Source: Planctomycetota bacterium (GTDB taxonomy: Bacteria; Planctomycetota; PLA2; JAEUHO01). From it: DNA of 64,000 bases. The translations under genes and the position numbers were made by a program. The notes beneath the pieces are model-generated. The model saw nothing but the letters and a program-made list of their open reading frames with translations. It did not search any database and was not told where the DNA came from. This document shows positions 1 through 64,000 of this stretch, one piece after another. The stretch spans positions 32,001 to 96,000 of the forward strand of contig CBDCWP010000012.1 in assembly GCA_965223505.1 (NCBI GenBank), read 5' to 3'. How positions within the stretch are numbered: position 1 is the first letter of the stretch; every line of letters starts with the position of its first letter.

Positions 1-3000
1 CGCTTCGGTCCGGGGACCTTTTCGTTCAACGTCGCCGGCGGCCGCTGCGAGCGCTGCAAAGGCGACGGCCGCGAACGCGTCGAGATGCAGTTCCTCTCCG
101 ACGTCGACGTCACCTGCCCCGATTGCGACGGCACCCGCTTTCGCCCCGAGGTGCGGGAGATCACGTGGGAGGGCCTGTCCATCTCCGACGTGCTGCGGCT
201 GACGACGAAGCAGGCCGTCGAGCGCTTCGAGGCCCATCCGCGCATCGCCAAGCCGCTGCGCGCGTTGCTCGGCGTCGGCCTCGGATACCTTCGACTGGGA
301 CAGCCGCTCTCGACGTTGTCGAGCGGCGAGATTCAGCGGCTGCGGCTCGCGACGGCGCTCGTCGACCGCGAGAAGGCCGCGCGGCGCGTGTACGTCTTCG
401 ACGAACCCACCACCGGCTTGCATCTCGACGACGTCGCCGTGCTCGTGCGCGCCTTGCGGGATCTCGCCGACCGCGGCCACGCGGTGCTCGTCGTGGAGCA
501 CCACGTCGACGTCATGTGGGCCGCCGACCGCGTCGTCGACCTCGGGCCCGAAGGCGGACCGGGCGGCGGCGAAGTCGTCGCCGACGGGACGCCCGCTCAG
601 GTCGCGCGCGGGCCGGGACACACCGCGCGGTTCCTGCGCGCCGCCCGCCGCAAGCCGTCCCTCAAGCGGCGCGTGGCGGTACGCAAGGCCGGACCGCCGG
701 CGATCCAGATCAGCGGCGCACGCGAGCACAACCTGCGCGGCGTGACGCTCGACCTGCCGCGCGACGAGCTCGTGGTGGTCAGCGGGCCGAGCGGCTCCGG
801 CAAGTCCACGCTCGCGTTCGACATCGTCTTCGCCGAAGGCCAACGCCGGTACATCGACACGCTCTCCGCGTACGCGCGCCAGTTCGTCGGACAGCTCGCG
901 CGGCCCGACGTCGATCACGTGGCCGGCATCCCGCCGACCGTCGCGATCGAACAGCGGCGCACGCGCGGCAGCCGCCGTTCGACCGTCGCGACCATGACCG
1001 AGGTCGCACACTTCCTGCGGTTGTTGTTCGCGCGTACCGGTGCGCCGCACTGCCCGCGCTGCGACCGCCCGCTGCGCACGCTGCCGCCCGACGCGATCTA
1101 TGACCGCATCCTGACCGAGTATCGCAACCAGCCGCTGCAGCTGTTCGCGCCGCGCATCCTCGGACGGAAAGGCTTCCACAAGGAGGTCTTCGAAGACATG
1201 GTCAAGCGCGGCCATCGCCGCGCCCTGGCCGACGGCGCGCTCGTCGATGCCGATCCGCCGCCGAAGCTCGACCGCTATCGCGAGCACGACGTCGAGGAAG
1301 AGATCGCGTCGTTGAAGGTCACGCGCGCGAACCGGCCGGCGCTGAAGGCCGCTCTCGACGAAGCCCTGACGCTCGGCAACGGCGCCGTCACGCTGCGCAC
1401 GGCCGACGGCACGACGCGCACCCTGTCCGTCGAGCGCACGTGTCCGCGCGACGGCGCCACCGTGCCCGAGCTGGATCCGCGCTTCTTCAGCCACAACAGC
1501 CACCGCGGCTGGTGTCCCGCCTGCAAGGGCCTCGGCGCCCGGCCGCAGGTCGATGCGCTCCGGCTGCCGCTCCAAGCGGACAAGTCGCTGGCGAACGGCG
1601 CGATCGGCATGGTCGGCATCGAGCCGCCCATGAAGCGTGCCTTTCTGCGGGACGTGCGCGAGATCCTCGGCCTGGACACGAAAACGCTGTGGCGCAACCT
1701 GCCGAAGCGCACCCAGCGCACGCTGCTGCTCGGCAACAAGTCGTTCGAAGGCGCGGGCTCGCGCGTGACCGCGTTCTTCGAGCGCGCGCCGGACATCGCC
1801 ATCGACTGGTTCGGCGACTACGTGAGCCGCGCGACCTGCGACGCGTGCAACGGGCTGCGGTTGCGGCCCGAGGCGCGCGCGGTGCGCGCGGGCGGGTTCA
1901 CCTATCCGGCACTGCTCGCCCTGCCGGTGCAGCGCTTCCTGCCCGCGGTGGACGGCATGACGTTCTCGAAGCGCGACGGCGAGATCGCGAAGCCCATCCT
2001 GCGGGAGCTGCGCGAGCGCGTCACCTTCCTCGAGTCCATCGGCCTGAGCTACCTCACGCTCGATCGCACGGCGGCGACGCTGTCCGGCGGCGAGACGCAG
2101 CGCATCCGGCTTGCCGCGCAGCTGGGCAGCAACCTGCGCGGCGTCTGCTACGTGCTCGACGAACCGACGATCGGCCTGCATCCGCGCGACAACGAAAAGC
2201 TGTTGAACGCCGTCACCGGGTTGCGCGACCGCGGGAACAGTCTCGTGGTCGTGGAGCACGACCTCGACACGATTCGTCGCGCGCAGCGCGTCGTCGACCT
2301 CGGCCCCGGCGGCGGGCGGCACGGCGGACGACTCGTCGCGATGGGAACGCCCGCGGCGCTCGAGCGCGATCCCGACTCCCCGACCGGGCGCGTGCTCGCG
2401 CGGCCGGCGCCGGCGCTCTGCGACGGCAACGGCGCCGACGGCAACGTGCTGAAGATCGCCGGCGTAAAGCGGCACAACCTACGCGGCGTCGACGCGGCCT
2501 TTCCGCTCGAGCGTCTCGTCGCGGTGACCGGCGTGTCGGGCGCGGGGAAGTCGACTCTCGTGCTCGACGTGCTGCACGACGCGGTGCGGTCGAAGCTACT
2601 CGACAAGCCGGTTCCGGACAAGCCGTTCCGCCGGTTGAGCGGGGCGCAGCACCTGACGCGCGTGCAGACGGTGGACGCGACGCCGGTGGGGAAGACGCCA
2701 CGCTCGGTGCCCGCGACCTATCTCAAGATCTGGGACCACGTGCGCAAGGCGCTGGCGGGCACCGAGGACGCCCGCACGCGCGGCTACGGGCCCGGACGGT
2801 TCTCGTTCAACGTGAAAGGGGGGCGCTGCGCGACCTGTGACGGCATGGGCGAGATCACCGTCGAGATGTCGTTCCTGCCGAACGTGCGCGTTCCGTGCGA
2901 GGCCTGCGACGGTGCGCGTTTCGGCGCGGAGACCCTGGAGATCACCTGGCGCGGCCGGCATGCGGCGGGCCTCCTCGATCTGACGTTCGAGGAGGCGCTG

Positions 3001-3465
3001 GACGTGTTCGGTGAGATGCCGCGCATCGAGCCCGCCGTCCGTCTCATGAACGAGATCGGCCTGGGCTATCTGACGCTGGGCCAACCGTCGCCGACGCTGT
3101 CGGGCGGGGAGGCGCAGCGGCTCAAGCTGGTTGCGGAGCTGGCGCGCGGCAGCCGCAGCGGCTCGACGCTGTACTTGCTCGACGAGCCGACCATCGGCCT
3201 GCACGGCGAGGATGTCGATCGCTTGCTCGACGTCCTGCGGCGTCTCGTCGAGCGCGGCAACACCGTGCTCGTCGTGGAGCACCACCTGGAGTTCATCGCG
3301 CAGTGCGACCACGTGATCGACCTCGGACCGGACGGCGGCGACGCCGGCGGCGAGATCGTCGTGGCGGGATCGCCGCGCGACGTGGCGCGCGCGTGGCGGC
3401 GCAGCGCGACGGGCAGGGCCCTGCGCGAGATGGCCCGCGGTGCGGCCCCGGTCGGGACGGCATAA
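1..3465 (+). CDS. uvrA: Excinuclease ABC subunit A, double-length (tandem-fused) UvrA; 5' end lies outside the window
   Basis: Frame is open from base 1 ([21 protein letters not shown]). It holds the end of one UvrA unit ([13 protein letters not shown]) followed by a complete second unit: [15 protein letters not shown], CxxC zinc fingers, LSGGE twice, [16 protein letters not shown]. Confidence 0.95.
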
Positions 3466-3500
3466 TGTCGACGCTACGCGCGAGGGGTGCGGGAGTGACC

Positions 3501-4946
3501 ATGCTTCGACGAACCGCCTACGGGCTCGCGCTGATCGCGACGTCCCTGCTCGCCGCCTGCGGCGACGACGACGAGACGCCGGTCGTCGAGGGCGTGCGTG
3601 TGCTCATTCGCACCAGCGCCTCCGACGGGCCCGTGCAGGGCGACCTGTTTCTGAGGAAGACCGAAGGCGAGCGCGAGCAGATCGCGCTGCGCCGTCTCGA
3701 AGGGGACGTGTGGATCGCCGATGGCGCGCCGAACGGGTACTACCGGATCGCCTCGACGGAAGGCTGGCAACACCTGTGGCCGAGCGCAATGCCGCCGATG
3801 CTCTACGCCGGTGAGCAGCCGAACCATGCCTGGCTGGGCCGGCCGAACACCCTCTATCTCGGCCCCGCGCCCGGCTCCGTGCACGCCCCCGGCCTCGAGT
3901 GGTTCGTCCAGCGCGTGGAAGGGCGCGACGGCGCCGGCGTGGAGATTCCCGTCGAGATCTTCGACCAGGAGGTCGTCGATCTGCCGCATCCGCACGTCGC
4001 GCTGCGCTTCACGACCGAGACCTGGGTCGGCACGTTCCGCGCGCTCGGGCGCATGCGCGACGGGGCGCTGTGCGAGCCGGTCGTCATCAGTCTTCCGATC
4101 GACAACGGCAACCGGCCGCGGCTGCACCACGTGCGACCGGCGCGCGCGCAGCCGCTGGTCACGACGCTCGTGCGCACCGACCCGCAGCAACCCGTGCCCG
4201 ACGGCACGCTGGTGACCGCAACGCTCATCGGACTGCCGATCGACGAGGTCTACGAAGCCCGCACGCATGGCGAGATCGCGTACTTTCCCGAGGTCGCGGT
4301 CGCCGGAAACGGCGTGCGCGTGTCCTTCGGCGCGTCCGCCCGCGCCCACGTCATCTCGAACAAGACGTGGCGCCGGCTGGGCGCGACGTACCTGCTCGCG
4401 CCGGACGCGAAGGCCGTCCGCGTGCCGCTGGAGGGGCTCGACCCTTGGGCGGAGCGCATGCTGATGATCCGCATGGATCGCGGCGACCGCTACGGCCTCG
4501 CGGCCATCGACGTCGACGGCGTCGACGCCTCCGTGCGGGCGCCGGTCGGCCGGCAGCGCTGGCTCCTCCGGCTGGTCGACGCGGCCGGCAAGGCGCAGTG
4601 GGCGTCGCTCGACGTCGACGTGCAGGCCGGCGCCGACACGCGCGTGCGCGTCGGGGACCTGCAACGCGGCTGTACGGTCAAGGGCAACGTCCATGCGGTG
4701 CCGACGCTCGGCTACCGGTTGCTCTTCTTCCGCGACGAAGGCGACGGCGAAGCGGACATCCAGGTGCTCGGCCACGGTTTCGACGTGTCGATCAGCCACA
4801 CCGGCAGCTTCGAGGCCGATCTGCCCCCGGGCAGCTATCGCGTGTCGATCCTGGAGCCGAGCGGCCGCGAACAGGCGCAGGAGGGCGTCCTGCAGCTCAC
4901 GGAGGGCGTCCAGGTGCGGCGGTCGTTCACCTACCGGCCGCAGTGA
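3501..4946 (+). CDS. Putative lipoprotein of unknown function, beta-rich
   Basis: ATG at 3501 gives MLRRTAYGLALIATSLLAA-C, a lipobox. Long ORF filling the gap after uvrA; C-terminal 'LPPGSYRVSI' resembles carboxypeptidase-regulatory-like beta sandwiches. Confidence 0.7.
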   Translation: MLRRTAYGLALIATSLLAACGDDDETPVVEGVRVLIRTSASDGPVQGDLFLRKTEGEREQIALRRLEGDVWIADGAPNGYYRIASTEGWQHLWPSAMPPMLYAGEQPNHAWLGRPNTLYLGPAPGSVHAPGLEWFVQRVEGRDGAGVEIPVEIFDQEVVDLPHPHVALRFTTETWVGTFRALGRMRDGALCEPVVISLPIDNGNRPRLHHVRPARAQPLVTTLVRTDPQQPVPDGTLVTATLIGLPIDEVYEARTHGEIAYFPEVAVAGNGVRVSFGASARAHVISNKTWRRLGATYLLAPDAKAVRVPLEGLDPWAERMLMIRMDRGDRYGLAAIDVDGVDASVRAPVGRQRWLLRLVDAAGKAQWASLDVDVQAGADTRVRVGDLQRGCTVKGNVHAVPTLGYRLLFFRDEGDGEADIQVLGHGFDVSISHTGSFEADLPPGSYRVSILEPSGREQAQEGVLQLTEGVQVRRSFTYRPQ

Positions 4947-4957
4947 CCCGTTCCTGG

Positions 4958-4987
4958 ACGGGCCGGGTTCAAGAACCCCAGGCCCGT
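4958..4987. repeat. Intergenic inverted repeat (hairpin)
   Basis: ACGGGCC-GGGTTC-AA-GAACCC-CA-GGCCCGT just after the stop at 4946; no U-tract. Confidence 0.5.
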
Positions 4988-5051
4988 TGACCGTGCGGAC
5001 GGGCAGAAGTACGGTCGCCGGTCCCCATCGAGCCCCTTCCGGAGAGACGGC

Positions 5052-5663
5052 ATGTCGAACTCCAAACGAAAAGGCGTGACCCGGCGTGCGTTGTTCAAAG
5101 GCGCGGGTCTCGCCGCCGCGAGCGGCGCGGTGCTCGGCCCGCTCGAAGCGTTGGCCAAGGAGGGCGACGAGGGTGTCCGCACCCAGGGGCCGGGCGCCGT
5201 CGACGTCGAGCTACGCGTCAACGGTACGGAGCAAAAGGTGTCCGTCGAACCGCGCGAGACGCTGCTGCAGGCATTGCGTCTGCCGCTGGATCTGACCGGC
5301 GCGAAGCCCGCGTGCGACCGCGCGCAGTGCGGTGCGTGCACCGTGATAATGGACGGAAAGACCGTGTACGCCTGCACCGTCCTCGCCGTCGAGGCGGAGG
5401 GGCACGAGGTGACGACCGTCGAGGGTCTGGGTACGCCGCAGAACATGGACGCCACGCAGAAGGCGTTCGTGAAGCACGACGCGCTACAGTGCGGCTTCTG
5501 CACGCCGGGCATGGTCGTCTCCTGTGCGTACGCGGTGAAGACGTACGGCAAGCAATGCACGGCCGAGCAGGTCAAGGAAGCGACGGCAGGCAACCTCTGT
5601 CGTTGCGGCACGTATCCGCATGTCCTGAGTGCCGCGCTCGAGGCGGCGAGAGGCGGTGCCTGA
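5052..5663 (+). CDS. Xanthine/aldehyde oxidoreductase (2Fe-2S) small subunit with Tat signal (PaoA/YagT-like)
   Basis: TRRALFK twin-arginine motif; CDRAQCGACTV, QCGFCTPG and NLCRCG 2Fe-2S motifs. Confidence 0.92.
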   Translation: MSNSKRKGVTRRALFKGAGLAAASGAVLGPLEALAKEGDEGVRTQGPGAVDVELRVNGTEQKVSVEPRETLLQALRLPLDLTGAKPACDRAQCGACTVIMDGKTVYACTVLAVEAEGHEVTTVEGLGTPQNMDATQKAFVKHDALQCGFCTPGMVVSCAYAVKTYGKQCTAEQVKEATAGNLCRCGTYPHVLSAALEAARGGA

Positions 5664-7858
5664 TGCCGCGTGAGATCACCTACAAGGCCGGCATCGAAGG
5701 CGCTGAGCGCGAGATCACCGTGCAGGTGCACGACCTCGACTGCGACCCGTGGCCGCTCGGCGCGGAGCTGAAGCACGTCGGCACCGACGTTCCGCGCGTG
5801 GACGGCCCCGACAAGGCGACCGGCGCGGCCAAGTTCACGTACGACATCAACCGGCCCAACCTGGCGTACGCCGGGGTCGTCGCCGCGCCGCACGCGCACG
5901 CCGTCGTCCAGAAGGTCGACCTGAGCGCCGCGCAGGCGATGAAGGGCGTGCTGGCGACCCGGTCGTTCGAAGGACGTCGCGTGAAGCACGCCGGCCAGGC
6001 GGTCGCGGCGGTCTGCGCCGAGAGCGAAGGCGTGCTCAGCGACGCCTTGCGCGCGATTCGCGTCACCTACGAGGTCAAGCCGAACGCCGTCACGATCGAG
6101 CAAGCGCTGAAGGACGAGGTGCGCGTCGACGATCGCGGCGGCAGCAACGACAACGTCGGCCGTCCTGTCCGGCGCGGCAACGCCGACAAGGCCGTCGAAG
6201 AGGCGGACGTCAAGGTGCAGGCCGAGTACCGCACCGCGATCCAGACGCACTCCGCGCTCGAGCCGCACGGCAGCGTGACGGAGATCCACGCTGACGGGAC
6301 GGCGACGGTCTGGGCGAGCACCCAGTCGTGCAGCAGCTTCGGCCGCGGGCTGCAACGGCCGCTGGGGCTGCGCCGCAACGACATCCGGGTCATCACGCAG
6401 CACATGGGCGGCGGCTTCGGCGCGAAGTTCGGCCCGCGGCCCGGCGATGCGCTCGCCGCCGAGTTCGCCAAGGAGACGAAGCGGCCGGTCAAGTACCTGC
6501 TGCCGCGGCGCCTGGAGCATCTCGTCGGCGGCAACCGGCCCGACTCCATCCAGAAGATGACGCTCGCCGGCATGAAGGACGGCTCGTTCAAAGCGCTGAT
6601 GGGCGAGACCTGGGGCACCTCCGGCAACGGCAAGGGCGGCGCGGGCTGCGCGAACTTCAACGCGTACGACCTCGGCGCGGTCGTCATGGAACAGCACACG
6701 GTTTCGACGTTCACCGATCGCGGCGCCGCGTTTCGCGCGCCGCGGCACCCGCAGGGGTTCTTCGCGCTCGAGAGCTTGATCGACCTGTTCGCGGTCACGG
6801 TCGGCATGGACCCCCTGGCCGTACGTCTGAAGAACGAGACGCATCCCGTGCGCAAGATCCAGTGGAAGATCGGCGCGGAGCGCATCGGCTGGGAGACGAA
6901 CCGGCGCAAGACGCCCGACAAGGGCACGATCAAGCGCGGGGTCGGCTGCGCCGCCGGTCGCTGGGGCCAGGCGGGCCGCGGCGCGTATGTCGTCGAGCTC
7001 ACGCTCGCGTCCGACGGGAGCGTGACGGCGCGCAACGGCGTGCAGGACATCGGCACGGGGACGCGCACGGTCATCGCCATCCTGGCGGCCGAGGAGCTCG
7101 GCGTCGCGCCCTCACGCGTGAAGGTGGAGATCGGCGACACACGTTTCCCGCCCGGCCCGGGCAGCGGCGGCAGCACGACCGCGCCGTCCATCGGGCCCGC
7201 CGCGCGCGAAGCCGGCTTGCGCGGAAGAGAGGCCCTGCAGAAGCTGCTTGCGGCCGAGTGGGGGACGAAGCCCGAGGACGTCACGCAGAAGGACGGCGTG
7301 TTCGTCGCTGGAGACAAGCGGGCGACGTTCGAGCAGGCCTGCGGCCTCATCGACGGCTCGATCACGGTGCGCGGACAGCGCCGCCGCAACTACGCCGCCG
7401 CGCACGGCGAGACGGCGGGATGCCAGTTCGCCCAGGTCGCCGTCGACACCGAGACGGGCGTGATCACGGTGGAGAAGGTCGTCGCCGTGCACGACTGCGG
7501 CCGTGTGGTCGACACGTTGACGGCGCGAAGCCAGGTCAACGGCGGCGTCATCCAGGGCATCAGCTACGCGCTCTACGAGCAGCGACAGCTGGACCACAAC
7601 ATCGGCGACATGGTCAATCCCACGTTCGACACCTACAAGATCATGGGCATGCAGGACTGCCCCCAGATCGACGCCGTCATGACGTCGGTCGTGAGCGGTT
7701 TCAACAGCGTCGGCATGATGGGACTGGGCGAGCCCGCGACGGTGCCGACCGCCGGGGCGATCGCGAACGCGGTGTTCAACGCGCTCGGCGTCCAGGTTAC
7801 GGAGCTGCCGATGACGCCGGCCCGGGTGCTGGCGGCGCTGGAAAGGAGTGCGGGATGA
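5663..7858 (+). CDS. Xanthine dehydrogenase family molybdopterin-binding large subunit
   Basis: ATG overlaps the upstream TGA. Motifs RVDGPDKATG, MGGGFGAK, FRAP, QDIGTG, GSGGS, GGVIQGIS and GLGEP (catalytic Glu). Confidence 0.93.
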   Translation: MPREITYKAGIEGAEREITVQVHDLDCDPWPLGAELKHVGTDVPRVDGPDKATGAAKFTYDINRPNLAYAGVVAAPHAHAVVQKVDLSAAQAMKGVLATRSFEGRRVKHAGQAVAAVCAESEGVLSDALRAIRVTYEVKPNAVTIEQALKDEVRVDDRGGSNDNVGRPVRRGNADKAVEEADVKVQAEYRTAIQTHSALEPHGSVTEIHADGTATVWASTQSCSSFGRGLQRPLGLRRNDIRVITQHMGGGFGAKFGPRPGDALAAEFAKETKRPVKYLLPRRLEHLVGGNRPDSIQKMTLAGMKDGSFKALMGETWGTSGNGKGGAGCANFNAYDLGAVVMEQHTVSTFTDRGAAFRAPRHPQGFFALESLIDLFAVTVGMDPLAVRLKNETHPVRKIQWKIGAERIGWETNRRKTPDKGTIKRGVGCAAGRWGQAGRGAYVVELTLASDGSVTARNGVQDIGTGTRTVIAILAAEELGVAPSRVKVEIGDTRFPPGPGSGGSTTAPSIGPAAREAGLRGREALQKLLAAEWGTKPEDVTQKDGVFVAGDKRATFEQACGLIDGSITVRGQRRRNYAAAHGETAGCQFAQVAVDTETGVITVEKVVAVHDCGRVVDTLTARSQVNGGVIQGISYALYEQRQLDHNIGDMVNPTFDTYKIMGMQDCPQIDAVMTSVVSGFNSVGMMGLGEPATVPTAGAIANAVFNALGVQVTELPMTPARVLAALERSAG

Positions 7859-8841
7859 AGCGCTTTCAGCTCGTCCGGCCGACGACCGTCGAGGACGCCG
7901 CGGCCGCGATGCAGGAGCCCGAAGGCAAGCGCCTGAAGGGCGGCGGCATCGACCTGCTCGACCTCATGAAGGAACGCGTCGAGGAGCCGGACACGCTCGT
8001 CGGGTTGAGCGATGTCGAGGGCTTCGACGTGATCGCCGTTCGCGACGACGGCAGCATCTCGATCGGCGCCGGCGCGACGCTGTCCGACCTCGCGGCCTCC
8101 GACGTCGTGCGGCGGTTCCTGCCGAGCCTGGCGCATGCGGCCGGGCAGGCCGCAAGCCTCCAGATCCGCAACCGTGCCACCATCGCCGGCAACGTCGCGC
8201 AGCAGACTCGCTGCGGCTACTACCGGCACGCGTCGTTCCCTTGTCTCTTGCGCGACGGCGGCAACGTGTGCCCCGTTCGGCAAGAGGGCGGCGTGCAGGA
8301 GACCGCCGGCATCTTCCACAACGAGACCTGTGCGTCCGCGCACCCGTCGAGCCTGGCGCCCGTGCTCGGCTCGCTCGACGCCACCTTCGTCACGCGCGGC
8401 GGCGAGAAGGGCGAGGCCTTCACGCTCGAGCAGCTGTTCGCCGGTCCGGACGGCAAAGCGGCCGCGTTCGCGATCCGCCCCGGATCCGTGATCGAGCGCG
8501 TCGAAATTCCACCGCGCGACGTGCCGCAGAAGCTCGGGTACGCCGAGGTGCGCCAGAAGGCCGCGTTCGACTGGGCCCTCGCCTCGTGCGCCGTGCGCGT
8601 CGTCGTCGACGGCGGCAAGATCACGGAAGCCGGCGTATGGCTCGGCTCGCTCGCGCCCGCGCCGCTACGCGCGATCTGGGTGGAGCAAGCGCTCGTGGGC
8701 AAGCCCTTCGACGACGACACGGCGGCGAAGGCGGGCGAGATCGCGCCGCAAGGCGCGACGCCGCTGCCCGGGACGCGCTACAAGGTGCAGCTTGCGCGCG
8801 TCGCGGTGAAGCGCGCGCTGTTGAATGCGATGGGGAGGTAG
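7855..8841 (+). CDS. Xanthine dehydrogenase family FAD-binding subunit (PaoB/YagS-like, with a Cys insert for a probable 4Fe-4S cluster)
   Basis: ATGA overlap; GGGIDL and QIRNRATIAGN motifs; RCGYYR..C..C..C insert. Confidence 0.92.
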   Translation: MKRFQLVRPTTVEDAAAAMQEPEGKRLKGGGIDLLDLMKERVEEPDTLVGLSDVEGFDVIAVRDDGSISIGAGATLSDLAASDVVRRFLPSLAHAAGQAASLQIRNRATIAGNVAQQTRCGYYRHASFPCLLRDGGNVCPVRQEGGVQETAGIFHNETCASAHPSSLAPVLGSLDATFVTRGGEKGEAFTLEQLFAGPDGKAAAFAIRPGSVIERVEIPPRDVPQKLGYAEVRQKAAFDWALASCAVRVVVDGGKITEAGVWLGSLAPAPLRAIWVEQALVGKPFDDDTAAKAGEIAPQGATPLPGTRYKVQLARVAVKRALLNAMGR

Positions 8842-8843
8842 CG

Positions 8844-9119
8844 ATGGCGGCACGGGACGACATTCGACCGGAGCGGCCGGAGCGGCCGACCTACGCCGAC
8901 GAGGTGCGCGCCCAGCTGCGCGTGCGCTGCGTGTACCTGATGACCAAGGAAGCGGCCGTCGGCATTCCGTCGGATCACGAGCAGGCGTTCGAGGCCGACG
9001 GGCCGATCTGGTGGTGCGAGCGCACGTACGAAGCCATGGGCCCCGACGGTTGCGCGGCCGACGAGACGTGCCACGCGCCGTGCGACCGGACCTGCTTCGA
9101 GCCCCCGGTGCGGCCGTAG
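8844..9119 (+). CDS. Small Cys-rich hypothetical protein (91 aa)
   Basis: GGGAGG RBS then ATG 2 nt after the FAD-subunit stop; six Cys (RCVYL, WCERT, GPDGC, TC, PC, TCF). Confidence 0.7.
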   Translation: MAARDDIRPERPERPTYADEVRAQLRVRCVYLMTKEAAVGIPSDHEQAFEADGPIWWCERTYEAMGPDGCAADETCHAPCDRTCFEPPVRP

Positions 9120-9123
9120 TTCC

Positions 9124-10509
9124 TTGCAGCGTTCGCACTGGCTCTTGCTGGGTCTGCTCGCGGCGGCCGCCGTCGGGATTCCTCTTGCGCTGACGTCGGG
9201 GCTCTTCGACGAGGACCCGTTCGACGGCGGCGTGCCGGACGACCCCGAGACGTCGGCCGGCCTCATCGGTCGCGGCGCTCCGGGGCAGCTCCCGCAGGAG
9301 CTCCGGGGGCTGGGGATCCCCGACGAGCTCGACGTCGGCGACCGCAACGCCGTTCTCGAGCTGGTGTTGGAGAGCCTCGAGCAGGATCCGGTCAACTGGG
9401 CGCGCGTGGCGCAGCTGGTGGGGCAGCTCGAGCCCCCGATCGAAGATCCACTGCGCGGCCGGTTGCTGGCCGAGGTCCGCGCGGGCAACCCGTCCGTGCG
9501 GCGGGTCTTCGAGCTGGTCCGTGACCCGACGTTCGCAGACGACCTGCTCGCGATGCTCAAGGGGCGCGACTTCGAGCCGGGGGCGCGAGAGGTGTTGCTG
9601 CAAGCGCTTGCGCGCCTGCCCGGCGCCGACGCGGACGCCATCGTCTCGGCCCTCGAGGTCTTTCTCGTCGGCGACACGACCCAGGATCAGGACGTGCTGC
9701 GCGCCATCGTCAAGCGCGGCAGCCCCGCGTCGGCCCGCGCGATTCTCGCGTACACGTTGCGCAGCCTGAACCCGATGCCGTTGCGCGTGGTGCTGGGCCA
9801 AGCCGTGAAGCACGCCGACGCCGAGGGGCGCGCCGAGATTCGCGCGGCGCTGGGCCAACCGCACGAGCGGCACGTCATGGTCACGCTCATCGACTGCATC
9901 GGCGCGCTGGGCGAGGACGATCTCGTGCGGCCGTTGCTTGCCCTCGATCGCGAGGGCAGCCATCCACGCGTTCGACGCGCCGTCTACGGCGCGTTGAGCC
10001 GCATCGGGACCGACGGCGCGGTCGAGCGCCTCATCGAGGCCGGCGCCGCGCAGGACGACCGCGGCGGGGACGCGCGCCGCGCGCTGGAGCGCATGTCCGC
10101 CGCCGACGACGCGGCGCGCAAACGCATGATGGACGCCTACGAGGAGATCGACGACCCCGTTCGACGCATCGGCATCCTGCGCGCGCTGACCGAGATGGAG
10201 CACGAGCCGGTCATCCCGCTGCTCGCCGAAGCGCTCGACAGCGAGGACCCCCGGCTTCGGCGTGCCGGCGTCCACGGGCTGCGCACCTTCGGCGAGCGGG
10301 CGCGGCCGCATGTTGGCAAGATGTTCGCCCTTTGGGGGGCCGCGGACAAGGGCACGCGCGCGGCCATCGTCGGCACGCTGGCGTCGGCGGGCGGCAGCGA
10401 GGCCCGCCGCGCACTGGCGTCGCTCCAGGATGCGCCCGAGCTCACCGATCGGATTCGGTCGCTCGTCGCGCAGGCACTGCGGTCGTTCGACGATGACAGC
10501 GGCAATTAG
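9124..10509 (+). CDS. HEAT-repeat protein with N-terminal membrane anchor or signal
   Basis: Hydrophobic N-terminus; helical repeats such as 'VRRAVYGALSRIG' and 'LDSEDPRLRRAGVHGL'. Confidence 0.75.
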   Translation: MQRSHWLLLGLLAAAAVGIPLALTSGLFDEDPFDGGVPDDPETSAGLIGRGAPGQLPQELRGLGIPDELDVGDRNAVLELVLESLEQDPVNWARVAQLVGQLEPPIEDPLRGRLLAEVRAGNPSVRRVFELVRDPTFADDLLAMLKGRDFEPGAREVLLQALARLPGADADAIVSALEVFLVGDTTQDQDVLRAIVKRGSPASARAILAYTLRSLNPMPLRVVLGQAVKHADAEGRAEIRAALGQPHERHVMVTLIDCIGALGEDDLVRPLLALDREGSHPRVRRAVYGALSRIGTDGAVERLIEAGAAQDDRGGDARRALERMSAADDAARKRMMDAYEEIDDPVRRIGILRALTEMEHEPVIPLLAEALDSEDPRLRRAGVHGLRTFGERARPHVGKMFALWGAADKGTRAAIVGTLASAGGSEARRALASLQDAPELTDRIRSLVAQALRSFDDDSGN

Positions 10510-10536
10510 TACCGCCTTGCGCAGAAATACGCGGTT

Positions 10537-10551
10537 TGGCTTCGCGCTTGT
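10537..10551 (+). promoter_or_regulatory. Possible sigma54-type promoter (imperfect -12 box) upstream of the paralogue triplet
   Basis: TGGC-TTCGCGC-TTGT has the correct -24/-12 spacing but TTGT instead of TTGC; strong RBS AAAGGAGG at 10623-10630. Confidence 0.3.
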
Positions 10552-10635
10552 GTCACAGGACGCAGCGCCCTAAGGTCTGGCTCCGGCGTGGAGAGGACGG
10601 GCTCTGCGTGTGTGCCCCTTTCAAAGGAGGTGTGT

Positions 10636-12024
10636 GTGAATCGCGTACGCATAACTTGTGTCGCGGGCGCGCTGGCGCTTTGCATTCTGGTGATTCCAGC
10701 AATCACGCAAGCCAGCACCCGGACCGGGGGCGACCTCGGCAGCCGAATCGCCTTGCTCGAGCAGCAGACGGCAACGTTGAACACGTTGTTGGCCAACGTC
10801 ATGCGCTCCGGCAACGACCTGATCATCACGCAAGGGCTGGATGTGGAAGGCGCCGGCAACCTCGGCCCGAACGGACAGCACATCGCCTGCTTCGAGAACA
10901 CGAATGCGGGCGCCGCCGACGGCGTGGCGATCAAGGTCGACGGAGCGCCGCTATCGAGCGACAACAACTTCTTCACCTTCTACAACGACGACGACGTCGT
11001 CTGCGGGCGCATCGAGGGCTTCTCGCTGCTCGAGGGCGACCCGTTCTCGAACTTCCCGTCGGTTCCGAGCATCGGCATCAGCGACTTCTTCTCATTCTGT
11101 CCGAACTTCATCACGATCACCGGCGGATCCCTGCCGAGCATCAGCGGCGGCAGCCTGCCGAGCTTCGACTTCAGCATCTCGGATCCGGGCTTCAGTGGCG
11201 GATCGTGGCCGACGGTCAGCATCGGCAGCTTCCCGTCGATCGACTTCAAGTCGCCGATCCAGATCACCAACCCCCTCGACGCCGCCGGTGACGTCGTCAC
11301 CTGGCTCGCCGACGTGATCTGCTGGGCGTTCGAGAACGACCTACAGTCCCTCATCCAGACGGATCCCTTCGGGCTGGCGCTTGCGCCGCTCATTCTGACG
11401 GAGTCCACGCTCTGCAAGAACGGGACGACCGGCGAAGGCGGCGTCACGTACGGGTCGACCGGCGCCGACTACGCCGAGTGGCTCGAGAAGGCCGATCCGC
11501 GGGAGACCTTCCTTCCGGGCCAGGTCGTCGGCGTGCTCGCCGGGAAGATCAGCAAGAAGACGGACGGCGCGGACCAGATCATGGCCGTCTCGCAGATCCC
11601 CGCGGTCGTCGGCAACATCCCCCAGCCGCACGAGGCCGAGCGCTTCGAGAAGGTCGGCTTCATGGGACAGGTGGCCGTGCTGGTCCGCGGGAAGGTGACG
11701 GCCGGCGACTACATCATCCCGTCGGGACGCAACGACGGCATCGGCATCGCCCTGCCGGCAAAGGAGCTGCGCGCCAAGCATCTGACGCAGATTCTCGGGC
11801 GCGCCTGGTCCGACAGCACGTCGGAGAGTATTTCCTCCGTCACGGTCGCCATCGGCGTGAAGACGAACGCCGGCGTGGAGATCTGCGCGCGGCAGCAAGA
11901 GCGCATCGACCGGCTGCGTGAGGCCATCGAGGCTTTGCAAGCGCCGTCCCAGGCGCCCGCCGCTCCCGAGGAGAACGCCGCCCATCTCAGTGCGGGTGCT
12001 CGCAAGGAAGGGGGTGCGCGATGA
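10636..12024 (+). CDS. Secreted protein, paralogue 1, with C-terminal Peptidase_G2-like autocleaving chaperone domain
   Basis: AAAGGAGG then GTG at 10636; signal peptide ending TQA; short coiled coil; GADYAEWLEK and KVGFMGQV..GDYII motifs; terminal coiled coil. Confidence 0.8.
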   Translation: MNRVRITCVAGALALCILVIPAITQASTRTGGDLGSRIALLEQQTATLNTLLANVMRSGNDLIITQGLDVEGAGNLGPNGQHIACFENTNAGAADGVAIKVDGAPLSSDNNFFTFYNDDDVVCGRIEGFSLLEGDPFSNFPSVPSIGISDFFSFCPNFITITGGSLPSISGGSLPSFDFSISDPGFSGGSWPTVSIGSFPSIDFKSPIQITNPLDAAGDVVTWLADVICWAFENDLQSLIQTDPFGLALAPLILTESTLCKNGTTGEGGVTYGSTGADYAEWLEKADPRETFLPGQVVGVLAGKISKKTDGADQIMAVSQIPAVVGNIPQPHEAERFEKVGFMGQVAVLVRGKVTAGDYIIPSGRNDGIGIALPAKELRAKHLTQILGRAWSDSTSESISSVTVAIGVKTNAGVEICARQQERIDRLREAIEALQAPSQAPAAPEENAAHLSAGARKEGGAR

Positions 12025-13379
12025 AGGCCTCCAAGCTCCTGATCGCCGTCGCCTGCATCGCGCTCGTCGTGGCGGCGGTGCCCAAGAACTCGGATGCGCG
12101 CACGCGCACGGGGTCGGACCTGGGCTCTCGCGTCGCGGCGCTCGAGGCGACCATCGGCGCGCTCAACACGCTGCTCGAGAACGTCTCGCGGTCGGGCAAC
12201 GACCTGATCATCAACAGCGGTCTAACCGTCGAGGGCCCGGGCGACCTCGGTCCGACCGGTTCTCACATCGTTCGCTTCCGCAACACGGACGGCGGCGGCG
12301 AGGACGGCATCGCCGTCAAGATCAACCGTGCGCCGTGCAACTCGGGCAACAACTTCTGTACCTTCTACAACGACGACGACTACGTCTGCGGCCGCGTAGA
12401 GGGCTTCGCGCTGCTCGAGGGCGACCCCGCGACGAGCTTCCCGTCGGTGCCCAGCATCGGTCTCGACGACTTCTTCGTCTTCTGCCCGAATTTCATCAGC
12501 GTCACCGGCGGCAGGCTGCCCGGCCTGAGCGGTGGCCGGCTGCCGAGCTTCTCCTGTGACATCAGCATCGACCCGCCTTCGATCTCGTGCGACGTCGACT
12601 TCGGCGCGCTGCCGACGCTGGACCCGGGTGCGTTCCCGTCCATCGACTTCAAGGCGCCGCTCTCCATCACGAACCCGCTGGACGCCGGCGGCGACATCAT
12701 TCAGTGGCTTGCCGACGTGATTTGCTGGTGCTTCGAGAACGACCTCGAGTCGCTCATCCAGACCGATCCGTTCGGGCTGGCGCTTGCGCCGTTGATCTTG
12801 GCGGAGTCCACACTCTGCAAGAACGGCACGACCGGGGAAGGCGGCGTGACGTACGGTTCGACCGGCGCCGACTACGCCGAGTGGCTCGAGAAGCAGAACC
12901 CGTCCGACCGGTTCGTACCGGGGCAGGTCGTCGGTGTGCACCGCGGCAAGATCAGCAAGAAGACCGACGGCGCCGAGAAGGTCATGCCGATCTCGCTTGC
13001 GCCGATCGTCGTTGGCAACATGCCGCCCAAGGAGCGCGAGTCGGCTTATGCGAAGGTCGGCTTCATGGGGCAGGTGCCCGTCTACGTGCGCGGCAAGGTC
13101 CGCAAGGGCGACTACGTTGTCGCTTCGGGCAAGAACGACGGCATCGCCATCGGTGTGTCGCCCGAGGCGCTCGAGCTCGTCCACGTATCGCAGATCATCG
13201 GTCGCGCCTGGTCCGCGTCCGACGTCGACGGCGTCTCGGCCGTCAACGTCGCGATCGGGTTGAAGACCAGCGCGTGCGTCGACATCTGCAAACGACAGGA
13301 AGCCGAGATCGACGAGCTGGAGGAGGCGCTCGATGCGCTGCTTGATGCGCGCCATGGCGCGAAGGGAGGTGCGCGATGA
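12021..13379 (+). CDS. Secreted protein, paralogue 2, same architecture
   Basis: ATGA overlap; signal peptide ending SDA; collinear with paralogue 1 including GGVTYGSTGADYAEWLEK. Confidence 0.8.
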   Translation: MKASKLLIAVACIALVVAAVPKNSDARTRTGSDLGSRVAALEATIGALNTLLENVSRSGNDLIINSGLTVEGPGDLGPTGSHIVRFRNTDGGGEDGIAVKINRAPCNSGNNFCTFYNDDDYVCGRVEGFALLEGDPATSFPSVPSIGLDDFFVFCPNFISVTGGRLPGLSGGRLPSFSCDISIDPPSISCDVDFGALPTLDPGAFPSIDFKAPLSITNPLDAGGDIIQWLADVICWCFENDLESLIQTDPFGLALAPLILAESTLCKNGTTGEGGVTYGSTGADYAEWLEKQNPSDRFVPGQVVGVHRGKISKKTDGAEKVMPISLAPIVVGNMPPKERESAYAKVGFMGQVPVYVRGKVRKGDYVVASGKNDGIAIGVSPEALELVHVSQIIGRAWSASDVDGVSAVNVAIGLKTSACVDICKRQEAEIDELEEALDALLDARHGAKGGAR

Positions 13380-14650
13380 AGCTCCGCGTCAAGATCGGGA
13401 TCGGCATCTTCGCGCTGGCACTTCTGGTGCTGGCCATGCCGTCGACGTCGCACGCCCGCACCCGTACCGGCACCGATCTCGGCACCCGCGTGGCGCGGCT
13501 CGAGGAACAGACGGCGCGGATCAACGCGCTGTTGGAGAACCTCTCCATCCAGGGCAACAACCTGCGCTTGGCCAGCGGCCTCAACGTCAACGGCGCCGGC
13601 GCGGTCGGGCCGAACTCGGCGCACATCGTGTGCTTCGAGAACACCGACGGCGGCAGCGAGGACGGCGTGGCGATCAAGATCGATCGCGCTCCGTGCAGCT
13701 CCGACAACAACTTCCTGACCTTCTACAACGACGACGACTACGTCTGTGGCCGCGTCGAGGGCTTCTCGCTGCTCGACGGCGATCCGGCGTCGACGTTCCC
13801 GTCGTTGCCGAGCATTGGTCTGGACGACTTCTTTTCGTTCTGCCCGAACTTCATCTCGATCACCGGGGGCCAGCTCCCGAGCTTCGATCCGGGGAGCTTC
13901 CCCTCGTCGCTGCCGAGCCTCGATCCAGGAGCATTCCCGTCGATCGACTTCAAGTCGCCGCTCACGATCACGAACCCCTTGGATGCGGGCGGGGACATCG
14001 TGAGCTGGCTTGCGGACGTGATCTGCTGGGCGTTCGAGAACGACTTCCAGTCGGTTATTCAGGGCGACCCGTTCGGGATCGCGCTCGCCGCTCTGATCCT
14101 CGTCGAGGCGACGCTCTGTAAGAACGGCCCGTTCGGCGGCGTCACCTACGGATCGACGGGCGCCGACTACGCCGAGTGGTTGGAGAAGCTCCATCCGTCC
14201 GAGCGGTTCCTGCCCGGGCAGATCGTCGGCGTGCACGGCGGCAAGATCAGCAAGAAGACCGAAGGCGCGGAGCAGGTCATGGCGATCTCGCTGGCGCCCG
14301 CGGTCATCGGGAACGTTCCGGCGAAGCAGGACGAGGCGCTCTACGAGCGCGTGGGCTTCATGGGGCAGGTCCCGGTGTACGTCCAAGGCAAGGTCAAGGC
14401 GGGTGACTACATCATTCCGTCCGGCCGCGGCGACGGCATCGGTGTCGCGGTCTCGCCCGATGAGCTCGACCTGAAGGACGTGGCGCACATCCTGGGCCGT
14501 GCGTGGTCCGAGAGCAGCAGCGACGGCGTCGCCTCGGTCAACGTCGGCATCGGGCTCGACACGAACGAGCTGACCGGCGTGTTCGAGAAGAACGCCGATC
14601 GACTGGATCGACTCGAGGAGAAGCTCCAGCTTCTTCGCGAGCGGAAGTAA
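13376..14650 (+). CDS. Secreted protein, paralogue 3, same architecture
   Basis: ATGA overlap; signal peptide ending SHA; same conserved blocks. Confidence 0.8.
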   Translation: MKLRVKIGIGIFALALLVLAMPSTSHARTRTGTDLGTRVARLEEQTARINALLENLSIQGNNLRLASGLNVNGAGAVGPNSAHIVCFENTDGGSEDGVAIKIDRAPCSSDNNFLTFYNDDDYVCGRVEGFSLLDGDPASTFPSLPSIGLDDFFSFCPNFISITGGQLPSFDPGSFPSSLPSLDPGAFPSIDFKSPLTITNPLDAGGDIVSWLADVICWAFENDFQSVIQGDPFGIALAALILVEATLCKNGPFGGVTYGSTGADYAEWLEKLHPSERFLPGQIVGVHGGKISKKTEGAEQVMAISLAPAVIGNVPAKQDEALYERVGFMGQVPVYVQGKVKAGDYIIPSGRGDGIGVAVSPDELDLKDVAHILGRAWSESSSDGVASVNVGIGLDTNELTGVFEKNADRLDRLEEKLQLLRERK

Positions 14651-14766
14651 ACGTGGGGGCGGCGTGGGCCGCTCGCACGAGCTGAAGGCCGATTGCGGCT
14701 CGCCGACCAACGGCGGGCCGCTTTCGTGTCCAAACAGTGCGAGCGTGCTACGGGAGCGAGACAAGC

Positions 14767-16932
14767 ATGGACGTCGAGTCGTCTGAGACCTCGAAGGAGC
14801 AAGCGCCGTCCACCGACGCGCTGTTCACTCCGATCGATGCCGCGAGCCTCGGTTTCTTCCGCTTCGGCTTCGGCGTCATCATGCTCGTGGAGATGCTCCA
14901 CTACATCCTCGACGGATTGGTGCAGAGCCTGTACGTCGACGCGACGTTTCACTTCAAGTTCTACGGGTTCGGCTGGGTCGAGGCGCTGCCCGAGGCCGGG
15001 ATGTTCGCCCTGTTCTGGTCGCTGGTGGTTCTGGCGCTTCTGATCGCGGTCGGCCTCTTCTACCGCGTATCGATCTTCCTGTTCGGCCTCGGATTCACAT
15101 ACGTCTTCCTCTTGGACAAGACGTACTACCTCAACCACTTCTATCTCATCAGCCTGCTCTGCCTGATCCTCGTGTTCGTCCCCGCCGACCGGGCGTTTTC
15201 GCTCCGGCGGCTGCGCAAGCCCGATACGCCGCGCACGCTGCCGGTCTGGTGCCTCTGGTTGCTGCGATTCCAGCTCGGGCTGGTGTACTTCCTCGCGGGT
15301 GCCGCGAAGCTCAACGCCGACTGGTTGCGTGGCGAGCCGATGCGCTCGATGGCGTACGCCGGCGAGTCGATCCTCTCGCCGGGCTTTCCCGCTTGGGCGC
15401 AGAACGACGTCGTCGTGTACATCGGCGCGTACGGCGGACTGCTGTTCGACCTGTTCGTCACGCCGTTCCTCCTGTGGCGCAAGACACGGATGATCGCCTT
15501 CTTGTTCGCTTGTGCGTTCCACTTGGGCAACTTCTTCGTCTTCCGCCTGCCGATCGGCATCTTCCCCTGGTACATGATCGTGGCGACGACGCTGTTCTTC
15601 GACCCGGACTGGCCACGCCAGGTAATCGGGTGGTGGCGCCGCCGGCGAGGCCTGACGGGGCCGGAACCCGTCGTCACCGATCCGACGCCCGTCGTCCCCT
15701 CGCCGCTTCGACGCAAGCTCATCCTCGGTCTCGGCGGTCTTTACATCGTCGTTCAGATCCTGCTCCCGCTGCGGCACAACCTGTATCCCGGCAATCCCTC
15801 CTGGACCAACGAGGGCAACGACTTCGCATGGCGCATGATGATCTTCGCGAAGGACCCCGAGGCGCGCTTCTATGCGACCGACCCCGACACAGGAAAGGTC
15901 TGGCAGATCGACGCCGAGGAGTACCTGACGCCGTATCAGGCACTGATCATGCCGCTGCGACCGGACATGATCCTGCAGTTCTGCCACCACGCGGCGAACG
16001 ATCTACGGGCCAAGGGACATGAACGCGTCGAGATTCGCGGCTACGTGAAGGCGACATTGAACGGCCGGCGGCCGCAGCTGCTCATCAACCCCTTCGTCGA
16101 TCTTGCGGCGGAGCCGCGATCGCTTGCGCACAAGCCGTGGATTCAGCCGTTGACCGTTCCGTTCGAGGAACGGCAGTTCGTGAGCCCCGATCCGAAGATG
16201 CGTTCGGGGTGGGCCGCATTCGAGCCCGGTGCCTGGATCCTGGCAGACGAGCGTCTGTCGCTGGCCGGCAAGACCGCCAGCTTCCGGCGCTTGCGCACCC
16301 TCCAGCTTCGTGACCAAAAGCGCTACATCCGTACCGAGAACATCTCGAAGATCCCGCTCGACGCCGGCGGCGACATCGTTCTTCCTGTCACGCCGGGTGC
16401 GTTGCCGGAGGATCTCGACATGCGCGTCCAGACCGTGGACCACGAGACGCTCGAGATCGACGGCGTCAAGGTCGCGTGCAAGGTGACCGCGTACACGATG
16501 TCGAACAGCGACGACCCCTGGCAGGCGCGATTGGTCCTGTGGACGACGGACACGTTTCGGGTCCCCTATCGCGAGGTGCCGGACGTTCAGCCGAGGCTGT
16601 TGAGGCGCATGGCCATGATGCCGAACGTCGTGAAGTTGAAGTACGTCGTGATGGACCAGATGAGCCGCCGCGAGGGCATCTACGAGGTTCAGGTCGAGGC
16701 GTTGCAGGAGTCGTTTTCGCTCGGCGAACGCACGCTCGAATGCGTACGCGAGTCGGCACGCATCGCGCGACGCGGCCAGGGCGGCGAGGTCCTGGCGAAG
16801 ATGGAGCGCTGGCTGTCGACCGAGGTTCCCAACCACATCGTCAAGGCGACCGTGAACACGGCGCAGCCCAAGCGCACCACCGAGTGGGGCTTCTCGATCG
16901 TGAAGTTCAGCGGCCGCGCACAGAACCCCTGA
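14767..16932 (+). CDS. HTTM-domain protein, vitamin-K-dependent gamma-carboxylase homologue, with C-terminal extension
   Basis: Motifs PIDAASLGFFRFGFG, FHFKFYGF, YLNHFYL, AGAAKLNADW, IGIFPW, WTNEG..FAWRMM, PDMILQF and LNGR; multiple TM segments. Confidence 0.9.
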   Translation: MDVESSETSKEQAPSTDALFTPIDAASLGFFRFGFGVIMLVEMLHYILDGLVQSLYVDATFHFKFYGFGWVEALPEAGMFALFWSLVVLALLIAVGLFYRVSIFLFGLGFTYVFLLDKTYYLNHFYLISLLCLILVFVPADRAFSLRRLRKPDTPRTLPVWCLWLLRFQLGLVYFLAGAAKLNADWLRGEPMRSMAYAGESILSPGFPAWAQNDVVVYIGAYGGLLFDLFVTPFLLWRKTRMIAFLFACAFHLGNFFVFRLPIGIFPWYMIVATTLFFDPDWPRQVIGWWRRRRGLTGPEPVVTDPTPVVPSPLRRKLILGLGGLYIVVQILLPLRHNLYPGNPSWTNEGNDFAWRMMIFAKDPEARFYATDPDTGKVWQIDAEEYLTPYQALIMPLRPDMILQFCHHAANDLRAKGHERVEIRGYVKATLNGRRPQLLINPFVDLAAEPRSLAHKPWIQPLTVPFEERQFVSPDPKMRSGWAAFEPGAWILADERLSLAGKTASFRRLRTLQLRDQKRYIRTENISKIPLDAGGDIVLPVTPGALPEDLDMRVQTVDHETLEIDGVKVACKVTAYTMSNSDDPWQARLVLWTTDTFRVPYREVPDVQPRLLRRMAMMPNVVKLKYVVMDQMSRREGIYEVQVEALQESFSLGERTLECVRESARIARRGQGGEVLAKMERWLSTEVPNHIVKATVNTAQPKRTTEWGFSIVKFSGRAQNP

Positions 16933-16957
16933 TCCGATCGTGTACGGTACGCCCGTC

Positions 16958-17914
16958 ATGAAGCGTGCCACCGTCCTCATCCTCGGTCTGCTCACCGCGT
17001 GCGGCGAGGAGCCCGCTCCCAAGCCGTTGCCGGACGACCCCTATGTGCTCGTGCTCGGCACCGCGCAGGACGGCGGCTTCCCCCAGATCGGCGCGGACCA
17101 CGCACTCGCGCGCGCCGCGCGCAGAGACACGACGCTTCGACGGTTCGTCGCATCGCTGCTGATCGTCGATCCGCGCAGCGGCAAGCGTTGGTTGATCGAC
17201 GCGACGCCGGACCTGCGCGAACAGGTCGAGCTGGCGCGCGGTCATCCGCCGAACCGCAAGCTGCCCGGCCCCCGGCCGCCCTTGTTCGAGGGCATCTTCC
17301 TCACGCACGCGCACATGGGGCACTACACGGGCTTGATCCACCTGGGCCGCGAGGCGTACGGGGCGAAGGACATGCCGGTGATCGCGTCCGACGAGATGGC
17401 GACCTTCCTCGAGAACAACGGTCCCTGGAGCCTTCTGGTCGAGCTGAAGAACATCCAGCTGCGCACGCTTCGCGCCGGCGAGGCGGTGCCGCTGGCCGAC
17501 GACCTGAGCGTGTTGGCGATCGAGGTGCCGCATCGTTCGGAGTACACGGGCACGTTCGGGTTCGTGATCAAGGGACCGTCGAAGTCGTTGCTCTACATTC
17601 CGGACATCGACAAGTGGGAGAAGTGGACGCGCGAGATCGAGGACGAGATCGCCGCCGTCGACTACGCGCTACTGGACGGGACGTTCTTCGAGAACGGAGA
17701 GATCCCCGGGCGCGACATGTCGTTGATTCCGCATCCGTTCATCGAAGAGTCGTTGCGGCGGTTCGCGCCGCTGCCGGCGACGGAGCGGTCGAAGGTGTTC
17801 TTCACGCACCTGAACCACACGAACCCCGCGTCGGATCCGAACGGCGCTGCGCAGCGCAAGGTGAAGGCCGCGGGGTGCGCCGTGGCGGCCGACGGGCAGG
17901 TGTTCGGGCTGTGA
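16958..17914 (+). CDS. PqqB-like metallo-beta-lactamase-fold hydrolase, lipoprotein
   Basis: Lipobox LLTA-C; motifs VLGTAQDGGFPQ, IDATPD, THAHMGH, VPHR, LDGTF and HLNHTNP. Confidence 0.85.
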   Translation: MKRATVLILGLLTACGEEPAPKPLPDDPYVLVLGTAQDGGFPQIGADHALARAARRDTTLRRFVASLLIVDPRSGKRWLIDATPDLREQVELARGHPPNRKLPGPRPPLFEGIFLTHAHMGHYTGLIHLGREAYGAKDMPVIASDEMATFLENNGPWSLLVELKNIQLRTLRAGEAVPLADDLSVLAIEVPHRSEYTGTFGFVIKGPSKSLLYIPDIDKWEKWTREIEDEIAAVDYALLDGTFFENGEIPGRDMSLIPHPFIEESLRRFAPLPATERSKVFFTHLNHTNPASDPNGAAQRKVKAAGCAVAADGQVFGL

Positions 17915-17932
17915 CGCCGGCGGGTCCGGGGC

Positions 17933-18445
17933 CTATCGCGCCATGCCGGCCAGCGCCGAAGGCAGATCGTGATGCCGGCGCCACGACGCCAGCTGCCCCA
18001 GGTGCATGTTCGCGTGGGCCACCAGCAGGAAGACGAGGTAGTCCGCCATCGTCGGCAGCGCGCCGTCGAAGCGCCATTCGACCGGCGCCTCGAGCGCCTC
18101 CGCCGACAAACCGCGAATCGCCTCGGCCAGGCGCGCCTGCTGGCGCTCCATCTCCTTCAGCAGCGCGGCTGCCGTCGGGTACTTGGCGGGGTCCGGATCG
18201 GGCACGCGTGGATCGCCGGGACCGTTGCGCTCGAAGAGGTCGCGCCAGCCGTCGGGCAGGTCGCGTTCGAGGCCCAGCTCGGCGGCGACGAACCCGAGGC
18301 CCGTGACGATGTGGCCGAGCGTCCAGGCCGGGTGGTTCTCCAACCCCTTCGGGCCGGGCCGGCCCCACAGGGTGTCGGGAACGTCCGCGACCAGCGCGCG
18401 CGCGTACGCGAGGTTCCAGTCCATCTGGTGCAGCACGTGTTCCAT
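17933..18445 (-). CDS. DinB family protein
   Basis: NHPAWTLGHI and HANMHLGQL metal-binding His pattern; start overlaps the desaturase stop. Confidence 0.85.
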   Translation of the reverse strand: MEHVLHQMDWNLAYARALVADVPDTLWGRPGPKGLENHPAWTLGHIVTGLGFVAAELGLERDLPDGWRDLFERNGPGDPRVPDPDPAKYPTAAALLKEMERQQARLAEAIRGLSAEALEAPVEWRFDGALPTMADYLVFLLVAHANMHLGQLASWRRHHDLPSALAGMAR

Positions 18446-19518
18446 CACGCGGGCTTCGTGGCCGCCGCCCGATCCGACTGTCGCAGCCTCGGCAGCGGCA
18501 CCATCCGCTCCTGCTCTTCGTCCCAGAGCGCGAGACGCGCGAAGGGGATGGTCTCCCACAGGGTGTATCCGCGCACGCCCAGCCGGTCGTTCACCTTCCT
18601 GTTGGCGTCACCCAGCCGGTAGCAGGGGATCTTGGCATCGAGGTGATGCACGTGGTGGTAGCCGATGCCGAGCCACAACCACTCGCCGAGCGGACGGCTG
18701 AGGCGCAGGTACGAGCTGCCGTGCACCGCGCCTTCGAAGTAGCTCCAGCCTTCGTCACGCGACGTCTTCCAGACGGCGTCTTCGAAGTGGTGCTGCACGA
18801 AGAAGAGCCAGCCGGCGATGGACGCGGCGAAGATGCAGATGGGGAGCTGTACCTGGGCGAGCGGGCCGATGCCGCCGACGGCGAATCCGGCTGCGACGTG
18901 CATCAAGACGATGACGACGGTGGTCAGATGCACGTCGAGGGTCGACTCGCTCGGCACCTTGCGCCACGCGGCCGGGAGCCGGTGCCCGATGGAAAAGTGG
19001 ACGAACGGCAGCAGCCCGACCATGACGGGCGGCGAGCGGAAGATGCGGTACGCGATGCGCTTCGGCCTCGACCAGCTCTCGAACTCCTTGACGGTGTGGA
19101 GCTTGAGGTAGCCCTCGTCGCTGCGTTCGATGTCGCCGACGGCGGTGTGGTGGGCGATGTGGCTCTTGCGCCAGCGGTCGTAGGGCGTGAAGAGGATCAG
19201 GCCGAAGACGATGCCCCACCAGCGGTTGGCGCGCGGCGTTCGGAAGAGCGCGTGGTGCACGGTGTCGTGGAAGAGCACGAAGATGCGCGACATGATCAGG
19301 CCGCAGGCGAGACCGGTGGCGGCGGCGGCGGGAATGCTGACGGGGATCAGCTTGAAGGTCGCGATCCAGAGCGCGACGTAGAGCGCGACGCTGACGGAGG
19401 CTTCGATCCAGCTGCGGGCCGTGTCGAGCGTGCGGAACCGGCGCAGGTCCTCGAGGACCCCACGAAGCTCGGCCTTGCTCGCCGGCACGGCTGGTTCCTG
19501 TTGCGCTACGGCCTCCAT
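18445..19518 (-). CDS. Membrane fatty acid desaturase
   Basis: His boxes HDTVH, HIAHH, QH and HHVHH; TM segments. Confidence 0.9.
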   Translation of the reverse strand: MEAVAQQEPAVPASKAELRGVLEDLRRFRTLDTARSWIEASVSVALYVALWIATFKLIPVSIPAAAATGLACGLIMSRIFVLFHDTVHHALFRTPRANRWWGIVFGLILFTPYDRWRKSHIAHHTAVGDIERSDEGYLKLHTVKEFESWSRPKRIAYRIFRSPPVMVGLLPFVHFSIGHRLPAAWRKVPSESTLDVHLTTVVIVLMHVAAGFAVGGIGPLAQVQLPICIFAASIAGWLFFVQHHFEDAVWKTSRDEGWSYFEGAVHGSSYLRLSRPLGEWLWLGIGYHHVHHLDAKIPCYRLGDANRKVNDRLGVRGYTLWETIPFARLALWDEEQERMVPLPRLRQSDRAAATKPA

Positions 19519-19611
19519 CGGTCCAGGAGCCTAGCAGTCTCGGACGGGGCTTCAATAGGCCTCGATCTGGAGCGCAAGGCGGCATCCGCGGCGTGGGGTC
19601 GCCCAAACACG

Positions 19612-19645
19612 AAGGCGGCCGGGTCCTTCCGGACCCGGCCGCCTT
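19612..19645 (-). terminator. Probable intrinsic terminator (perfect 15-bp stem)
   Basis: AAGGCGGCCGGGTCC-TTCC-GGACCCGGCCGCCTT, downstream of the minus-strand gene ending at 19673; weak U-tract on the minus strand. Confidence 0.7.
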
Positions 19646-19672
19646 GGGTGCGTCTCGTAAGAGCAATCGCTC

Positions 19673-20290
19673 CTACATGTAGTTGATGAACCACCGGCGG
19701 GGCGAGCTGTTCTCCGGCTCGGTGTCGCGGCGCCACGGCGGCACGACGCCCTCGAACATCGCGGCCACCCACGGCACATCGACCGGCGCCAGCTTGCGGC
19801 CCGGCGTCAGGTGCATGGGACGGTCACGGATGTCGGCCAGCAGATGGCCCAGGATGTCCAGGTGGAACGAATGGTCGCCCGCCAGGACCTCCATGAACTT
19901 GCGCAGGTAGCGGTCGTCCGCCTGCTCCGTCGCCCGGCGGTGGAACACGATCGCGCGCTCCGCGGCCCGGAAAGCCTCGTCGAAGGCCTGGTACAGCGCC
20001 GGGGGGTTCAGGATGGGCGGGCCCTCGGCCGCGCGCGGCCGACGACGGCGTCCCGACTGACGCACGGCGCTGCGGCCGCCGTCCCGGTCGCGCAGGTGGC
20101 GCGACAGGATGCGGGCGTGATCGCGAACCTCGGCCGCGTACTCTTCGAACAGACGGCGGATGGGACCGTACGTGAACGCACGGCCGACACGCAGGTAGCG
20201 CGCCTCGACATTCTGTTCGATCAGAATGCCCGTCTGGATGATGCGGCTCGTCCGATCCGTATGGCTCGGGGGCGTCGTCGGGGTGATCAT
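19673..20290 (-). CDS. Ferritin/rubrerythrin-like four-helix protein with degenerate metal ligands
   Basis: ATG at 20290 with upstream GGAG; two repeats resembling E..Y/ExxH (IEQNVEARY..EVRDH and AERAIVFH..DHSFH). Confidence 0.55.
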   Translation of the reverse strand: MITPTTPPSHTDRTSRIIQTGILIEQNVEARYLRVGRAFTYGPIRRLFEEYAAEVRDHARILSRHLRDRDGGRSAVRQSGRRRRPRAAEGPPILNPPALYQAFDEAFRAAERAIVFHRRATEQADDRYLRKFMEVLAGDHSFHLDILGHLLADIRDRPMHLTPGRKLAPVDVPWVAAMFEGVVPPWRRDTEPENSSPRRWFINYM

Positions 20291-20629
20291 TGCTCTTGCT
20301 CCGGGAAGCGCCGCTGTCGCCGCGCCCTGGCCCTCGTCAGGCCATCTCTTTTTGTTTCTCAAATGTGGAGCTAGTAAAAAGCCCACATTAGTTCCGCACG
20401 TTACTGGGGCCCCCCTGGGGCCTGCAAGACCCCAGTTCCAAATTTTTTTTGGGGTCCTCGGAGCGCGATTTCCGCGGGGTCCGAAGGCGTCGTCACAAGC
20501 AGTTGTTTTGCAACGGGTTACGACGGCGCGTCCGGCGAACTTGTTCCGAACGCTTGCGAAGGAAGTGTTAAGGGGGTGACCTTCTTTGTCTAAGAATCCA
20601 CGCCGAAACGAGCGTCGCAGGAGGGTTGA
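20291..20629. promoter_or_regulatory. Divergent, relatively AT-rich promoter region
   Basis: 339-bp gap between divergent genes with A/T tracts (TCTTTTTGTTT, AAATTTTTTTT) in otherwise GC-rich DNA. Confidence 0.6.
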
Positions 20630-21553
20630 ATGACGTCCGTGCTGGCGTCCCTGCCCCGTCTCCTGGCCTGTCCGGACTCCGGCGCGCCCCTGCGTCTGGA
20701 GGGCGGCCGGCTGCGCTCCCCCGAGGGCCGCGAGTTCTCGCAAGCGGGGGGGATCCCCCGTCTGCTGCCCCGTGAGGCGGCGCCCCCGAAAGCCCGGCGC
20801 ACCGTCGCCGCTTTCGAGCGCCAGTGGCGGGCCTACGGGGCGCTCAGGCGGCTCTTCGGCAAGGACGCGGCCGCCATGGCGCGCAATCTCCACGGGCCGC
20901 GCATGGGCGCCCGTATCGACGCGGACTGGTACCGCGGCAAGCGCGTCCTGGACGCCGGCTGCGGCCACGGGCGCTACCTGCGGGCCTTCGCCGCGCTGGG
21001 CGCCGAGGTCGTCGGCATGGACATCGGCCGCGGGCCCGAGGAGGCCGGGGTGCCGCTCGACGACCCGCGCATCGGCGTGGTCCAGGGCAGCGTCCTCCAG
21101 GCGCCGTTCCGGGACGCGTCGTTCGACCTCGTCTTCAGCGACGGCGTCATCCACCACACGCCGGACGCGCAGGGCGCCTACCGCGAGCTGGCCCGGTTGG
21201 TGAAGCCCGGCGGGGCGCTCTACGTCTGGGTCTACCCGCGGGAGGGGAGGCTGCGTGAATGGGTCTTCGGCACGGCCCGCAAGCTCACCACGCGCCTACC
21301 CGGGCCGGTCGTGCGCACGCTGTCGTTTGCGCTCGCCCCGCTGACGGTCTGCGTTCGCAGCTACAGCGGCACGACGTTCGGCCGCGCCACGTGGGCGGAG
21401 TGCGCGCAAGTCGTCCACGACTGGATCGCGCCCCCGCTGCAGAGCCACCACTCGTTCGAGGAGGTGTGCAGCTGGGCCGCGCAGGCGGGGCTCGTCGATC
21501 CGGAGCGGCTGCCGATTCCGACGGGTGTGGTCGCCTGGCGGCCGTCCTCGTAG
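20630..21553 (+). CDS. Class I SAM-dependent methyltransferase with N-terminal Trm112-like domain
   Basis: LACPDSG..GGIPRLL; VLDAGCGHG; FDLVFSDGVIHH; KPGG. Confidence 0.88.
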   Translation: MTSVLASLPRLLACPDSGAPLRLEGGRLRSPEGREFSQAGGIPRLLPREAAPPKARRTVAAFERQWRAYGALRRLFGKDAAAMARNLHGPRMGARIDADWYRGKRVLDAGCGHGRYLRAFAALGAEVVGMDIGRGPEEAGVPLDDPRIGVVQGSVLQAPFRDASFDLVFSDGVIHHTPDAQGAYRELARLVKPGGALYVWVYPREGRLREWVFGTARKLTTRLPGPVVRTLSFALAPLTVCVRSYSGTTFGRATWAECAQVVHDWIAPPLQSHHSFEEVCSWAAQAGLVDPERLPIPTGVVAWRPSS

Positions 21554-21562
21554 ACGTCCGCG

Positions 21563-22336
21563 CTATTCCGCAACCCGCCGCAGGGGCGTAGCGGCGGCGG
21601 CGCCGGCGGACGTGGCCATGCGCTTGCTCATCACGACGTCGAGGAACGTCGGGGAACCCGGATACGAGAGCTGGCGGACGTGGCGAATCCCATAGCCGCG
21701 GCGCTCGTAGTACGGAACCAGTCCGACCTCCATCGACGTTCGCAGCAGCGTGTGTTCGTACCCGTCGGCGGTCGCGTGGTTCTCGGCGGCGGCGAGGAGG
21801 GCGGAGCCGATCCCGTTGCGGCGGTGATCCGGCCGCACCGCGAGTCCGGAGATCTCGATGTAGGAACGGTGCAGCGTCAGATCGCGAAACTCGGACCGGT
21901 CCGCCAGGCGGATGACACCGACGGCTTCCGCCCCGCAGCGCGCGAGGAGGAAGGTCTCGCCGCGGCGGATGGCCACACGCACCTCTTCGGCGCCCTCGAC
22001 GTCCGCCGGAAAAGGCGACATCGACGGGAGTGGCGTGTTCGAGCGCATCGCCTCGAGCGTGATGCCCGCGATCAAGGCCGCCTCGGACTCCGTCGCCGGC
22101 CGGATCTCGATCGGGGGATGCAGGTAGCGGCTCAGGTCGGCGCCGCGCAGATCACGTCCGCAGGCTTCCCCTTCGAGCGGGGGAATCTCGCGCACGAAGC
22201 GCAGGCCGCGCAGGTGAACCGTCCAGTCCTCGCCCGCGAGCATCGCGGCCGCAATGCGCCGCAGGCGCTTCTCCTGGCCCTGCCACCGTCCGCGGAGGGC
22301 CTCGATCTTGTCCGGGGAGGGGTGGATCACCGACAT
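21563..22336 (-). CDS. GNAT family N-acetyltransferase with N-terminal extension
   Basis: LAVRPDHRRNGIGSALL motif A; YYERRGY. Confidence 0.85.
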   Translation of the reverse strand: MSVIHPSPDKIEALRGRWQGQEKRLRRIAAAMLAGEDWTVHLRGLRFVREIPPLEGEACGRDLRGADLSRYLHPPIEIRPATESEAALIAGITLEAMRSNTPLPSMSPFPADVEGAEEVRVAIRRGETFLLARCGAEAVGVIRLADRSEFRDLTLHRSYIEISGLAVRPDHRRNGIGSALLAAAENHATADGYEHTLLRTSMEVGLVPYYERRGYGIRHVRQLSYPGSPTFLDVVMSKRMATSAGAAAATPLRRVAE

Positions 22337-22437
22337 TTCCGCACCTTGTATCGACCAGCCCGGCGCCGCCGCTCAAGGTCCCCATGAAGCCCCATGAATT
22401 GGGGGCCGTCGTCCTTGGTGCGCGTACGCTACGCCCC

Positions 22438-23667
22438 ATGGACGGCCGCCTGAACATGACCTTGCTCCCGCGCCTCGCGCGCAAGACCGACTCCCGCATC
22501 CTCTTCGTCGTGCTCGACGGGCTCGGCGGCGTGATCGGCAGCGAACCGACCGCGCTCGAACGGGCCGCGTGCCCGAACCTCGACGCGCTGGCCGCCGAGT
22601 CGGCGCTCGGACGCACGATTCCCGTGACCTTCGGCGTCACGCCCGGCAGCGGACCCGGCCATTTTGCCGTGTTCGGCTACGACCCGCTCGAGGTGGACGT
22701 CGGGCGCGGGCTGCTCGAAGCCCTCGGTGTCGGCGCGGACGTGCGCACCGGCGACGTGGCGATTCGCGGCAACTACTGCACGCTCGACGGCGAAGGCCTG
22801 CTGCTCGACCGTCGCGCCGGACGGATCGCGACGGAGCTGTCGCAGCCCCTCACGAAGAAGCTCGGCGAGACGATCGCGCGGATCGATGACGTCGAGGTTC
22901 ACATGCATCCGTTGCTCCAGCACCGCTTCGCCGCCGTGCTGCGCGGCCCGGGCCTTGCGGGCAACGTCGCCGACACCGATCCGCAGGAGGTGGGGGTCGC
23001 ACCCTTCGCCGCGCGCGCGCTCGACGAGCCTTCGCACAAGACGGCGGTGATCGCGAACACGTTCGTGAAGCGCGCGAACGAGGCGCTCGAAGGGCAGGAC
23101 GCGGCGAACGGCGTGCTGCTGCGCGGCTTCGGCGGGCGGCCGCAGATTCCGACCCTGCCCGAGCTCGCTCAGCTCTCGCCCTGCGCCGTCGCCGCGTACC
23201 CCGCCTACCGCGGCGTGGCGGAGCTCATCGGCATGCACGTCGTCCGGTCGGTGGCGCCGACGAGCACGATCGCGGACGAGGTCGACGTGCTCGAGTCCGT
23301 CTGGAACGACGGGCACGACTTCTTCTTCCTCCACGTAAAAGGCACGGACTCCGCGGGCGAGGACGGCGATACGGATCGCAAGGCGGCGGTCATCGAGGCC
23401 TTCGACAAGGAGCTTCCGCGCGTGCGCGCGTTGAACCCGGACGTGATCGTCATCACCGGCGATCACTCGACGCCGGGGCCGATGGCCGCGCACTCGTGGC
23501 ATCCCGTTCCCACGCTGTTGTGGGGACCCTGGTGCGAGCCGGACACGCAGACGACCTTCGACGAGCACGCGTGCCACGCCGGGCGGCTGGGCATTCAGCT
23601 GCCGTCGACGGCCATGTTGAGGCTGGCCCTTGCGAGTGCGGGTAAGCTCGCCAAGTACGGGGCCTGA
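22438..23667 (+). CDS. apgM: Cofactor-independent phosphoglycerate mutase (ApgM type)
   Basis: VLDGLG, PGSGPGH, GRGLLEALG, DRRAGRI, HVKGTDSAGED, TGDHSTP, HSWHPVP. Start uncertain (22438 or 22456). Confidence 0.9.
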   Translation: MDGRLNMTLLPRLARKTDSRILFVVLDGLGGVIGSEPTALERAACPNLDALAAESALGRTIPVTFGVTPGSGPGHFAVFGYDPLEVDVGRGLLEALGVGADVRTGDVAIRGNYCTLDGEGLLLDRRAGRIATELSQPLTKKLGETIARIDDVEVHMHPLLQHRFAAVLRGPGLAGNVADTDPQEVGVAPFAARALDEPSHKTAVIANTFVKRANEALEGQDAANGVLLRGFGGRPQIPTLPELAQLSPCAVAAYPAYRGVAELIGMHVVRSVAPTSTIADEVDVLESVWNDGHDFFFLHVKGTDSAGEDGDTDRKAAVIEAFDKELPRVRALNPDVIVITGDHSTPGPMAAHSWHPVPTLLWGPWCEPDTQTTFDEHACHAGRLGIQLPSTAMLRLALASAGKLAKYGA

Positions 23668-23690
23668 GCCACGGAACGCCGGAGAGCGCT

Positions 23691-25325
23691 TTGAGCGACG
23701 AGGAACAACGCGGCGGCCACCTGGTCAACTTCGTTCTCTGCCTGATCACGTTCACCTGGATCGCGGCGTTCATGCCCGAGCCGATCGTGCTGGGCACCCT
23801 CCCCGGCGTCGTCGCGTGGCTCGTCATGGTCGAGCGCTGCCGGACGACGAAGAGCGCCGTGCTCTGGCTCTTCGTCTTCGGCGCCGTCGCGATGAGCATC
23901 GGCTACGCGTGGCTGGCCGAGACGGTCCACGAATTCGGTGGCATCGGCCCGCCGTTGAACTACGTGGCCGTCGCGGTGTTCGGCATCGCCGGCGTCGCCC
24001 ACGCGCTGCTGTTCCTGTTGCTGTATCGCTCGATGCTCGCGCGCGGCCGTCGCCCGCATCCGCTCGTCACCGTGATTCTCTTCTGCGCCTGCGAGGCGTT
24101 GCCGATCCGGCTGTTTCCTTGGATGGCCGGGAACGGCGCGATCGACGTACCGCCGCTCGCGCAGCAAGCCGAGTGGGGCGGCGTGTCCGCCGTCTCGTTC
24201 GTTCTGTTGTGCCTGGTCATGCCGGTTCACGAATGGCTGCGATGGGCATTCGGCAAGCCGGCGCGGCAGTCCGCGGCGCTGGCGACGTTCGTGATCGGTG
24301 CCGCCGCGTTCGGGTGGGGGATGTGGCGGCACGCGGACGTTCGCGACGCCGAGCAGGCGGCGACCGAGCGCATCCGCGTCGGCATCACGCAGTCCGGCTA
24401 CGGCTCGAAGGACAAGCGCGCCGAGGAGAACGGGCACGTGGACCGGCGCCAAAGCAGCGCCGCCAAGTACATCGCCTTGTCGCACCAGGCCGCGAAGGCG
24501 GGCGCCGAGCTGATCGTCTGGCCGGAGACCGCGATCACGAGATCGGTTCCCTTGACCGGAGATCCGCGCCGCACCAACGGGTTCCTCGCCGCGTCCGGGT
24601 ACGCCGACCTCAACGAGCTCGGCAAGGATCACGCATTCCTCGTCGGGCTCTACGAGCGCATCGAGCCGCCGCGGGACCGTGTCTTCGACCCGCTGAAGCC
24701 GTTCGACGAGCGCTACAACGTGGCCGCGTTGCGACAGCTCGGCGATCGCGACGCCGAGTGGTCCGCCGTCCGCAAGGTCTACTTGATCCCGTTCGGCGAG
24801 TACATGCCGTTCGGCGTGATGGAGGATCGACTGCCGCAGAAGTTCAAGATGCGTCCCGGCGCCGACGTCCAGGAGCCGCTGCGCTACAAGGATCTGCGCA
24901 TCGTGCCGTTCCTTTGCTACGAGGGCATCCTGCCCGAGCACGTCCGCAACATGACGAAGGGCGCGTACCCCGATCTGCTGGTCAGCCTCACCAACGACTC
25001 GTGGTTCGGCGATACGTGGGAGCCGCACCAACACCTGAACTTCACGCGCTTCCGCGCGATCGAACATCGCGCCCCCCTGGTGCGAGCCACCAACACCGGC
25101 ATCAGCGCGTTCGTGAGCGCAACGGGCGAGGTCGTCTCGAGGCTCCCGCTGGACTTCGACTGGAAGGGGCCGGGGGCGATCCTCGTCGAAGACGTCCCGC
25201 TCGTTGGGCGCGAGCCGACGATCTACGCACGGTTCGGCTACCACTTCCCGGTGCTGCTGTACGTGGTGGCGCTGTTGGCGTTCGTCACCGCGCGCATGCG
25301 CCCGCCCGCCGTCACCGCGAGCTAG
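23691..25325 (+). CDS. lnt: Apolipoprotein N-acyltransferase
   Basis: N-terminal TM helices; WPETA, KVYLIPFGEY and CYE nitrilase triad; TNDSWFG and RATNTGIS. Confidence 0.93.
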   Translation: MSDEEQRGGHLVNFVLCLITFTWIAAFMPEPIVLGTLPGVVAWLVMVERCRTTKSAVLWLFVFGAVAMSIGYAWLAETVHEFGGIGPPLNYVAVAVFGIAGVAHALLFLLLYRSMLARGRRPHPLVTVILFCACEALPIRLFPWMAGNGAIDVPPLAQQAEWGGVSAVSFVLLCLVMPVHEWLRWAFGKPARQSAALATFVIGAAAFGWGMWRHADVRDAEQAATERIRVGITQSGYGSKDKRAEENGHVDRRQSSAAKYIALSHQAAKAGAELIVWPETAITRSVPLTGDPRRTNGFLAASGYADLNELGKDHAFLVGLYERIEPPRDRVFDPLKPFDERYNVAALRQLGDRDAEWSAVRKVYLIPFGEYMPFGVMEDRLPQKFKMRPGADVQEPLRYKDLRIVPFLCYEGILPEHVRNMTKGAYPDLLVSLTNDSWFGDTWEPHQHLNFTRFRAIEHRAPLVRATNTGISAFVSATGEVVSRLPLDFDWKGPGAILVEDVPLVGREPTIYARFGYHFPVLLYVVALLAFVTARMRPPAVTAS

Positions 25326-26209
25326 CGTCGCCAGGTGATGGTCTTCCCGTAGATCTCGAAGCCGAGGGACCGGTACAGGCGCTTCGCCGGCTCGTTGTCG
25401 TCGTACACGCCGAGGTCGATCTTCTCGTAGCCCTGCTCGGCCAGGGTGCGCAACCCCGCGACGACCAGCGCGCGGCCGAGCGCGTTGCCTCGGTGGGCGC
25501 TGTGCACGACGACGCTCTCGAGCAATCCGCCCGCCCCGTCCTGCGACGGCTGGGTCTCGCACAGTCCGCAGACGGCGCCTTCGTGCTCCGCGAGCCACAT
25601 GTGGAATCCGGGCGCGCTGCGGGAGACGTGCGGGTCCGAGGCCGACATGGCGACGTAGCCGTGGGTGCCGGCGTATCCGTCGGCGTGGAGCGCGATCCAG
25701 GCGGCGTCGTCCTCCGGACAAGGCACGTAGGGGCGGATCGAATACCCCGCCGGTGGGTCCGTCGGATCGGGCGGCGGCCCGCGCCGGCACATCTCGAGGT
25801 CGACCTTCGTCTTCAGGAATCCGCGCTTCTCGAGGAACACGCTTCCTGCGGTCCACGTCGCCGGCGCACTGCACTGCAGCGTGACGTCGTCCCCTGGATC
25901 CTGTCCCTTCACGTGCTCGAACAGCAGCGCGCCGAGGCCCCGACGCCGGCGTCGCGGATGCACGAGGATGCGGAAGTTCCGCAGCCACCGGTCGCCTTCC
26001 GGATAGCGCGTGGAGGTCAGCAGCGCGACGATGTGGCCGTCGTCTTCGATCAGCGCGAAGTCGCGGGCGCCGCGATTGAAGGACATCGCAGCGAAGTGGC
26101 GCCACGCCGCGGCGGACACGGCGACGATCGTCTCGTCGAGCGCGTGGCACGCCTGGAAGAACGCCGCGGCGGCGTCGGCGTCGTCTGCGGAGTACGGCCG
26201 GATCTGCAC
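25322..26209 (-). CDS. Tandem GNAT acetyltransferase
   Basis: Two motif-A copies (VHPRRRRRGLG and VHSAHRGNALG); NEPAKRLYRSLGF. Confidence 0.85.
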   Translation of the reverse strand: MQIRPYSADDADAAAAFFQACHALDETIVAVSAAAWRHFAAMSFNRGARDFALIEDDGHIVALLTSTRYPEGDRWLRNFRILVHPRRRRRGLGALLFEHVKGQDPGDDVTLQCSAPATWTAGSVFLEKRGFLKTKVDLEMCRRGPPPDPTDPPAGYSIRPYVPCPEDDAAWIALHADGYAGTHGYVAMSASDPHVSRSAPGFHMWLAEHEGAVCGLCETQPSQDGAGGLLESVVVHSAHRGNALGRALVVAGLRTLAEQGYEKIDLGVYDDNEPAKRLYRSLGFEIYGKTITWRR

Positions 26210-26228
26210 CGCGGGACGGTACCAGGGA

Positions 26229-27638
26229 TCACTTGCCGGGCTCGTCGCGGTCCCGGGGCTTCAGCTTCTCGCCGGGCGTGCCGGTGATGACGGGTCGCTT
26301 CGGCCCCTCGGTGCGTAGCGCCGCGCGCTTGAGGAACAGGATCGCGAAGCACGTGTCGACGAGCTCCTGGCCCTTGCCGGGCTTCCAGCTGCCTCGCGCC
26401 AACTGCGCGTCGACCAACAGCTGCGCGCCGTCGGCATACCAGTCGTGCTTGCCGAGGTAGCGCTTGCCGGCAAGCACACACGCGCGCTCGAGGCCGTAGA
26501 GGTAGTAATAGTGCCAGATGCCCTTCTCCCACGCCTGATCGTCGGCGCCGGGGTTCTCGTCGACCGTGTAGTGCTCGCTGAGCCATGCGATCGCGTCCCA
26601 GACGGACTGCTCGACCTCGGCGAGGCGCTTCTTGAGCGCCGTGCGCTTCGTTCTCGTCTTGGGCTTGGCGACCTTCTTCAACAGGTCGTGGACGATGACG
26701 AGCGACGAGAGCCCGCCTGCCGTCATCGAGCCCGTACAGGGCCTGAAGTCGTCGGCCTCGTGGCCATAGCCGAAACCGCGCGCGATGTCGTGTCCTTTGC
26801 GCTTGGAGCCGGCATAGCGGCCCTGCGCCTCCGGCTTCGGATCGGGCCGTCGCGGCACTTTCGGACCGGTCCGCTGCTGCGCGGCCAACAGCACGTCCGC
26901 GATGCGGAAGAGCGTCTCCTCGTCGAGCCGATACCCGCAGCGCGTCCCCGCCCAGATGGCGAGCAGCGCGTACTGCGTATTGGACATGTCGCCGTTGGCG
27001 TTGACCTCGACGTCGGCCACGCCCGGCAGCTTCACGCCGCCCGGCAGTCCGCCGCCGCCGCCGTGGGGATAGCTGAAGAGCGCCTTGCGATTCCACTTCG
27101 TCAGGATCCACTCGACGATCTCCGTCATCAGCGCGCGTGCCCAATCGGGGTACTTGCACGGATTGACCTTGGGCTTCGCGTAGCGGCTCGGCTTGCCGTC
27201 TTCCTTCGGCGGCGACGCGTAGAGCTGGTGCAGCACCATGACGACGATGGAGAGCGCGTACGACGCGGACGTCCCCAGGTGGTCCTTCGAGTCGATCAGC
27301 GTCTTGTAGTTCTCGCGCAGGTACGCGACCGCGCGCTGGATCACCGGCTGATCCGGGCCGTAGCCGCAGTGCGCGAGTGTGAGCGTCGCCAGGGCACTCG
27401 GGCCGAAGACGCGCTGCGCCATGAGCGGGTGCGCGCCGGCAACGCCGGTGGGCATGATGCTGAACGAGCCGTCCTCGACCTGCTTCGAGATCAACCACTC
27501 GGCGCCCTTGTCGATGGCCTGTTCGACGCGCTTCTGTAGCGCCGCTTCGAGCAAGGGCTTCTCGCTCTCCGCGAATGACACCGGTGCGAGCACGCACGCC
27601 AGCGCGATCCCCAACAAGACGCGTCCACCCGTTCCCAT
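26229..27638 (-). CDS. Secreted prenyltransferase/squalene-cyclase-repeat (alpha-alpha toroid) protein, paralogue A
   Basis: ATG at 27638 with signal peptide; WLISKQVEDGSF, DMSNTQYALL, YYYLYGLERA, DWY, DTCFAILFL. Confidence 0.8.
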   Translation of the reverse strand: MGTGGRVLLGIALACVLAPVSFAESEKPLLEAALQKRVEQAIDKGAEWLISKQVEDGSFSIMPTGVAGAHPLMAQRVFGPSALATLTLAHCGYGPDQPVIQRAVAYLRENYKTLIDSKDHLGTSASYALSIVVMVLHQLYASPPKEDGKPSRYAKPKVNPCKYPDWARALMTEIVEWILTKWNRKALFSYPHGGGGGLPGGVKLPGVADVEVNANGDMSNTQYALLAIWAGTRCGYRLDEETLFRIADVLLAAQQRTGPKVPRRPDPKPEAQGRYAGSKRKGHDIARGFGYGHEADDFRPCTGSMTAGGLSSLVIVHDLLKKVAKPKTRTKRTALKKRLAEVEQSVWDAIAWLSEHYTVDENPGADDQAWEKGIWHYYYLYGLERACVLAGKRYLGKHDWYADGAQLLVDAQLARGSWKPGKGQELVDTCFAILFLKRAALRTEGPKRPVITGTPGEKLKPRDRDEPGK

Positions 27639-27652
27639 TACGGCTCCCCCCC

Positions 27653-29194
27653 CTAGAGCGTCTTCTTCTTCGCCGTCTCGTCCTTGGGTAGCGGCTTGCC
27701 GCCTTCGGTGATCGACGGATTGCGCAACACCGGCGTGCGGGGCTTGAAGGCCGCGCGCTTCAGGAACAAGAGCGCGAAGCACGTGTCGTGCATCGACATG
27801 CTGTACGGCGATCGGAACCCGCCGGGCGGTCCGCCGCCCGCGCCCGCCGGCCCGCCGGGACCGCCCGGGCCGGGTCCGCCGGGCCCCCTGGGGCCGCCCC
27901 ACCCGCTCAGCGCGCTCTCGGGATCCCACTGACCGTTCTTCTTCTGGGCGTCGACCAGCAGCTGCGCGCCTTCGCGATACCAGTCGTGCTCGCCGCAGTA
28001 GCGCTTCTCCGCGATCACGAACGCGCGCTCGAGGCCGTACAGGTAGTAGTAGTGCCACATCGGGCCGTCGGGCGGGTTCTGCGTGAGGTCGTAGTTGACG
28101 ACGTGCCACGCGATCGCGTCCCAGATGCCCTTGTCCAGCTGCGTGCGCATGGCGCCGGAGAGCTTGTTCATCTCCATCAGCATCGCCTTGACGATCACGA
28201 GCGACGACAGCCCGGCCGACGTCATCGCGCCGGTCGCCGGCATGCCGGACACGTAGCCGAACCCGCGTGCGTGATCGCGGTCGGTGTCGGAGGTCTCGCC
28301 GGGCACTTTGAACGGTGCGTAGGGACTGTCGCGCTCGGCGTCGCGCGGTTCCGGATCAGGCCGGCGGACGATCGCCGGACCCTTCTTCTCCTGCAAGGCG
28401 AGCAGTCGCATGGCGACGTGCTCGAGGACGCGGTGGTCGACCCTGTATCCGCAGCGCGATCCCATCCACAGCGCCAGCAACGCATACTGCGTGTTCGACA
28501 TGTCCTCGGGACCGTCGAGATTCGGCATGGCGCCCATGCCGCCGGGCCCACCCGGCGCAGGGCCGGCCGGTCGTGACGGGAGGTCGCCCGGATAGCGGAA
28601 CGTGCCCTCCTTCGCGCGGTTCTCCACGATCCAGTCGAGGATCGACCTGATCACCTTCTTTGCCCACGCCGGATAGCCGCACGGGTTGTCCCGGCTCTTG
28701 CGCGCGCTCGCGTAGCGGTTGTCGCGACCGTTCCCGTCTTTGTCGCCCGGCTGCGCGAACAGCTTGTGCAGCGCCATCACGGTGATGCACAACGAGTACG
28801 ACGAACCTTGCGGCCAGTAGTCGCCCCTCATGACGCCCCGCCAGTGCTTCTTGAGGTAGCCGAGCGCCTTCCGAATCTCGATGCGCTCCGCGTCGTAGCC
28901 GCAGTGCGCCAACGTGAGCGTCGCGAGCGCGGTCTCGCCGAAGCGGTGACGGCTGGCCGGAAAGGGACCATTGCCCTGATTGCCGTCGAGCTTGAAGGAA
29001 CCGTCGCGTTTCTGCTGCGTGACCAGCCAGGCGGCGCCGCGATCGATCGCGCGGTTCACGCGCGCCTTCAAGACGATGTCCGCCTTCTTGCGCGCCATCT
29101 CCGCTGCTTTGTCCTCGTCCTTCTTCTCGTCGCCGGCGGCCCAGGCGGGGGAGAGGAGCACGACGACGAACGCGAGGAGCAGCGGGTTCTTCAT
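27653..29194 (-). CDS. Secreted prenyltransferase/squalene-cyclase-repeat protein, paralogue B
   Basis: Signal peptide ending AWA; same blocks as paralogue A; Gly/Pro-rich inserts. Confidence 0.8.
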   Translation of the reverse strand: MKNPLLLAFVVVLLSPAWAAGDEKKDEDKAAEMARKKADIVLKARVNRAIDRGAAWLVTQQKRDGSFKLDGNQGNGPFPASRHRFGETALATLTLAHCGYDAERIEIRKALGYLKKHWRGVMRGDYWPQGSSYSLCITVMALHKLFAQPGDKDGNGRDNRYASARKSRDNPCGYPAWAKKVIRSILDWIVENRAKEGTFRYPGDLPSRPAGPAPGGPGGMGAMPNLDGPEDMSNTQYALLALWMGSRCGYRVDHRVLEHVAMRLLALQEKKGPAIVRRPDPEPRDAERDSPYAPFKVPGETSDTDRDHARGFGYVSGMPATGAMTSAGLSSLVIVKAMLMEMNKLSGAMRTQLDKGIWDAIAWHVVNYDLTQNPPDGPMWHYYYLYGLERAFVIAEKRYCGEHDWYREGAQLLVDAQKKNGQWDPESALSGWGGPRGPGGPGPGGPGGPAGAGGGPPGGFRSPYSMSMHDTCFALLFLKRAAFKPRTPVLRNPSITEGGKPLPKDETAKKKTL

Positions 29195-29216
29195 GACCCT
29201 CCTACAAACGCCGGAG

Positions 29217-30887
29217 TCAGCGCAGTTGCACCTCGATCTCGAGCTCCGCCGTTTCGCCCGGTGTCAGGTCGACGACACGCGTCAGAGGCACCAGATTGGG
29301 ACTCGTGACCTCGAGAACGTGGCGCCCGGCGCCGAGACCGGTAACCAGCAGACCACCCTCGCTGTCGGCGTGCAGACTCTCGGCGTCGGCATCCATACCC
29401 TCCGGCGCCTCGATCGCCTTCTCGGGGAAGGCGTGCACGACGCGGCCTTCGAACAGGAAGCGGAACTGCACGACGACACGCTCCCGCGCGGTGAAGCGTA
29501 CGCGCACCTTCGCCGGCGGCCCGAGCTTCATCTCGACCTCGGTCTTCTGACGTGGCACGACCTTGGTCTCGACGATCCCCGGGCCGTAGGCCGCCGACCG
29601 GACGCCGATGCGATACGGACCCGCCGGGAGCGCCGGGAAGTACAAGTCCTCGCCGCCCTGGATGACGAAGGCCTGGCGCATGACGCCTTGTCCGAGCCAC
29701 ATGACGGACGGCACGCCCTGCATCTCCATGTAGTTGATCTCCGCGCCCTCTTCGTCGACGAGCTTGATGCGCAACGAGCCGACGGTCGCGTCGCGCGCGA
29801 GCTCGACCTGGTAGACGCGTTCGCCGCCGTCGGCCGGCAGCGGCTCGCCGGTCGCACGCCACGGCGCGTAGCCGTCGGCCTTGATCTCGAGATCCACTCT
29901 CTCGTAGGAAACCGGAATGCGCACGACCTCGGACTTCATCTCCGACTTCGGCCGTGCCGGGGGGCCCGTGTACGCGCCGGTCAGCAGCTGCACGCGGCTC
30001 GACTCGGGATCGCCGGGAACGCCCCACTGCAACGTCGTGTTGGCGATGTCCTCGCCGTCCGCGGTGCGGATCTCGAACGACGCGCGAAACGCCGGTGCGA
30101 GCTGGATCTCGTGTTCCACGTTCGAGCCCGGAACGAGCGGTCCCGTCTTGGACGGCATGTAGTGGGGGTGATCGACCTCGAGGACGACCGCGGCCTTGGC
30201 GAGACCGTCGATGACGAAGCGGCCCTCGCGATCGGAAACCGCTTCGCCGACGCTGCCGGGTACCAACGGAAGATCCTGGGCGGGGCCGCCCTTGATCGTC
30301 GCGCCTTCGATCGGACGGCTGTGCGGATCCGTGACGCGCCCCTTCATCTGTAACGCCCTTGCAAGCGTTATCGTGAGTTCCTCGCGTCCCGGCAAACAGA
30401 CGACGGTTGTCACGTACCCGTCTGCCGTGACGAACAAGTCGTATTCGCCGTCCGCGAACTCCTTGGGGCCCAAGACCTCGAACGCCCCGTTCGCGTCGGT
30501 CGCCTTGGCGCGCGCAATCGGACGAACGGGTTTATCGAAGCCGGAGGAGGGAGCGGCAAATCGCGGACAGGGTTCTCGGTGAAGCTCAACGAGCAGCAAG
30601 GCTCCCGGCACGCCTCGGCCGGTCTGCGCATCGACGACGACGCCTTGGAACCAGACCGTCGGCTTCTTCTTCACCGGCGTCGTGTTGCCGCTGCCGTTGG
30701 TGCTCGTGGGGCCGCCGTTGCGGCCTCCGCGGCCCGAGCCCTCGAGCAACGCGCGCTCGGTCTCGTCGACGTCGTGGTCGTCGTCGGCCATCGGGTCGTA
30801 GTCGCCGTCGTTCCCGTCTCCGGTGAACAGGAAGAACAGGACCACACCCACGACGACCACGATCAGAACGAGTGCGAACTTGCCCAC
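29217..30887 (-). CDS. Membrane-anchored protein with carboxypeptidase-regulatory-like beta-sandwich repeats
   Basis: N-terminal TM; repeated G.V.D..G.P..GA / TD..G.F / LPAGPY motifs. Confidence 0.75.
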   Translation of the reverse strand: MGKFALVLIVVVVGVVLFFLFTGDGNDGDYDPMADDDHDVDETERALLEGSGRGGRNGGPTSTNGSGNTTPVKKKPTVWFQGVVVDAQTGRGVPGALLLVELHREPCPRFAAPSSGFDKPVRPIARAKATDANGAFEVLGPKEFADGEYDLFVTADGYVTTVVCLPGREELTITLARALQMKGRVTDPHSRPIEGATIKGGPAQDLPLVPGSVGEAVSDREGRFVIDGLAKAAVVLEVDHPHYMPSKTGPLVPGSNVEHEIQLAPAFRASFEIRTADGEDIANTTLQWGVPGDPESSRVQLLTGAYTGPPARPKSEMKSEVVRIPVSYERVDLEIKADGYAPWRATGEPLPADGGERVYQVELARDATVGSLRIKLVDEEGAEINYMEMQGVPSVMWLGQGVMRQAFVIQGGEDLYFPALPAGPYRIGVRSAAYGPGIVETKVVPRQKTEVEMKLGPPAKVRVRFTARERVVVQFRFLFEGRVVHAFPEKAIEAPEGMDADAESLHADSEGGLLVTGLGAGRHVLEVTSPNLVPLTRVVDLTPGETAELEIEVQLR

Positions 30888-30897
30888 GCCGAACAGC

Positions 30898-31671
30898 CTA
30901 CCCGCGCACGATGGCGACGAGGGCGTCGAGACCGTCGGTCAAGCAGCCGGGGCCCGGCTGGAGAATGGTGCTCGACTCGATCTCGTGGATCGCCCCGTTA
31001 CGCACGGCCGTCACGTCGGTCCAGCCGTCGCGTTCTCGGATGGCGTCGACGTCCACCGGCTTGCCGCACCAACTCGCCACGACGATCTCCGGGTCGGCGG
31101 CGACCACGTCGGCCGGCGTGACGAAGCGCTCCTTCGCGAGCTTGCCGGCCGCGCGGTCGGCGAAGACGTTCCGGCCCCCGGCGATCTCGATCAGCTCGCT
31201 CACCCAGTGGATGCCGGTGATCATCGGATCGGGCCACTCCTCGAAGTACACACGCGGACGTTCGCTCGGACGCGAGGCGCGGACCTCGTCGAGCCGCGCG
31301 ACGTAGCCTTCGACGAGCGATCGCGCCGCGTCTTCCCGTCCGACCAGCCGGCCGGTCAGCAAGATCACGTTCAAGATCTCCTCGATCGTGCGCTGATTGA
31401 AGATCACCACCTGGAGGTTGGCGGCGATCAGCTTCGCGGCGAGTTCGGCCTGGATGTCCGAGAAGCCGATGACGAGGTCCGGTTCGAGCGCGACGATCTT
31501 CTCCACGTTGCCGCCCGTGAAGCCCGACACGATCGGCGCGGCGTCGCGCGCCTCGGGCGGCCGGCACGTCCACGCGCTGATGCCGACGATGCGCTCTCCC
31601 TCGCCGAGCAGATGCAGGATCTCTGTCGGCTCTTCGGTGAGACAGACGATTCGTCCGGGCGGGTTGCGCAA
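30898..31671 (-). CDS. BtuF-like (cobalamin/siderophore-binding fold) protein without signal peptide
   Basis: RIVCLTEEPTEIL, EKIVALEPDLV, PRVYFEEW, AGGRNVF, LQPGP. Confidence 0.85.
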   Translation of the reverse strand: MRNPPGRIVCLTEEPTEILHLLGEGERIVGISAWTCRPPEARDAAPIVSGFTGGNVEKIVALEPDLVIGFSDIQAELAAKLIAANLQVVIFNQRTIEEILNVILLTGRLVGREDAARSLVEGYVARLDEVRASRPSERPRVYFEEWPDPMITGIHWVSELIEIAGGRNVFADRAAGKLAKERFVTPADVVAADPEIVVASWCGKPVDVDAIRERDGWTDVTAVRNGAIHEIESSTILQPGPGCLTDGLDALVAIVRG

Positions 31672-31677
31672 GGGGGC

Positions 31678-32751
31678 CTAGGCGAAGCGCGTCGAGTAGA
31701 TCGGCGGGAGGTTGTTCGAGAGCGTGTCCCAGCTCTCGCCGCCGTTCTCCGACACATAGAGGTTGCCCGATGTCGTGCCGAACACGAGCGTGTCGCCGCT
31801 CGGCGCCACGTCGAACGCGTGACGGAACGGAAAGTCCCACGCGTTCTCCTGCGGCAGTCCCTCGGTCTGCCGCACCCAGCTCTCGCCGCCGTCGTCCGTG
31901 CGCATGACGACGAGCTTGCCGCCGACCGTCATGCGGTGTTGGTCGCTCTGCATGGGAACGAGCCACGCGGTCTCCGGCTTTGCCGGATGGACCGCGACGG
32001 GAAAGCCGAAGTAGACGAGCGGCTTTTGGGAGAGATCCGCCCACTTGGCGCCGCCATCGGTCGTGCGGAACACGCCGCAATGGTTGGCCTGCCACAGCAC
32101 GTCCGGGTTCGACGGCGCCATCGTGACGAAGTGCGGGTCGTGTCCGAAGTCGGCATCCGCGTCCTCGGGCTCGAACACCTTCGAGACGCCGTTGTTGCAG
32201 TACGCCCACGTCGCGCCGCCGTCCCTCGTCACGGTCGTGCCCGCGCAGGAAACCCCGATCACCATGTGCTCGGCGTCGCGCGGGTCGATGCAAATGGAGT
32301 GAATGCCGGCCTGGTCTCGGCCGCCGCCCGTCCACTCGTCGCGAGCGCACATGTCCCAGAGCGGCTGGTTCAGCGCCCACGACGTCCCGTCGTCCGTCGA
32401 TTGAAAGAGCCCGCCGGGCTCGGTGCCGATCCAGAACGTATCGGGCGCTTCGGCGTGGCCGGGCTGCAGCACCCAGTAGTACTTGGCCGTCTTGCCGGTG
32501 GCCTTCGGGTACTTCGGCGCCTCGACCTCGTCGTAGTCGCCGCCGTCGTTCTTGGAGCGCGCCAGCTTCACGCCCCAGTGGCCGTGATCGAGCGACGCCC
32601 AGATCGAGCCGTTGCGCGCGTCGCGCACGGCGTACGGCACCGGTAGTCCCTTCAATGCCGGATGCGACAGCGCCCAACCGTTCGCCCGCTTGCGCGCTTC
32701 GATGAGTCCTTTGCGCGTACCGATCAGTACGCGATCGTCCTGCGTTCCCAC
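31678..32751 (-). CDS. BNR/Asp-box repeat beta-propeller protein
   Basis: Repeated Asp boxes: STDDGTSW, TRDGGATW, TTDGGAKW, TDDGGESW, SENGGESW. Confidence 0.88.
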   Translation of the reverse strand: MGTQDDRVLIGTRKGLIEARKRANGWALSHPALKGLPVPYAVRDARNGSIWASLDHGHWGVKLARSKNDGGDYDEVEAPKYPKATGKTAKYYWVLQPGHAEAPDTFWIGTEPGGLFQSTDDGTSWALNQPLWDMCARDEWTGGGRDQAGIHSICIDPRDAEHMVIGVSCAGTTVTRDGGATWAYCNNGVSKVFEPEDADADFGHDPHFVTMAPSNPDVLWQANHCGVFRTTDGGAKWADLSQKPLVYFGFPVAVHPAKPETAWLVPMQSDQHRMTVGGKLVVMRTDDGGESWVRQTEGLPQENAWDFPFRHAFDVAPSGDTLVFGTTSGNLYVSENGGESWDTLSNNLPPIYSTRFA

Positions 32752-32772
32752 TGGTGTTCCTCCCTGACCGTG

Positions 32773-33045
32773 CTATCCGCCGGACAACGCTTGCAGGATG
32801 TGCACTTCACTCTCCGGTCGTATCGTTCGCTCGAGACAGTCACGTCCTTTGACGCGTTCGCCGTCGATCCAGACGGCCACGTGTTTGCGCAACCGCCCTC
32901 CTTCGTCCGTCACGTAGAAGCCGAGCCCCGGCCACCTCTCATCGAGCGTTCCCACCAATTCGCCCAGGGTCCCCGCTTCGGCCTGCGCCGTCTCGGGGAG
33001 CTCGAAGAAGGTGCGCAAGTGTGGGGTGAAGCGGACGAGGGCCAT
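32773..33045 (-). CDS. MoaD/ThiS family ubiquitin-like protein
   Basis: 90 aa from ATG 33045 (GAGGAG RBS); ends ILQALSGG. Confidence 0.9.
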   Translation of the reverse strand: MALVRFTPHLRTFFELPETAQAEAGTLGELVGTLDERWPGLGFYVTDEGGRLRKHVAVWIDGERVKGRDCLERTIRPESEVHILQALSGG

Positions 33046-33224
33046 ACGGCTTCGCTCCTCGACGGGTACGCCGACGTTGTACCGCACGAGAGAATGTTGA
33101 GGAGCCACTAATGTTGCTCGTCCAATTGCGGCGAGACGCGGTCAGTCATAGGACAGCAGGGGCCTGGTCGGGTTCTGGAGGCGATCCGGCAGTGGCGTGC
33201 GGATCGGCGCAGGAGTGTCGCTCA

Positions 33225-33360
33225 GTGCGCGTACTTGTCGTTGAAGACGAACCGACGACCCGCCTTCAGATCGCCGAGACACTCGAGGAAGAGGGCTACG
33301 ACGTCACGGCGGTCACTTCGGGTGAGGATGCGTGGGAAGCGCACAAGTACCGGGGGGGAG
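33225..33360 (+). pseudogene. Remnant of a response-regulator receiver domain (N-terminal ~45 codons)
   Basis: AGGAG RBS, GTG, then VRVLVVEDEPTTRLQIAETLEEEGYDVTAVTSGEDAW. Similarity ends at a G7 run before the phospho-Asp strand. Confidence 0.65.
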
Positions 33361-33450
33361 CTGCTGCTGAAGTTCGAGAAGATCGGCGTCGGCGCCACGA
33401 GCCCGCATGTTGCCCGAACATCGGGTCGACATGCACGCTAGCATCCAAGG

Positions 33451-33975
33451 GTGACCACACCCGCCCGTCCACGCCTCGGCGTCTCTGCTTGCCTGCTCGG
33501 CGAACGAGTGCGCTACGACGGTGATCACAAGCGTGACGCCTGGCTCACGAGCGCGGCCGCCGAGCGATTCGAGCTCGTGCCCGTTTGTCCGGAGGTGGAG
33601 CTCGGCATGGGCGTGCCGCGGCCGCCGGTGCGCCTCCAGCAGTTCGGCGGGGCGACGCGTCTCGTGCGCGTCGAAGACGGCGCGGACTTGGGCGCATCGA
33701 TGCGCGCCTACGCCGAGGAGCGCATCGAAGCACTGCGTCGCCTCGGGCTCGGCGGCTTCGTGCTCAAGAGCCGCTCCCCGAGCTGCGGTCGCGGCGACGC
33801 CGCGTTGCACGACTCGGCCGGTCGCCCCATCGGAACGAGCGACGGCGTGTTCGCCGCCGCCCTGGCGGCGCACTGGCCCGAGCTGCCCACGGCGACCGAG
33901 TCCGAGCTTGGCGACGACGATGCGCGCGCGGCGTTCGTCGAACGGGTCGAGCGCTTCGGACGACCGCGGAACTAG
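33451..33975 (+). CDS. DUF523 (2-thiouracil desulfurase-like) Fe-S protein
   Basis: VSACLLG..VRYDG, CPEV and KSRSPSCG motifs. Confidence 0.88.
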   Translation: MTTPARPRLGVSACLLGERVRYDGDHKRDAWLTSAAAERFELVPVCPEVELGMGVPRPPVRLQQFGGATRLVRVEDGADLGASMRAYAEERIEALRRLGLGGFVLKSRSPSCGRGDAALHDSAGRPIGTSDGVFAAALAAHWPELPTATESELGDDDARAAFVERVERFGRPRN

Positions 33976-33978
33976 GGA

Positions 33979-35151
33979 TCAGATCGTCTCGAAGGGTGCG
34001 AACAGCCGCTCGTATTCCTCTTGGGCTTCCCGGTCGGACATCGAAGCGATGTGATCGCAGATCGCGCGTTCCTTGCCGACCTCCTCCGCCCAGCGCCGGT
34101 CTTCGAAGCTGAGCATGCGCGGCTCCTGCTGATACGCGTCGAAGATGCGCTCCAGCAGGTGGCGTGCCTTGCTGCCCATCTTCATCAACCGCGGATGGCA
34201 GTAGAAGTGCTCGTGGAGGTAATGCGAGAGCCGGCGCTGGAGCTTGTTCATCTCCTCCGTGAAGCCGATCAACAGGTGCGGATGGGTCTGTACCTCCGAC
34301 GGCGCGTCGACGTCCGCCTCCGCGATGCGTTCGCTCGACGCGTTCACGAGATCGCTCACGCCGAGGTTGATGATCGACTTCACCGTGGCCAGCACCCGCA
34401 GCCGCGGCGAGAGGCCCGGCTCCGCGCGGCGCGTCTCGTGCCACCGCTCGCGCCAGATCTCGACATCGCAAAGTTGCTCCGCGGTGACGACGCCCGACGC
34501 GATGCCGTCGTCAAGATCATGCGCCAGATAGGTGATCGAGTCGCACACGTCGACGAGCTGGGCTTCGAGCAGCGGCCGGCGTCCGGTCTCGAATCCCAAC
34601 GCTTCCGTGTCGCGCGGGCTGTGGAGCGCGAACGCCTCGCGGACCTCGTAGCTGAGGTTGAGCCCCGGCCAACGCGGATACCGGCGTTCGAGCAGGTCGA
34701 CGACGCGCAGCCCGTGTGCGTTGTGCTCGAAGCCGCCGTGGTCCTTCATCAGGTCCTGCAGGACGTACTCGCCCTTGTGGCCGAACGGCCCGTGTCCCAG
34801 GTCGTGGCTGAGCGCGATCGTCTCGGTCAGGTCCTCGTTGAGGCGCAGCGCCCGCGCGGCCGTGCGCGAGATCTGCGCGACCTCCATCGTGTGGGTCAGC
34901 CGCGTGCGGTAGTAGTCGCCCTCGTTGTTGACGAAGACCTGCGTCTTGTACTCGAGCTTGCGAAACGCCGACGCGTGGATGATGCGGTCGCGGTCGCGCA
35001 TGTAGGTCGTGCGGTAGGCGTGCTCCGGCTCGTCGTGCACCCGGCCGCGCGACTCGCTCGAACGCATCGCCCACGAAGCGAGCTGGGCGGCTTCGCGCGC
35101 CTCGATCTCTTCGCGCGTGATCGGTCCGCCGGCATGCGTCGTTTTCTCCAT
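33979..35151 (-). CDS. dgt: Deoxyguanosinetriphosphate triphosphohydrolase (HD family)
   Basis: RDRDRIIH, KTQVF, RTRLTHT, HDLGHGPFGH, FEHN. Confidence 0.93.
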   Translation of the reverse strand: MEKTTHAGGPITREEIEAREAAQLASWAMRSSESRGRVHDEPEHAYRTTYMRDRDRIIHASAFRKLEYKTQVFVNNEGDYYRTRLTHTMEVAQISRTAARALRLNEDLTETIALSHDLGHGPFGHKGEYVLQDLMKDHGGFEHNAHGLRVVDLLERRYPRWPGLNLSYEVREAFALHSPRDTEALGFETGRRPLLEAQLVDVCDSITYLAHDLDDGIASGVVTAEQLCDVEIWRERWHETRRAEPGLSPRLRVLATVKSIINLGVSDLVNASSERIAEADVDAPSEVQTHPHLLIGFTEEMNKLQRRLSHYLHEHFYCHPRLMKMGSKARHLLERIFDAYQQEPRMLSFEDRRWAEEVGKERAICDHIASMSDREAQEEYERLFAPFETI

Positions 35152-35189
35152 CCGGGCAGTGTAAAACGCGGTCGCCTTCCGGAGACACG

Positions 35190-35642
35190 ATGAAGACGGT
35201 CCTGCAGCGGGTTTCGAGCGCTTCGGTTCGTGTCGACGATCGCGTCATCGGCGCGATCGAGCGCGGCGTGCTCTTGCTGGTGGGCGTCGAGCGCGGGGAC
35301 ACGGAAGCGGACGCCGACGTCACCGCGCGCAAGATCGCCGGCTTGCGCATCTTTCCCGGCCGAACGCCCATGGACCTGACGCTCACCGACGTCGGCGGCG
35401 GTTGTCTGGTCGTGAGTCAGTTCACGATCGCGGCGTCGCTGCGCAAGGGCAATCGTCCGAGCTTCGGGCAGGCGGAGGACCCCGCGGCCGCCGAGGCCCT
35501 CTACCTGCGTGTCGCCGAGGGACTGCGTTCGGCGGGCCTCGAGGTGGCGACGGGCGAGTTCGGCGCGGCGATGAACGTGATGCTCGAGAACGACGGTCCG
35601 GTCACCTTGATCGTCGAAGCGCGTGAAGGTCGGATTCGCTGA
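35190..35642 (+). CDS. dtd: D-aminoacyl-tRNA deacylase
   Basis: LQRV, SQFT, KGNRPSF, GEFGA, NDGPVT. Confidence 0.95.
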   Translation: MKTVLQRVSSASVRVDDRVIGAIERGVLLLVGVERGDTEADADVTARKIAGLRIFPGRTPMDLTLTDVGGGCLVVSQFTIAASLRKGNRPSFGQAEDPAAAEALYLRVAEGLRSAGLEVATGEFGAAMNVMLENDGPVTLIVEAREGRIR

Positions 35643-35803
35643 TGCTCGAGCCGGACGATCCCATCGAGCCGTCGAAGCCGTCCTCGCCGAAACCGCTCAT
35701 CTGGATTGCCGTGCTGCTGCTGGTCGTCGGCGCATTGACGGTGCTCTCGCTGTCCGACGTGTGGGACCGGATCTTCTCGGTGGAGCAGCGCACGGAGCCG
35801 TGA
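35642..35803 (+). CDS. Small single-pass membrane protein (53 aa; below the ORF-track cutoff)
   Basis: ATG overlaps the dtd TGA; MLEPDDPIEPSKPSSPKPLIWIAVLLLVVGALTVLSLSDVWDRIFSVEQRTEP. Confidence 0.65.
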   Translation: MLEPDDPIEPSKPSSPKPLIWIAVLLLVVGALTVLSLSDVWDRIFSVEQRTEP

Positions 35804-35923
35804 AGCCGGCTTGTTCGTTTCCCTTTCGCACGCGCGCGCGCCAGTATCTACGGAATGCGCGGCGCGCATCCGTTTTGCAGACTCTTTGCCGGTTGCGGGT
35901 CGTCGAACAGGTACATCAAAGCC

Positions 35924-38128
35924 ATGCAGGACCGGTCTGACTCGACGCCGCAGAGCTTCGCCGTGTTCGCGTTCGTCGTCTGCCTGTGCCTCGTGCTCGC
36001 GCCGACGCCCGTGGAGTCGTCCGGTTTCCTCGCGCCGAGCCGTGTCGGCGAGCCGGGTGCGCGCGCGTGGGTGCTCGTCTCGCAGCACGTCGACGCCGTC
36101 GTGCAGGGGCCGCACGCCCGCGTAACGCTCGAACAGGCGTTCTCGAACCCGTCCCGGCACTCGCTCTCGACCGAGTATCTCTTTCCCATTCCCGACGGGG
36201 TCGCGCTTGCTTCTCTGTCGCACTTCGACGGATCGCAGTGGCGCAAGGGCGAGATTCTCCGGGAGAGCGCCGCGCGGCGACACATGGAGACCGTGTTGCG
36301 CCGTGTGCGCAATCCCTTGCTCGTCGAGCACATGGGGCGTGACCTCTATCGCGTGCCGCTCGATCCGATCGCGCCGAGCGCGGTGCGCAAGATGACCGTC
36401 AAGTACGAGCAGACGTTGAGCCCCGAAGGGGGGCTCACGGGGTTTCGCTTCCCGCTCCATACCGCGCTGCTGCGCAACCGGCCGGTCGACGAGGTGTCCC
36501 TGCGCGTGAAGATCGATTCGCCGGGTGATCTGGGGCCGATCTACAGCCCGACTCACGACGTCGAGGTCGATCGCCCTTCGAAGCGCGAGGCCGAGGTGCG
36601 CGTAACGCGCGCCATCGAGCCCGGCGAGCCCGAGTTCCAGGTCTTCTGGACGACCACGGCAAGCCGCGTCGGCACGATGCTCATGACCTACTGGCCCAAG
36701 GGCGACGCCCGCGGCTACTTCGTCTACGTCGCGTCCCCGGCCGACGGCGGCGAAGGCCTGTCGAGCCAGCCCAAGGACATCCTCTTTGCCGTCGACACGT
36801 CGGCCTCGATGGCGGGCGACAAGCTGGAGCAGGTCCGCGTCGGGCTCCGCAAGATCATCGCGTCGTTGGGGCCGCAGGATCGGTTCAACGTGCTCGCCTA
36901 CGAGAACGAGGTCGACACGCTGTGGGACGCGGTCGCACCGGCCGACGCCAAGCATCGTGCCGAGGCGCTTTCGTACGTACAGCGTCTGCGCGCGGCCGGC
37001 GGCGCGTCGAACATCGGCGCCGCGATGGAACGCGCCGTATCGGCGCCGTCTTCGCCCGGACGCGTGTCGGCCGTGCTGTTCCTGACGGACGGTCGCCCGA
37101 CCGTCGGCGAGATCGATCCCGCGCAGATCCTGAGCCGCGTTCGCAAGCGCAACAAGTCGGGCGTGCGGGTGTTCGTGCTCGGGGTCGGTGTCGACGTGAA
37201 CAGCGTGTTGCTCGACCGGCTGGCGCTCGACAATGGCGGCATTCCGGCCTACGTGGGACCGCGCGAGGACGTGGAGCGTGAGGTGCTGCGGCTGTATCGC
37301 ACGATTCAGCATCCGGCGCTGACGCGCCTCACGCTCGACCTCGGTGCGATGGACGCCTCCGACCGGCTGCCGACGCAGCTGTCGGACCTCTTCCTGGGGC
37401 GCGAGCAGATCGTCGTCGGCCGTTATGCGCGGGGCGGGCGGACGGAAACCGTCCTGTCCGGAAACGAGGGCGCCGTGCGGCGTTCCTATCACGCGTTGCT
37501 GCGCGCGGGGCGTCGCGGCGACGTGTCGCTGGGCGACTTTCCGGCGCGCGTGTGGGCGCTTCGGCGCATCGCGCAGCGCATCGACCAGGTGCGCCTGCAG
37601 GGCCGCGAAGAGGCCGACATCGTCGAGGAGATCGTCGGCCTGTCCACGCGCTTCGGCATCCTCACCGAGTACACGTCGTTCCTCGCGGAGGAGGGCGTCG
37701 ATCACACGGCGACGCTGGCGAACCGCAAGCGCGCCGGCGAGAACCTGCGCGACCTGCGCGCGCGCTCGACCGGCGGATCGGGCTACGCGCAGGCCGTGAA
37801 CCAGGGCTCGCGCCGCGCCGCGCCGCGCGCGCCACGGCTCCCGACGTTCTATCTGGGCACGTCGGGCGACCGCGACGTCGAGCGCATCGAGGTTCCGGGC
37901 GTTCGTCGCGCGGGCGAGCGCACCTTCTTCTACCGCGGCGCGCAGGGTTGGGTCGACGCCGGTGTCGCCAAGCCGCAGCTGGTGGACGAGGAGATCGCGC
38001 GTTGGTCCGACCGGTTCTTCGAGCTCCTGCGGACGACGTCGCGCCTCGAGAATGCGCGTCTGGCGCAGCGTGGGACCCTGGTGCTCGAGATCGACGGCCG
38101 TGTCGTGCGCATCGTGGATCGAAGCTGA
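35924..38128 (+). CDS. Secreted VIT + von Willebrand factor A domain protein
   Basis: Hydrophobic N-terminus; VIT-like EQAFSNP..EYLFPIP; MIDAS DTSASM and LTDG; GILTEYTSFL. Confidence 0.85.
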   Translation: MQDRSDSTPQSFAVFAFVVCLCLVLAPTPVESSGFLAPSRVGEPGARAWVLVSQHVDAVVQGPHARVTLEQAFSNPSRHSLSTEYLFPIPDGVALASLSHFDGSQWRKGEILRESAARRHMETVLRRVRNPLLVEHMGRDLYRVPLDPIAPSAVRKMTVKYEQTLSPEGGLTGFRFPLHTALLRNRPVDEVSLRVKIDSPGDLGPIYSPTHDVEVDRPSKREAEVRVTRAIEPGEPEFQVFWTTTASRVGTMLMTYWPKGDARGYFVYVASPADGGEGLSSQPKDILFAVDTSASMAGDKLEQVRVGLRKIIASLGPQDRFNVLAYENEVDTLWDAVAPADAKHRAEALSYVQRLRAAGGASNIGAAMERAVSAPSSPGRVSAVLFLTDGRPTVGEIDPAQILSRVRKRNKSGVRVFVLGVGVDVNSVLLDRLALDNGGIPAYVGPREDVEREVLRLYRTIQHPALTRLTLDLGAMDASDRLPTQLSDLFLGREQIVVGRYARGGRTETVLSGNEGAVRRSYHALLRAGRRGDVSLGDFPARVWALRRIAQRIDQVRLQGREEADIVEEIVGLSTRFGILTEYTSFLAEEGVDHTATLANRKRAGENLRDLRARSTGGSGYAQAVNQGSRRAAPRAPRLPTFYLGTSGDRDVERIEVPGVRRAGERTFFYRGAQGWVDAGVAKPQLVDEEIARWSDRFFELLRTTSRLENARLAQRGTLVLEIDGRVVRIVDRS

Positions 38129-38138
38129 GGAGAGAGTC

Positions 38139-38834
38139 GTGGGAACGGATGCACCCAAGATCCTGATCGTCGAAGACGAACCGGTCCTGGCCGACGGTCT
38201 GGCCGAAGCCCTGAAGTTCCAGGGGTACGAGTGTCGCATCGCGCCCGACGGCCCGGCGGCGCTGGACGCCGCGCGCGAGGAGACGTTCGATCTCATGATC
38301 CTCGACGTGATGCTGCCCGAGCTCAGCGGCTTCGAGGTCATCCAGGCGCTGCGCAAGGACGGCTGGAAGGTCCCGACGATCATGCTGACCGCGAAGGGCT
38401 CGGACGAAGACAAGGTGCGCGGGCTCAAGCTCGGTGCGGACGACTACGTCACCAAGCCGTTCGGCCTTGCGGAGCTCGTCGCGCGCGTCGGCGCGCAGAT
38501 TCGACGCGCGCGGATGGACCGCGGCGACGGCGAGACGTTCGACATCGACGGCGTCACGTTCGATCTCGGACGCCTGCGCGCGGTGCGCGACGGCACCGAC
38601 ATCGATCTCACGCCGCGTGAGGGGGAGATCCTCCGCCATCTGCGATCGCGCGAGGGCAACGTCGTGACGCGCGACGAGTTCCTGCTCGACGTCTGGGGGT
38701 ACCCGACGGCGAACGTCGAGACGCGCACGGTCGACAACACCCTCGCGGCGTTGCGCAAGAAGATCGAGCGCGATCCTGCGCGCCCCGCCATCGTCATCAC
38801 GGTGCGCGGCAAGGGCTATCGGTGGGGCGGGTGA
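38139..38834 (+). CDS. OmpR-family response regulator
   Basis: ILIVEDE, LDVMLP, MLTAK, GADDYVTKPF, winged helix TVRGKGY. Confidence 0.95.
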   Translation: MGTDAPKILIVEDEPVLADGLAEALKFQGYECRIAPDGPAALDAAREETFDLMILDVMLPELSGFEVIQALRKDGWKVPTIMLTAKGSDEDKVRGLKLGADDYVTKPFGLAELVARVGAQIRRARMDRGDGETFDIDGVTFDLGRLRAVRDGTDIDLTPREGEILRHLRSREGNVVTRDEFLLDVWGYPTANVETRTVDNTLAALRKKIERDPARPAIVITVRGKGYRWGG

Positions 38835-40672
38835 ACGCCGGCCGCCACCTCCAGCGCCGCCCGTTCCTGGTCTTCGCCGTATTGCTGCTGGGACCGGCGA
38901 TCGGCTTCTGCCTGCTGAGCTGGAACAGCGTTCGACAGGAGCACACGTTCCGACTGCGGGAGATGGACCGTGTCGCGCAAGACGTCCTGCAGCAGCGGCT
39001 GGACGCGACCGTCGCCGATCTCGACCGTCTGCGTACCGTCGAAGAGCAACGGCACTACTACGAGTTCCAGGACCGGTTCATCCCGCGTGAGATCCAATAC
39101 GAGAGCTTCGCGTTCCAGGACAACGCCTTGACCGACCGGTCCGGCGACGAGCGTGTGCTCGGGTGGTTCCAGTGGGAGCTCGGTGCGAAGGGCGTCTTCG
39201 AGGCGCCCCAGGTCTTCGCGCAGGACAAGGACAGGCTGCGACAGGCCATCACGGCGAGCTACGGCCCGTACCTGCGCGGGCAGCTGGCGACGGCCGCGCA
39301 GAAGAGTCTGCTGACGGCGACGCGCGTCGAGTCGTATCCGCTGCACGTGATCGCCGCCAACGAGGAGCGCGGGCAGCTGCAGGAGGAGCTGGATCTCCTG
39401 CAACGCCGTCAGCAGGCGGACGTGCAGGAGATCGCGGGACCCGGCGCGCAGCAGCGCGCGAGCGGGTCCGCCTACATCGACAGCTATCGCCGCCGCATCG
39501 GAACGGAGCAGGTGGAGGTGCGTCGTACGGAGTACCGGTACGTCGCCGCCGACGTGGGGGCGCCCGCGCCGCCGTTGGTCGCGTGGCGTCTCGTCTGGAT
39601 CCCGGCGGCGCACGCTCAGAATCGCGAGGTCAGGCGTGACCGGTGGTTGCTCCAGGGGTACGCCCTCGATCCCTTCATTCGACTCACGGCCGGATGGCAG
39701 CAGGCCGGACAGGCGCAGCTCGCCCGCGTCGGCGCCGTCGACGCGGACGGCGCCGGCCTGTCGCGCGCCTCGCTCGCGGAGGAGATCGACGCCGTGCTCC
39801 TCGCCAACGACGGCGGGCCGGCGGCGCTCGAGCTCGTCGCGCGGCCCGACTACCGCGCGGCCGAAGACGCATGGACGAAGGCGCGCACACGGTTCCTGCT
39901 GCTCATCGGCGCGTTGGTGGTCGTCGTCGCCCTCGGCTTCTTCGTGTTGATGCGCAGCGTGCGCCGTGAGATCGCACTCGCGCGGCGCAAGGAAGACTTC
40001 ATCGCCGCGATCACCCACGAGCTCAAGACGCCGCTGACCGGCATTCGCATGTACGCGGACATGCTCCGTCAGGGGTGGGTGACGAGCACCGAAGCGGCCG
40101 AGGGCTACGCCGACAAGATCCTCGACGAGACGCGCCGATTGGGCAATCTCGTGGACCAGGTATTGGACCTGGCCGCGCTGGAGCGGGGCGTGGCCGAAGC
40201 GAGCGCGGAGCTCGGCGACATCGGCGACGCCGTCGAGCAAGCGGTTGCGTTGATGGCGCCCAAGGCGGCGGAAGCGGGTGTCGAGCTGAACGTCGAGGTC
40301 GAGCCCGATCTGGGTCCCGTCTCGTTCGATCCGAAGCTGCTGCGTCCGCTCGTCTTGAACCTGGTCGACAACGCGATCAAGTACAGCGGACGATCGGACA
40401 CGAAGTCGGTCGACGTCGACGTCGTGAGGGACGGCGAGCGCGTCGTCGTCCGTGTCACGGACCGCGGCGTCGGCATCTCGCGCGAGGCGCGCAAGCAGCT
40501 GTTCGAGCCCTTCCACCGCTCCGGCGACGAGCTGACGCGGGATGCCCCGGGCGTCGGGATCGGCATGGCGCTCGTCAAGCGCTATGCCGACGCGCACCGA
40601 GCGCGGATCCTGGTCGAGAGCGAAGAAGGTCGCGGCACGTCGGTCGCCGTTCGGTTCCCACGAGGGTTGTAG
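38831..40672 (+). CDS. Sensor histidine kinase (two TM helices, large extracytoplasmic domain)
   Basis: THELKTPL H-box, NLVDNAIKY, DRGVG, GVGIGM; GTGA overlap with the regulator. Confidence 0.95.
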   Translation: MNAGRHLQRRPFLVFAVLLLGPAIGFCLLSWNSVRQEHTFRLREMDRVAQDVLQQRLDATVADLDRLRTVEEQRHYYEFQDRFIPREIQYESFAFQDNALTDRSGDERVLGWFQWELGAKGVFEAPQVFAQDKDRLRQAITASYGPYLRGQLATAAQKSLLTATRVESYPLHVIAANEERGQLQEELDLLQRRQQADVQEIAGPGAQQRASGSAYIDSYRRRIGTEQVEVRRTEYRYVAADVGAPAPPLVAWRLVWIPAAHAQNREVRRDRWLLQGYALDPFIRLTAGWQQAGQAQLARVGAVDADGAGLSRASLAEEIDAVLLANDGGPAALELVARPDYRAAEDAWTKARTRFLLLIGALVVVVALGFFVLMRSVRREIALARRKEDFIAAITHELKTPLTGIRMYADMLRQGWVTSTEAAEGYADKILDETRRLGNLVDQVLDLAALERGVAEASAELGDIGDAVEQAVALMAPKAAEAGVELNVEVEPDLGPVSFDPKLLRPLVLNLVDNAIKYSGRSDTKSVDVDVVRDGERVVVRVTDRGVGISREARKQLFEPFHRSGDELTRDAPGVGIGMALVKRYADAHRARILVESEEGRGTSVAVRFPRGL

Positions 40673-40762
40673 GGCGAGCCTCGTGTTGCCCGCGTGGCGC
40701 GCCTCGCTGATCGGGCCGCCACAAGACGAAGTCCCTGAGGCTACGCAGGGGGCTGCCCCTAC
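40669..40762. repeat. REP-like doublet (GTAG type), copy 1
   Basis: Starts GTAGGGC and ends GGCTGCCCCTAC; shares a 15-mer with 54682-54696 and a reverse-complement 12-mer with 47707-47718. Confidence 0.65.
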
Positions 40763-40771
40763 ACTGCCGCC

Positions 40772-41485
40772 GTGTCGATCGCTCCCACCCTCGCCCTGCT
40801 CCTCGCCGCCGACCGCGGGTGGTTCGAGCAGCTCGAGCGCGACATCATCCACCTGCTCAACTGTCGTTTGCACTCGCCCGGCTTCGGTTCGTTCCTCGTC
40901 GCTCTGCAATCGGAGCGATACGCCATCGTCGCGTTCCTGATTGCCGCGGTCGTGATCGCGATCCGCAACCGGCGCGCCGCGCTGCGCGCCACCCTCACGG
41001 CGGCAGGGGCGTTCGGTGTGTGCATGGGGATCGCATCATTGATGTGGGCGACGATCGATCGTACGCGGCCCCCGCATCACTACGACCGTCATCTGACGAC
41101 CGAGGCGGAGTTCGCGGCCTGTGCATCGGATCCGGAGGCGATCTCCCTTCACATGAGCGCCTCCGGCCGGCCGTCGTTCCCGAGTCGCCACGGCATGACG
41201 ATCGGCGCTTTCGTGACGGCGATGTGGCTCGCCTCGCGCTGGGCGGGGATGCTCGCGCTGGTCTACGGGGCGCTCACTGCGGTCGGCCGCGTCTATGCCG
41301 CGAAGCACTGGCCGTCGGACGTGCTCGTCGGCATCGTGATGGGAATCGTCGCGGCGGTTTTCGTATGGCGTTTGCTCCCCTGGTTCGCAGAACGCCTCGG
41401 GCTACGAGGATGGCTCGATCGACACGTCGGGCCCCAGGCCGCGTCCACGGCGTCCGAGCAAGGAGCGACGGAAGAATCCGCTTGA
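40772..41485 (+). CDS. PAP2 family phosphatase
   Basis: RTRP, SFPSRH and GRVYAAKHWPSD motifs; TM segments. Confidence 0.88.
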   Translation: MSIAPTLALLLAADRGWFEQLERDIIHLLNCRLHSPGFGSFLVALQSERYAIVAFLIAAVVIAIRNRRAALRATLTAAGAFGVCMGIASLMWATIDRTRPPHHYDRHLTTEAEFAACASDPEAISLHMSASGRPSFPSRHGMTIGAFVTAMWLASRWAGMLALVYGALTAVGRVYAAKHWPSDVLVGIVMGIVAAVFVWRLLPWFAERLGLRGWLDRHVGPQAASTASEQGATEESA

Positions 41486-41540
41486 CGGGGTAGACTGGTG
41501 CCCCGGACCGGGCAGGGTCTGAGCCGCGGATCCCTATTTC

Positions 41541-42392
41541 TTGGATGTCATCACCCGCCATAGGCTGAACATGCTCTCCGTCGACGCCGCGGCGATCGAC
41601 GACGGCGACGTCGCCAGTCGGATGCAGTGCATCTACGAGGCGTTCATCGCCCGGGTGCCGTACGAGAATCTCTCGAACAACCGAGCGGTGTGCGAGCACC
41701 CGGACGACCCCGAGAGCTGGCCCCGCGCGACGGACAAGCTCCTGCGCGAAAACGCGGCGTACGGGCTCGGCGGCACGAGCTTCTCGCTGGCGTATGCGCT
41801 CCGGGACGTGTTCCGCGGCGCCGGGTCGAACGCGCACTGCGCGCTGGGCTACAACCTCGTCACCGAGCAGGCGCATGCGGCGGTGCTCGTCTACTACGAC
41901 GACGGCCCGGTGCTCTACGACCCCGCGCTGCTCATGGCGGGCCCGATCCCGGTCCGGCCGGGCGGCACGCTCGAGGACCCGCTCGGCACGTTCGCGCTCC
42001 AGCCGCGCTGCGGCCCGACGCTGACGGTGACCTTGACGCTGCGGCCGGAGCTACGGCAGGACGTCACGTCCCAGCCGGCCTGGGTCGACCCCGGCTACGG
42101 CCTCGAGGACGAGCGCGCGATCTACTCGGTCATTCCCATACCGGCGGCGCCGCACAACTACCGTCAGGCCTGGCAGGCGTCGTTCTATCGGGGCCGCTCC
42201 ATGCCGTTGCGTCTGGCCCGACGTGTCGGCAACGAGATCTACCGCTACGGCGAGCGGCCCGGCAGCGTCGAGATCCTGCGCAAGACGGGGCGCGAGGAGC
42301 TGTGCGTGGACGCCGAGCCGGTGGAGATCCTGCACGAGATCTTCGGCATCGATACGGAGTGTCTGGAGGACTGGTACCGGACGCGGACGTAG
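41541..42392 (+). CDS. Arylamine N-acetyltransferase-fold protein with Ser at the catalytic Cys position
   Basis: VPYENL, GGTSF (family GGxCF), HAAVLV, LYDP. Alternative ATG start at 41571. Confidence 0.75.
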   Translation: MDVITRHRLNMLSVDAAAIDDGDVASRMQCIYEAFIARVPYENLSNNRAVCEHPDDPESWPRATDKLLRENAAYGLGGTSFSLAYALRDVFRGAGSNAHCALGYNLVTEQAHAAVLVYYDDGPVLYDPALLMAGPIPVRPGGTLEDPLGTFALQPRCGPTLTVTLTLRPELRQDVTSQPAWVDPGYGLEDERAIYSVIPIPAAPHNYRQAWQASFYRGRSMPLRLARRVGNEIYRYGERPGSVEILRKTGREELCVDAEPVEILHEIFGIDTECLEDWYRTRT

Positions 42393-42443
42393 CGCTCGCG
42401 ATCGGGGGCCGGCGGCATCGTCGGAAGGCACCAACCGGTTCGC

Positions 42444-42468
42444 GGGCGGGGTCAAGCCCCGCCCCTAC
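42444..42468 (-). repeat. Single REP-like palindrome (GTAG type)
   Basis: Minus strand reads GTAG-GGGCGGGG-CTTGA-CCCCGCCC, an 8-bp perfect stem between convergent genes. Confidence 0.7.
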
Positions 42469-42535
42469 GCGGACCAGGACGCCTACGGCCGCCTGGTCCT
42501 TTCCCACGAACGAGATCGCGTTCCGCGATCTCGTT

Positions 42536-45460
42536 CTATTGCACCTGCCGCACCGTGACCATGACGACGATCTTGCGTCCGTCGCTCACGCCCGGCATGT
42601 CGATCGGAAGCAGCAACGACTCGCCGTCCTTCATCTGTTGCCCATCCGAGAAATCGGAGACGCGATGCCAGCGGGGGAGCTGAATCGCCGCTTCCTTGAT
42701 CGGCACACCCGGATACGACTTCGTCTCGATGCCCGCGAGCTTCGCGGCGCGCGCGCGCACCCGCACGGGCCGGAACCCGTTCTCGTCCGTCAGGCCGGGC
42801 CGAATCTCGACGAGGAGCCCCTCTTCCGCGACGCCGTACACCGGCGTGTACCGCTTCGTCTTCTCGTCGACGCTGCGGATGTAGATGTCCTTCGTGATCT
42901 GTCGCACGCGCAGGTTCTGGTGGACGACCTGCTGGGTGGCACGCACCGGCAGCTTGATGTCCGTCGCGTACAGACTGTCGTCGGCTGCGCTACCGATGCG
43001 GCGCCGCAGCTCGACGCTCGCCCGCTCGTCCGCCAGGAAGGAGCCGTTCTCGGTCGCCTCGACGCCTTCGAGCGACGTCCAGTCCGTCAGCCGGTCCTGG
43101 GCTGCAATGACCGATGTGACGTGAATCTCGAACAGGTCGTTCTCGTGCGCCATGAGCGCGTCGATCTGCTTCTGTAGCTCGGCGTGCTCGACCTTTCCGA
43201 GCGTCGCCGTCAACGTGTTGTCGGTCACGCTGAGGATGTCCGGCGCCAGGTCGATGCCCGCGCGTCGCGCGAGAATGTCCTCCAGGTAGTCATTGCGGTA
43301 CTCGCGAAGGACGGAGAGCGGCGGCGGAATCGTCGCGGCGCGCAGGTTCACGGGCCAACCTTCGTACACGAATTGATCGATGAACTCGTTGAACGATCGC
43401 AGGTCGTAGTCCCGGCGGATCGAGTCGTCCGGGATGATCCGGCTCGAAGGCGGCAGCGCGGGCGCCGTGTCCGGTGTCGCGACGTCGCGCGGGCGAACGC
43501 CGATCAGGACGATCAGTTGCTCGCGCTCGCCGTTCGACGCGGGGAACGGATTCCGCAGGCCCAGTAGCATGAACGTCGAGGCGTGCTCCAACTCGCGGTC
43601 GGCCTCGATGCGCTGCTCCGTGAGGAGCGGGACACGCGTGTGCCGAAGTCCGCCGCTCTGCTTCGGTACGTTCACGGAGCTGACGGGCTCCCGAACGCTG
43701 CCGACGACGGAGAGCGCGGCGCGCGCCTGGCCCATCGTGCGGCGCGGCTTCATGTCCTCGACGTACAGATCCAACCAGACGCCGTAGCGCGCGGCGTCGG
43801 GGGGCACCGTCAGCGGCGGCGGCGTCAGTCCCTGGAAGACCGGATGGTCCTTCGTGAGGTCGGTCACGTGCAGCACCGTTGCGTGCTCGGTGCCCATGTC
43901 GAGCGTCACGCTGCCGACGTGGAGCAACGGGTCGCCGGGCAGCTGCTGGAGGTGTTCGACGCACTCGCTCACCAGCTTGTTGCGCACGACGAGCTCGTGG
44001 CCGCTCTCATTGAATTTCGCGAACACACCGAGGGACTCGGTCGCCTGAACGATCGTGCCGAGGTTGCCCGCCATCAGATGGACGTCGATCACCATCTCGA
44101 GCGGTTCGGCGCGGAACGGCGCGATCAGCTCGCGCTCGATGCGGCGGTGGACGGACTCGCTGTCCTGGATGCAGATGACGTGACCGAAGCGCGCGCGCAC
44201 GCGCGGCGCCTGCTCCGCCCGCCGGGAACCCGGCCGCCGAACGGGGCGGCCGCTGGTCGACCACTCCCCGCGGATCTGTCTTCGGATCCAGCGCTCCGCC
44301 CACCGTGCGCGGGTGAGCAGGCTGTCGTCCTTCCCCGCGCTGAGTCCGCCATCGAACTTCGAGGCCTGCATCCCGCCGAAGCGCCGCTCCCCGCGCGGCG
44401 GCGACATCTCGTAGAAACGCAGCGGATCACTCGTGTCGTCGGACGCCGTGAAGTTGTCCGCCAGGAAACGGTAGAAGCGATTCTCGTGTCCACCGACCTT
44501 CTTGGACGGGTCCGGCGGCACCGGCTCCGGCGCGAAGCTCAGGCCGAGCTTGCGCCCCTCCGTGTGGGTTTCGCGCATCCACATGAGCAGGTCGAGCCGG
44601 TCGCGCGACAAGTCGTCCGCGTCCATGACGTCGGACGTCACCCGGAAGCTGCTGTCGTCGATGGCGAGGATCGCCTGGCGAAACGAGTCGTCCGCCTCGA
44701 CGAACCGCTCTTCCTTGTAGAAGCGCCGTCCCGTCTCGAACAGCGCGCGCACGTTCTCCCGCAGACGCTGGTACTCCTCGATCTGCAGCGTCTGGACGAA
44801 GCGCAGGAGGTTTCCGATCAGCTCTCCGCGGTTCGGGAGCTTCTGCTCGATCTGCTGGAGCAGCCGCTGCGCGTCCTGGTACTCGGACTCGTGTGGCTTT
44901 GCCGCGCCCTGGGCCCGGTAGCACGCTTGGCGGGCGTCTTGATAGCGCCCTTCGCGAAACGCCTTCTTCGCGCGCAGGAGGAAGTCGCGGACCTCTTCAC
45001 GCCGCTGCTTGTCGATGGCGGCCAGCTCCTGCGCGAAGCGCTCACCTCGATCCTGCTCGCTCTTGATGCGCGCGCGCTCCTGCGCGAGCTTCTTCTTCTC
45101 GTCCTGGGCCCACTCGTGATCGGACGCCTTGAGCTGGCGGTCGGCGAGGATCTGGTCCCAGATCGCGATCGCGTCGTCGTAGCGCTCCAGGTTCCGCAAG
45201 CACCGGGCGGCGCCCTTCAAGACCTTGCCGCGCCGCACGTCGCCGAGCGCAGCGCGGTCTTCCAACAGGCTCTCGTAGATGGCGAGCGCTTCCTCGAACG
45301 ACTTCTCCTGGAGCTCCTTCTGGCGCGCGTCCACGAGGCGCGCGTCGATGTCCAATTCGTCGCTCGCCGCCGGCGGCGCGATGCCGAAGATCACCAGGGC
45401 GAGAAGCGACGCGGACCACAGGACGCGCGCCGACGGGGGAGTCAGTTGGATGTTCATCAC
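42536..45460 (-). CDS. Large secreted protein: TPR/coiled-coil N-terminus plus secretin-like C-terminal modules
   Basis: Signal peptide; TPR-like 'RYDDAIAIWDQIL'; C-terminal 'GLLVEIRP..LPRW..KDGESLLL..IVVMVTV' resembles secretin-like beta domains (tentative). Confidence 0.6.
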   Translation of the reverse strand: MMNIQLTPPSARVLWSASLLALVIFGIAPPAASDELDIDARLVDARQKELQEKSFEEALAIYESLLEDRAALGDVRRGKVLKGAARCLRNLERYDDAIAIWDQILADRQLKASDHEWAQDEKKKLAQERARIKSEQDRGERFAQELAAIDKQRREEVRDFLLRAKKAFREGRYQDARQACYRAQGAAKPHESEYQDAQRLLQQIEQKLPNRGELIGNLLRFVQTLQIEEYQRLRENVRALFETGRRFYKEERFVEADDSFRQAILAIDDSSFRVTSDVMDADDLSRDRLDLLMWMRETHTEGRKLGLSFAPEPVPPDPSKKVGGHENRFYRFLADNFTASDDTSDPLRFYEMSPPRGERRFGGMQASKFDGGLSAGKDDSLLTRARWAERWIRRQIRGEWSTSGRPVRRPGSRRAEQAPRVRARFGHVICIQDSESVHRRIERELIAPFRAEPLEMVIDVHLMAGNLGTIVQATESLGVFAKFNESGHELVVRNKLVSECVEHLQQLPGDPLLHVGSVTLDMGTEHATVLHVTDLTKDHPVFQGLTPPPLTVPPDAARYGVWLDLYVEDMKPRRTMGQARAALSVVGSVREPVSSVNVPKQSGGLRHTRVPLLTEQRIEADRELEHASTFMLLGLRNPFPASNGEREQLIVLIGVRPRDVATPDTAPALPPSSRIIPDDSIRRDYDLRSFNEFIDQFVYEGWPVNLRAATIPPPLSVLREYRNDYLEDILARRAGIDLAPDILSVTDNTLTATLGKVEHAELQKQIDALMAHENDLFEIHVTSVIAAQDRLTDWTSLEGVEATENGSFLADERASVELRRRIGSAADDSLYATDIKLPVRATQQVVHQNLRVRQITKDIYIRSVDEKTKRYTPVYGVAEEGLLVEIRPGLTDENGFRPVRVRARAAKLAGIETKSYPGVPIKEAAIQLPRWHRVSDFSDGQQMKDGESLLLPIDMPGVSDGRKIVVMVTVRQVQ

Positions 45461-45514
45461 GACCCCATAGGGGAACGAACGATCCAGGCCGGTGCAAGCT
45501 CGGTTCGCGCGTTT

Positions 45515-46171
45515 CTACGCGAGGGCGCCTGCAACGGCCTGCGCGGCGCGCACCGGGTCCGCCGCGTCGAGGATGCCGCTGCCGACCGCGACGCGCCGCG
45601 CCCCCGCGGCGGCAAGCGACGCGACGTTGGCCGGCGTGATGCCGCCGATGGGGAAGACCGGCAAATCGCCGGCCGCCGGCAGGCTGCGTCGCACGAGCGC
45701 CGCGCCCCCGGGCGCGAGCTCGAGCTCCTTGGAGCCGGTCTCGAAGCACGGCCCCAGGCCGACGTAGTCCACCGGCAGCGAGCGCGCCTCGCGAACCTCG
45801 CGTTCGTCGTGCGTCGACAGACCCAAGATCGCGTCGGGGCCGAGCAGCGCGCGCGCCGCCACCGCGTCCATGTCGTCCTGGCCGACGTGCGCGCCGTCCG
45901 CGCCGGCGTCCTGCACGAGGTCCGGGCGATCGTTGAGGATCAACAATGCGAAGTGCGGGCGCAGGCGCTGCGCCCACGCCACGATCCGCTCGTCGGGTTG
46001 GCCCTTCGCGCGTAGCTGCACCATGTCGACATTGCGCAGGCGCTGCAGCGTGTCGAGCCAGTCGCCCTTCGCGACGTGGGGCGAGACGATCAAGCAGATG
46101 CGTGTCGTGTCGGCGCGCAATCGCGCGCGTCGCCGCTCGCCGCTGCCCGCGGCCGACGTCACGGCGTCCAT
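45515..46171 (-). CDS. thiE: Thiamine-phosphate synthase
   Basis: VQLRAK, ILNDRPD, GAHVGQDD, GLSTH, DYVGLGP..T.SK, PIGGI. Confidence 0.92.
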   Translation of the reverse strand: MDAVTSAAGSGERRRARLRADTTRICLIVSPHVAKGDWLDTLQRLRNVDMVQLRAKGQPDERIVAWAQRLRPHFALLILNDRPDLVQDAGADGAHVGQDDMDAVAARALLGPDAILGLSTHDEREVREARSLPVDYVGLGPCFETGSKELELAPGGAALVRRSLPAAGDLPVFPIGGITPANVASLAAAGARRVAVGSGILDAADPVRAAQAVAGALA

Positions 46172-46824
46172 CCCGCCGGAAATGGATCCGGCGCGCGGCG
46201 CTGCCGGCGCCAGCTCGGCTCGGCGCCGTCGGGCGTCTTGGGCAACGGACGAACCATGTAGCTGTCGCCCCCGAGCGGGAACCCGATGACGGGCTGGCCT
46301 TCGTCGAGGCCGTACAGAAACGCCGGCGGCGCGAAGAGGCCCATGCTCGTTCTCGGCGCGTCCGGCGCGAACGCTTCGATCGTCGTCGGGAATCCGCCGG
46401 CGGCGCGCGCGCCGGCTTGGCGCCAGGTCGCGCGCAACGCGTCGGCGCCCTGCATCGAGGTCTCGACGTCCCCGACCTTTACTTGCGACCCGACGAGGAC
46501 GCCGAGCACGATGAACGCCGCCAGCGCGCCCGCGCGCGACGGATGCGGGCCGAGGTCGGGCCACCCGTAGAAGCGGCGCGTGCCCCACGAGGCGCCGCCG
46601 AAGATCGCCACGATCGGCGCGCCGACCCAACCGATGGAGAACAGCACGTCCCCATGCCCGTGGTCGTAGCGCGCGAGCTCCATCCACAGCGCGAAGCACA
46701 CGGCGCAGAGAGCCGCGAGCGGCGCATGGCGCCATTTCTTGAGGCTGTCGACGCAGAGGGAGGCGGCAGCGAACGAGACGACCAGGAGGCAAGCGGCGAG
46801 CGAGGCGGACATCGTTCGCGTCAT
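46159..46824 (-). CDS. Hypothetical membrane protein (about 4 TM)
   Basis: Several hydrophobic segments; 3' end overlaps the thiE start. Confidence 0.6.
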   Translation of the reverse strand: MTRTMSASLAACLLVVSFAAASLCVDSLKKWRHAPLAALCAVCFALWMELARYDHGHGDVLFSIGWVGAPIVAIFGGASWGTRRFYGWPDLGPHPSRAGALAAFIVLGVLVGSQVKVGDVETSMQGADALRATWRQAGARAAGGFPTTIEAFAPDAPRTSMGLFAPPAFLYGLDEGQPVIGFPLGGDSYMVRPLPKTPDGAEPSWRRQRRAPDPFPAGWTP

Positions 46825-46906
46825 GTTGGGGCGCGGGACCGGCCCGAGACCCGAAATTCGGGGTCTTCCTCGAGGCCTGAATGTGAGGGATGCATTCAGG
46901 CCGTGA

Positions 46907-47710
46907 ATGTCCGTCGCGGCGGCGGCCCTCTTCCATCGGGAGGTCGCGGACCTCGTCGGCACCTCGTTCGTCTATCCCTTCGGCCGCGACGAGGTCATCG
47001 ACGTCGAGCTGCGCGAAAACGAGACGATGAACACCGAGCTCGACGACGCCTGCCGCCGCGCCCACGCATCGGTCGAGCCGGGCGCCTACGTCTGCGTTGC
47101 GCTGAGCGATACCGGCGAGGGCATGCCGCCCGCCGTCCGGCGGCGCGTCTTCGAGCCCTTCTTCACGACGAAGTCGCGCGCCGATGCCCGCGGTCTCGGG
47201 TTGACGAGCGTTTACGGCATCGTGAAGGAGAACGGCGGCAACGTCTGGGCCTACAGCGAGCTTGGCCACGGCAGCACGTTCAAGATCTACCTGCCGCGCG
47301 TCGAGCCGGCGACGCGCCCCGCGGTTGCGAGCGCCGCGTCGAGCGACAAGACGGTGCTCGTCGTCGAGGACGAGTCGGATGTCCGGGCGCTGGTGCGCGA
47401 GGTGCTCGAGTCGGCGTCGTTCTCCGTGCTGGAGGCGCGCAACGGAACCGAGGGGGTGCGCATCGTCGAGCAGTACGAGGGGGACGTGCAGCTGATGATC
47501 AGCGACATCGTGATGCCTCGCATGGGCGGGCCGGACATGGCCGAGAAGGTGCAGGCCGTGCATCCCGAGATCCCGGTGATCTTCATGTCGGGCTATACGC
47601 CGAGGGACGTCGTGCGCAGGCGCTTGCTGCGCGAGAGTGACATCTACCTGCAGGAGCCGTCTACGCCGGATCAGCTGGTCGGCAAGGTGCGAGACGTTCT
47701 GGTGAGGTAG
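46907..47710 (+). pseudogene. Truncated CckA-like hybrid kinase fragment (partial HATPase plus receiver)
   Basis: SDTGEGM, FEPFFTTK, GLGL, VLVVEDE and SDIVMP are present. H-box and N-box are absent, and the receiver KP motif reads EP. Confidence 0.65.
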
Positions 47711-47774
47711 GGGCAGCCATCGTGGCGGCCCAACCAGGCGCGTTCCTGTCGGGCGACCACGAGGGTCGCGTTAC
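47707..47774. repeat. REP-like doublet (GTAG type), copy 2
   Basis: GTAGGGGCAGCCATCGTGGCGGCCC ... GGGCGACCACGAGGGTCGCGTTAC in inverted orientation between convergent stops. Confidence 0.7.
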
Positions 47775-49012
47775 GAGCGCTCTTCCTTGCGGGCGCGCCT
47801 GGCCGCGCGATGCTTGGCGACGTATCCCTCGAGCAATGCGAGCTGCTTGACGTAGTTCTGCTCGTCGACGCCGGCGGGACTCTTGAAGTACGACGCGGTG
47901 TGCAGCATCAATCCGCTTTCGCCGTTCGCCTGCGCGAACGACGCGAACCGCGCGAGGTCCAGGATCAACGGCGCCGCCAGCGCGGAGTCGTTGCCCTGCC
48001 ACGTGAACTGCATCGACATGCGCGCGCCCATGAAGCCCTCGAAGTGCACGTAGTCCCAAGCGACCTTCCAGTCGTCCAGGCTCGGGACGTAGTCGATCGT
48101 CACCTTCGTGTGCGCGTCGTCGTGACCGAGGATCTGCCGCACCGCCTTGTCCTTCGAGATCGTCTTGCTCTCGCGCGCCTTCGGGTCGTTCAGCACGAAC
48201 CCGTCGCGGTTGCCGAGCATGTTGTAGCCCTCCCACGAGAGGACGTTCAAAGCGCGGCCGGCGAACATCGGTGCCAGCGCCGTCTTGACGAGCGTCTCGC
48301 CCGTCTTGCCGTCGGCGCCCATGTGCGCCACGCCGCGCTCGTCGGCCAACCGCATCAACGCCGGAATCGTGCTGCCGGGCGAAGGCGTGAAGTTGACGTA
48401 CGGAAATCCTGCGTCGAGCGCGGCATACGCGTTGACGACGCTGCAGCTCAACCCATCACGCGGGCTGTCGCCATCCATGACCTTGCGGAAGGCGTCGAGG
48501 TCCGCGTACTCGATCGGAAGCTGCGCGGGCGGCTCGGTGCTCGAAACGTTGACCACGACGACGGTGTCGAGCTCGTTGCGCTCTTGGAACGAGCGCAGGT
48601 CGCTCTGGATCGCCGCGACGGTCTCACGCGGGCTCTCCGTGACGTGCGCGTGGCGTGCGGCCATCGTGCGGACGGCGTCACTGGGGTTCACCAGGAAGCC
48701 CGGACGAATCTCGGCGTCCATCGCCTGGATGTCCTCATGCAGCACGTGCAAGAGCGTGTTGTCGAGGATGCCGACACGCTGCGAGAACTCGAGCGCCGCG
48801 CAGTGGAAATCCGTGTCGCGCACCTCGTGGCCGCCGAACACCAGCTTTTGCAGGTCGGGCAGGTCGAGCCCCGCAAGGAGCGGGGACTCGGTCAGCATGC
48901 CGACGGGGGGTTTGAACCCACGTGCGATCGCGCGCGCGCCGACGACGGTCAGGGTGGACACGCCGCCACAGGCGCCGATCAGCCATACGCCGGTCTTGCC
49001 GGTCGTCATCAT
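47771..49012 (-). CDS. ino1: myo-Inositol-1(3)-phosphate synthase
   Basis: VNVSSTEP, NFTPS, GADGKTGETLVK, NMLGNRDG, DDWKVAWD, DSALAAPL, FKSP. Confidence 0.92.
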   Translation of the reverse strand: MMTTGKTGVWLIGACGGVSTLTVVGARAIARGFKPPVGMLTESPLLAGLDLPDLQKLVFGGHEVRDTDFHCAALEFSQRVGILDNTLLHVLHEDIQAMDAEIRPGFLVNPSDAVRTMAARHAHVTESPRETVAAIQSDLRSFQERNELDTVVVVNVSSTEPPAQLPIEYADLDAFRKVMDGDSPRDGLSCSVVNAYAALDAGFPYVNFTPSPGSTIPALMRLADERGVAHMGADGKTGETLVKTALAPMFAGRALNVLSWEGYNMLGNRDGFVLNDPKARESKTISKDKAVRQILGHDDAHTKVTIDYVPSLDDWKVAWDYVHFEGFMGARMSMQFTWQGNDSALAAPLILDLARFASFAQANGESGLMLHTASYFKSPAGVDEQNYVKQLALLEGYVAKHRAARRARKEERS

Positions 49013-50025
49013 CGATCTCCCATTGCGGGGCGTCTGGGTGTAGCGCCGCTCGCATCGTTCGGGACGGAATGCCCCCGTTCGGCCGCGTTCCGTCGCAGGT
49101 CCTGATATCGCGCCACCACGTCCCGGCGGTGCGGCGGGACCGGAGGCAACGCCGCCCGCCCGCGGGCCAGCACGGCAGCTCGCCGTTGCTGCAGCGCGCG
49201 TTCGCGCTCGTCGTTCGCGCCTCCCAGCGCCCGCGCGATCTCCTCGGGGGCAGCATGTCCGTCATCCAGCGCGGCGGCCAGCGCGTCGTCGCCCTCTGCG
49301 GCCTCACGCGCCTTCGTGCGCGCCCTCGGGTCGTCGAGCGTCCGGGCCAGCTCGGCGGGATCCACGTTGCCGTCACGCGACAGGCCCAGCGCGTGTCGCA
49401 CGCGTTCGCGCGCCGCGGCGCGGGCGTCGGCGCGGACCGCCTCGGCATCCGCCGCGCGCGCGGCCTCGGCCGGGCCACCTGCTGCGGCGGGCGTCCCGCC
49501 CGACGACGGCGACGCGTCGGCCGCTTTCGACGCGTCGGTACGGGCAGGCCCGAGCACGGCGACGGCCGCCAGCAAGACGGCCGCGACCGTCGTCGCCAGG
49601 CCGGCCGGCGGCAACAGCCGTACGCGCGGTGGCGACGGCACCGCCGGATGCGCCCAGGCAGCTTCCGACGCGGCCGGTCCGTCGACGACCGCGGCCGTGA
49701 GCCCGCGCTCGTTGGCGCGCGCCAGGCGGTCGAGCGCCCAAGCCGCGTCGGCGATCTCGGTGCGCGGCGCGCCCCGCGCGGCGCGGATGCCCACGACGAA
49801 GCCGGCAAGCAGCCCGGCTCCGAGCAAGATCGGGACGTTCACCTGCGGCGCGACGTCCGGCGCGATCATCAACCTGCGCGCGAGTCCGAGCACGGCGCCG
49901 CCGAGCAGCCCGATCCCGATCGGCCGCAGCGCCGCGTTCCATGCGCGACGTCGGTTCACACGCCGCGCGAGGTCACGCGCGGCCTGCGCCCAGGTCGTTC
50001 CGCTCGAGGTGCGTGCTTCGGCCAC
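49009..50025 (-). CDS. Hypothetical Ala-rich membrane protein
   Basis: Fills the operon gap with overlaps at both ends; three hydrophobic segments; C-terminal 'VPPHRRDVVARY'. Confidence 0.6.
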   Translation of the reverse strand: MAEARTSSGTTWAQAARDLARRVNRRRAWNAALRPIGIGLLGGAVLGLARRLMIAPDVAPQVNVPILLGAGLLAGFVVGIRAARGAPRTEIADAAWALDRLARANERGLTAAVVDGPAASEAAWAHPAVPSPPRVRLLPPAGLATTVAAVLLAAVAVLGPARTDASKAADASPSSGGTPAAAGGPAEAARAADAEAVRADARAAARERVRHALGLSRDGNVDPAELARTLDDPRARTKAREAAEGDDALAAALDDGHAAPEEIARALGGANDERERALQQRRAAVLARGRAALPPVPPHRRDVVARYQDLRRNAAERGHSVPNDASGATPRRPAMGDR

Positions 50026-51269
50026 TACTTGTCTTCGCCCTCATCGTCGTCCTTGGCAGGCGCCTTCTTCGGCGGCGCGATCGGCTTGGCGCCGTCGCCC
50101 TTCACGTCCAACGGTTCCTTCGAGAAGATGACCTCGAGGAACAGCTCGGTTTCCCTGTTCAGCTCCGGAATGCGCTCGAAGTTGTACTGGTAGTTGTTGA
50201 GCAGCGACGACTGGAGGGCCACCTCGACGATGGCGCCGGCATTGGGCCAAACGGTCACGATGAGCCCGCGCGACTCGGAGAGCAGCGCCTCCTCGCCCGT
50301 CTCGAAGTCGTCGTGGCGCATCGACCCCCCGAACTTGAAGCAGTCGTGGGGGAGCACCGTGCCCGTCGACGGGTCGATGACCCAGTCGGTGGCCCGCGCG
50401 ACGTGGACGCCCTCGTCGTTCTCGTACTTCAGGTACACGTAGACGGTGTCACCCGTCGCAAGCAGCCACTTCGGGTCCTGCGGATCGCTGTCCGGATCCG
50501 GGCGGCTGAACATGCCTTGCTCGAACCCGGCTGCGAGCATGCCTTTGTAGACCGCCGTCGGCAGCCCTGCGAGCGCGCGATACGGGTTCTCGTTCACGAC
50601 GGCCGGACTCTTGTCGCCGACGAGGTGCACGAGCGTCTCGTGACTCGACTCGGGATAGCGCGTCACGAAGAACTCGATGGGCATGTTCGTGCGGGGCGAC
50701 ATGTTGAGGAACCCGCGCACGGACACGCGACCTTCCTCGACCTTCACGCCGTGGGCGGCGGCCTCCTTCATGAACTTCTCGCGCATGCCGCCGTCGATCG
50801 GCGTGCCGAGCTTGGGCAGCGTCGGCGCGAAGCCGGCGAGCCCGCCGCCGGACGCGAGGCCGCGAATGAGCCGTCGCTGCGACGACTTCAGGTAGCCGAT
50901 CTCGCGCTTGATCGCGATGAGGTCCTGCGAGAGGTCGCTGTAGGACTCGAAGTTGTCGTCCTCCATCTCGCGGATCTTCTCGATCAGGTAGTCGAGCTTG
51001 ACGAGCGGATCCCGCACGTCGATCGGATCGACGTAGTCGCCGTCCCCGACCTCGTCTTCGCCGCCGTTCTCGTCCGGCTCGTCGGGATAGCGCGTGCCGG
51101 CGGGGTTCGTTCGCGGGCCGTAGGCGCCGACCGGTCGGCCCCCGCCGTCCTTCTGGACGACCTGCTCGACGCGGTTCAGCCGTTCGTTCATGCAGCGTTG
51201 GGAGAGGAGCAGGCCGATCGCCGCGATGAACGTAGCGACGGAAAAGGTCAGGTTCAGCTTGCCATTCAT
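50025..51269 (-). CDS. Membrane-anchored protein with coiled coil and YdjY-like C-terminal domain
   Basis: ATG at 51269, N-terminal TM; 'PIEFFV..HETLV', 'GMLAAG' and 'FKFGGS' resemble YdjY-type domains (tentative). Confidence 0.6.
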   Translation of the reverse strand: MNGKLNLTFSVATFIAAIGLLLSQRCMNERLNRVEQVVQKDGGGRPVGAYGPRTNPAGTRYPDEPDENGGEDEVGDGDYVDPIDVRDPLVKLDYLIEKIREMEDDNFESYSDLSQDLIAIKREIGYLKSSQRRLIRGLASGGGLAGFAPTLPKLGTPIDGGMREKFMKEAAAHGVKVEEGRVSVRGFLNMSPRTNMPIEFFVTRYPESSHETLVHLVGDKSPAVVNENPYRALAGLPTAVYKGMLAAGFEQGMFSRPDPDSDPQDPKWLLATGDTVYVYLKYENDEGVHVARATDWVIDPSTGTVLPHDCFKFGGSMRHDDFETGEEALLSESRGLIVTVWPNAGAIVEVALQSSLLNNYQYNFERIPELNRETELFLEVIFSKEPLDVKGDGAKPIAPPKKAPAKDDDEGEDK

Positions 51270-51456
51270 CCGATCGGCCTCCGCGGCGCACGGGGGCGCC
51301 CCCAATGGGGGCGCCATCGTACGTCCGCGCGCAGCGAGGTCGCTGCGTGTGAGCAGTGGAACGGACGGGGCACGTTAGGGTTCGGGGAGGCCGGGGGGCC
51401 CGTGCGGATCGTGCGCGCGCTCGACGGCCCCCCGCGAGGTCCGCCCTGGATCGTTC

Positions 51457-54015
51457 CTACTCGCTCGTCTCGGATTCGGGCGTGTCGCCGGCATCCGCGA
51501 CGGCATCGACCGTCTCGGGCTCTTCCTCGGCCGGCGGCTCGGCCTTCGGCTCGTCCCGAGCGGTCTCGAAGTAGATCCGGCCGTCCTTGAGCATGGCCGT
51601 CACCTTCGTGTTCTCGGGGAAGCTCCCGCGCAACACCTCTTCGGCCAACGGGTCCTCGAGGATCCGCTGAATCGCGCGGCGCAGCGGCCGCGCGCCGAAC
51701 TCGGGGTTGTACCCCTCGTCGATGATGAACTCCTTGGCCTCCGGCGAGAGCGAGAGGTGGACGTTCTTCTGCTCGAGACGCTCGCACAGCCCGACGGTCT
51801 CGATGTCGATGATCTGCGTGAGGTCGTCGCGCGTGAGCTGGCGGAAGACGATGATCTCGTCGACGCGGTTCAGGAACTCCGGACGGAAGTGGCGCTCCAC
51901 CTCCTTCATCAGCTGTTCCTTCATGCGGCCGTGCGTCGCCTCTTCGGTCTCCTTCTGGAAGCCGAGGCCGCCTTGGCTCTTGATCGCGTCCGCGCCGATG
52001 TTGCTCGTCATGATGATGACCGTGTTGCGGAAGTCCACGTGACGGCCGAAGGAGTCGGTCAGGCGACCCTCTTCCATGATCTGCAGCAGCATGTTGAAGG
52101 CATCGTGATGCGCCTTCTCGATTTCGTCGAACAGCACGACGCAGTACGGCCGGCGGCGCACCTGCTCGGTGAGCTGCCCGCCCTCTTCGAAGCCGACGTA
52201 GCCGGGAGGCGCGCCGACCAGCCGGCTCACCGTGTGCTTCTCCATGTACTCGGACATGTCGATCTGGATGAGGGCGTCGGGGTCGCCGAACATGAACTCG
52301 GCGAGCGTCTTGCTCAGGTGGGTCTTACCGACGCCGGTCGGACCCAGGAAGATGAACGAGCCCATCGGCCGGCGCGGGTCCTTGAGCCCCGAGCGGCTGC
52401 GGCGCAGCGCGCGCGCGATGGCCTGGATCGCGTCGTCCTGGCTGACGACCTTCTCGTGCAGCACCTTCTCCATCCGGAGCAGTCGTTCGGCTTCGGCCTT
52501 CTCGAGGCGCGTCAGCGGGATGCCGGTCATCTTGGAGACCGTCTCGCGGATGATCTCCTCGTCGACGACGCCGGTGTTGTTCTGGGTCTTCTCGCGCCAC
52601 TCGCGCAGGAGCTGGTCCTTGGTGCGGCGCACCTTCTGGGCCTGGTCGCGCAGCTGGGCGGCGCGCTCGAAGTCCTGCGCCGCGACCGCCTCGTCCTTCT
52701 CGCGCTCGAGCCGTCCGATCTCGGTCTCGAGGTCCTTGAGATCCGGCGGCTGGGTCATGGACTTGAGCCGCACGCGCGCACCCGCTTCGTCCATGACGTC
52801 GATCGCCTTGTCGGGCAGGTAGCGGCCGTTGATGTAGCGGGTGGACAGCTCGACGGCGCTCTTGAGCGCGTCGTTCGTGTACTTGACGCGGTGATGCGCC
52901 TCGTACTTGTCGCGCAGGCCGATGAGGATCTTGTTTGCCTCGTCCTTGTTCGGCGGGTTGACCATCACCGTCTGGAAGCGGCGCTCCAGCGCGCCGTCCT
53001 TCTCGATGTACTTGCGGTACTCGTCGAGGGTGGTGGCGCCGATGCACTGCACCTCACCGCGCGACAGCGCCGGCTTGAGCACGTTGCTGGCGTCGATGGC
53101 GCCTTCCGCGCCGCCGGCGCCGACGAGCGTGTGCAGCTCGTCGATGAACAGGATGACGTTCTTCGAGCGGCGCACCTCGGTCATGACGGCCTTGATGCGT
53201 TCCTCGAACTGACCGCGGTACTTGGTGCCCGCGACCATCATCGCGAGGTCGAGTACGACCAGGCGGCGGTTGCGCAGGATCTCCGGCACGTCGGAGCCGA
53301 CGATGTTCTGGGCGAGGCCCTCGACGATCGCGGTCTTGCCGACGCCGGCTTCGCCGAGCAGCACGGGGTTGTTCTTGGTGCGCCGGCAGAGGACCTGGAT
53401 GACCCGCTCGATCTCGCGCTTGCGGCCGATGACGGGGTCTAGCTTGTTCTCGCGCGCGTACTCGGTGAGGTCGCGGCCGAACGCGTCCAGAGCGGGGGTC
53501 TTCGACTTGCCGCCGCCGCCGGAGCCGGTGCTCGCGCCGACCTCGGTCGGATCGTCGGAGCCGTCGGGATCGGTCGGCTCGGCGCCGAGTAGCTCGAGGA
53601 CCTCGTCGCGCACGTCTTCCAGCTTCACCTTGAGGTTGCGCAGCACCTGTGCGGCGATGCCTTCGTTCTCACGGATGAGGCCGAGGAGGAGGTGCTCGGT
53701 GCCGATGTACGTGTGACCGAGGTTGCTCGCTTCCTCGAGCGAGAGTTCCAAGACCTTCTTCGCGCGCGGCGTGAAGGGCAGCTGGCCCATCGTGACCATG
53801 CTCGTGCCGTTGCTGACGAGCTTCTCGACCTCTTGACGGATCTTCTTCAGGTCGATGTCGAGATTCTTGAGAACGGATGCCGCGACGCCGGACCCTTCCT
53901 GCACCAGCCCGAGGAGAATGTGCTCGGTGCCGATGTAGTCGTGGTTGAACCGCTGCGCCTCTTGACGTGCGAGGCCCATGACTTTGCGTGCGCGATCGGT
54001 GAATCGGTCGAACAT
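51457..54015 (-). CDS. clpC: ATP-dependent Clp protease ATP-binding subunit ClpC
   Basis: [12 protein letters not shown] start; two Clp-N repeats; [11 protein letters not shown] motif, [15 protein letters not shown]. Confidence 0.97.
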
Positions 54016-54253
54016 GTGATCTCCGCGTCCGATTGTCGCCCCGTTGGCGGGCGTCAACCGATTGTCGCCCCGGGGGGGGCCGGTGACCCGGTTGGAAACG
54101 ACCGTTCGGGAACCAATCCCGAACAGATCGGCCGGGCGGGTCGGAGAGCCGCGTACGACGTGCCGTGATGGCAGCCGTTCACCGCTCTCCGTGCCACCCT
54201 GGCACGGGACGCCGGACTTCCAAGAGCCTTTGTCGGTTGCGTACGTCCTCGAC

Positions 54254-54268
54254 GCAGATTCCGTGCCA
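54254..54268 (-). promoter_or_regulatory. Putative sigma54 (-24/-12) promoter for clpC
   Basis: Minus strand reads TGGCACG-GAAT-CTGC (GG-N10-GC), about 240 bp upstream of the clpC ATG. Confidence 0.55.
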
Positions 54269-54636
54269 GCGTTTCGGCTGCCTTCAGCTTGGCGCAATCT
54301 GACCGCGCGACTCGCAACGGCGTCACAAACGGAGCCGCAAGTCCTTGCGCCAGCGGCGTTTTCGGGCGCGCCTGCACAATGTGCGCACAAACGCGCGGCC
54401 CGCTGCAGTCGACGCGCGCGTTGCGCGCGGCTGTGTCCACTTCGGTCCACGGCGGGAACCAGGCCCGCGGCGTCGCAAGGAGCTCGGTCGGCGCGGGCGC
54501 GAGCCCGTCGAACACGCCCGGCGCCGAGGACGAACCGAGAGCCCTTCTCGGCCGCGCCCCACCCCTGGGGGGATATCGTCTGCGGACCGCGCGCGGTTAC
54601 GCCGAATCGCGTTCGAATCGTGCGTGCCCGCCGGAA

Positions 54637-54700
54637 GACCCTCGTGGTCGCCCAACGAAGGGCGCGCCCGGTCGGGCAGCTACAAGACGAAGTCCCCTAC
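54637..54700. repeat. REP-like doublet (GTAG type), copy 3
   Basis: GACCCTCGTGGTCGCCC is the exact reverse complement of 47751-47767; ends AGTCCCCTAC. Confidence 0.7.
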
Positions 54701-54963
54701 GCCAAGAACCGCGCCTGCGCGATCTCGGCCAGCGTTTCCACGTCACGCTCTTCGCAGATTCGCTCGATCAGGCCGGCATCGAGCCCGTCCTGCCGCTCCA
54801 GCAGCTCGCGCGTTCGCTTCCACAGCTGCGCCGTGCGCTTCGGTGTGGTCGCCAGATAGATCTCCGTCACCAGCTCCGTCAACCGCTGCGCATCGATCGC
54901 GTCGCGATTCCGGTAGTAGTTGCGAATCAGCTTGCGCTGATGGGCCGAGTACTCGCGCGCCAT
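54697..54963 (-). CDS. Small hypothetical protein (88 aa)
   Basis: GAGG RBS; ATG 12 nt after the mcsB stop; helical, charged sequence. Confidence 0.75.
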   Translation of the reverse strand: MAREYSAHQRKLIRNYYRNRDAIDAQRLTELVTEIYLATTPKRTAQLWKRTRELLERQDGLDAGLIERICEERDVETLAEIAQARFLA

Positions 54964-54975
54964 CCGAGAACCTCG

Positions 54976-56022
54976 CTACGTGATGTGCTCGCGCACGAAC
55001 GTCGCCCGGCGCACGTCCCGCTCTTCCGGCTCCAACGCCCGGCCTTCGAGCTGCTGCAGGTGCGCCGGCTGCGTCAGCACGAACAGCTCGTTCACGCGCC
55101 GCAAGTCCACGCCCTGCAGGATGTCGATCACGATGCCCAGCCGCACCGACGACAGGAATTGCATCGCCTCCTCGCTCGTCAGGCAGCGCGCCGAACGCAG
55201 GATCGCCAGCGCGCGATGGCACTTGTCTTCGAGCTTCGTTCGCCCGCGCGTCGACAGCTCGCGGCGGCAGATGTCCTCGTACTCCAAGATCTTCGGGAGC
55301 ATCTGGCGCAACCCGTCGAGGATCTCGTCCTCCGTCTTGCCTAGCGTGATCTGGTTGCTGATCTGATACAGGTCGCCCGACGCCATCGTGCCTTCGCCGT
55401 AGAACCCGCGCACCGTCAGTCCCGTGCGCGACGCCGCCCGGAACACCTTCTCGATCTGCTTCAGGTGCACCAACGCGGGCAGATGCAACATCACGCTCGC
55501 ACGCATGCCCGTGCCGACGTTGGTCGGACACGCCGTCAGGTATCCGTGGCGGTTCGAGGCGGCGAAGTCGAGCTCCTGCTCGAGCTGGCGGTCCACCTCG
55601 ACGGCGACGCGATACGCGTCGCGCAGCGCCAGACTCGAGCGAATCGCCTGAATGCGCAGGTGGTCCTCTTCGTTGACCATCACGCTCACGACCTCGTTCG
55701 AACCAAACGCCACGCCGCGCGCGCCCTTCGAGCTCTCCAGCTCGCGGCTGATCAGGTGCCGCTCGACGAGCATCCGGCTGAAGATGCGGTCCGTGTCGTC
55801 CAGGTCGATGTAGAAGGACTTGCGGTGCAGCTTCAGGCCGGCCAACGGCCCGCGTACACGTTGCACGATCTCGCCCCGCTGTTCGTCCCCCGCCTTCCCG
55901 AGGAACGGAAAGCCGGCGAGGTTGCGCGCCAAGCGCACACGCGACGAGATCACGACGTCCGAGCGCTCGCCGGTGCCGCGCAACCACTCGCCGCCGCGTG
56001 TGTCGAGGTCGTTGAGATCCAT
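54976..56022 (-). CDS. mcsB: Protein arginine kinase
   Basis: SSRVRLARN, NEEDHLR, GYLTACPTNVGTGMRAS, YQISNQ. Confidence 0.95.
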   Translation of the reverse strand: MDLNDLDTRGGEWLRGTGERSDVVISSRVRLARNLAGFPFLGKAGDEQRGEIVQRVRGPLAGLKLHRKSFYIDLDDTDRIFSRMLVERHLISRELESSKGARGVAFGSNEVVSVMVNEEDHLRIQAIRSSLALRDAYRVAVEVDRQLEQELDFAASNRHGYLTACPTNVGTGMRASVMLHLPALVHLKQIEKVFRAASRTGLTVRGFYGEGTMASGDLYQISNQITLGKTEDEILDGLRQMLPKILEYEDICRRELSTRGRTKLEDKCHRALAILRSARCLTSEEAMQFLSSVRLGIVIDILQGVDLRRVNELFVLTQPAHLQQLEGRALEPEERDVRRATFVREHIT

Positions 56023-56038
56023 CGTCGGTCAGGCGTCC

Positions 56039-56563
56039 TCAGTGCGCCGAAGGATCGGGCCACGACCGCTGCTCCGTCGCCGCCTTCTCGATGCCTTGAA
56101 TCTCGTCCCGCAGTCGCGCCGCGTCTTCGTACTTCTCGTCCTTCACGGCGTCGCGCAGCTCGCGTCGCAGCTGCAACAACCGGTCGCCGACCGTCGTCTC
56201 GACCTCGTGTTGGCCGCGGGGCAGCCGGCCCTTGTGACGGCTCGCGCCCGCATGCATCTTCGCGAGCAAGCGAGTCAGCGCCTCGTCGAACACTTCGTAG
56301 TCCTTCGGACAGCCGAAGCGGCCCTTCGCGCGGAACTCTTCGAACGTCATGCCGCAGTGCGGACACGCGCGATCGGGCGCGGTGACGCTGCGGCTGATCG
56401 TGTCGACCATGCTCGCAACGAACGCCTCGTTGTTCAGTCCCTGCGCCGCCGCGCAAGACTCGCAGATGTGCAACTCTTCCTTTTCGTCGTTCTGAATCTC
56501 GGTGAAGTGAATCGTGGCCGGATTCAGATGGCAGGTCTGGCAGAGGTGCGTCGACACGTGCAC
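56039..56563 (-). CDS. mcsA: McsA (CxxC zinc motifs plus UVR domain)
   Basis: CQTC, CESC, CPHC, GCPKDY; C-terminal EKYEDAARLRDEI. Confidence 0.92.
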   Translation of the reverse strand: MHVSTHLCQTCHLNPATIHFTEIQNDEKEELHICESCAAAQGLNNEAFVASMVDTISRSVTAPDRACPHCGMTFEEFRAKGRFGCPKDYEVFDEALTRLLAKMHAGASRHKGRLPRGQHEVETTVGDRLLQLRRELRDAVKDEKYEDAARLRDEIQGIEKAATEQRSWPDPSAH

Positions 56564-56610
56564 GAATCTACCATGCTGCCGGCGACGGCCCGAGGTGCGC
56601 GACGGCCACG

Positions 56611-57963
56611 TTAAGGCTTTGCAGGCCGTGATTTAAGGCTCTCGATTGCCTGACGGAATCGATCGCCCCGCTCGGCGAACGACGCGTACTCGTCCAGGCT
56701 CGAGTAGCCGGGCGACAGCAGCACGACGTCTCCGGGCGCCGCCAGGTCGCGCGCAGCGCGCACGGCCGAGCGCATGTCGTCGCTTGCCCGCGCCGTAATC
56801 GCGTTGCCGATCGCCGCCACGAGCGAAGGGCCCGTCGTCCCCAACCCGACGACCGCCTTGACGCGCTTCGACACGCCCTCCAACAGCGCGGATGGGTCCG
56901 TGCCCTTGTCCCTGCCGCCGAGCAACAGCACGACGGGCCGGTCCAGGGCTTCGAGCGCGGCCAGCGTGCTGCGCGGATTGGTCGCGTTGCTGTCGTCGAC
57001 GAACAGCACGCCCTCCACCTCCGCCACCGGATTCAACCGGTGCGGCAGCGGGTCGGTGGCCAAGGCGCCCCGTTGGACAGCGTCCGGCGTCGTGCGTTCG
57101 CCTTGGGAGGCCGCCACCGCAGCGGCAAGCGCGTTGCGCAGGTTGTGGGCGCCCAGCAGTCGCCATCCGGTCAGGCTCACGGACCGCTCGTCGGGCGACG
57201 TCCAGTGCAACCGGTTGTCCGCCAACCCCAGGTTGTCGGCGTCGTAGAGCACGCGCCGCGCCGCGCCCGCCTCGTGCCATCCCGCCGCGCGCACCGCCTC
57301 GTCGTCCGACGGGAGCACGGCCACGTCGTCCGGGCCCTGATAGTCGAGCGCTGCGCGCTTGGCCTTCGCGTAGGCCTCCATCGTCACGTGTCGGTCGAGA
57401 TGATCCGGGAACAGGTTCGTCACGAGGGTGACGTGCGGCGAGATCCGAATGCGTCGCGTCCACCAGAGCTGGAACGACGACAGCTCGAGCACGACGCGCG
57501 CGTCGGGCGAAATGTCGTCGACCCTCGCCACGAGCGGCCGTCCGATGTTGCCGCCCAGGTACACGTCGTGACCCGCCGCTCGAAGCATGTTGGCGAGCAG
57601 CGTTGCCGTCGTCGACTTGCCCTTGGTGCCCGTCACGCCGAAGACGGGCGCCTTGCAGCGGGCGAGCACGATGTTCATCTCGGTCGTGACCGGAACGGAC
57701 CGTTCGCGGGCCGCCTCGATCACCGGGTGGTCGAAGGGCATCGCGGGCGACGCGATGACCACGTCGATCCCCTCCAGCAGCGACGGGGTCTGCGGGCCGA
57801 AGCGCAACGACGCGCCTAGCGCCTCGGCCTCGTCGGCGCTTGGGCCGAGCGCGTCGCGCTGGGCCGCGTCGGAGACGACGACTCGAGCGCCTTCGTTCGC
57901 GAGGAAACGCGCCGTCTCCACGCCGCCGGCGAACCGGCCGAGTCCGAGCACCAGCGCCCGCAT
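56611..57963 (-). CDS. murD: UDP-N-acetylmuramoyl-L-alanine--D-glutamate ligase
   Basis: VLGLG, GTKGKSTT, GGNIG, ELSSFQL, DHLDRH, DDSNATN, LLSPG..S.D....ERG. Confidence 0.95.
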   Translation of the reverse strand: MRALVLGLGRFAGGVETARFLANEGARVVVSDAAQRDALGPSADEAEALGASLRFGPQTPSLLEGIDVVIASPAMPFDHPVIEAARERSVPVTTEMNIVLARCKAPVFGVTGTKGKSTTATLLANMLRAAGHDVYLGGNIGRPLVARVDDISPDARVVLELSSFQLWWTRRIRISPHVTLVTNLFPDHLDRHVTMEAYAKAKRAALDYQGPDDVAVLPSDDEAVRAAGWHEAGAARRVLYDADNLGLADNRLHWTSPDERSVSLTGWRLLGAHNLRNALAAAVAASQGERTTPDAVQRGALATDPLPHRLNPVAEVEGVLFVDDSNATNPRSTLAALEALDRPVVLLLGGRDKGTDPSALLEGVSKRVKAVVGLGTTGPSLVAAIGNAITARASDDMRSAVRAARDLAAPGDVVLLSPGYSSLDEYASFAERGDRFRQAIESLKSRPAKP

Positions 57964-57986
57964 GTCCCGGAACGGCGAACGCTCGA

Positions 57987-58439
57987 TCACCGGTCGAGGC
58001 GTCCCGGCGTGCCGGGTTCCTTGGCCTCGCGCTCCGCGCGCTCCCGGAACGCGCGCGCGCGATCCAACGCGCCTTGCACGTCCGTCTCCCCCGGCTCGAG
58101 CGGGATCGGCTTCATCGTGAGCACGTGCCGGTAGTCCCGCGTCGGAACGGTCGTCTCGAAGAACAGATCGATGACCGGTGTCCCCTCCAGCCCGACGGGG
58201 ACTTCGATCTCCGTGTTGATCGACTGGTACCCCGGCTTCTCGAGCCGCACCCAGAACGTCCCCGGGTAGTCGAACGGATAGCGGATCGGGGTGGTCTGCG
58301 GTTGGCGCTCCCCGTTGATCCACGCGGTCGCGCCCGACGGGTCGCTCTCGATGATGAGCGTGCGCTGCGTCGAACACCCGGCGGTCAGCAGCAGGACCGA
58401 GCAAACGAGCAGGGCCCGGTGGGAGAAGCACGTACGCAT
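57987..58439 (-). CDS. PEGA-domain lipoprotein
   Basis: Lipobox LTAG-C; IESDPSGA..NG..TP and LEKPGY. Confidence 0.8.
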   Translation of the reverse strand: MRTCFSHRALLVCSVLLLTAGCSTQRTLIIESDPSGATAWINGERQPQTTPIRYPFDYPGTFWVRLEKPGYQSINTEIEVPVGLEGTPVIDLFFETTVPTRDYRHVLTMKPIPLEPGETDVQGALDRARAFRERAEREAKEPGTPGRLDR

Positions 58440-58521
58440 TGCGCCCGATTATGCCTCGGAGTGCGCCATCGCCACGCGCGCAGGACGGAGAGCGTGACCG
58501 GCGCGGTACAATCCGCTCGAC

Positions 58522-59307
58522 ATGTCCTCGACCCGTGCAACGACCGATCTCGTCGATCTCCGCCGGCCGATCTTGGGCCAGGTCGGCGCGCTGGGGGACG
58601 CGTACGACGCGTGGGTGCACGACGCGATCGGCGTGCGCGCCGCCAAAGACGCGAACGCGCGCGTCGCCTCGGATGCCGAAGTGCGTCAGCCGCCGCGCTG
58701 GTCGAGCTCGCTTCGCATCTTCCGCAACGACGTGCTCGAGCTGATGAGCCACATTCCGTGGTGGATCGTCCCCGTCGTGTGGGTGCCCATCGTGGCCCTG
58801 CTCTTCGGCGGCGCGATCGAGTGGCTCGGCCTGGCGCCCGGGCGGGCCGCCCTGTGGGCCGGCGTCGGCCTGGTCCTCTGGACGCTCACCGAGTACGTCC
58901 TGCACCGCTTCGTCTTCCACTACAAGCCGCGCTCCGCCTTCGGCCGAAAGTTCCACTTCCTCGCGCACGGCATCCATCACCTCGATCCGTGGGACGGCAC
59001 CCGGCTCGTGTTCCCGCCCGTCGCGGGGCTGGTCATCGCCACCGGGATCTACGGGCTGCTGCGCATCTTGCTGCCCACGCCCGAAGCGATGGCCGCGATG
59101 GCAGGCCTCTTGATCGGCTACATGATCTACGACCTCACGCACTACTACACGCACCATGCGAGGCCGCGCTCGCGCTGGGGCAAGTTCCTCAAGCGCTACC
59201 ACCTCGCGCATCACCACAAGCACTGGGAGCGCATGTTCGGCGTGAGCCAGCCGCTGTGGGACATCGTGTTCCGCACGGGCATGCCGAAGGACGATCGCCC
59301 GGCATGA
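58522..59307 (+). CDS. Fatty acid hydroxylase / sterol desaturase family protein (FA2H-like)
   Basis: EYVLHRFVFH, HGIHH, YDLTHYYTHH, HLAHHH, FGVS..WD..F.T. Confidence 0.9.
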   Translation: MSSTRATTDLVDLRRPILGQVGALGDAYDAWVHDAIGVRAAKDANARVASDAEVRQPPRWSSSLRIFRNDVLELMSHIPWWIVPVVWVPIVALLFGGAIEWLGLAPGRAALWAGVGLVLWTLTEYVLHRFVFHYKPRSAFGRKFHFLAHGIHHLDPWDGTRLVFPPVAGLVIATGIYGLLRILLPTPEAMAAMAGLLIGYMIYDLTHYYTHHARPRSRWGKFLKRYHLAHHHKHWERMFGVSQPLWDIVFRTGMPKDDRPA

Positions 59308-60389
59308 AGTACGCGGTCTGGCTGATCGTGATCGGCGCGGCCGGGGTCTGGTACTTCTTTCTTCGCGACGACCCGGCGCCGCCGCCGCCCGCACGAGAAA
59401 ACGCCGTCGACCGCATCGGACGCTTCCCCCGGTCGCAGTTCTACATCGAGCACGACCGGTTCCTGCCGGCCAACGAGCCGGCGACGGTGCCCGCGGCGCA
59501 AGCCTCGTTCCTACGCCACGACGACGAGGTGTTCGGGGTGGTCGTGCGCGGACAGGCGCGCGCGTATCCGGTGACGATGATCTCGTATCACCACGTGGTG
59601 AACGACCTGATCCGCGGCATTCCGATCGCCGTCACCTACTGAGTCATCTGCTCGTCCGGGATCGGTTTCGATCCCGTCGTGAACGACCGCCGGTTGACCT
59701 TCGGCTTCGAGGGCATCTTCCAGGGGACGGCCGTGCTCTACGACCACCAGACGCGTTCGCTGTGGATGCACCTGACCGGCGAGTGCTTCGAAGGCGAGCT
59801 CGAGGGCGTGGTGCTGGAACGCATGCCGACGGGCCGCCACACGACCTGGTCGGACTGGCGGCGCACGCACCCGGCCGGCGACGTCATGAAGCCCGATCCG
59901 CGCCTCATGGGCCGGCGCGATGACCGCGGGTACTTCGGGCGCACGAGCGCCGCCAGCGGCTCGAGCTACCTACCGGCCGACTTCGGGCCGACGATCCAGA
60001 CGCGCGACCGCCGGCTCGCGCTCTCGGATCTCGTCTACGGCATCGACGTGGGGGGCGTCACGCGCGCCTACGCGTTCCAAGACCTCGAGAAGACGCCGGT
60101 CGTCGAAGAGACCGTCAACGGGGTGCCCGTGACGATCTGGTACGACCGCGCCTCACGCTCTGCCGCGGCGTTTCGGCGCGACGTCGGCGAGCTTTCGTTC
60201 TCCTTCACGACGGACGACAACGGCGTGCGGACCGATCGGGAGACGCGAAGCGTCTGGAATATGGAAGGGGTGTGTGTCGGCGGCGCCTCCACCGACCTGC
60301 GCCTCACGCCCCTTCGCGGCTTGATGGCGGAGTGGTACGGATGGTTCGCCAATCACCCCGAAACGTCGTTGTGGGGGCGCGACGAATGA
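59304..60389 (+). CDS. DUF3179-family selenoprotein (in-frame TGA at 59640-59642 read as Sec; UxxC motif)
   Basis: One frame from ATG 59304 to TGA 60389 with a single internal TGA in TY-U-VIC-SSG (family TYCxxC). Family motifs lie on both sides (ARAYP, HHVVND; LYDHQTRSLW, TTWSDW, W...HPET). ATGA overlaps at both ends. Confidence 0.85.
59657..59676 (+). promoter_or_regulatory. Bacterial SECIS-like hairpin
   Basis: CGGGATCG-GTTT-CGATCCCG: perfect 8-bp stem with a G-initiated loop, 22 nt after the UGA. Confidence 0.7.
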
Positions 60390-61288
60390 CGTCGCCGTTG
60401 TCGCGTCTCGTCCACAAGGTCGCGTTCGCCACCGGCTACTCGAGGCGCGCCGCAACACGCCGATCCGCGGCGCGGGTCCTGATGTTCCACGGCGTGGGCG
60501 GCGACGCGTTTCCCGCGTCGAAGCTTCGGGCGGTGCTGACCTACTGCAAGCGCAACTTCGACGTCGTGCCGCTCGGCGGGCTCGCCGAGCGCCTGCGGTC
60601 GGGCGACGGGGCGAACGCGCTCGCGTTGACGTTCGATGACGGGCTGCGCAACAACGCGACGCTCGCGGCGCCGCTGCTCGCGGAGCTGTCGTTGTCGGCG
60701 ACGTTCTTCGTCTGTCCGACGCTCCTCGACGAGGGCCGATGGCTCTGGAACCACGAGGTGCGCGAACGGCTGCATTCGATGTCGGTCGCCGATCGCACCA
60801 CGGTGCGCGTTCACGACATCGAAGCGGCCATCGAGCGGATGAAGGCCATGGACCTGCCCTCGCGCGAAGCCGAGGAGACCCGGATCCGCGACGCGACGCC
60901 GCATTTCGAACCCGACGCCGCGCAACGTGCCGCCTTCGACATGATGTCGTGGGACGACCTGCGGGCGCTCGATGAGCGCGTCGTCACCGTCGGGTCCCAC
61001 AGCCTCAGTCATCCGATCCTGCCGACGCTCGACGACGACGGCCTCCTGCGCGAGATCCGCGACAGCCGCGCGCGGCTGGAGGCGCGGCTCGACCGCACGG
61101 TCGACCTGTTCTGCTACCCGAACGGATCCGAGGACGACCGCGTGCGCGACTGCGTCGCCGCGCACTACCGGGCTGCCGTGACGACGGCCCCCGGGTTCGC
61201 CACCGACGGCGACGACCCGTACCGCCTGGGCCGGATCGGAGCCGTGCCCGACCTCGCCGAGCTCGCCTGGCGGCTGCACCGACCCTGA
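60386..61288 (+). CDS. Polysaccharide deacetylase (NodB/CE4 family)
   Basis: LMFHGV, LTFDDG, GSHSLSH, FCYPNG. Confidence 0.9.
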   Translation: MTSPLSRLVHKVAFATGYSRRAATRRSAARVLMFHGVGGDAFPASKLRAVLTYCKRNFDVVPLGGLAERLRSGDGANALALTFDDGLRNNATLAAPLLAELSLSATFFVCPTLLDEGRWLWNHEVRERLHSMSVADRTTVRVHDIEAAIERMKAMDLPSREAEETRIRDATPHFEPDAAQRAAFDMMSWDDLRALDERVVTVGSHSLSHPILPTLDDDGLLREIRDSRARLEARLDRTVDLFCYPNGSEDDRVRDCVAAHYRAAVTTAPGFATDGDDPYRLGRIGAVPDLAELAWRLHRP

Positions 61289-61384
61289 CACCGACCAAAC
61301 GGCCCCCAGGCTCGGGGAGTTCGCCGTCCGGTGTTTCGGGATAATGACCGATTGCCATGGCAGAGGCTCTTGGGAGGCAGGTCG

Positions 61385-62299
61385 ATGGCCGGTTGGAAGC
61401 GTCGTTCGTTGGTCCTCGTCTCGCTGCTGTGCACGGCATGCGCTGCGAACACCGGTGCCGGGACGCCGCCGGGACAGGTTCCGCCGCCGCCGCCCGGCCC
61501 GTCGCTCTCGATCACCAGCTCCGTCGGGTTGCCCCAACGCGTCGTGACACCCGCGCCGGCGCAGCCGCCCGCGGCGGCCATCACGACGTCGGAGATCGGC
61601 AGTCCCGACGGACACCCCGAGGTCGCCCCGCCGCCCACGCCTGCGGTGGAGCCCGAAACGCCGGTCGTCGCGGAGGCGAAGCCGGCCCAGCTGCCGCCGA
61701 AGGAGTTCGTCTTTCGCCTCGAGGTCGGCGACGAGCTCGAGATCAAGGTCTGGCAGGAGCCCGAGCTCACGTCGCAGCAGCGCATCCTGCGTGACGGCAC
61801 CATCTCGCCCGCGTTGCTCAAGCCGATGAAGGCGGTCGGCAAGTCGATCCACGAATTGCACGACGAGCTCACCCTCGCGTACCGCGAGTACATCAACGAT
61901 CCGCGCGTCTCCGTCCGCATGGTGGACGTCTACCGCGACCGCGTCTTCTTCCTCGGCGAGGTGAAGACGCCGAGCGCGCATCAGATCATCGGGCCGACGA
62001 CGCTGCTGCAAGGCGTCGCGTTGGCCGGCGGCTTCAACGAAGGCCTGGCCGACAAGGCGACCGTGCGCATCGTTCGCACCCAGCGCGACGGCCGATCGCG
62101 GGTCTTCACCGTCAACACCGACCGGATCATGCGCGGCAACGGGCGGCGCGTGATGCTGGAGCCCGGCGACATCGTGTACGTGCATCCGACGGGGCTCACG
62201 GACTGGTCGCGCCGCTTCACGCAGCTGCTGTCGCCCCTGGGCGATCTGCTCGGGACGGCGGCCAGCGCGGCGGCGATCGCCGTCGCCATCAACGACTGA
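61385..62299 (+). CDS. Polysaccharide export protein (Wza/Poly_export plus SLBB)
   Basis: Probable lipoprotein signal; Pro-rich linker; LEVGDELEIKVW, DGTIS, GEVKTP, ALAGG, LEPGDIVYV. Confidence 0.88.
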   Translation: MAGWKRRSLVLVSLLCTACAANTGAGTPPGQVPPPPPGPSLSITSSVGLPQRVVTPAPAQPPAAAITTSEIGSPDGHPEVAPPPTPAVEPETPVVAEAKPAQLPPKEFVFRLEVGDELEIKVWQEPELTSQQRILRDGTISPALLKPMKAVGKSIHELHDELTLAYREYINDPRVSVRMVDVYRDRVFFLGEVKTPSAHQIIGPTTLLQGVALAGGFNEGLADKATVRIVRTQRDGRSRVFTVNTDRIMRGNGRRVMLEPGDIVYVHPTGLTDWSRRFTQLLSPLGDLLGTAASAAAIAVAIND

Positions 62300-62327
62300 C
62301 CGAACGGTCCGGCGGGGGAGCGCGACC

Positions 62328-63461
62328 TTGTCGAAGCTCACGGTCAGCCGCTGGGATGCCTCGCAGCTCGCGTCGGCGGAAGCCGCCTGGACCGAGCTGC
62401 TTCTCGCCTCGACCGCCGATCCGCTGTTCATGAGCTGGGACTGGCAGTCGCTCTGGTGGGCGGTGTTCTCGCGGCAGCCCTACGCCGAAGAGCGCGGGTT
62501 CGAGCTGCGGCTTCTGGTCGCCCACGACGGGAGCGGGGCGCTTTGCGGCATCGCGCCGCTCTACCGCGAGCGCACGCGCGTTCGGCGCATCCTCAAAGTG
62601 CGCCGGTTGCACTTCATCGGCAACTGCTGGAACGGCCCCGGCACGGTCCGCACGGAGTATCTGGACTTCATCGCGCCGCGCGGTCGTGAGAGCGAGGTGG
62701 CGTGCGCGTTCGTCGACCACCTGTTCGCGGAGGACGACTGGGACGAGTGGGTGCTCTCGGATCTCGAGCGCGGCAGCGCGACGCATCGCCTGCTGACCGC
62801 GCAGGACGTGCGCGGCGCGTTGGTGCGCGAGGCGAACGCGTTCGACAGCTATCTCGTCGAGACGAGCGACGGATTCGATACGTACCGTGCGGGCCTGAGC
62901 AAGAGCACGCGGTCGAAGATGTACAACCGGCGCGCGAACCTCGAGCGACACGGGGTCGTCGATCTCCGTCCTGTGGAGGCGTCGGGTCTCGACGAGGCCT
63001 TCAGGCGGTTGAACGCGCTGCACGAGATTCGTTGGGACATCGGGCTCTACGCAGGGCCGCGCATCGCGTTCCATCGAGAGCTCGCCGCGCGCTTCGCGGC
63101 GCGCGACGAGCTGCAACTCTCGCAGATGACGGTGGGCGGGCGTCTCGTCTCGATGCTGTACGACTTCGGCGTGGGCGCGCGTCGCTACAACGTGCAGTCG
63201 GCCTTCGACGAGCGGTTCGACCGCAAGCTCGCGTTGGGATCGCTGCATCTCGGATACGCCGTCGAAGCCGCGTTCGCCGAGGGTGCCGCCGTCTACGACC
63301 TGCTCGAAGGGGGTGGGAAGAAGACACAGTTCAAAGCGTCGATCGCGAACGCCCGCCGCCATTCGTCGACGCTGCAGGTCGTGCGATCGGCGAAGCTCAA
63401 GGCGGCCTACCGCCTGTACGACCGCGTGCGTGGGTCGAAGCGCCCGCGCGACGAGATGTAG
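62328..63461 (+). CDS. CelD/BcsL-type GNAT acyltransferase (exopolysaccharide-associated)
   Basis: PLFMSWDWQSLWW, GIAPL, EYLDFI, YDLLEGG...K. Confidence 0.82.
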   Translation: MSKLTVSRWDASQLASAEAAWTELLLASTADPLFMSWDWQSLWWAVFSRQPYAEERGFELRLLVAHDGSGALCGIAPLYRERTRVRRILKVRRLHFIGNCWNGPGTVRTEYLDFIAPRGRESEVACAFVDHLFAEDDWDEWVLSDLERGSATHRLLTAQDVRGALVREANAFDSYLVETSDGFDTYRAGLSKSTRSKMYNRRANLERHGVVDLRPVEASGLDEAFRRLNALHEIRWDIGLYAGPRIAFHRELAARFAARDELQLSQMTVGGRLVSMLYDFGVGARRYNVQSAFDERFDRKLALGSLHLGYAVEAAFAEGAAVYDLLEGGGKKTQFKASIANARRHSSTLQVVRSAKLKAAYRLYDRVRGSKRPRDEM

Positions 63462-63467
63462 CCGACG

Positions 63468-63502
63468 AAAAAAAGGCCCGCCGGCGTGAGCCGACGGGCC
63501 TT
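63468..63502 (-). terminator. Rho-independent terminator (possibly bidirectional)
   Basis: AAAAAAAGGCCCGCCGGC-GTGA-GCCGACGGGCCTT between convergent genes; U7 tract on the minus strand. Confidence 0.85.
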
Positions 63503-63525
63503 CGAAGTTCGTTCTCGCGTGTGAG

Positions 63526-64000
63526 CTAGAAGTTGAAGTTCACACCCAGGAAGAAGCTGTGGACGATCAGCTGATCGGTGTCCTGCTTCGCCTGGACCGC
63601 GCCGGTGACGGCGTTGCCGAAGTCCATCGCGTCGTGCGCGCGAAGGACGCTGTCCAGGAAGAAGAAGTTGTAGCCGGCCGTAACCGCGATGCGCGGCGTC
63701 AGGCGCAGCTTCACGCCGATGTCGGCATCGATGCCCCAGACGATCTCTTCGTCCTCCGACGAGGCCGAGTGCGAGCCGCCGGCGAAGATGTTCGCGTCGC
63801 TCACGTTGGCTTCGCGCGTCATGTTGCCGATCAAGCCCTTGACCGAGATCGTGAAGGTGATGCGGTCGCTGAGGTCGCGGTGCATCGCGCCGCCGAGCTG
63901 CGCGCCGATGAACGAGTTCTCGACGTCGCTCGCGACCGAAGCGGGGCCGCCGCCCGGGATGACCGGGTTGGCGAAGGCGCCCGTGAGCTCTTCGTCGAAG
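63526..64000 (-). CDS. Outer-membrane beta-barrel protein, BBP7-like; 5' end lies outside the window
   Basis: Frame open to the window end; amphipathic strands (ENSFIGAQLGG, AGYNFFF); terminal GVNFNF. Confidence 0.7.
   Translation of the reverse strand, partial: FDEELTGAFANPVIPGGGPASVASDVENSFIGAQLGGAMHRDLSDRITFTISVKGLIGNMTREANVSDANIFAGGSHSASSEDEEIVWGIDADIGVKLRLTPRIAVTAGYNFFFLDSVLRAHDAMDFGNAVTGAVQAKQDTDQLIVHSFFLGVNFNF

Follow-up and report, generated by a model that had tools for sequence, protein, structure and literature searches.

Phage tail spikes, which fold in the cytoplasm, are the textbook case of proteins with self-cleaving C-terminal chaperones. The stretch of planctomycete DNA analysed here (64,000 nt; hereafter the window) contains three adjacent genes whose products appear to combine such a domain with a signal peptide, and this raises two questions: what a phage-type chaperone does on cellular proteins that seem to be secreted, and whether three neighbouring copies build a single mixed fibre or three separate ones. 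Here we argue that each gene probably encodes the subunit of a short, fibre-like homotrimer that is exported by the Sec route and carries a self-cleaving chaperone of the kind known from gp12 of phage phi29. This explanation draws on computed evidence: the fold and homology of the C-terminus, how well the catalytic motif is conserved and how it aligns, a trimer prediction, and the pattern of copy number among related loci.

Gene layout and protein architecture

The open reading frame calls confirmed that the three fibre genes are collinear, with the lengths and the identical ATGA stop/start overlaps originally described (Table 1), and the DYAE codons begin at the positions first given for them. 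Copy 1 starts with a GTG at 10636, preceded by AAAGGAGG at 10623–10630, and its open frame offers an alternative GTG start at 10588. At the two junctions we observed GGTGCGCGATGA, which occurs exactly twice (12013 and 13368; expected 0.06, with two or more occurrences in 0 of 100 shuffles). Copies 2 and 3 are each 63–64% identical to copy 1 in pairwise comparison (62% in the homologue search), while DNA identity between the copies is only 63–83% in 300-nt blocks; these are thus diverged genes, and an assembly duplication is ruled out.

Table 1. Positions, within the window, of the fibre genes, their domains and the neighbouring HTTM gene.
Feature	Position	Strand	Remarks
Fibre paralogue 1, 462 aa	10636..12024	+	signal peptide 1–26; predicted mature S27–A277; predicted chaperone fragment D278–R462
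Peptidase_G2-type chaperone domain, copy 1	11437..11865	+	DYAE 11467–11478; coordinates carried over from copy 3 by alignment
Fibre paralogue 2, 452 aa	12021..13379	+	ATGA overlap with copy 1; predicted mature R27–A283; predicted chaperone fragment D284–R452
Peptidase_G2-type chaperone domain, copy 2	12840..13268	+	DYAE 12870–12881
Fibre paralogue 3, 424 aa	13376..14650	+	ATGA overlap with copy 2; predicted mature R28–A263; predicted chaperone fragment D264–K424
Mature N-terminus of copy 3, conserved module (RTRTGTDLGTRVARLEE... + helix)	13457..13555	+	also in copies 1 and 2
Beta block (conserved) of copy 3, residues 78–132	13607..13771	+	second trimer interface predicted
Helical hairpin of copy 3, residues 206–252, with cysteine pair C217/C248	13991..14131	+	AlphaFold model, alignment
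Peptidase_G2-type chaperone domain, copy 3, residues 254–396	14135..14563	+	DYAE 14165–14176; then C-terminal helix to 14647
Terminator-like GC-rich hairpin, between fibre genes and HTTM gene	14695..14721	+	
HTTM + VKGC_lumenal protein, 731 aa, 250-aa C-terminal extension	14737..16932	+	Pfam; akin to vitamin-K-dependent gamma-carboxylase

Judged by eye, all three proteins begin with the Sec-type signal peptide that had been proposed for them, with a basic n-region, a hydrophobic core and putative cleavage sites TQA↓S, SDA↓R and SHA↓R, and they are probably exported. The mature N-terminus, RTRTGxDLGxRVAALE, has eight matches in the organism's own genome, namely the three fibres and five other, small secreted proteins, and is probably a docking or anchoring piece that all eight share. 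Further in, the beta-block motif NNF.TFYNDDD.VCGR.EGF and GGVTYGSTGADYAEWLEK are identical across the three copies, as foreseen, and the four cysteines singled out earlier (VCG, FCP, ICW, LCK) are conserved in 3/3 copies; two extra cysteines each occur in two copies only. Where coiled coils had been proposed near both ends, the AlphaFold model of copy 3 has helices (residues 34–54 and 398–423), which may wind together as coiled coils. The hairpin cysteines C217 and C248, which may be disulfide-bonded, are both present in 18 of 52 family sequences, both absent from the other 34, and never found singly. The passenger of copy 3 is modelled with a pLDDT of only ~70, and a structure search with it found no structural relative and recognised no known fold. 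We identified no outer-membrane translocation or anchoring signal in the fibre proteins, which could therefore be periplasmic.

A phi29 gp12-type chaperone domain and its predicted cleavage

The C-terminal ~160 aa of these proteins are an intramolecular chaperone of the Peptidase_G2, or phi29 gp12 D4, type, which bears out the assignment first suggested by the DYAE motif. Pfam Peptidase_G2 (PF11962; cut-off 25 bits) matches copies 1–3 at 30.3, 25.3 and 30.5 bits; copy 2 clears the cut-off narrowly, and the best matching stretch covers profile positions 37–101 of 228. An hhalign comparison of gp12 residues 670–854 with the family alignment gave a probability of 94.2% (E 1.1e-7). The AlphaFold model of copy 3 has a pLDDT above 90 for most of residues 262–424, and its top Foldseek matches in the PDB are 3gqh_A (E 1.6e-4, probability 1.00) and 3suc. 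VIA aligned the same two gp12 structures with the model at 23–24% identity: 3suc at Z 13.3 (rmsd 3.0, 123 aligned, model 254–393 versus gp12 682–854) and 3gqh_A at Z 12.8 (rmsd 2.5, 114 aligned, model 264–393 versus gp12 692–854), the next unrelated row having a Z of 9.8. The motif A↓D-Y-A-E aligns residue for residue with S691↓D692-F-A-E695 of gp12 (from NC_011048), and D264 and E267 of copy 3 fall on D692 and E695 in the MAFFT, hhalign and structure alignments alike. We take these two residues of the D-x-x-E motif to be the catalytic residues of gp12.

Several known systems share parts of this design. The closest is gp12 itself (3suc, 3gqh; Peptidase_G2 in MEROPS and Pfam), the pre-neck appendage protein of a Bacillus phage, with which the fibres have in common the C-terminal beta-rich fold and, in the predicted trimer, the position of the motif at subunit contacts. 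Unlike gp12, the fibres have signal peptides and cellular gene surroundings, their passenger is not a pectate-lyase-type beta helix, ~45 residues are missing inside the domain, a C-terminal helix is added, and Ala rather than Ser precedes the cut (A↓DYAEWLE versus S↓DFAEYFE). The Dpo31 tail-spike of marine podovirus Carin-1 (PDB 28nb) is a phage depolymerase and, unlike the fibres, is made in the cytoplasm; its gp12-like D4 trimerises alone and begins at Asp664, and the mature protein no longer contains it (Acta Cryst D 2026, PMC13317679). Dpo31 was the sole chaperone-type entry in our PDB sequence profile search, at a non-significant E of 0.11. Endosialidase-type chaperones (Peptidase_S74; K1F, T5 pb1, MyRF) follow the same logic, a C-terminal trimer-folding domain that removes itself, but differ in fold and use a Ser/Lys mechanism; the T5 pb1 chaperone also begins folding from a short triple coiled coil. 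Peptidase_S74 (PF13884), which had also been put forward for comparison, did not appear among the Pfam families listed for these proteins with E values up to 1. YadA-type trimeric autotransporter adhesins are likewise secreted, trimeric and fibre-like, but the fibres have no Pfam match to the YadA_anchor beta-barrel: they end in the G2 domain and a helix, and we assign their trimerisation to the G2 chaperone. One member of the fibre family (P0005) carries YadA-head-like repeats (PF05658), and by eye such repeats are also seen in one N-module paralogue of the organism's own genome.

We suggest that, after export, the C-terminal helix and the chaperone would gather three chains, and that the chaperone would template the folding of the upstream passenger, comprising the beta block, short pentapeptide-like repeats and the hairpin with its putative disulfide. 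In the invariant GA↓DYAEW, the Asp and Glu would then sever the chain between Ala and Asp, leaving a mature subunit of ~236–257 residues and a chaperone fragment of 161–185 residues. Of the exported, self-processing trimer envisaged in the original prediction, the chaperone domain thus holds and the trimer is predicted with confidence, while export and cleavage remain likely steps of the model. Alternatively, the domain could be a permanent C-terminal knob or trimerisation module that never cuts itself. Phage head-decoration and cement proteins, which are not cleaved, match the fold as well (VIA Z 7–10), and both the Ala before the scissile bond and the additional helix depart from gp12. Moreover, release of the gp12 chaperone is said, from work by Xiang and colleagues in 2009, to require ATP, which would be impossible after export; with no ATP outside the cytoplasm, chaperone release there, if any, must work differently. 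A 2026 paper mentions an ATP-binding site in D4. Against a permanent knob, GADYAE[WY] is invariant in 52/52 family sequences across phyla and aligned exactly with the cleavage and catalytic residues of gp12, a conservation so strict that structure alone is a hard explanation for it; in addition, the gp12 rows lie 3 Z units above those of the decoration proteins, and the Pfam G2 scores exceed the cut-off. We therefore consider an uncleaved knob rather unlikely and prefer the self-cleaving chaperone. In this case a phi29-type chaperone is found on signal-peptide-bearing cellular proteins with a passenger of no recognised fold. Cleavage after export, if it occurs, would require the domain to do without cytoplasmic factors, which would be useful to know for understanding fibre assembly and for engineering secreted trimers.

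Oligomeric state and copy number

Structure prediction with copy 3 alone (residues 78–400) returned a confident homotrimer, with ipSAE values of 0.89, 0.88 and 0.89 against 0.00 for the best of three controls, although the score may partly reflect memory of, or likeness to, the solved gp12 D4 trimer. The prediction took our own alignment as input; its runs had at least 63% of contacts in common, and partner pLDDT was at least 66. Among proteins of solved structure, 20 of 30 one-chain pairs and 1 of 23 single chains pass the ipSAE mark, a calibration made on two copies, not three. Confident contacts fall within residues 78–132 and 253–400, and residues 265 and 267 of the motif touch neighbouring chains.

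The original prediction had raised a 1:1:1 heterotrimer, obligate or preferred, in which translational coupling would deliver equal amounts of the three chains to one mixed fibre. Three genes joined by two identical 4-nt overlaps speak for such a fibre. Among the copies, 60% of interface residues in the chaperone and beta block are invariant (66/110), so that mixed assembly looks sterically possible, and conservation peaks in the helical hairpin immediately preceding the cleavage site (72% invariant), indicating no diversification of the copies there. However, conservation at the interface is no higher than in the rest of the protein (60% versus 57%), conservation is lowest in the C-terminal helix (14% invariant), and copy 3 is predicted to trimerise by itself. 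Copy number, which varies among relatives, also argues against a mixed fibre: across 77 related loci, where short contigs make the counts lower bounds, 65 have one copy, 11 have two, one has four and none has three, and, when 300 genomes of the phylum were sampled, the three that proved positive were all single-copy (3/3). In the tree, the copies from the window group together in a starred clade (100/99) with one metagenome protein as its sister, and the triplication is thus local and lineage-specific. The three copies are a recent local triplication, with no conserved three-part complex, and an obligate or preferred heterotrimer appears improbable. Instead, a homotrimer of each paralogue is the most likely state, and tandem duplication in their own lineage presumably gave rise to the copies.

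Family distribution and the adjacent HTTM gene

The fibres belong to a modest, uncharacterised cellular family of ~100–170 sequence clusters, found chiefly in Bacteroidota and Planctomycetota and also in other phyla. A remnant prophage or tailocin fibre gene without cellular role might be suspected, as phage tail spikes are the best-known bearers of the chaperone domain, GC at 10–18 kb, over the cluster, is slightly lower than on the upstream side (0.644–0.674 versus 0.70–0.72), and the absence of the family from the 60 relatives searched (0/60) is compatible with horizontal acquisition. Yet phage structural, lysis or integration Pfam families were found in 0 of the 39 window ORFs scanned, in agreement with the earlier remark that no phage genes lie nearby. 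The three genes are also intact, with a GC3 of 0.88–0.91, they encode signal peptides, for which a phage fibre, made in the cytoplasm, would have no need, and in other phyla the cellular neighbours of the family are conserved. A tblastn search of the fibre proteins against 50,697 phage records gave no match, and IMG/VR viral contigs (four loci) matched the chaperone domain only. A phage remnant is thus very improbable, and the description of these proteins as a domesticated phage part is only loosely right.

The fibres, probably homotrimeric and self-cleaving, may not act alone. An HTTM gene begins 87 nt downstream of copy 3; it is the only one in the organism's own genome (5.15 Mb), which has no G2 matches besides the three fibre genes. 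Its product is clearly homologous to human GGCX (E 1e-42 over residues 29–475) and retains a His aligned with H160, which we presume to have a role in that enzyme, and a Lys aligned with K218. The latter is the catalytic Lys of GGCX. The pairing recurs in a Planctomycetota MAG (locus L034), where a single fibre gene overlaps the orthologous HTTM gene by 4 nt (52% identity over 705 aa), and in a Saprospiraceae MAG (locus L010), whose sole HTTM gene is embedded among four clustered fibre genes. A functional link between HTTM and fibres is therefore possible: the fibres could be substrates or clients of the enzyme (e.g. for Glu/Asp carboxylation) or be helped by it to mature in the periplasm. Such a relationship is compatible with self-cleaving homotrimers, and the two could hold jointly.

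On the other hand, these two are the only cases of the pairing among the 77 related loci, and no fibre gene was found near related HTTM genes in 11 metagenome loci, nine of which have at least 2 kb upstream. In the window, a strong terminator-like hairpin stands between fibre and HTTM genes, and the HTTM genes of two same-family genomes adjoin different secreted proteins. Pfam found no carboxylase-recognition propeptide in the fibre proteins and no Gla domain at E up to 1, although bacterial substrates, if any, may look unlike the Gla domains of animals. After a further 1.5 kb comes a gene for a fatty-acid desaturase, and a preprint ties carboxylase-like epoxidases to desaturases and lipids. 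On balance we doubt that the fibres are clients of the enzyme. We are just as doubtful of the fuller proposal that fibre and HTTM protein are a functional pair, in menaquinone-dependent modification or maturation, and that RTRTGxDLGxRVAALE marks eight interchangeable proteins docking on one envelope receptor. To our knowledge, the substrates of bacterial gamma-carboxylase homologues are largely unknown; if the link were real, the fibres would be the first candidate protein substrates of such a homologue, and the recurrent pairing offers a concrete candidate client for these carboxylase-like enzymes. The HTTM protein differs from GGCX by its extra 250-aa C-terminal domain, which is 38% identical in the L034 orthologue and has a strong match in only one other of the 300 phylum genomes.

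A phi29-type chaperone domain on probably exported proteins

Our analysis supports the view that the three tandem fibre paralogues (copies 1–3) are exported cellular proteins carrying a phi29-type self-chaperone, attached to a passenger whose model, at pLDDT 70.3, matched no known fold. The original prediction had likened the C-terminal domain to Peptidase_G2, and this likeness is supported. All three copies score above the Pfam cut-off of 25 bits for Peptidase_G2 (30.3, 25.3 and 30.5 bits). Modelled with AlphaFold from an alignment of 43 sequences, copy 3 reaches pLDDT above 90 across most of residues 262–424 and lower values upstream; Foldseek placed at its top ranks 3gqh, a C-terminal fragment of the phi29 pre-neck appendage protein gp12, and 3suc, pre-mature gp12. 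The structure aligner VIA matched the model to gp12 with Z of 13.3 and 12.8, setting model residue 264 opposite gp12 residue 692, with phage head-decoration proteins ranking next (Z 7–10). Profile comparison of gp12 with the fibre family gave a probability of 94.2%, and S691/D692-F-A-E695 of the phi29 record aligned with A/D-Y-A-E of all three copies (the slash marking the cut), within a GADYAE(W/Y) motif that all 52 family sequences share. D692 and E695 are reportedly catalytic in gp12, and release of its chaperone is said to be ATP-dependent. The window's fibres have Ala where gp12 has Ser before the cut, lack about 45 internal residues of gp12 and, unlike gp12, continue after the chaperone domain into a helix of 30–58 residues. 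According to two papers, D4, the C-terminal domain of gp12, is an auto-chaperone that is later removed, and a second phage D4 begins at an Asp and trimerizes by itself. A PDB profile search with the family alignment returned coiled-coil noise and one chaperone-type entry (E 0.11), gp12 itself being absent at E up to 1. PHROGs matches of the fibres were weak (phrog_34132, function unknown, at about 1e-7 to 5e-9; pre-neck appendage at 0.007–0.15), and NCBIfam matched neither the fibres nor the HTTM protein encoded 3' of copy 3 nor the small N-module proteins considered below.

The predicted arrangement of three collinear genes with identical overlaps was confirmed from the open reading frames: both junctions are ATGA overlaps within GGTGCGCGATGA, which occurs exactly twice against 0.06 expected. 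The motifs on which the prediction was built are all present, with DYAE codons at 11467, 12870 and 14165. GC3 of the three genes (0.88–0.91) is typical of real genes in a 69% GC genome. The likeliest start codon of copy 1 is the GTG at 10636, which follows AAAGGAGG by six bases; no sigma-70-like promoter was found in 9000–18500. Each copy begins with a signal peptide of typical look, with the cut expected, by eye, past TQA, SDA or SHA. The proteins are 62–64% identical; at 63–83% identity as DNA they are diverged genes, which rules out recent gene conversion among them.

Coordinates of the fibre genes, the adjoining region and related features elsewhere
Feature	Location	Strand	Remarks
Fibre paralogue 1	10636-12024	+	462 aa
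Fibre paralogue 2	12021-13379	+	452 aa
Fibre paralogue 3	13376-14650	+	424 aa
Fibre/HTTM intergenic region	14651-14736		two GC-rich hairpins, -57.6 kcal/mol, z -4.47
Terminator-like strong hairpin (second of two)	14695-14721		followed by UUUCGUGU
HTTM + VKGC_lumenal protein	14737-16932	+	731 aa, 250-aa C-terminal extension
N-module protein	L005 1051-1812	-	
N-module protein	L006 1486-2004	+	
N-module protein	L007 1162-1665	-	
N-module protein	L008 1489-1959	+	
N-module protein	L114 1521-2087	+	
Neighbour proteins in relatives' fibre loci	L010 8390-8890, 13040-13717; L009 4290-4715; L017 7247-7729, 7641-8390		

Between signal peptide and chaperone, the passenger comprises four elements: a conserved mature N-terminus with a helix, a beta block, a repeat stretch of variable length (SF..G / SLPS., pentapeptide-like) and a helical hairpin. 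PF13599 is a precomputed assignment on several relatives. The passenger of copy 3 (residues 60–268), folded alone, reached pLDDT 70.3; at this model quality Foldseek found no known fold (best PDB match E 1.5) and VIA no structural relative among 48,161 chains compared (best Z 3.5). Two hairpin cysteines, C217 and C248 of copy 3, occur together in 18 of 52 family sequences and are both absent from the other 34, never one alone, a pattern across the alignment that suggests a disulfide; the VCG and FCP cysteines are confined, among these 52, to the window's copies.

Predicted trimers and the question of mixed chains

Complex prediction with three chains of copy 3 (residues 78–400) gave ipSAE of 0.89, 0.88 and 0.89 (best control 0.00), with at least 63% of contacts common between runs and pLDDT of at least 66; in calibration, 20 of 30 proteins solved as one-chain pairs passed this mark, as did one of 23 solved as single chains. 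The confident contacts lie in the chaperone domain (253–400) and the conserved beta block (78–132), and motif residues 265 and 267 contact adjacent chains. Part of the score may come from resemblance to the gp12 D4 trimer, whose structure has been solved.

The presence of three coupled copies had raised the idea of a 1:1:1 heterotrimer, which the comparative data did not bear out. Of 77 related loci, 65 contain a single fibre copy, 11 contain two and one contains four; no locus contains three. Because of short contigs, these numbers are lower bounds. A tree built from the full alignment A2 (43 rows) places the window's proteins in a starred clade of their own (100/99), with P0004 as sister. 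Among the copies, the interface shows no greater conservation than other positions (60% vs 57% invariant residues), and conservation is lowest in the C-terminal helix (14% invariant). Thus an ancient, conserved three-chain complex is not supported by copy number, phylogeny or interface conservation; mixed trimers of the three copies are possible.

Distribution, origin and envelope attachment

The fibre family is cellular. At least 617 related stretches were confirmed in species genomes. The 77 loci kept derive mainly from MAGs of Bacteroidota and Planctomycetota, and in part from Gemmatimonadota, Verrucomicrobia, Lentisphaerae, Ignavibacteria and Chlorobiota. Against 1.84 billion proteins, the passenger profile found 649 representatives at E up to 0.001, of which 172 reach 1e-10 and 96 reach 1e-30. 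Most are 500–1400 aa with the conserved core C-terminal, the window's proteins being minimal versions. No fibre match occurred among 50,697 phage records, and the four viral contigs with matches were limited to residues 238–393. The expectation that no phage genes lie nearby also stood, with no phage family in a Pfam scan of 39 window ORFs. A literature search of titles and passages found no prior description of such a cellular family. The chaperone domain is absent from 60 relatives of the genome and present in only three of 300 genomes of its phylum, Planctomycetota, one copy in each, and GC falls to 0.644–0.674 at 10001–18000 (fibre, HTTM and MBL genes) vs 0.70–0.72 in the 10 kb before; together these suggest horizontal acquisition.

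The mature N-terminus RTRTGxDLGxRVAALE occurs in eight secreted proteins of the window's genome: besides the three fibres, it is carried by five others of about 150–250 aa. These five share the signal peptide, this N-module and its helix and differ in their C-terminal domains; one has YadA-head-like repeats (by eye), and those scanned have no Pfam or NCBIfam family. No convincing N-module match was found in 60 relatives; of weak matches in three (E 7e-4 to 9e-3), the two inspected shared only coiled-coil-like sequence. In other lineages a small conserved neighbour, with a common domain of about 50 residues, accompanies the fibre gene. It carries a T9SS sorting domain and lies upstream in Bacteroidota (33 of 78 loci), and carries a dockerin-like tail and lies downstream in Planctomycetota (11 of 78). 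A further neighbour, a barrel-like 215-aa protein, occurs at 17 loci, and at Flavobacteriaceae loci it lies upstream of the fibre gene with a LuxR-type response regulator. The small partner has no match at E up to 1 in the window's genome (alignment A6; genome 92% complete). The N-module and the small neighbours both suggest that these fibres are attached to the envelope in ways that differ between lineages. Separately, a lipoprotein in a genome of the same family (G026; L106 505-1047, +) surfaced only through weak coiled-coil similarity to the N-module; it combines a coiled coil with a C-terminal region resembling, by eye, a phage tail-collar domain.

The carboxylase-like neighbour

Of most interest is a possible link between the fibres and a carboxylase. 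The genome has a single HTTM gene, the vitamin-K-carboxylase-like one beyond copy 3; its product matches human GGCX (E 1e-42) and retains the Lys that aligns with catalytic K218, and its 250-aa extension has a strong match in only one other of 300 phylum genomes. The pairing recurs at two loci. At L034, a Planctomycetota MAG locus, fibre and HTTM genes are joined by a 4-nt overlap and the HTTM protein is 52% identical to that of the window, extension included; at L010, a Saprospiraceae MAG locus, the genome's sole HTTM gene sits within a four-copy fibre cluster. Speaking against a general link, the pairing is missing from 75 of 77 related loci, all 11 metagenome HTTM loci lack a fibre gene, and the HTTM genes of two related genomes adjoin other secreted proteins. 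We treat the fibre–HTTM link as a lead. A secreted HEAT-repeat protein is encoded upstream of the cluster; it was rejected as a conserved partner, the window and L034 versions being not detectably related (E 0.19).

A fatty-acid desaturase gene (18445-19518, -) lies 1.5 kb past the carboxylase-like gene. According to a 2026 preprint, carboxylase-like epoxidases adjoin or are fused with desaturases in giant viruses. The HTTM gene could therefore alternatively be read as lipid-related.

Elsewhere in the window, 51460-56563 (-) encodes in a row a ClpC-like AAA+ protein (Clp_N, UVR, AAA_2), an ATP:guanido phosphotransferase and a UVR-motif protein. This row resembles the McsA–McsB–ClpC protein-arginine-kinase system, which is best known from Firmicutes.

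Follow-up and report, generated by a model that had tools for sequence, protein, structure and literature searches.

[quoted passage not shown] Across the loci surveyed, this fibre-HTTM link is rare, facultative and dispensable. We tentatively regard the block as a small cassette for surface fibres, in which an accessory modification enzyme of the periplasm may act on the fibres; chance adjacency is nearly as likely.

The fibre gene triplet and its chaperone domain

The three fibre genes lie on the forward strand at positions 10636..12024, 12021..13379 and 13376..14650 and encode proteins of 462, 452 and 424 amino acids, respectively, with pairwise identities of 62–65%. The first starts with GTG behind an AAGGAGG sequence, as read from its open reading frame, ribosome-binding site and family alignment, and both junctions between fibre genes are 4-bp ATGA start/stop overlaps. 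An earlier annotation made from the letters of the window (the sequence-only reading) had also described the triplet as same-strand paralogues and as exported, in agreement with all three N-termini, which look like Sec-type signal peptides when inspected by eye. It did not identify these proteins as tailspike-like fibres, nor their chaperone domain as Peptidase_G2. In paralogue 1 the N-terminus of the mature protein is conserved (STRTGGDLGSRIALLE) and contains a short coiled coil, and the conserved core has NNFxTFYN..GRIEGF, Pro/Ser/Gly-rich GSLPS repeats and two conserved Cys. The fibre core, about 200 residues preceding the chaperone domain, forms a small separate family of 101 cluster representatives; the N-terminal parts of fibre relatives are of collagen, pentapeptide or beta-helix type.

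The C-terminal domain of the fibres resembles that of the phi29 gp12 pre-neck appendage (3SUC, 3GQH), both in a PF11962 (Peptidase_G2) match and in fold. In a Pfam scan of the three fibres at E-values up to 0.01, PF11962 was the sole family detected and no Gla domain was found. Scores for paralogues 1, 2 and 3 were 30.2, 25.3 and 30.5 bits (cut-off 25), from matches spanning profile positions 37–101 of 228 only. The AF2 model of paralogue 3, confident only at residues about 265–424, had phi29 gp12 as its best Foldseek matches (3suc, E = 1.3e-4; 3gqh, E = 1.5e-4), with a target TM of 0.53 for 3gqh_A. The motif GADYAEW (forward strand, 11461..11481, 12864..12884 and 14159..14179 in paralogues 1, 2 and 3) is predicted to be the D-x-x-E site of a self-cleaving chaperone domain extending from 11467 to 12021, 12870 to 13376 and 14165 to 14647, respectively. 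All 96 family members compared have its Asp and Glu, and we take these two residues to be the catalytic pair of gp12. The motif also aligns, weakly (E = 0.012), with GSDYAEYFE in the chaperone domain of the tailspike Dpo31 (domain D4, 28NB), with which the fibres share D-Y-A-E at the start of this domain. Trimeric-fibre features upstream of the chaperone domain are a further likeness to phi29 gp12-type tailspikes. In contrast to these, the window fibres are chromosomal, carry putative Sec signal peptides and lie outside any prophage. The full fibre family was not found in the viral contigs searched, which gave four matches to the chaperone domain only, and a literature search found no description of a chromosomal, Sec-exported fibre family with a phage-type chaperone.

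The sequence-only reading had also pointed to acidic motifs shared by the triplet. YNDDD, FEND and GADYAEW are indeed present in all three paralogues, but they do not amount to a shared acidic signature: YNDDD is restricted to the triplet, its relatives having YNGxG, YRGN or FNGDG, and GADYAEW corresponds to the predicted chaperone site.

The membrane enzyme and its neighbours

A gap of 116 nt separates paralogue 3 from the ATG of the enzyme gene at 14767. This gap had been described as having no clear terminator, but it contains two strong hairpins (14652-14679 and 14695-14721, forward strand), the second of them terminator-like, with an 11-bp stem of 10 G-C pairs followed by TTTCGTGT. The minimum free energy of the gap was -62.3 kcal/mol (z = -3.18), and one of 200 shuffled sequences was as stable. 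Lying between the fibre and enzyme genes, the structured region (14652..14731) is possibly a leaky terminator, an attenuator or an element that stabilises the mRNA.

The enzyme gene (14767..16932, forward strand), characterised with Pfam, phmmer and AF2, encodes 721 amino acids; GGGAG lies 10 nt upstream of its ATG, and an alternative GTG at 14737 gives 731 residues. As the sequence-only reading had stated, the gene is full-length, with an HTTM domain (about 14824-15612; E = 3.3e-78, 263.3 bits) and a VKGC_lumenal_dom (about 15712-16152; E = 5.9e-40, 137.1 bits; cut-off 27.7 bits for both). The motifs YLNHFYL, AGAAKLNADW, WTNEG..FAWRMM and PDMILQF that it listed are all present, and the Lys of the second (15307..15309) aligns with human Lys218 and is present in all 46 homologues that were aligned. 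The protein matched human GGCX in phmmer (E = 1e-42), and its AF2 model (pLDDT 90.5, pTM 0.88) aligned with human GGCX (VIA) at Z 33 and an rmsd of 3.0–3.4 Å over 446–454 residues with 28% identity; values for 9wfc_A were Z 33.2 and 3.4 Å over 454 residues. In GGCX, the catalytic base Lys218 is assigned together with Trp223 and Asp263, and the Glu/CO2 site comprises Asn159, His160, Phe299 and Met401 (PMC12647623). Read off the phmmer alignment, the equivalents of N159, H160, K218, W223, D263, F286, N290, F299 and M401 are kept in the enzyme. The human substrate anchors Tyr395, Arg406 and Arg436 are replaced by Asn, Ala and Ile, respectively, and His440 aligns with Arg; in the bacterial consensus, Tyr395 corresponds to His. 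Judged by alignment and model, the enzyme is a member of the VKGC/GGCX family that keeps the catalytic core and overall fold but not Tyr395.

Besides the HTTM and lumenal domains, the enzyme shares with human GGCX a predicted exoplasmic-facing active site, and the adjacent genes encode its candidate substrates, which are likewise exported proteins. Whereas human GGCX has clamp B (a jelly roll) and a C-terminal domain, the enzyme appears to have instead a different beta-rich, putatively periplasmic domain at its C-terminus (residues 485–715; about 16219-16911). A further difference is that the candidate substrate fibres have neither a Gla domain nor a recognisable propeptide-like element. The extra beta domain follows the lumenal domain, matches no Pfam family, is conserved in P0078–P0081 and occupies, in sequence order, the position of the second propeptide clamp of human GGCX; GGCX alignments of the whole model end at model residue 586–652 at most.

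Other exported proteins of Planctomycetota also have this domain as a module, both on its own and in tandem copies. This observation, like the loss of Tyr395, would suit an enzyme that aids fibre biogenesis without carboxylation, either as a membrane dock through the beta domain or in processing like that of SdpC by SdpAB. However, conservation of the full quinol-deprotonation and CO2-handling set argues for chemistry, the fibres have a processing domain of their own, and the enzyme of a Saprospiraceae locus described below is without the extra domain, all of which make such a role rather improbable. In Bacillus subtilis, SdpABC (and YitPOM) combine in one cluster an HTTM membrane protein and the secreted protein whose maturation requires it (PMC6818787). 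The window block is similar in that an HTTM-family membrane protein is encoded together with an exported protein, and different in that SdpB works with SdpA and that the Sdp system yields a toxin of 42 residues instead of a fibre. SdpB belongs to the HTTM proteins but is short and lacks the VKGC lumenal domain, and the B. subtilis control match in our HTTM search fits this family assignment.

The gene 8 nt behind the enzyme gene (16940..17914, forward strand) encodes a PqqB-like protein of the MBL fold (Lactamase_B_2 E = 2.7e-25; TIGR02108 121.6 bits, cut-off 245) whose N-terminus, with LLTAC, is of the lipoprotein type. This gene is probably co-transcribed with the enzyme gene. The MBL protein had no tblastn match in 78 fibre loci or 80 HTTM loci, and is regarded as a window-specific neighbour, not as a conserved member of the pairing. 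A fatty-acid desaturase gene (FA_desaturase; 18445-19518, reverse strand) is located 1.5 kb downstream of the enzyme gene. Its presence would suit a vitamin-K epoxidase whose targets are lipids or small molecules and which might, for instance, work in concert with this desaturase; alternatively, the enzyme could be a small-molecule carboxylase of the MloH type. Giant-virus VKGC-like epoxidases are linked with fused or adjacent desaturases in proposed epoxidase-desaturase modules and are without the region of human residues 374–418 (PMC13486548), and the substrate cited for MloH is not a protein (PMC12647623). We compared the enzyme with both systems, and neither fitted well. The desaturase is on the opposite strand, past two other genes, and tblastn against the 80 HTTM loci gave no match to it; the 374–418 region is kept in the enzyme. 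No NRPS, PKS or RiPP domain, and thus no NRPS-PKS cluster, was found in the neighbouring genes scanned (HEAT-repeat protein, fibres, MBL, DinB and desaturase). A lipid or small-molecule target appears highly unlikely.

Recurrence of the fibre-HTTM pairing

We surveyed 78 other fibre loci by profile search and by tblastn with the HTTM, MBL and HEAT proteins as queries. An HTTM gene was directly downstream of a fibre gene, on the same strand, in two of them, which belonged to two phyla. In a Planctomycetota MAG (L041), the stop of the fibre gene shares 4 bp with the start of the HTTM gene, and the HTTM protein is 52% identical to that of the window, with the C-terminal extension in common. In a Saprospiraceae MAG (L017), the HTTM gene, the only one of its genome, is embedded in an array made up of four to five fibre genes. 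The L017 enzyme has no extra beta domain. A quick tree placed it outside all 45 window-like HTTMs, with the two linked HTTM lineages far apart, which suggests that recruitment was independent. A rough Poisson estimate for at least two HTTM genes anywhere within the 1.24 Mb of flanks gave P = 0.002–0.012. Besides, the window genome has a single HTTM gene and, at another site, a VKOR homologue, and in a search of 1.84 billion cluster representatives the fibre core of the window was closest to the HTTM-adjacent L017 fibre. All of these observations speak for modification of the fibres.

In contrast, no HTTM gene was found in the flanks of the remaining 76 loci or of 15 additional fibre loci from 12 Bacteroidota genomes, and the 80 ordinary HTTM-VKGC loci were all without a fibre gene. 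Neither the 76 fibre relatives of near length nor the 55 longer ones showed a fusion of the two families. In one order, five of eight fibre-bearing genomes had no HTTM match, and HTTM genes were not commoner in genomes with fibres (3 of 8) than in those without (46 of 143). Four of 10 further fibre-bearing genomes likewise had no HTTM match, and among 40 relatives of the window genome the fibre family occurred in none and a good HTTM orthologue in two. No alignment column separated the 8 HTTM-linked fibres from the 88 unlinked ones. These results argue against fibre modification, as do the missing Gla domain, the DDD run that relatives do not share, the replaced substrate anchors and the terminator-like hairpin between the genes.

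The fibre and enzyme genes may then be separate units that became neighbours in variable regions of a few genomes, regions related to the cell surface, with the enzyme acting on other periplasmic or membrane targets. This explanation is a serious contender, although we do not give it an even chance. It accommodates the many unlinked loci, the lack of genome-level co-occurrence, the hairpin and the absence of a substrate signature in the linked fibres, as well as the finding that ordinary HTTM-VKGC genes are without a fixed partner (no neighbour was common to more than 6 of 80 loci). It is less compatible with two more adjacent same-strand cases in two phyla, one with overlapping genes and the other within a fibre array, with the low chance estimate, with the mutual distance of the HTTM lineages involved, and with the fibre-linked HTTM being the sole one in both the window and L017 genomes. 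The neighbourhood survey that the sequence-only reading had asked for found the linkage in two other genomes and not in the other loci examined. Its proposal that the triplet comprises the cognate substrates retains the recurrent pairing and the kept GGCX core in its favour, but the unlinked loci and the missing substrate signature count against it.

A possible fibre-modifying enzyme

Modification of the fibres, our tentatively preferred explanation, fits the topology, since the candidate substrates appear to be exported and the active site would face the periplasm. The fibres would be exported through Sec and form trimers, with the C-terminal domain of about 160 residues acting as an intramolecular chaperone that aids trimer folding and then would cut itself off between the Ala and Asp of G-A-D-Y-A-E. 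The enzyme, a complete bacterial VKGC with nine membrane helices, would use reduced menaquinone and O2 to generate a strong base via the Lys218 equivalent. We infer that it would act on unfolded fibre chains at the exit of the Sec channel, before trimerisation, and the extra beta domain of its clade may serve as the substrate-docking part. The likeliest chemistry would be carboxylation of Glu or Asp, and other base-driven chemistry is possible. Such a modification would be an optional add-on, independently acquired in a few lineages, which the fibre family does not require.

A more specific version is that of a prokaryotic protein carboxylation system, in which a VKGC using menaquinol, O2 and CO2 would carboxylate Glu or Asp residues of periplasmic trimeric fibres, creating Ca2+- or mineral-binding residues. 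The enzyme would have been recruited independently in Planctomycetota and Bacteroidota, and its beta domain would take the role of the propeptide clamp of animals. We consider this version unlikely as a whole. Modifying roles have been assigned or suspected for other bacterial HTTM/VKGC homologues, namely MloH in malonomycin biosynthesis (PMC12647623) and linaridin HTTM proteins such as CrdG (PMC9927463). The window enzyme is similar to these as a bacterial family member with a suspected modifying role, whereas their genes belong to clusters of the NRPS-PKS or RiPP type and their substrates are small molecules or short peptides.

Bacterial targets of the VKGC family are almost unknown; the only bacterial activity that we found cited in the literature was that of MloH, which has a small-molecule substrate. 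The window fibres are a plausible candidate protein substrate, and a cloneable pair of enzyme and candidate substrate makes the question of bacterial protein carboxylation testable. Independently of the enzyme, the triplet defines a small chromosomal family of apparently Sec-exported fibres with a phage-type, predicted self-cleaving chaperone, a family of relevance to the assembly of bacterial surface fibres and to the exchange of genes between phages and cells.

The fibre triplet and its predicted chaperone domain

The three exported paralogues lie on the forward strand at 10636-12024, 12021-13379 and 13376-14650, with ATGA overlaps at both junctions. All three carried the Peptidase_G2 "IMC autoproteolytic cleavage domain" (Pfam; 30.2, 25.3 and 30.5 bits, cut-off 25). 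In an AlphaFold2 fibre model, confidence was limited to the last ~160 residues, and the top Foldseek matches of this model were the phi29 gp12 tailspike precursor (E 1.3e-4) and its C-terminal fragment (E 1.5e-4). A fibre-family profile also gave a weak match (E 0.012) to Dpo31, a Klebsiella-phage tailspike, within its chaperone domain, with GADYAEW aligned to GSDYAEY. The Asp and Glu of GADYAEW, presumably the gp12 catalytic pair, were invariant in all 96 fibre-family members. The sequence-only reading had treated GADYAEW as a signature; the motif is real, but the Pfam domain, the gp12 fold, the Dpo31 alignment and the invariant Asp/Glu together identify it as the start of a predicted self-cleaving intramolecular chaperone.

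Upstream of the motif we found a conserved core of ~200 residues with NNFxTFYN, GRVEGF, Pro/Ser/Gly repeats and two conserved Cys; just 101 of 1.84 billion cluster representatives contain it, and it had no match at >=0.9 in the protein atlas. The N-terminal parts varied among fibre relatives (collagen repeats, pentapeptide repeats, a YadA-like head), as would be expected for modular trimeric fibres, and those of the triplet appear from their sequences to be of the Sec type. No prophage genes were present among the neighbours scanned at the locus, and a scan of viral contigs with the fibre family gave only four partial matches, all restricted to the chaperone domain.

The three fibres share their N-terminus with four small proteins (~160-280 aa) from unlinked loci of the genome, which makes seven proteins in all: a signal peptide is followed by (A)RTRTG[TS]DLG[SA]RVAALE and then by a short coiled coil (window 10636-10760, 12021-12150 and 13376-13500; loci L006 (C41), L007 (C10), L008 (C21) and L009 (C30)). 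One of the small proteins carries YadA-like SGGxxNxASG repeats. The pattern suggests that several surface fibres are docked or anchored through one shared module.

The HTTM enzyme and the layout of its locus

The enzyme gene (14767-16932, forward strand) follows the third paralogue after a gap of 116 nt. It encodes HTTM and VKGC lumenal domains (Pfam), aligned to human GGCX, the vitamin K-dependent carboxylase, with E 1e-42, and its model (pLDDT 90.5) superimposed on human GGCX structures with Z 33 over about 450 residues (rmsd about 3 A). All motifs listed in the sequence-only reading were found, with the Lys codon exactly at 15307-15309, and the equivalents of human Asn159, His160, Lys218, Trp223, Asp263, Phe286, Asn290, Phe299 and Met401 were identical in the alignment. 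The identity of both the fibre and the enzyme parts can be given with high confidence. In the same alignment, Tyr395, Arg406 and Arg436 were replaced by Asn, Ala and Ile; in human GGCX these three residues hold a Leu-Glu dipeptide in position (PMC12647623). The window enzyme retains the region of human residues 374-418, in contrast to the truncated giant-virus epoxidases (PMC13486548). Carboxylation as the chemistry is unlikely, and a non-catalytic or processing role for the enzyme is slightly less likely again.

Unlike ordinary bacterial HTTM homologues of ~470 aa, the window enzyme carries at its C-terminus a beta-rich domain that was modelled with confidence (residues 485-715; module at 16219-16911). 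This extension was common to only four other database proteins and matched no Pfam family. Its similarity to porins (Z 9-10) was taken as a shared up-and-down beta sheet instead of relatedness. The domain also occurs alone or in tandem within other exported Planctomycetota proteins, as secreted proteins of 200-244 aa or as at least two tandem copies in proteins of 683 and 1082 aa (L185:2827-6072, reverse; L183:8206-10254, forward; L186:9742-10341, reverse; L014:1414-2148, forward). The enzyme gene is the single HTTM gene of the window genome (a 5.15-Mb assembly of 44 contigs), and a VKOR homologue sits on another contig.

The gap before the enzyme gene had been described as having no clear terminator; however, it contains two strong hairpins, and TTTCGTGT comes directly after the second. 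This could be a leaky terminator, through which the enzyme would be made in smaller amounts than the structural proteins, or the operon could truly end here. The triplet is preceded by a HEAT-repeat gene (9124-10509, forward). Downstream, an MBL-fold lipoprotein gene (16940-17914, forward) lies 8 nt behind the enzyme gene and is followed on the reverse strand by a DinB-like and a fatty-acid desaturase gene. The MBL-fold protein is a periplasmic lipoprotein with a distant resemblance to PqqB (121.6 bits; the cut-off is 245). G+C is lower across 10.6-17 kb (0.635-0.668) than in the window generally (about 0.70), but third-position GC is neighbour-like (0.86-0.90), and the dip is not evidence of recent transfer. 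The reduction is confined to first-position GC and reflects amino-acid composition.

Recurrence of the fibre-HTTM pairing

A one-genome-per-species scan gave 151 fibre relatives, and the best 78 of these 151 loci (1.24 Mb) were examined. The neighbourhood survey proposed in the sequence-only reading found adjacent HTTM genes in 2 of the 78, by tblastn and by profile alike. L041, from a Planctomycetota MAG, has one fibre gene, whose end shares 4 bp with the start of the HTTM gene; this HTTM has 729 aa, is 52% identical to the window enzyme and has the same C-terminal extension. In L017, a Saprospiraceae MAG, the sole HTTM of the genome (477 aa, 32% identical) lies 301 nt downstream of one fibre gene, with three to four more fibre genes after it. 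HEAT-repeat proteins flank both the window and L041 cassettes, upstream and downstream, respectively, with no detectable kinship (BLASTP E 0.19).

If one HTTM gene per 7.7-20 Mb is assumed, a rough density that we estimated from the genomes surveyed, the chance of at least two HTTM genes in the flanks of 78 loci was P 0.002-0.012, and same-strand direct adjacency by chance is rarer still. In a quick tree, the window enzyme and its extended relatives formed a supported group within ordinary HTTMs and the L017 enzyme was on a long branch far outside, so the pairing probably arose more than once. In the fibre tree, patristic distance was smallest between the fibres of the window and that of L017, and the HTTM-linked fibres did not form a supported clade (branch support 0.14).

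On the other side of the survey, HTTM was not found in 76 of the 78 fibre loci, nor in 15 further Bacteroidota loci (12 genomes), and no fibre gene was found beside an ordinary HTTM in 80 metagenome loci, where no neighbour was conserved in more than 6. All loci recovered in a metagenome scan with the enzyme alignment were of the ordinary ~470-aa HTTM-VKGC kind; none belonged to the extended clade. The fibre family was absent from all 40 relatives of the window genome, 2 of which had a good HTTM orthologue, and HTTM was likewise missing from the two further genomes with fibres in a sample of 401 genomes from the phylum. Within the order to which the L017 genome belongs, 49 of 151 genomes had HTTM and 8 had fibres; 3 had both, and in one of these 3 the two were adjacent. 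Among 10 further fibre-bearing genomes, HTTM was located elsewhere in 6 and unmatched in 4, although these are MAGs, in which a missing match does not prove absence. That the fibre and HTTM genes are simply unrelated neighbours is quite possible, only slightly less likely than modification of the fibres by the enzyme.

That fibres and enzyme are functionally linked can reasonably be inferred from the rare, non-random and twice-repeated adjacency. Such a link is supported by the topology and the intact catalytic core, and weakened by the lack of a substrate signature and by a fibre family that generally does without the enzyme. No alignment column separated linked from unlinked fibres, the DDD run proved peculiar to the window, and no HTTM-fibre fusion occurred among the fibre relatives examined. 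Modification of the fibres by the enzyme is quite possible but short of probable; a lipid or small molecule as target is very unlikely.

Other neighbours of fibre and HTTM genes

The MBL and HEAT proteins had no tblastn matches across the 78 fibre loci, and these two together with the DinB, desaturase and methyltransferase proteins had none across the 80 HTTM loci. Near the fibre gene, 35 of the 78 loci had a small T9SS-tailed protein (~230 aa, same strand; L017:13040-13717 and 34 further loci), which may serve as an anchor or adaptor at the surface for fibres that lose their own C-terminus by cleavage. Other usual neighbours were two-component regulators and an unannotated protein of ~370 aa. 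In 11 loci the gene for the latter immediately follows the fibre gene (median gap 69 nt; L047:11017-12126 and 10 further Planctomycetota/Phycisphaerae loci), in the slot taken by the HTTM gene in the window. Finally, a giant secreted protein with Ig/beta-propeller repeats adjoins the HTTM gene on the same strand in 3 of the 80 ordinary loci (median gap 84 nt; L134:2606-9865 and two further loci), representing another case of a VKGC homologue next to a large exported protein.
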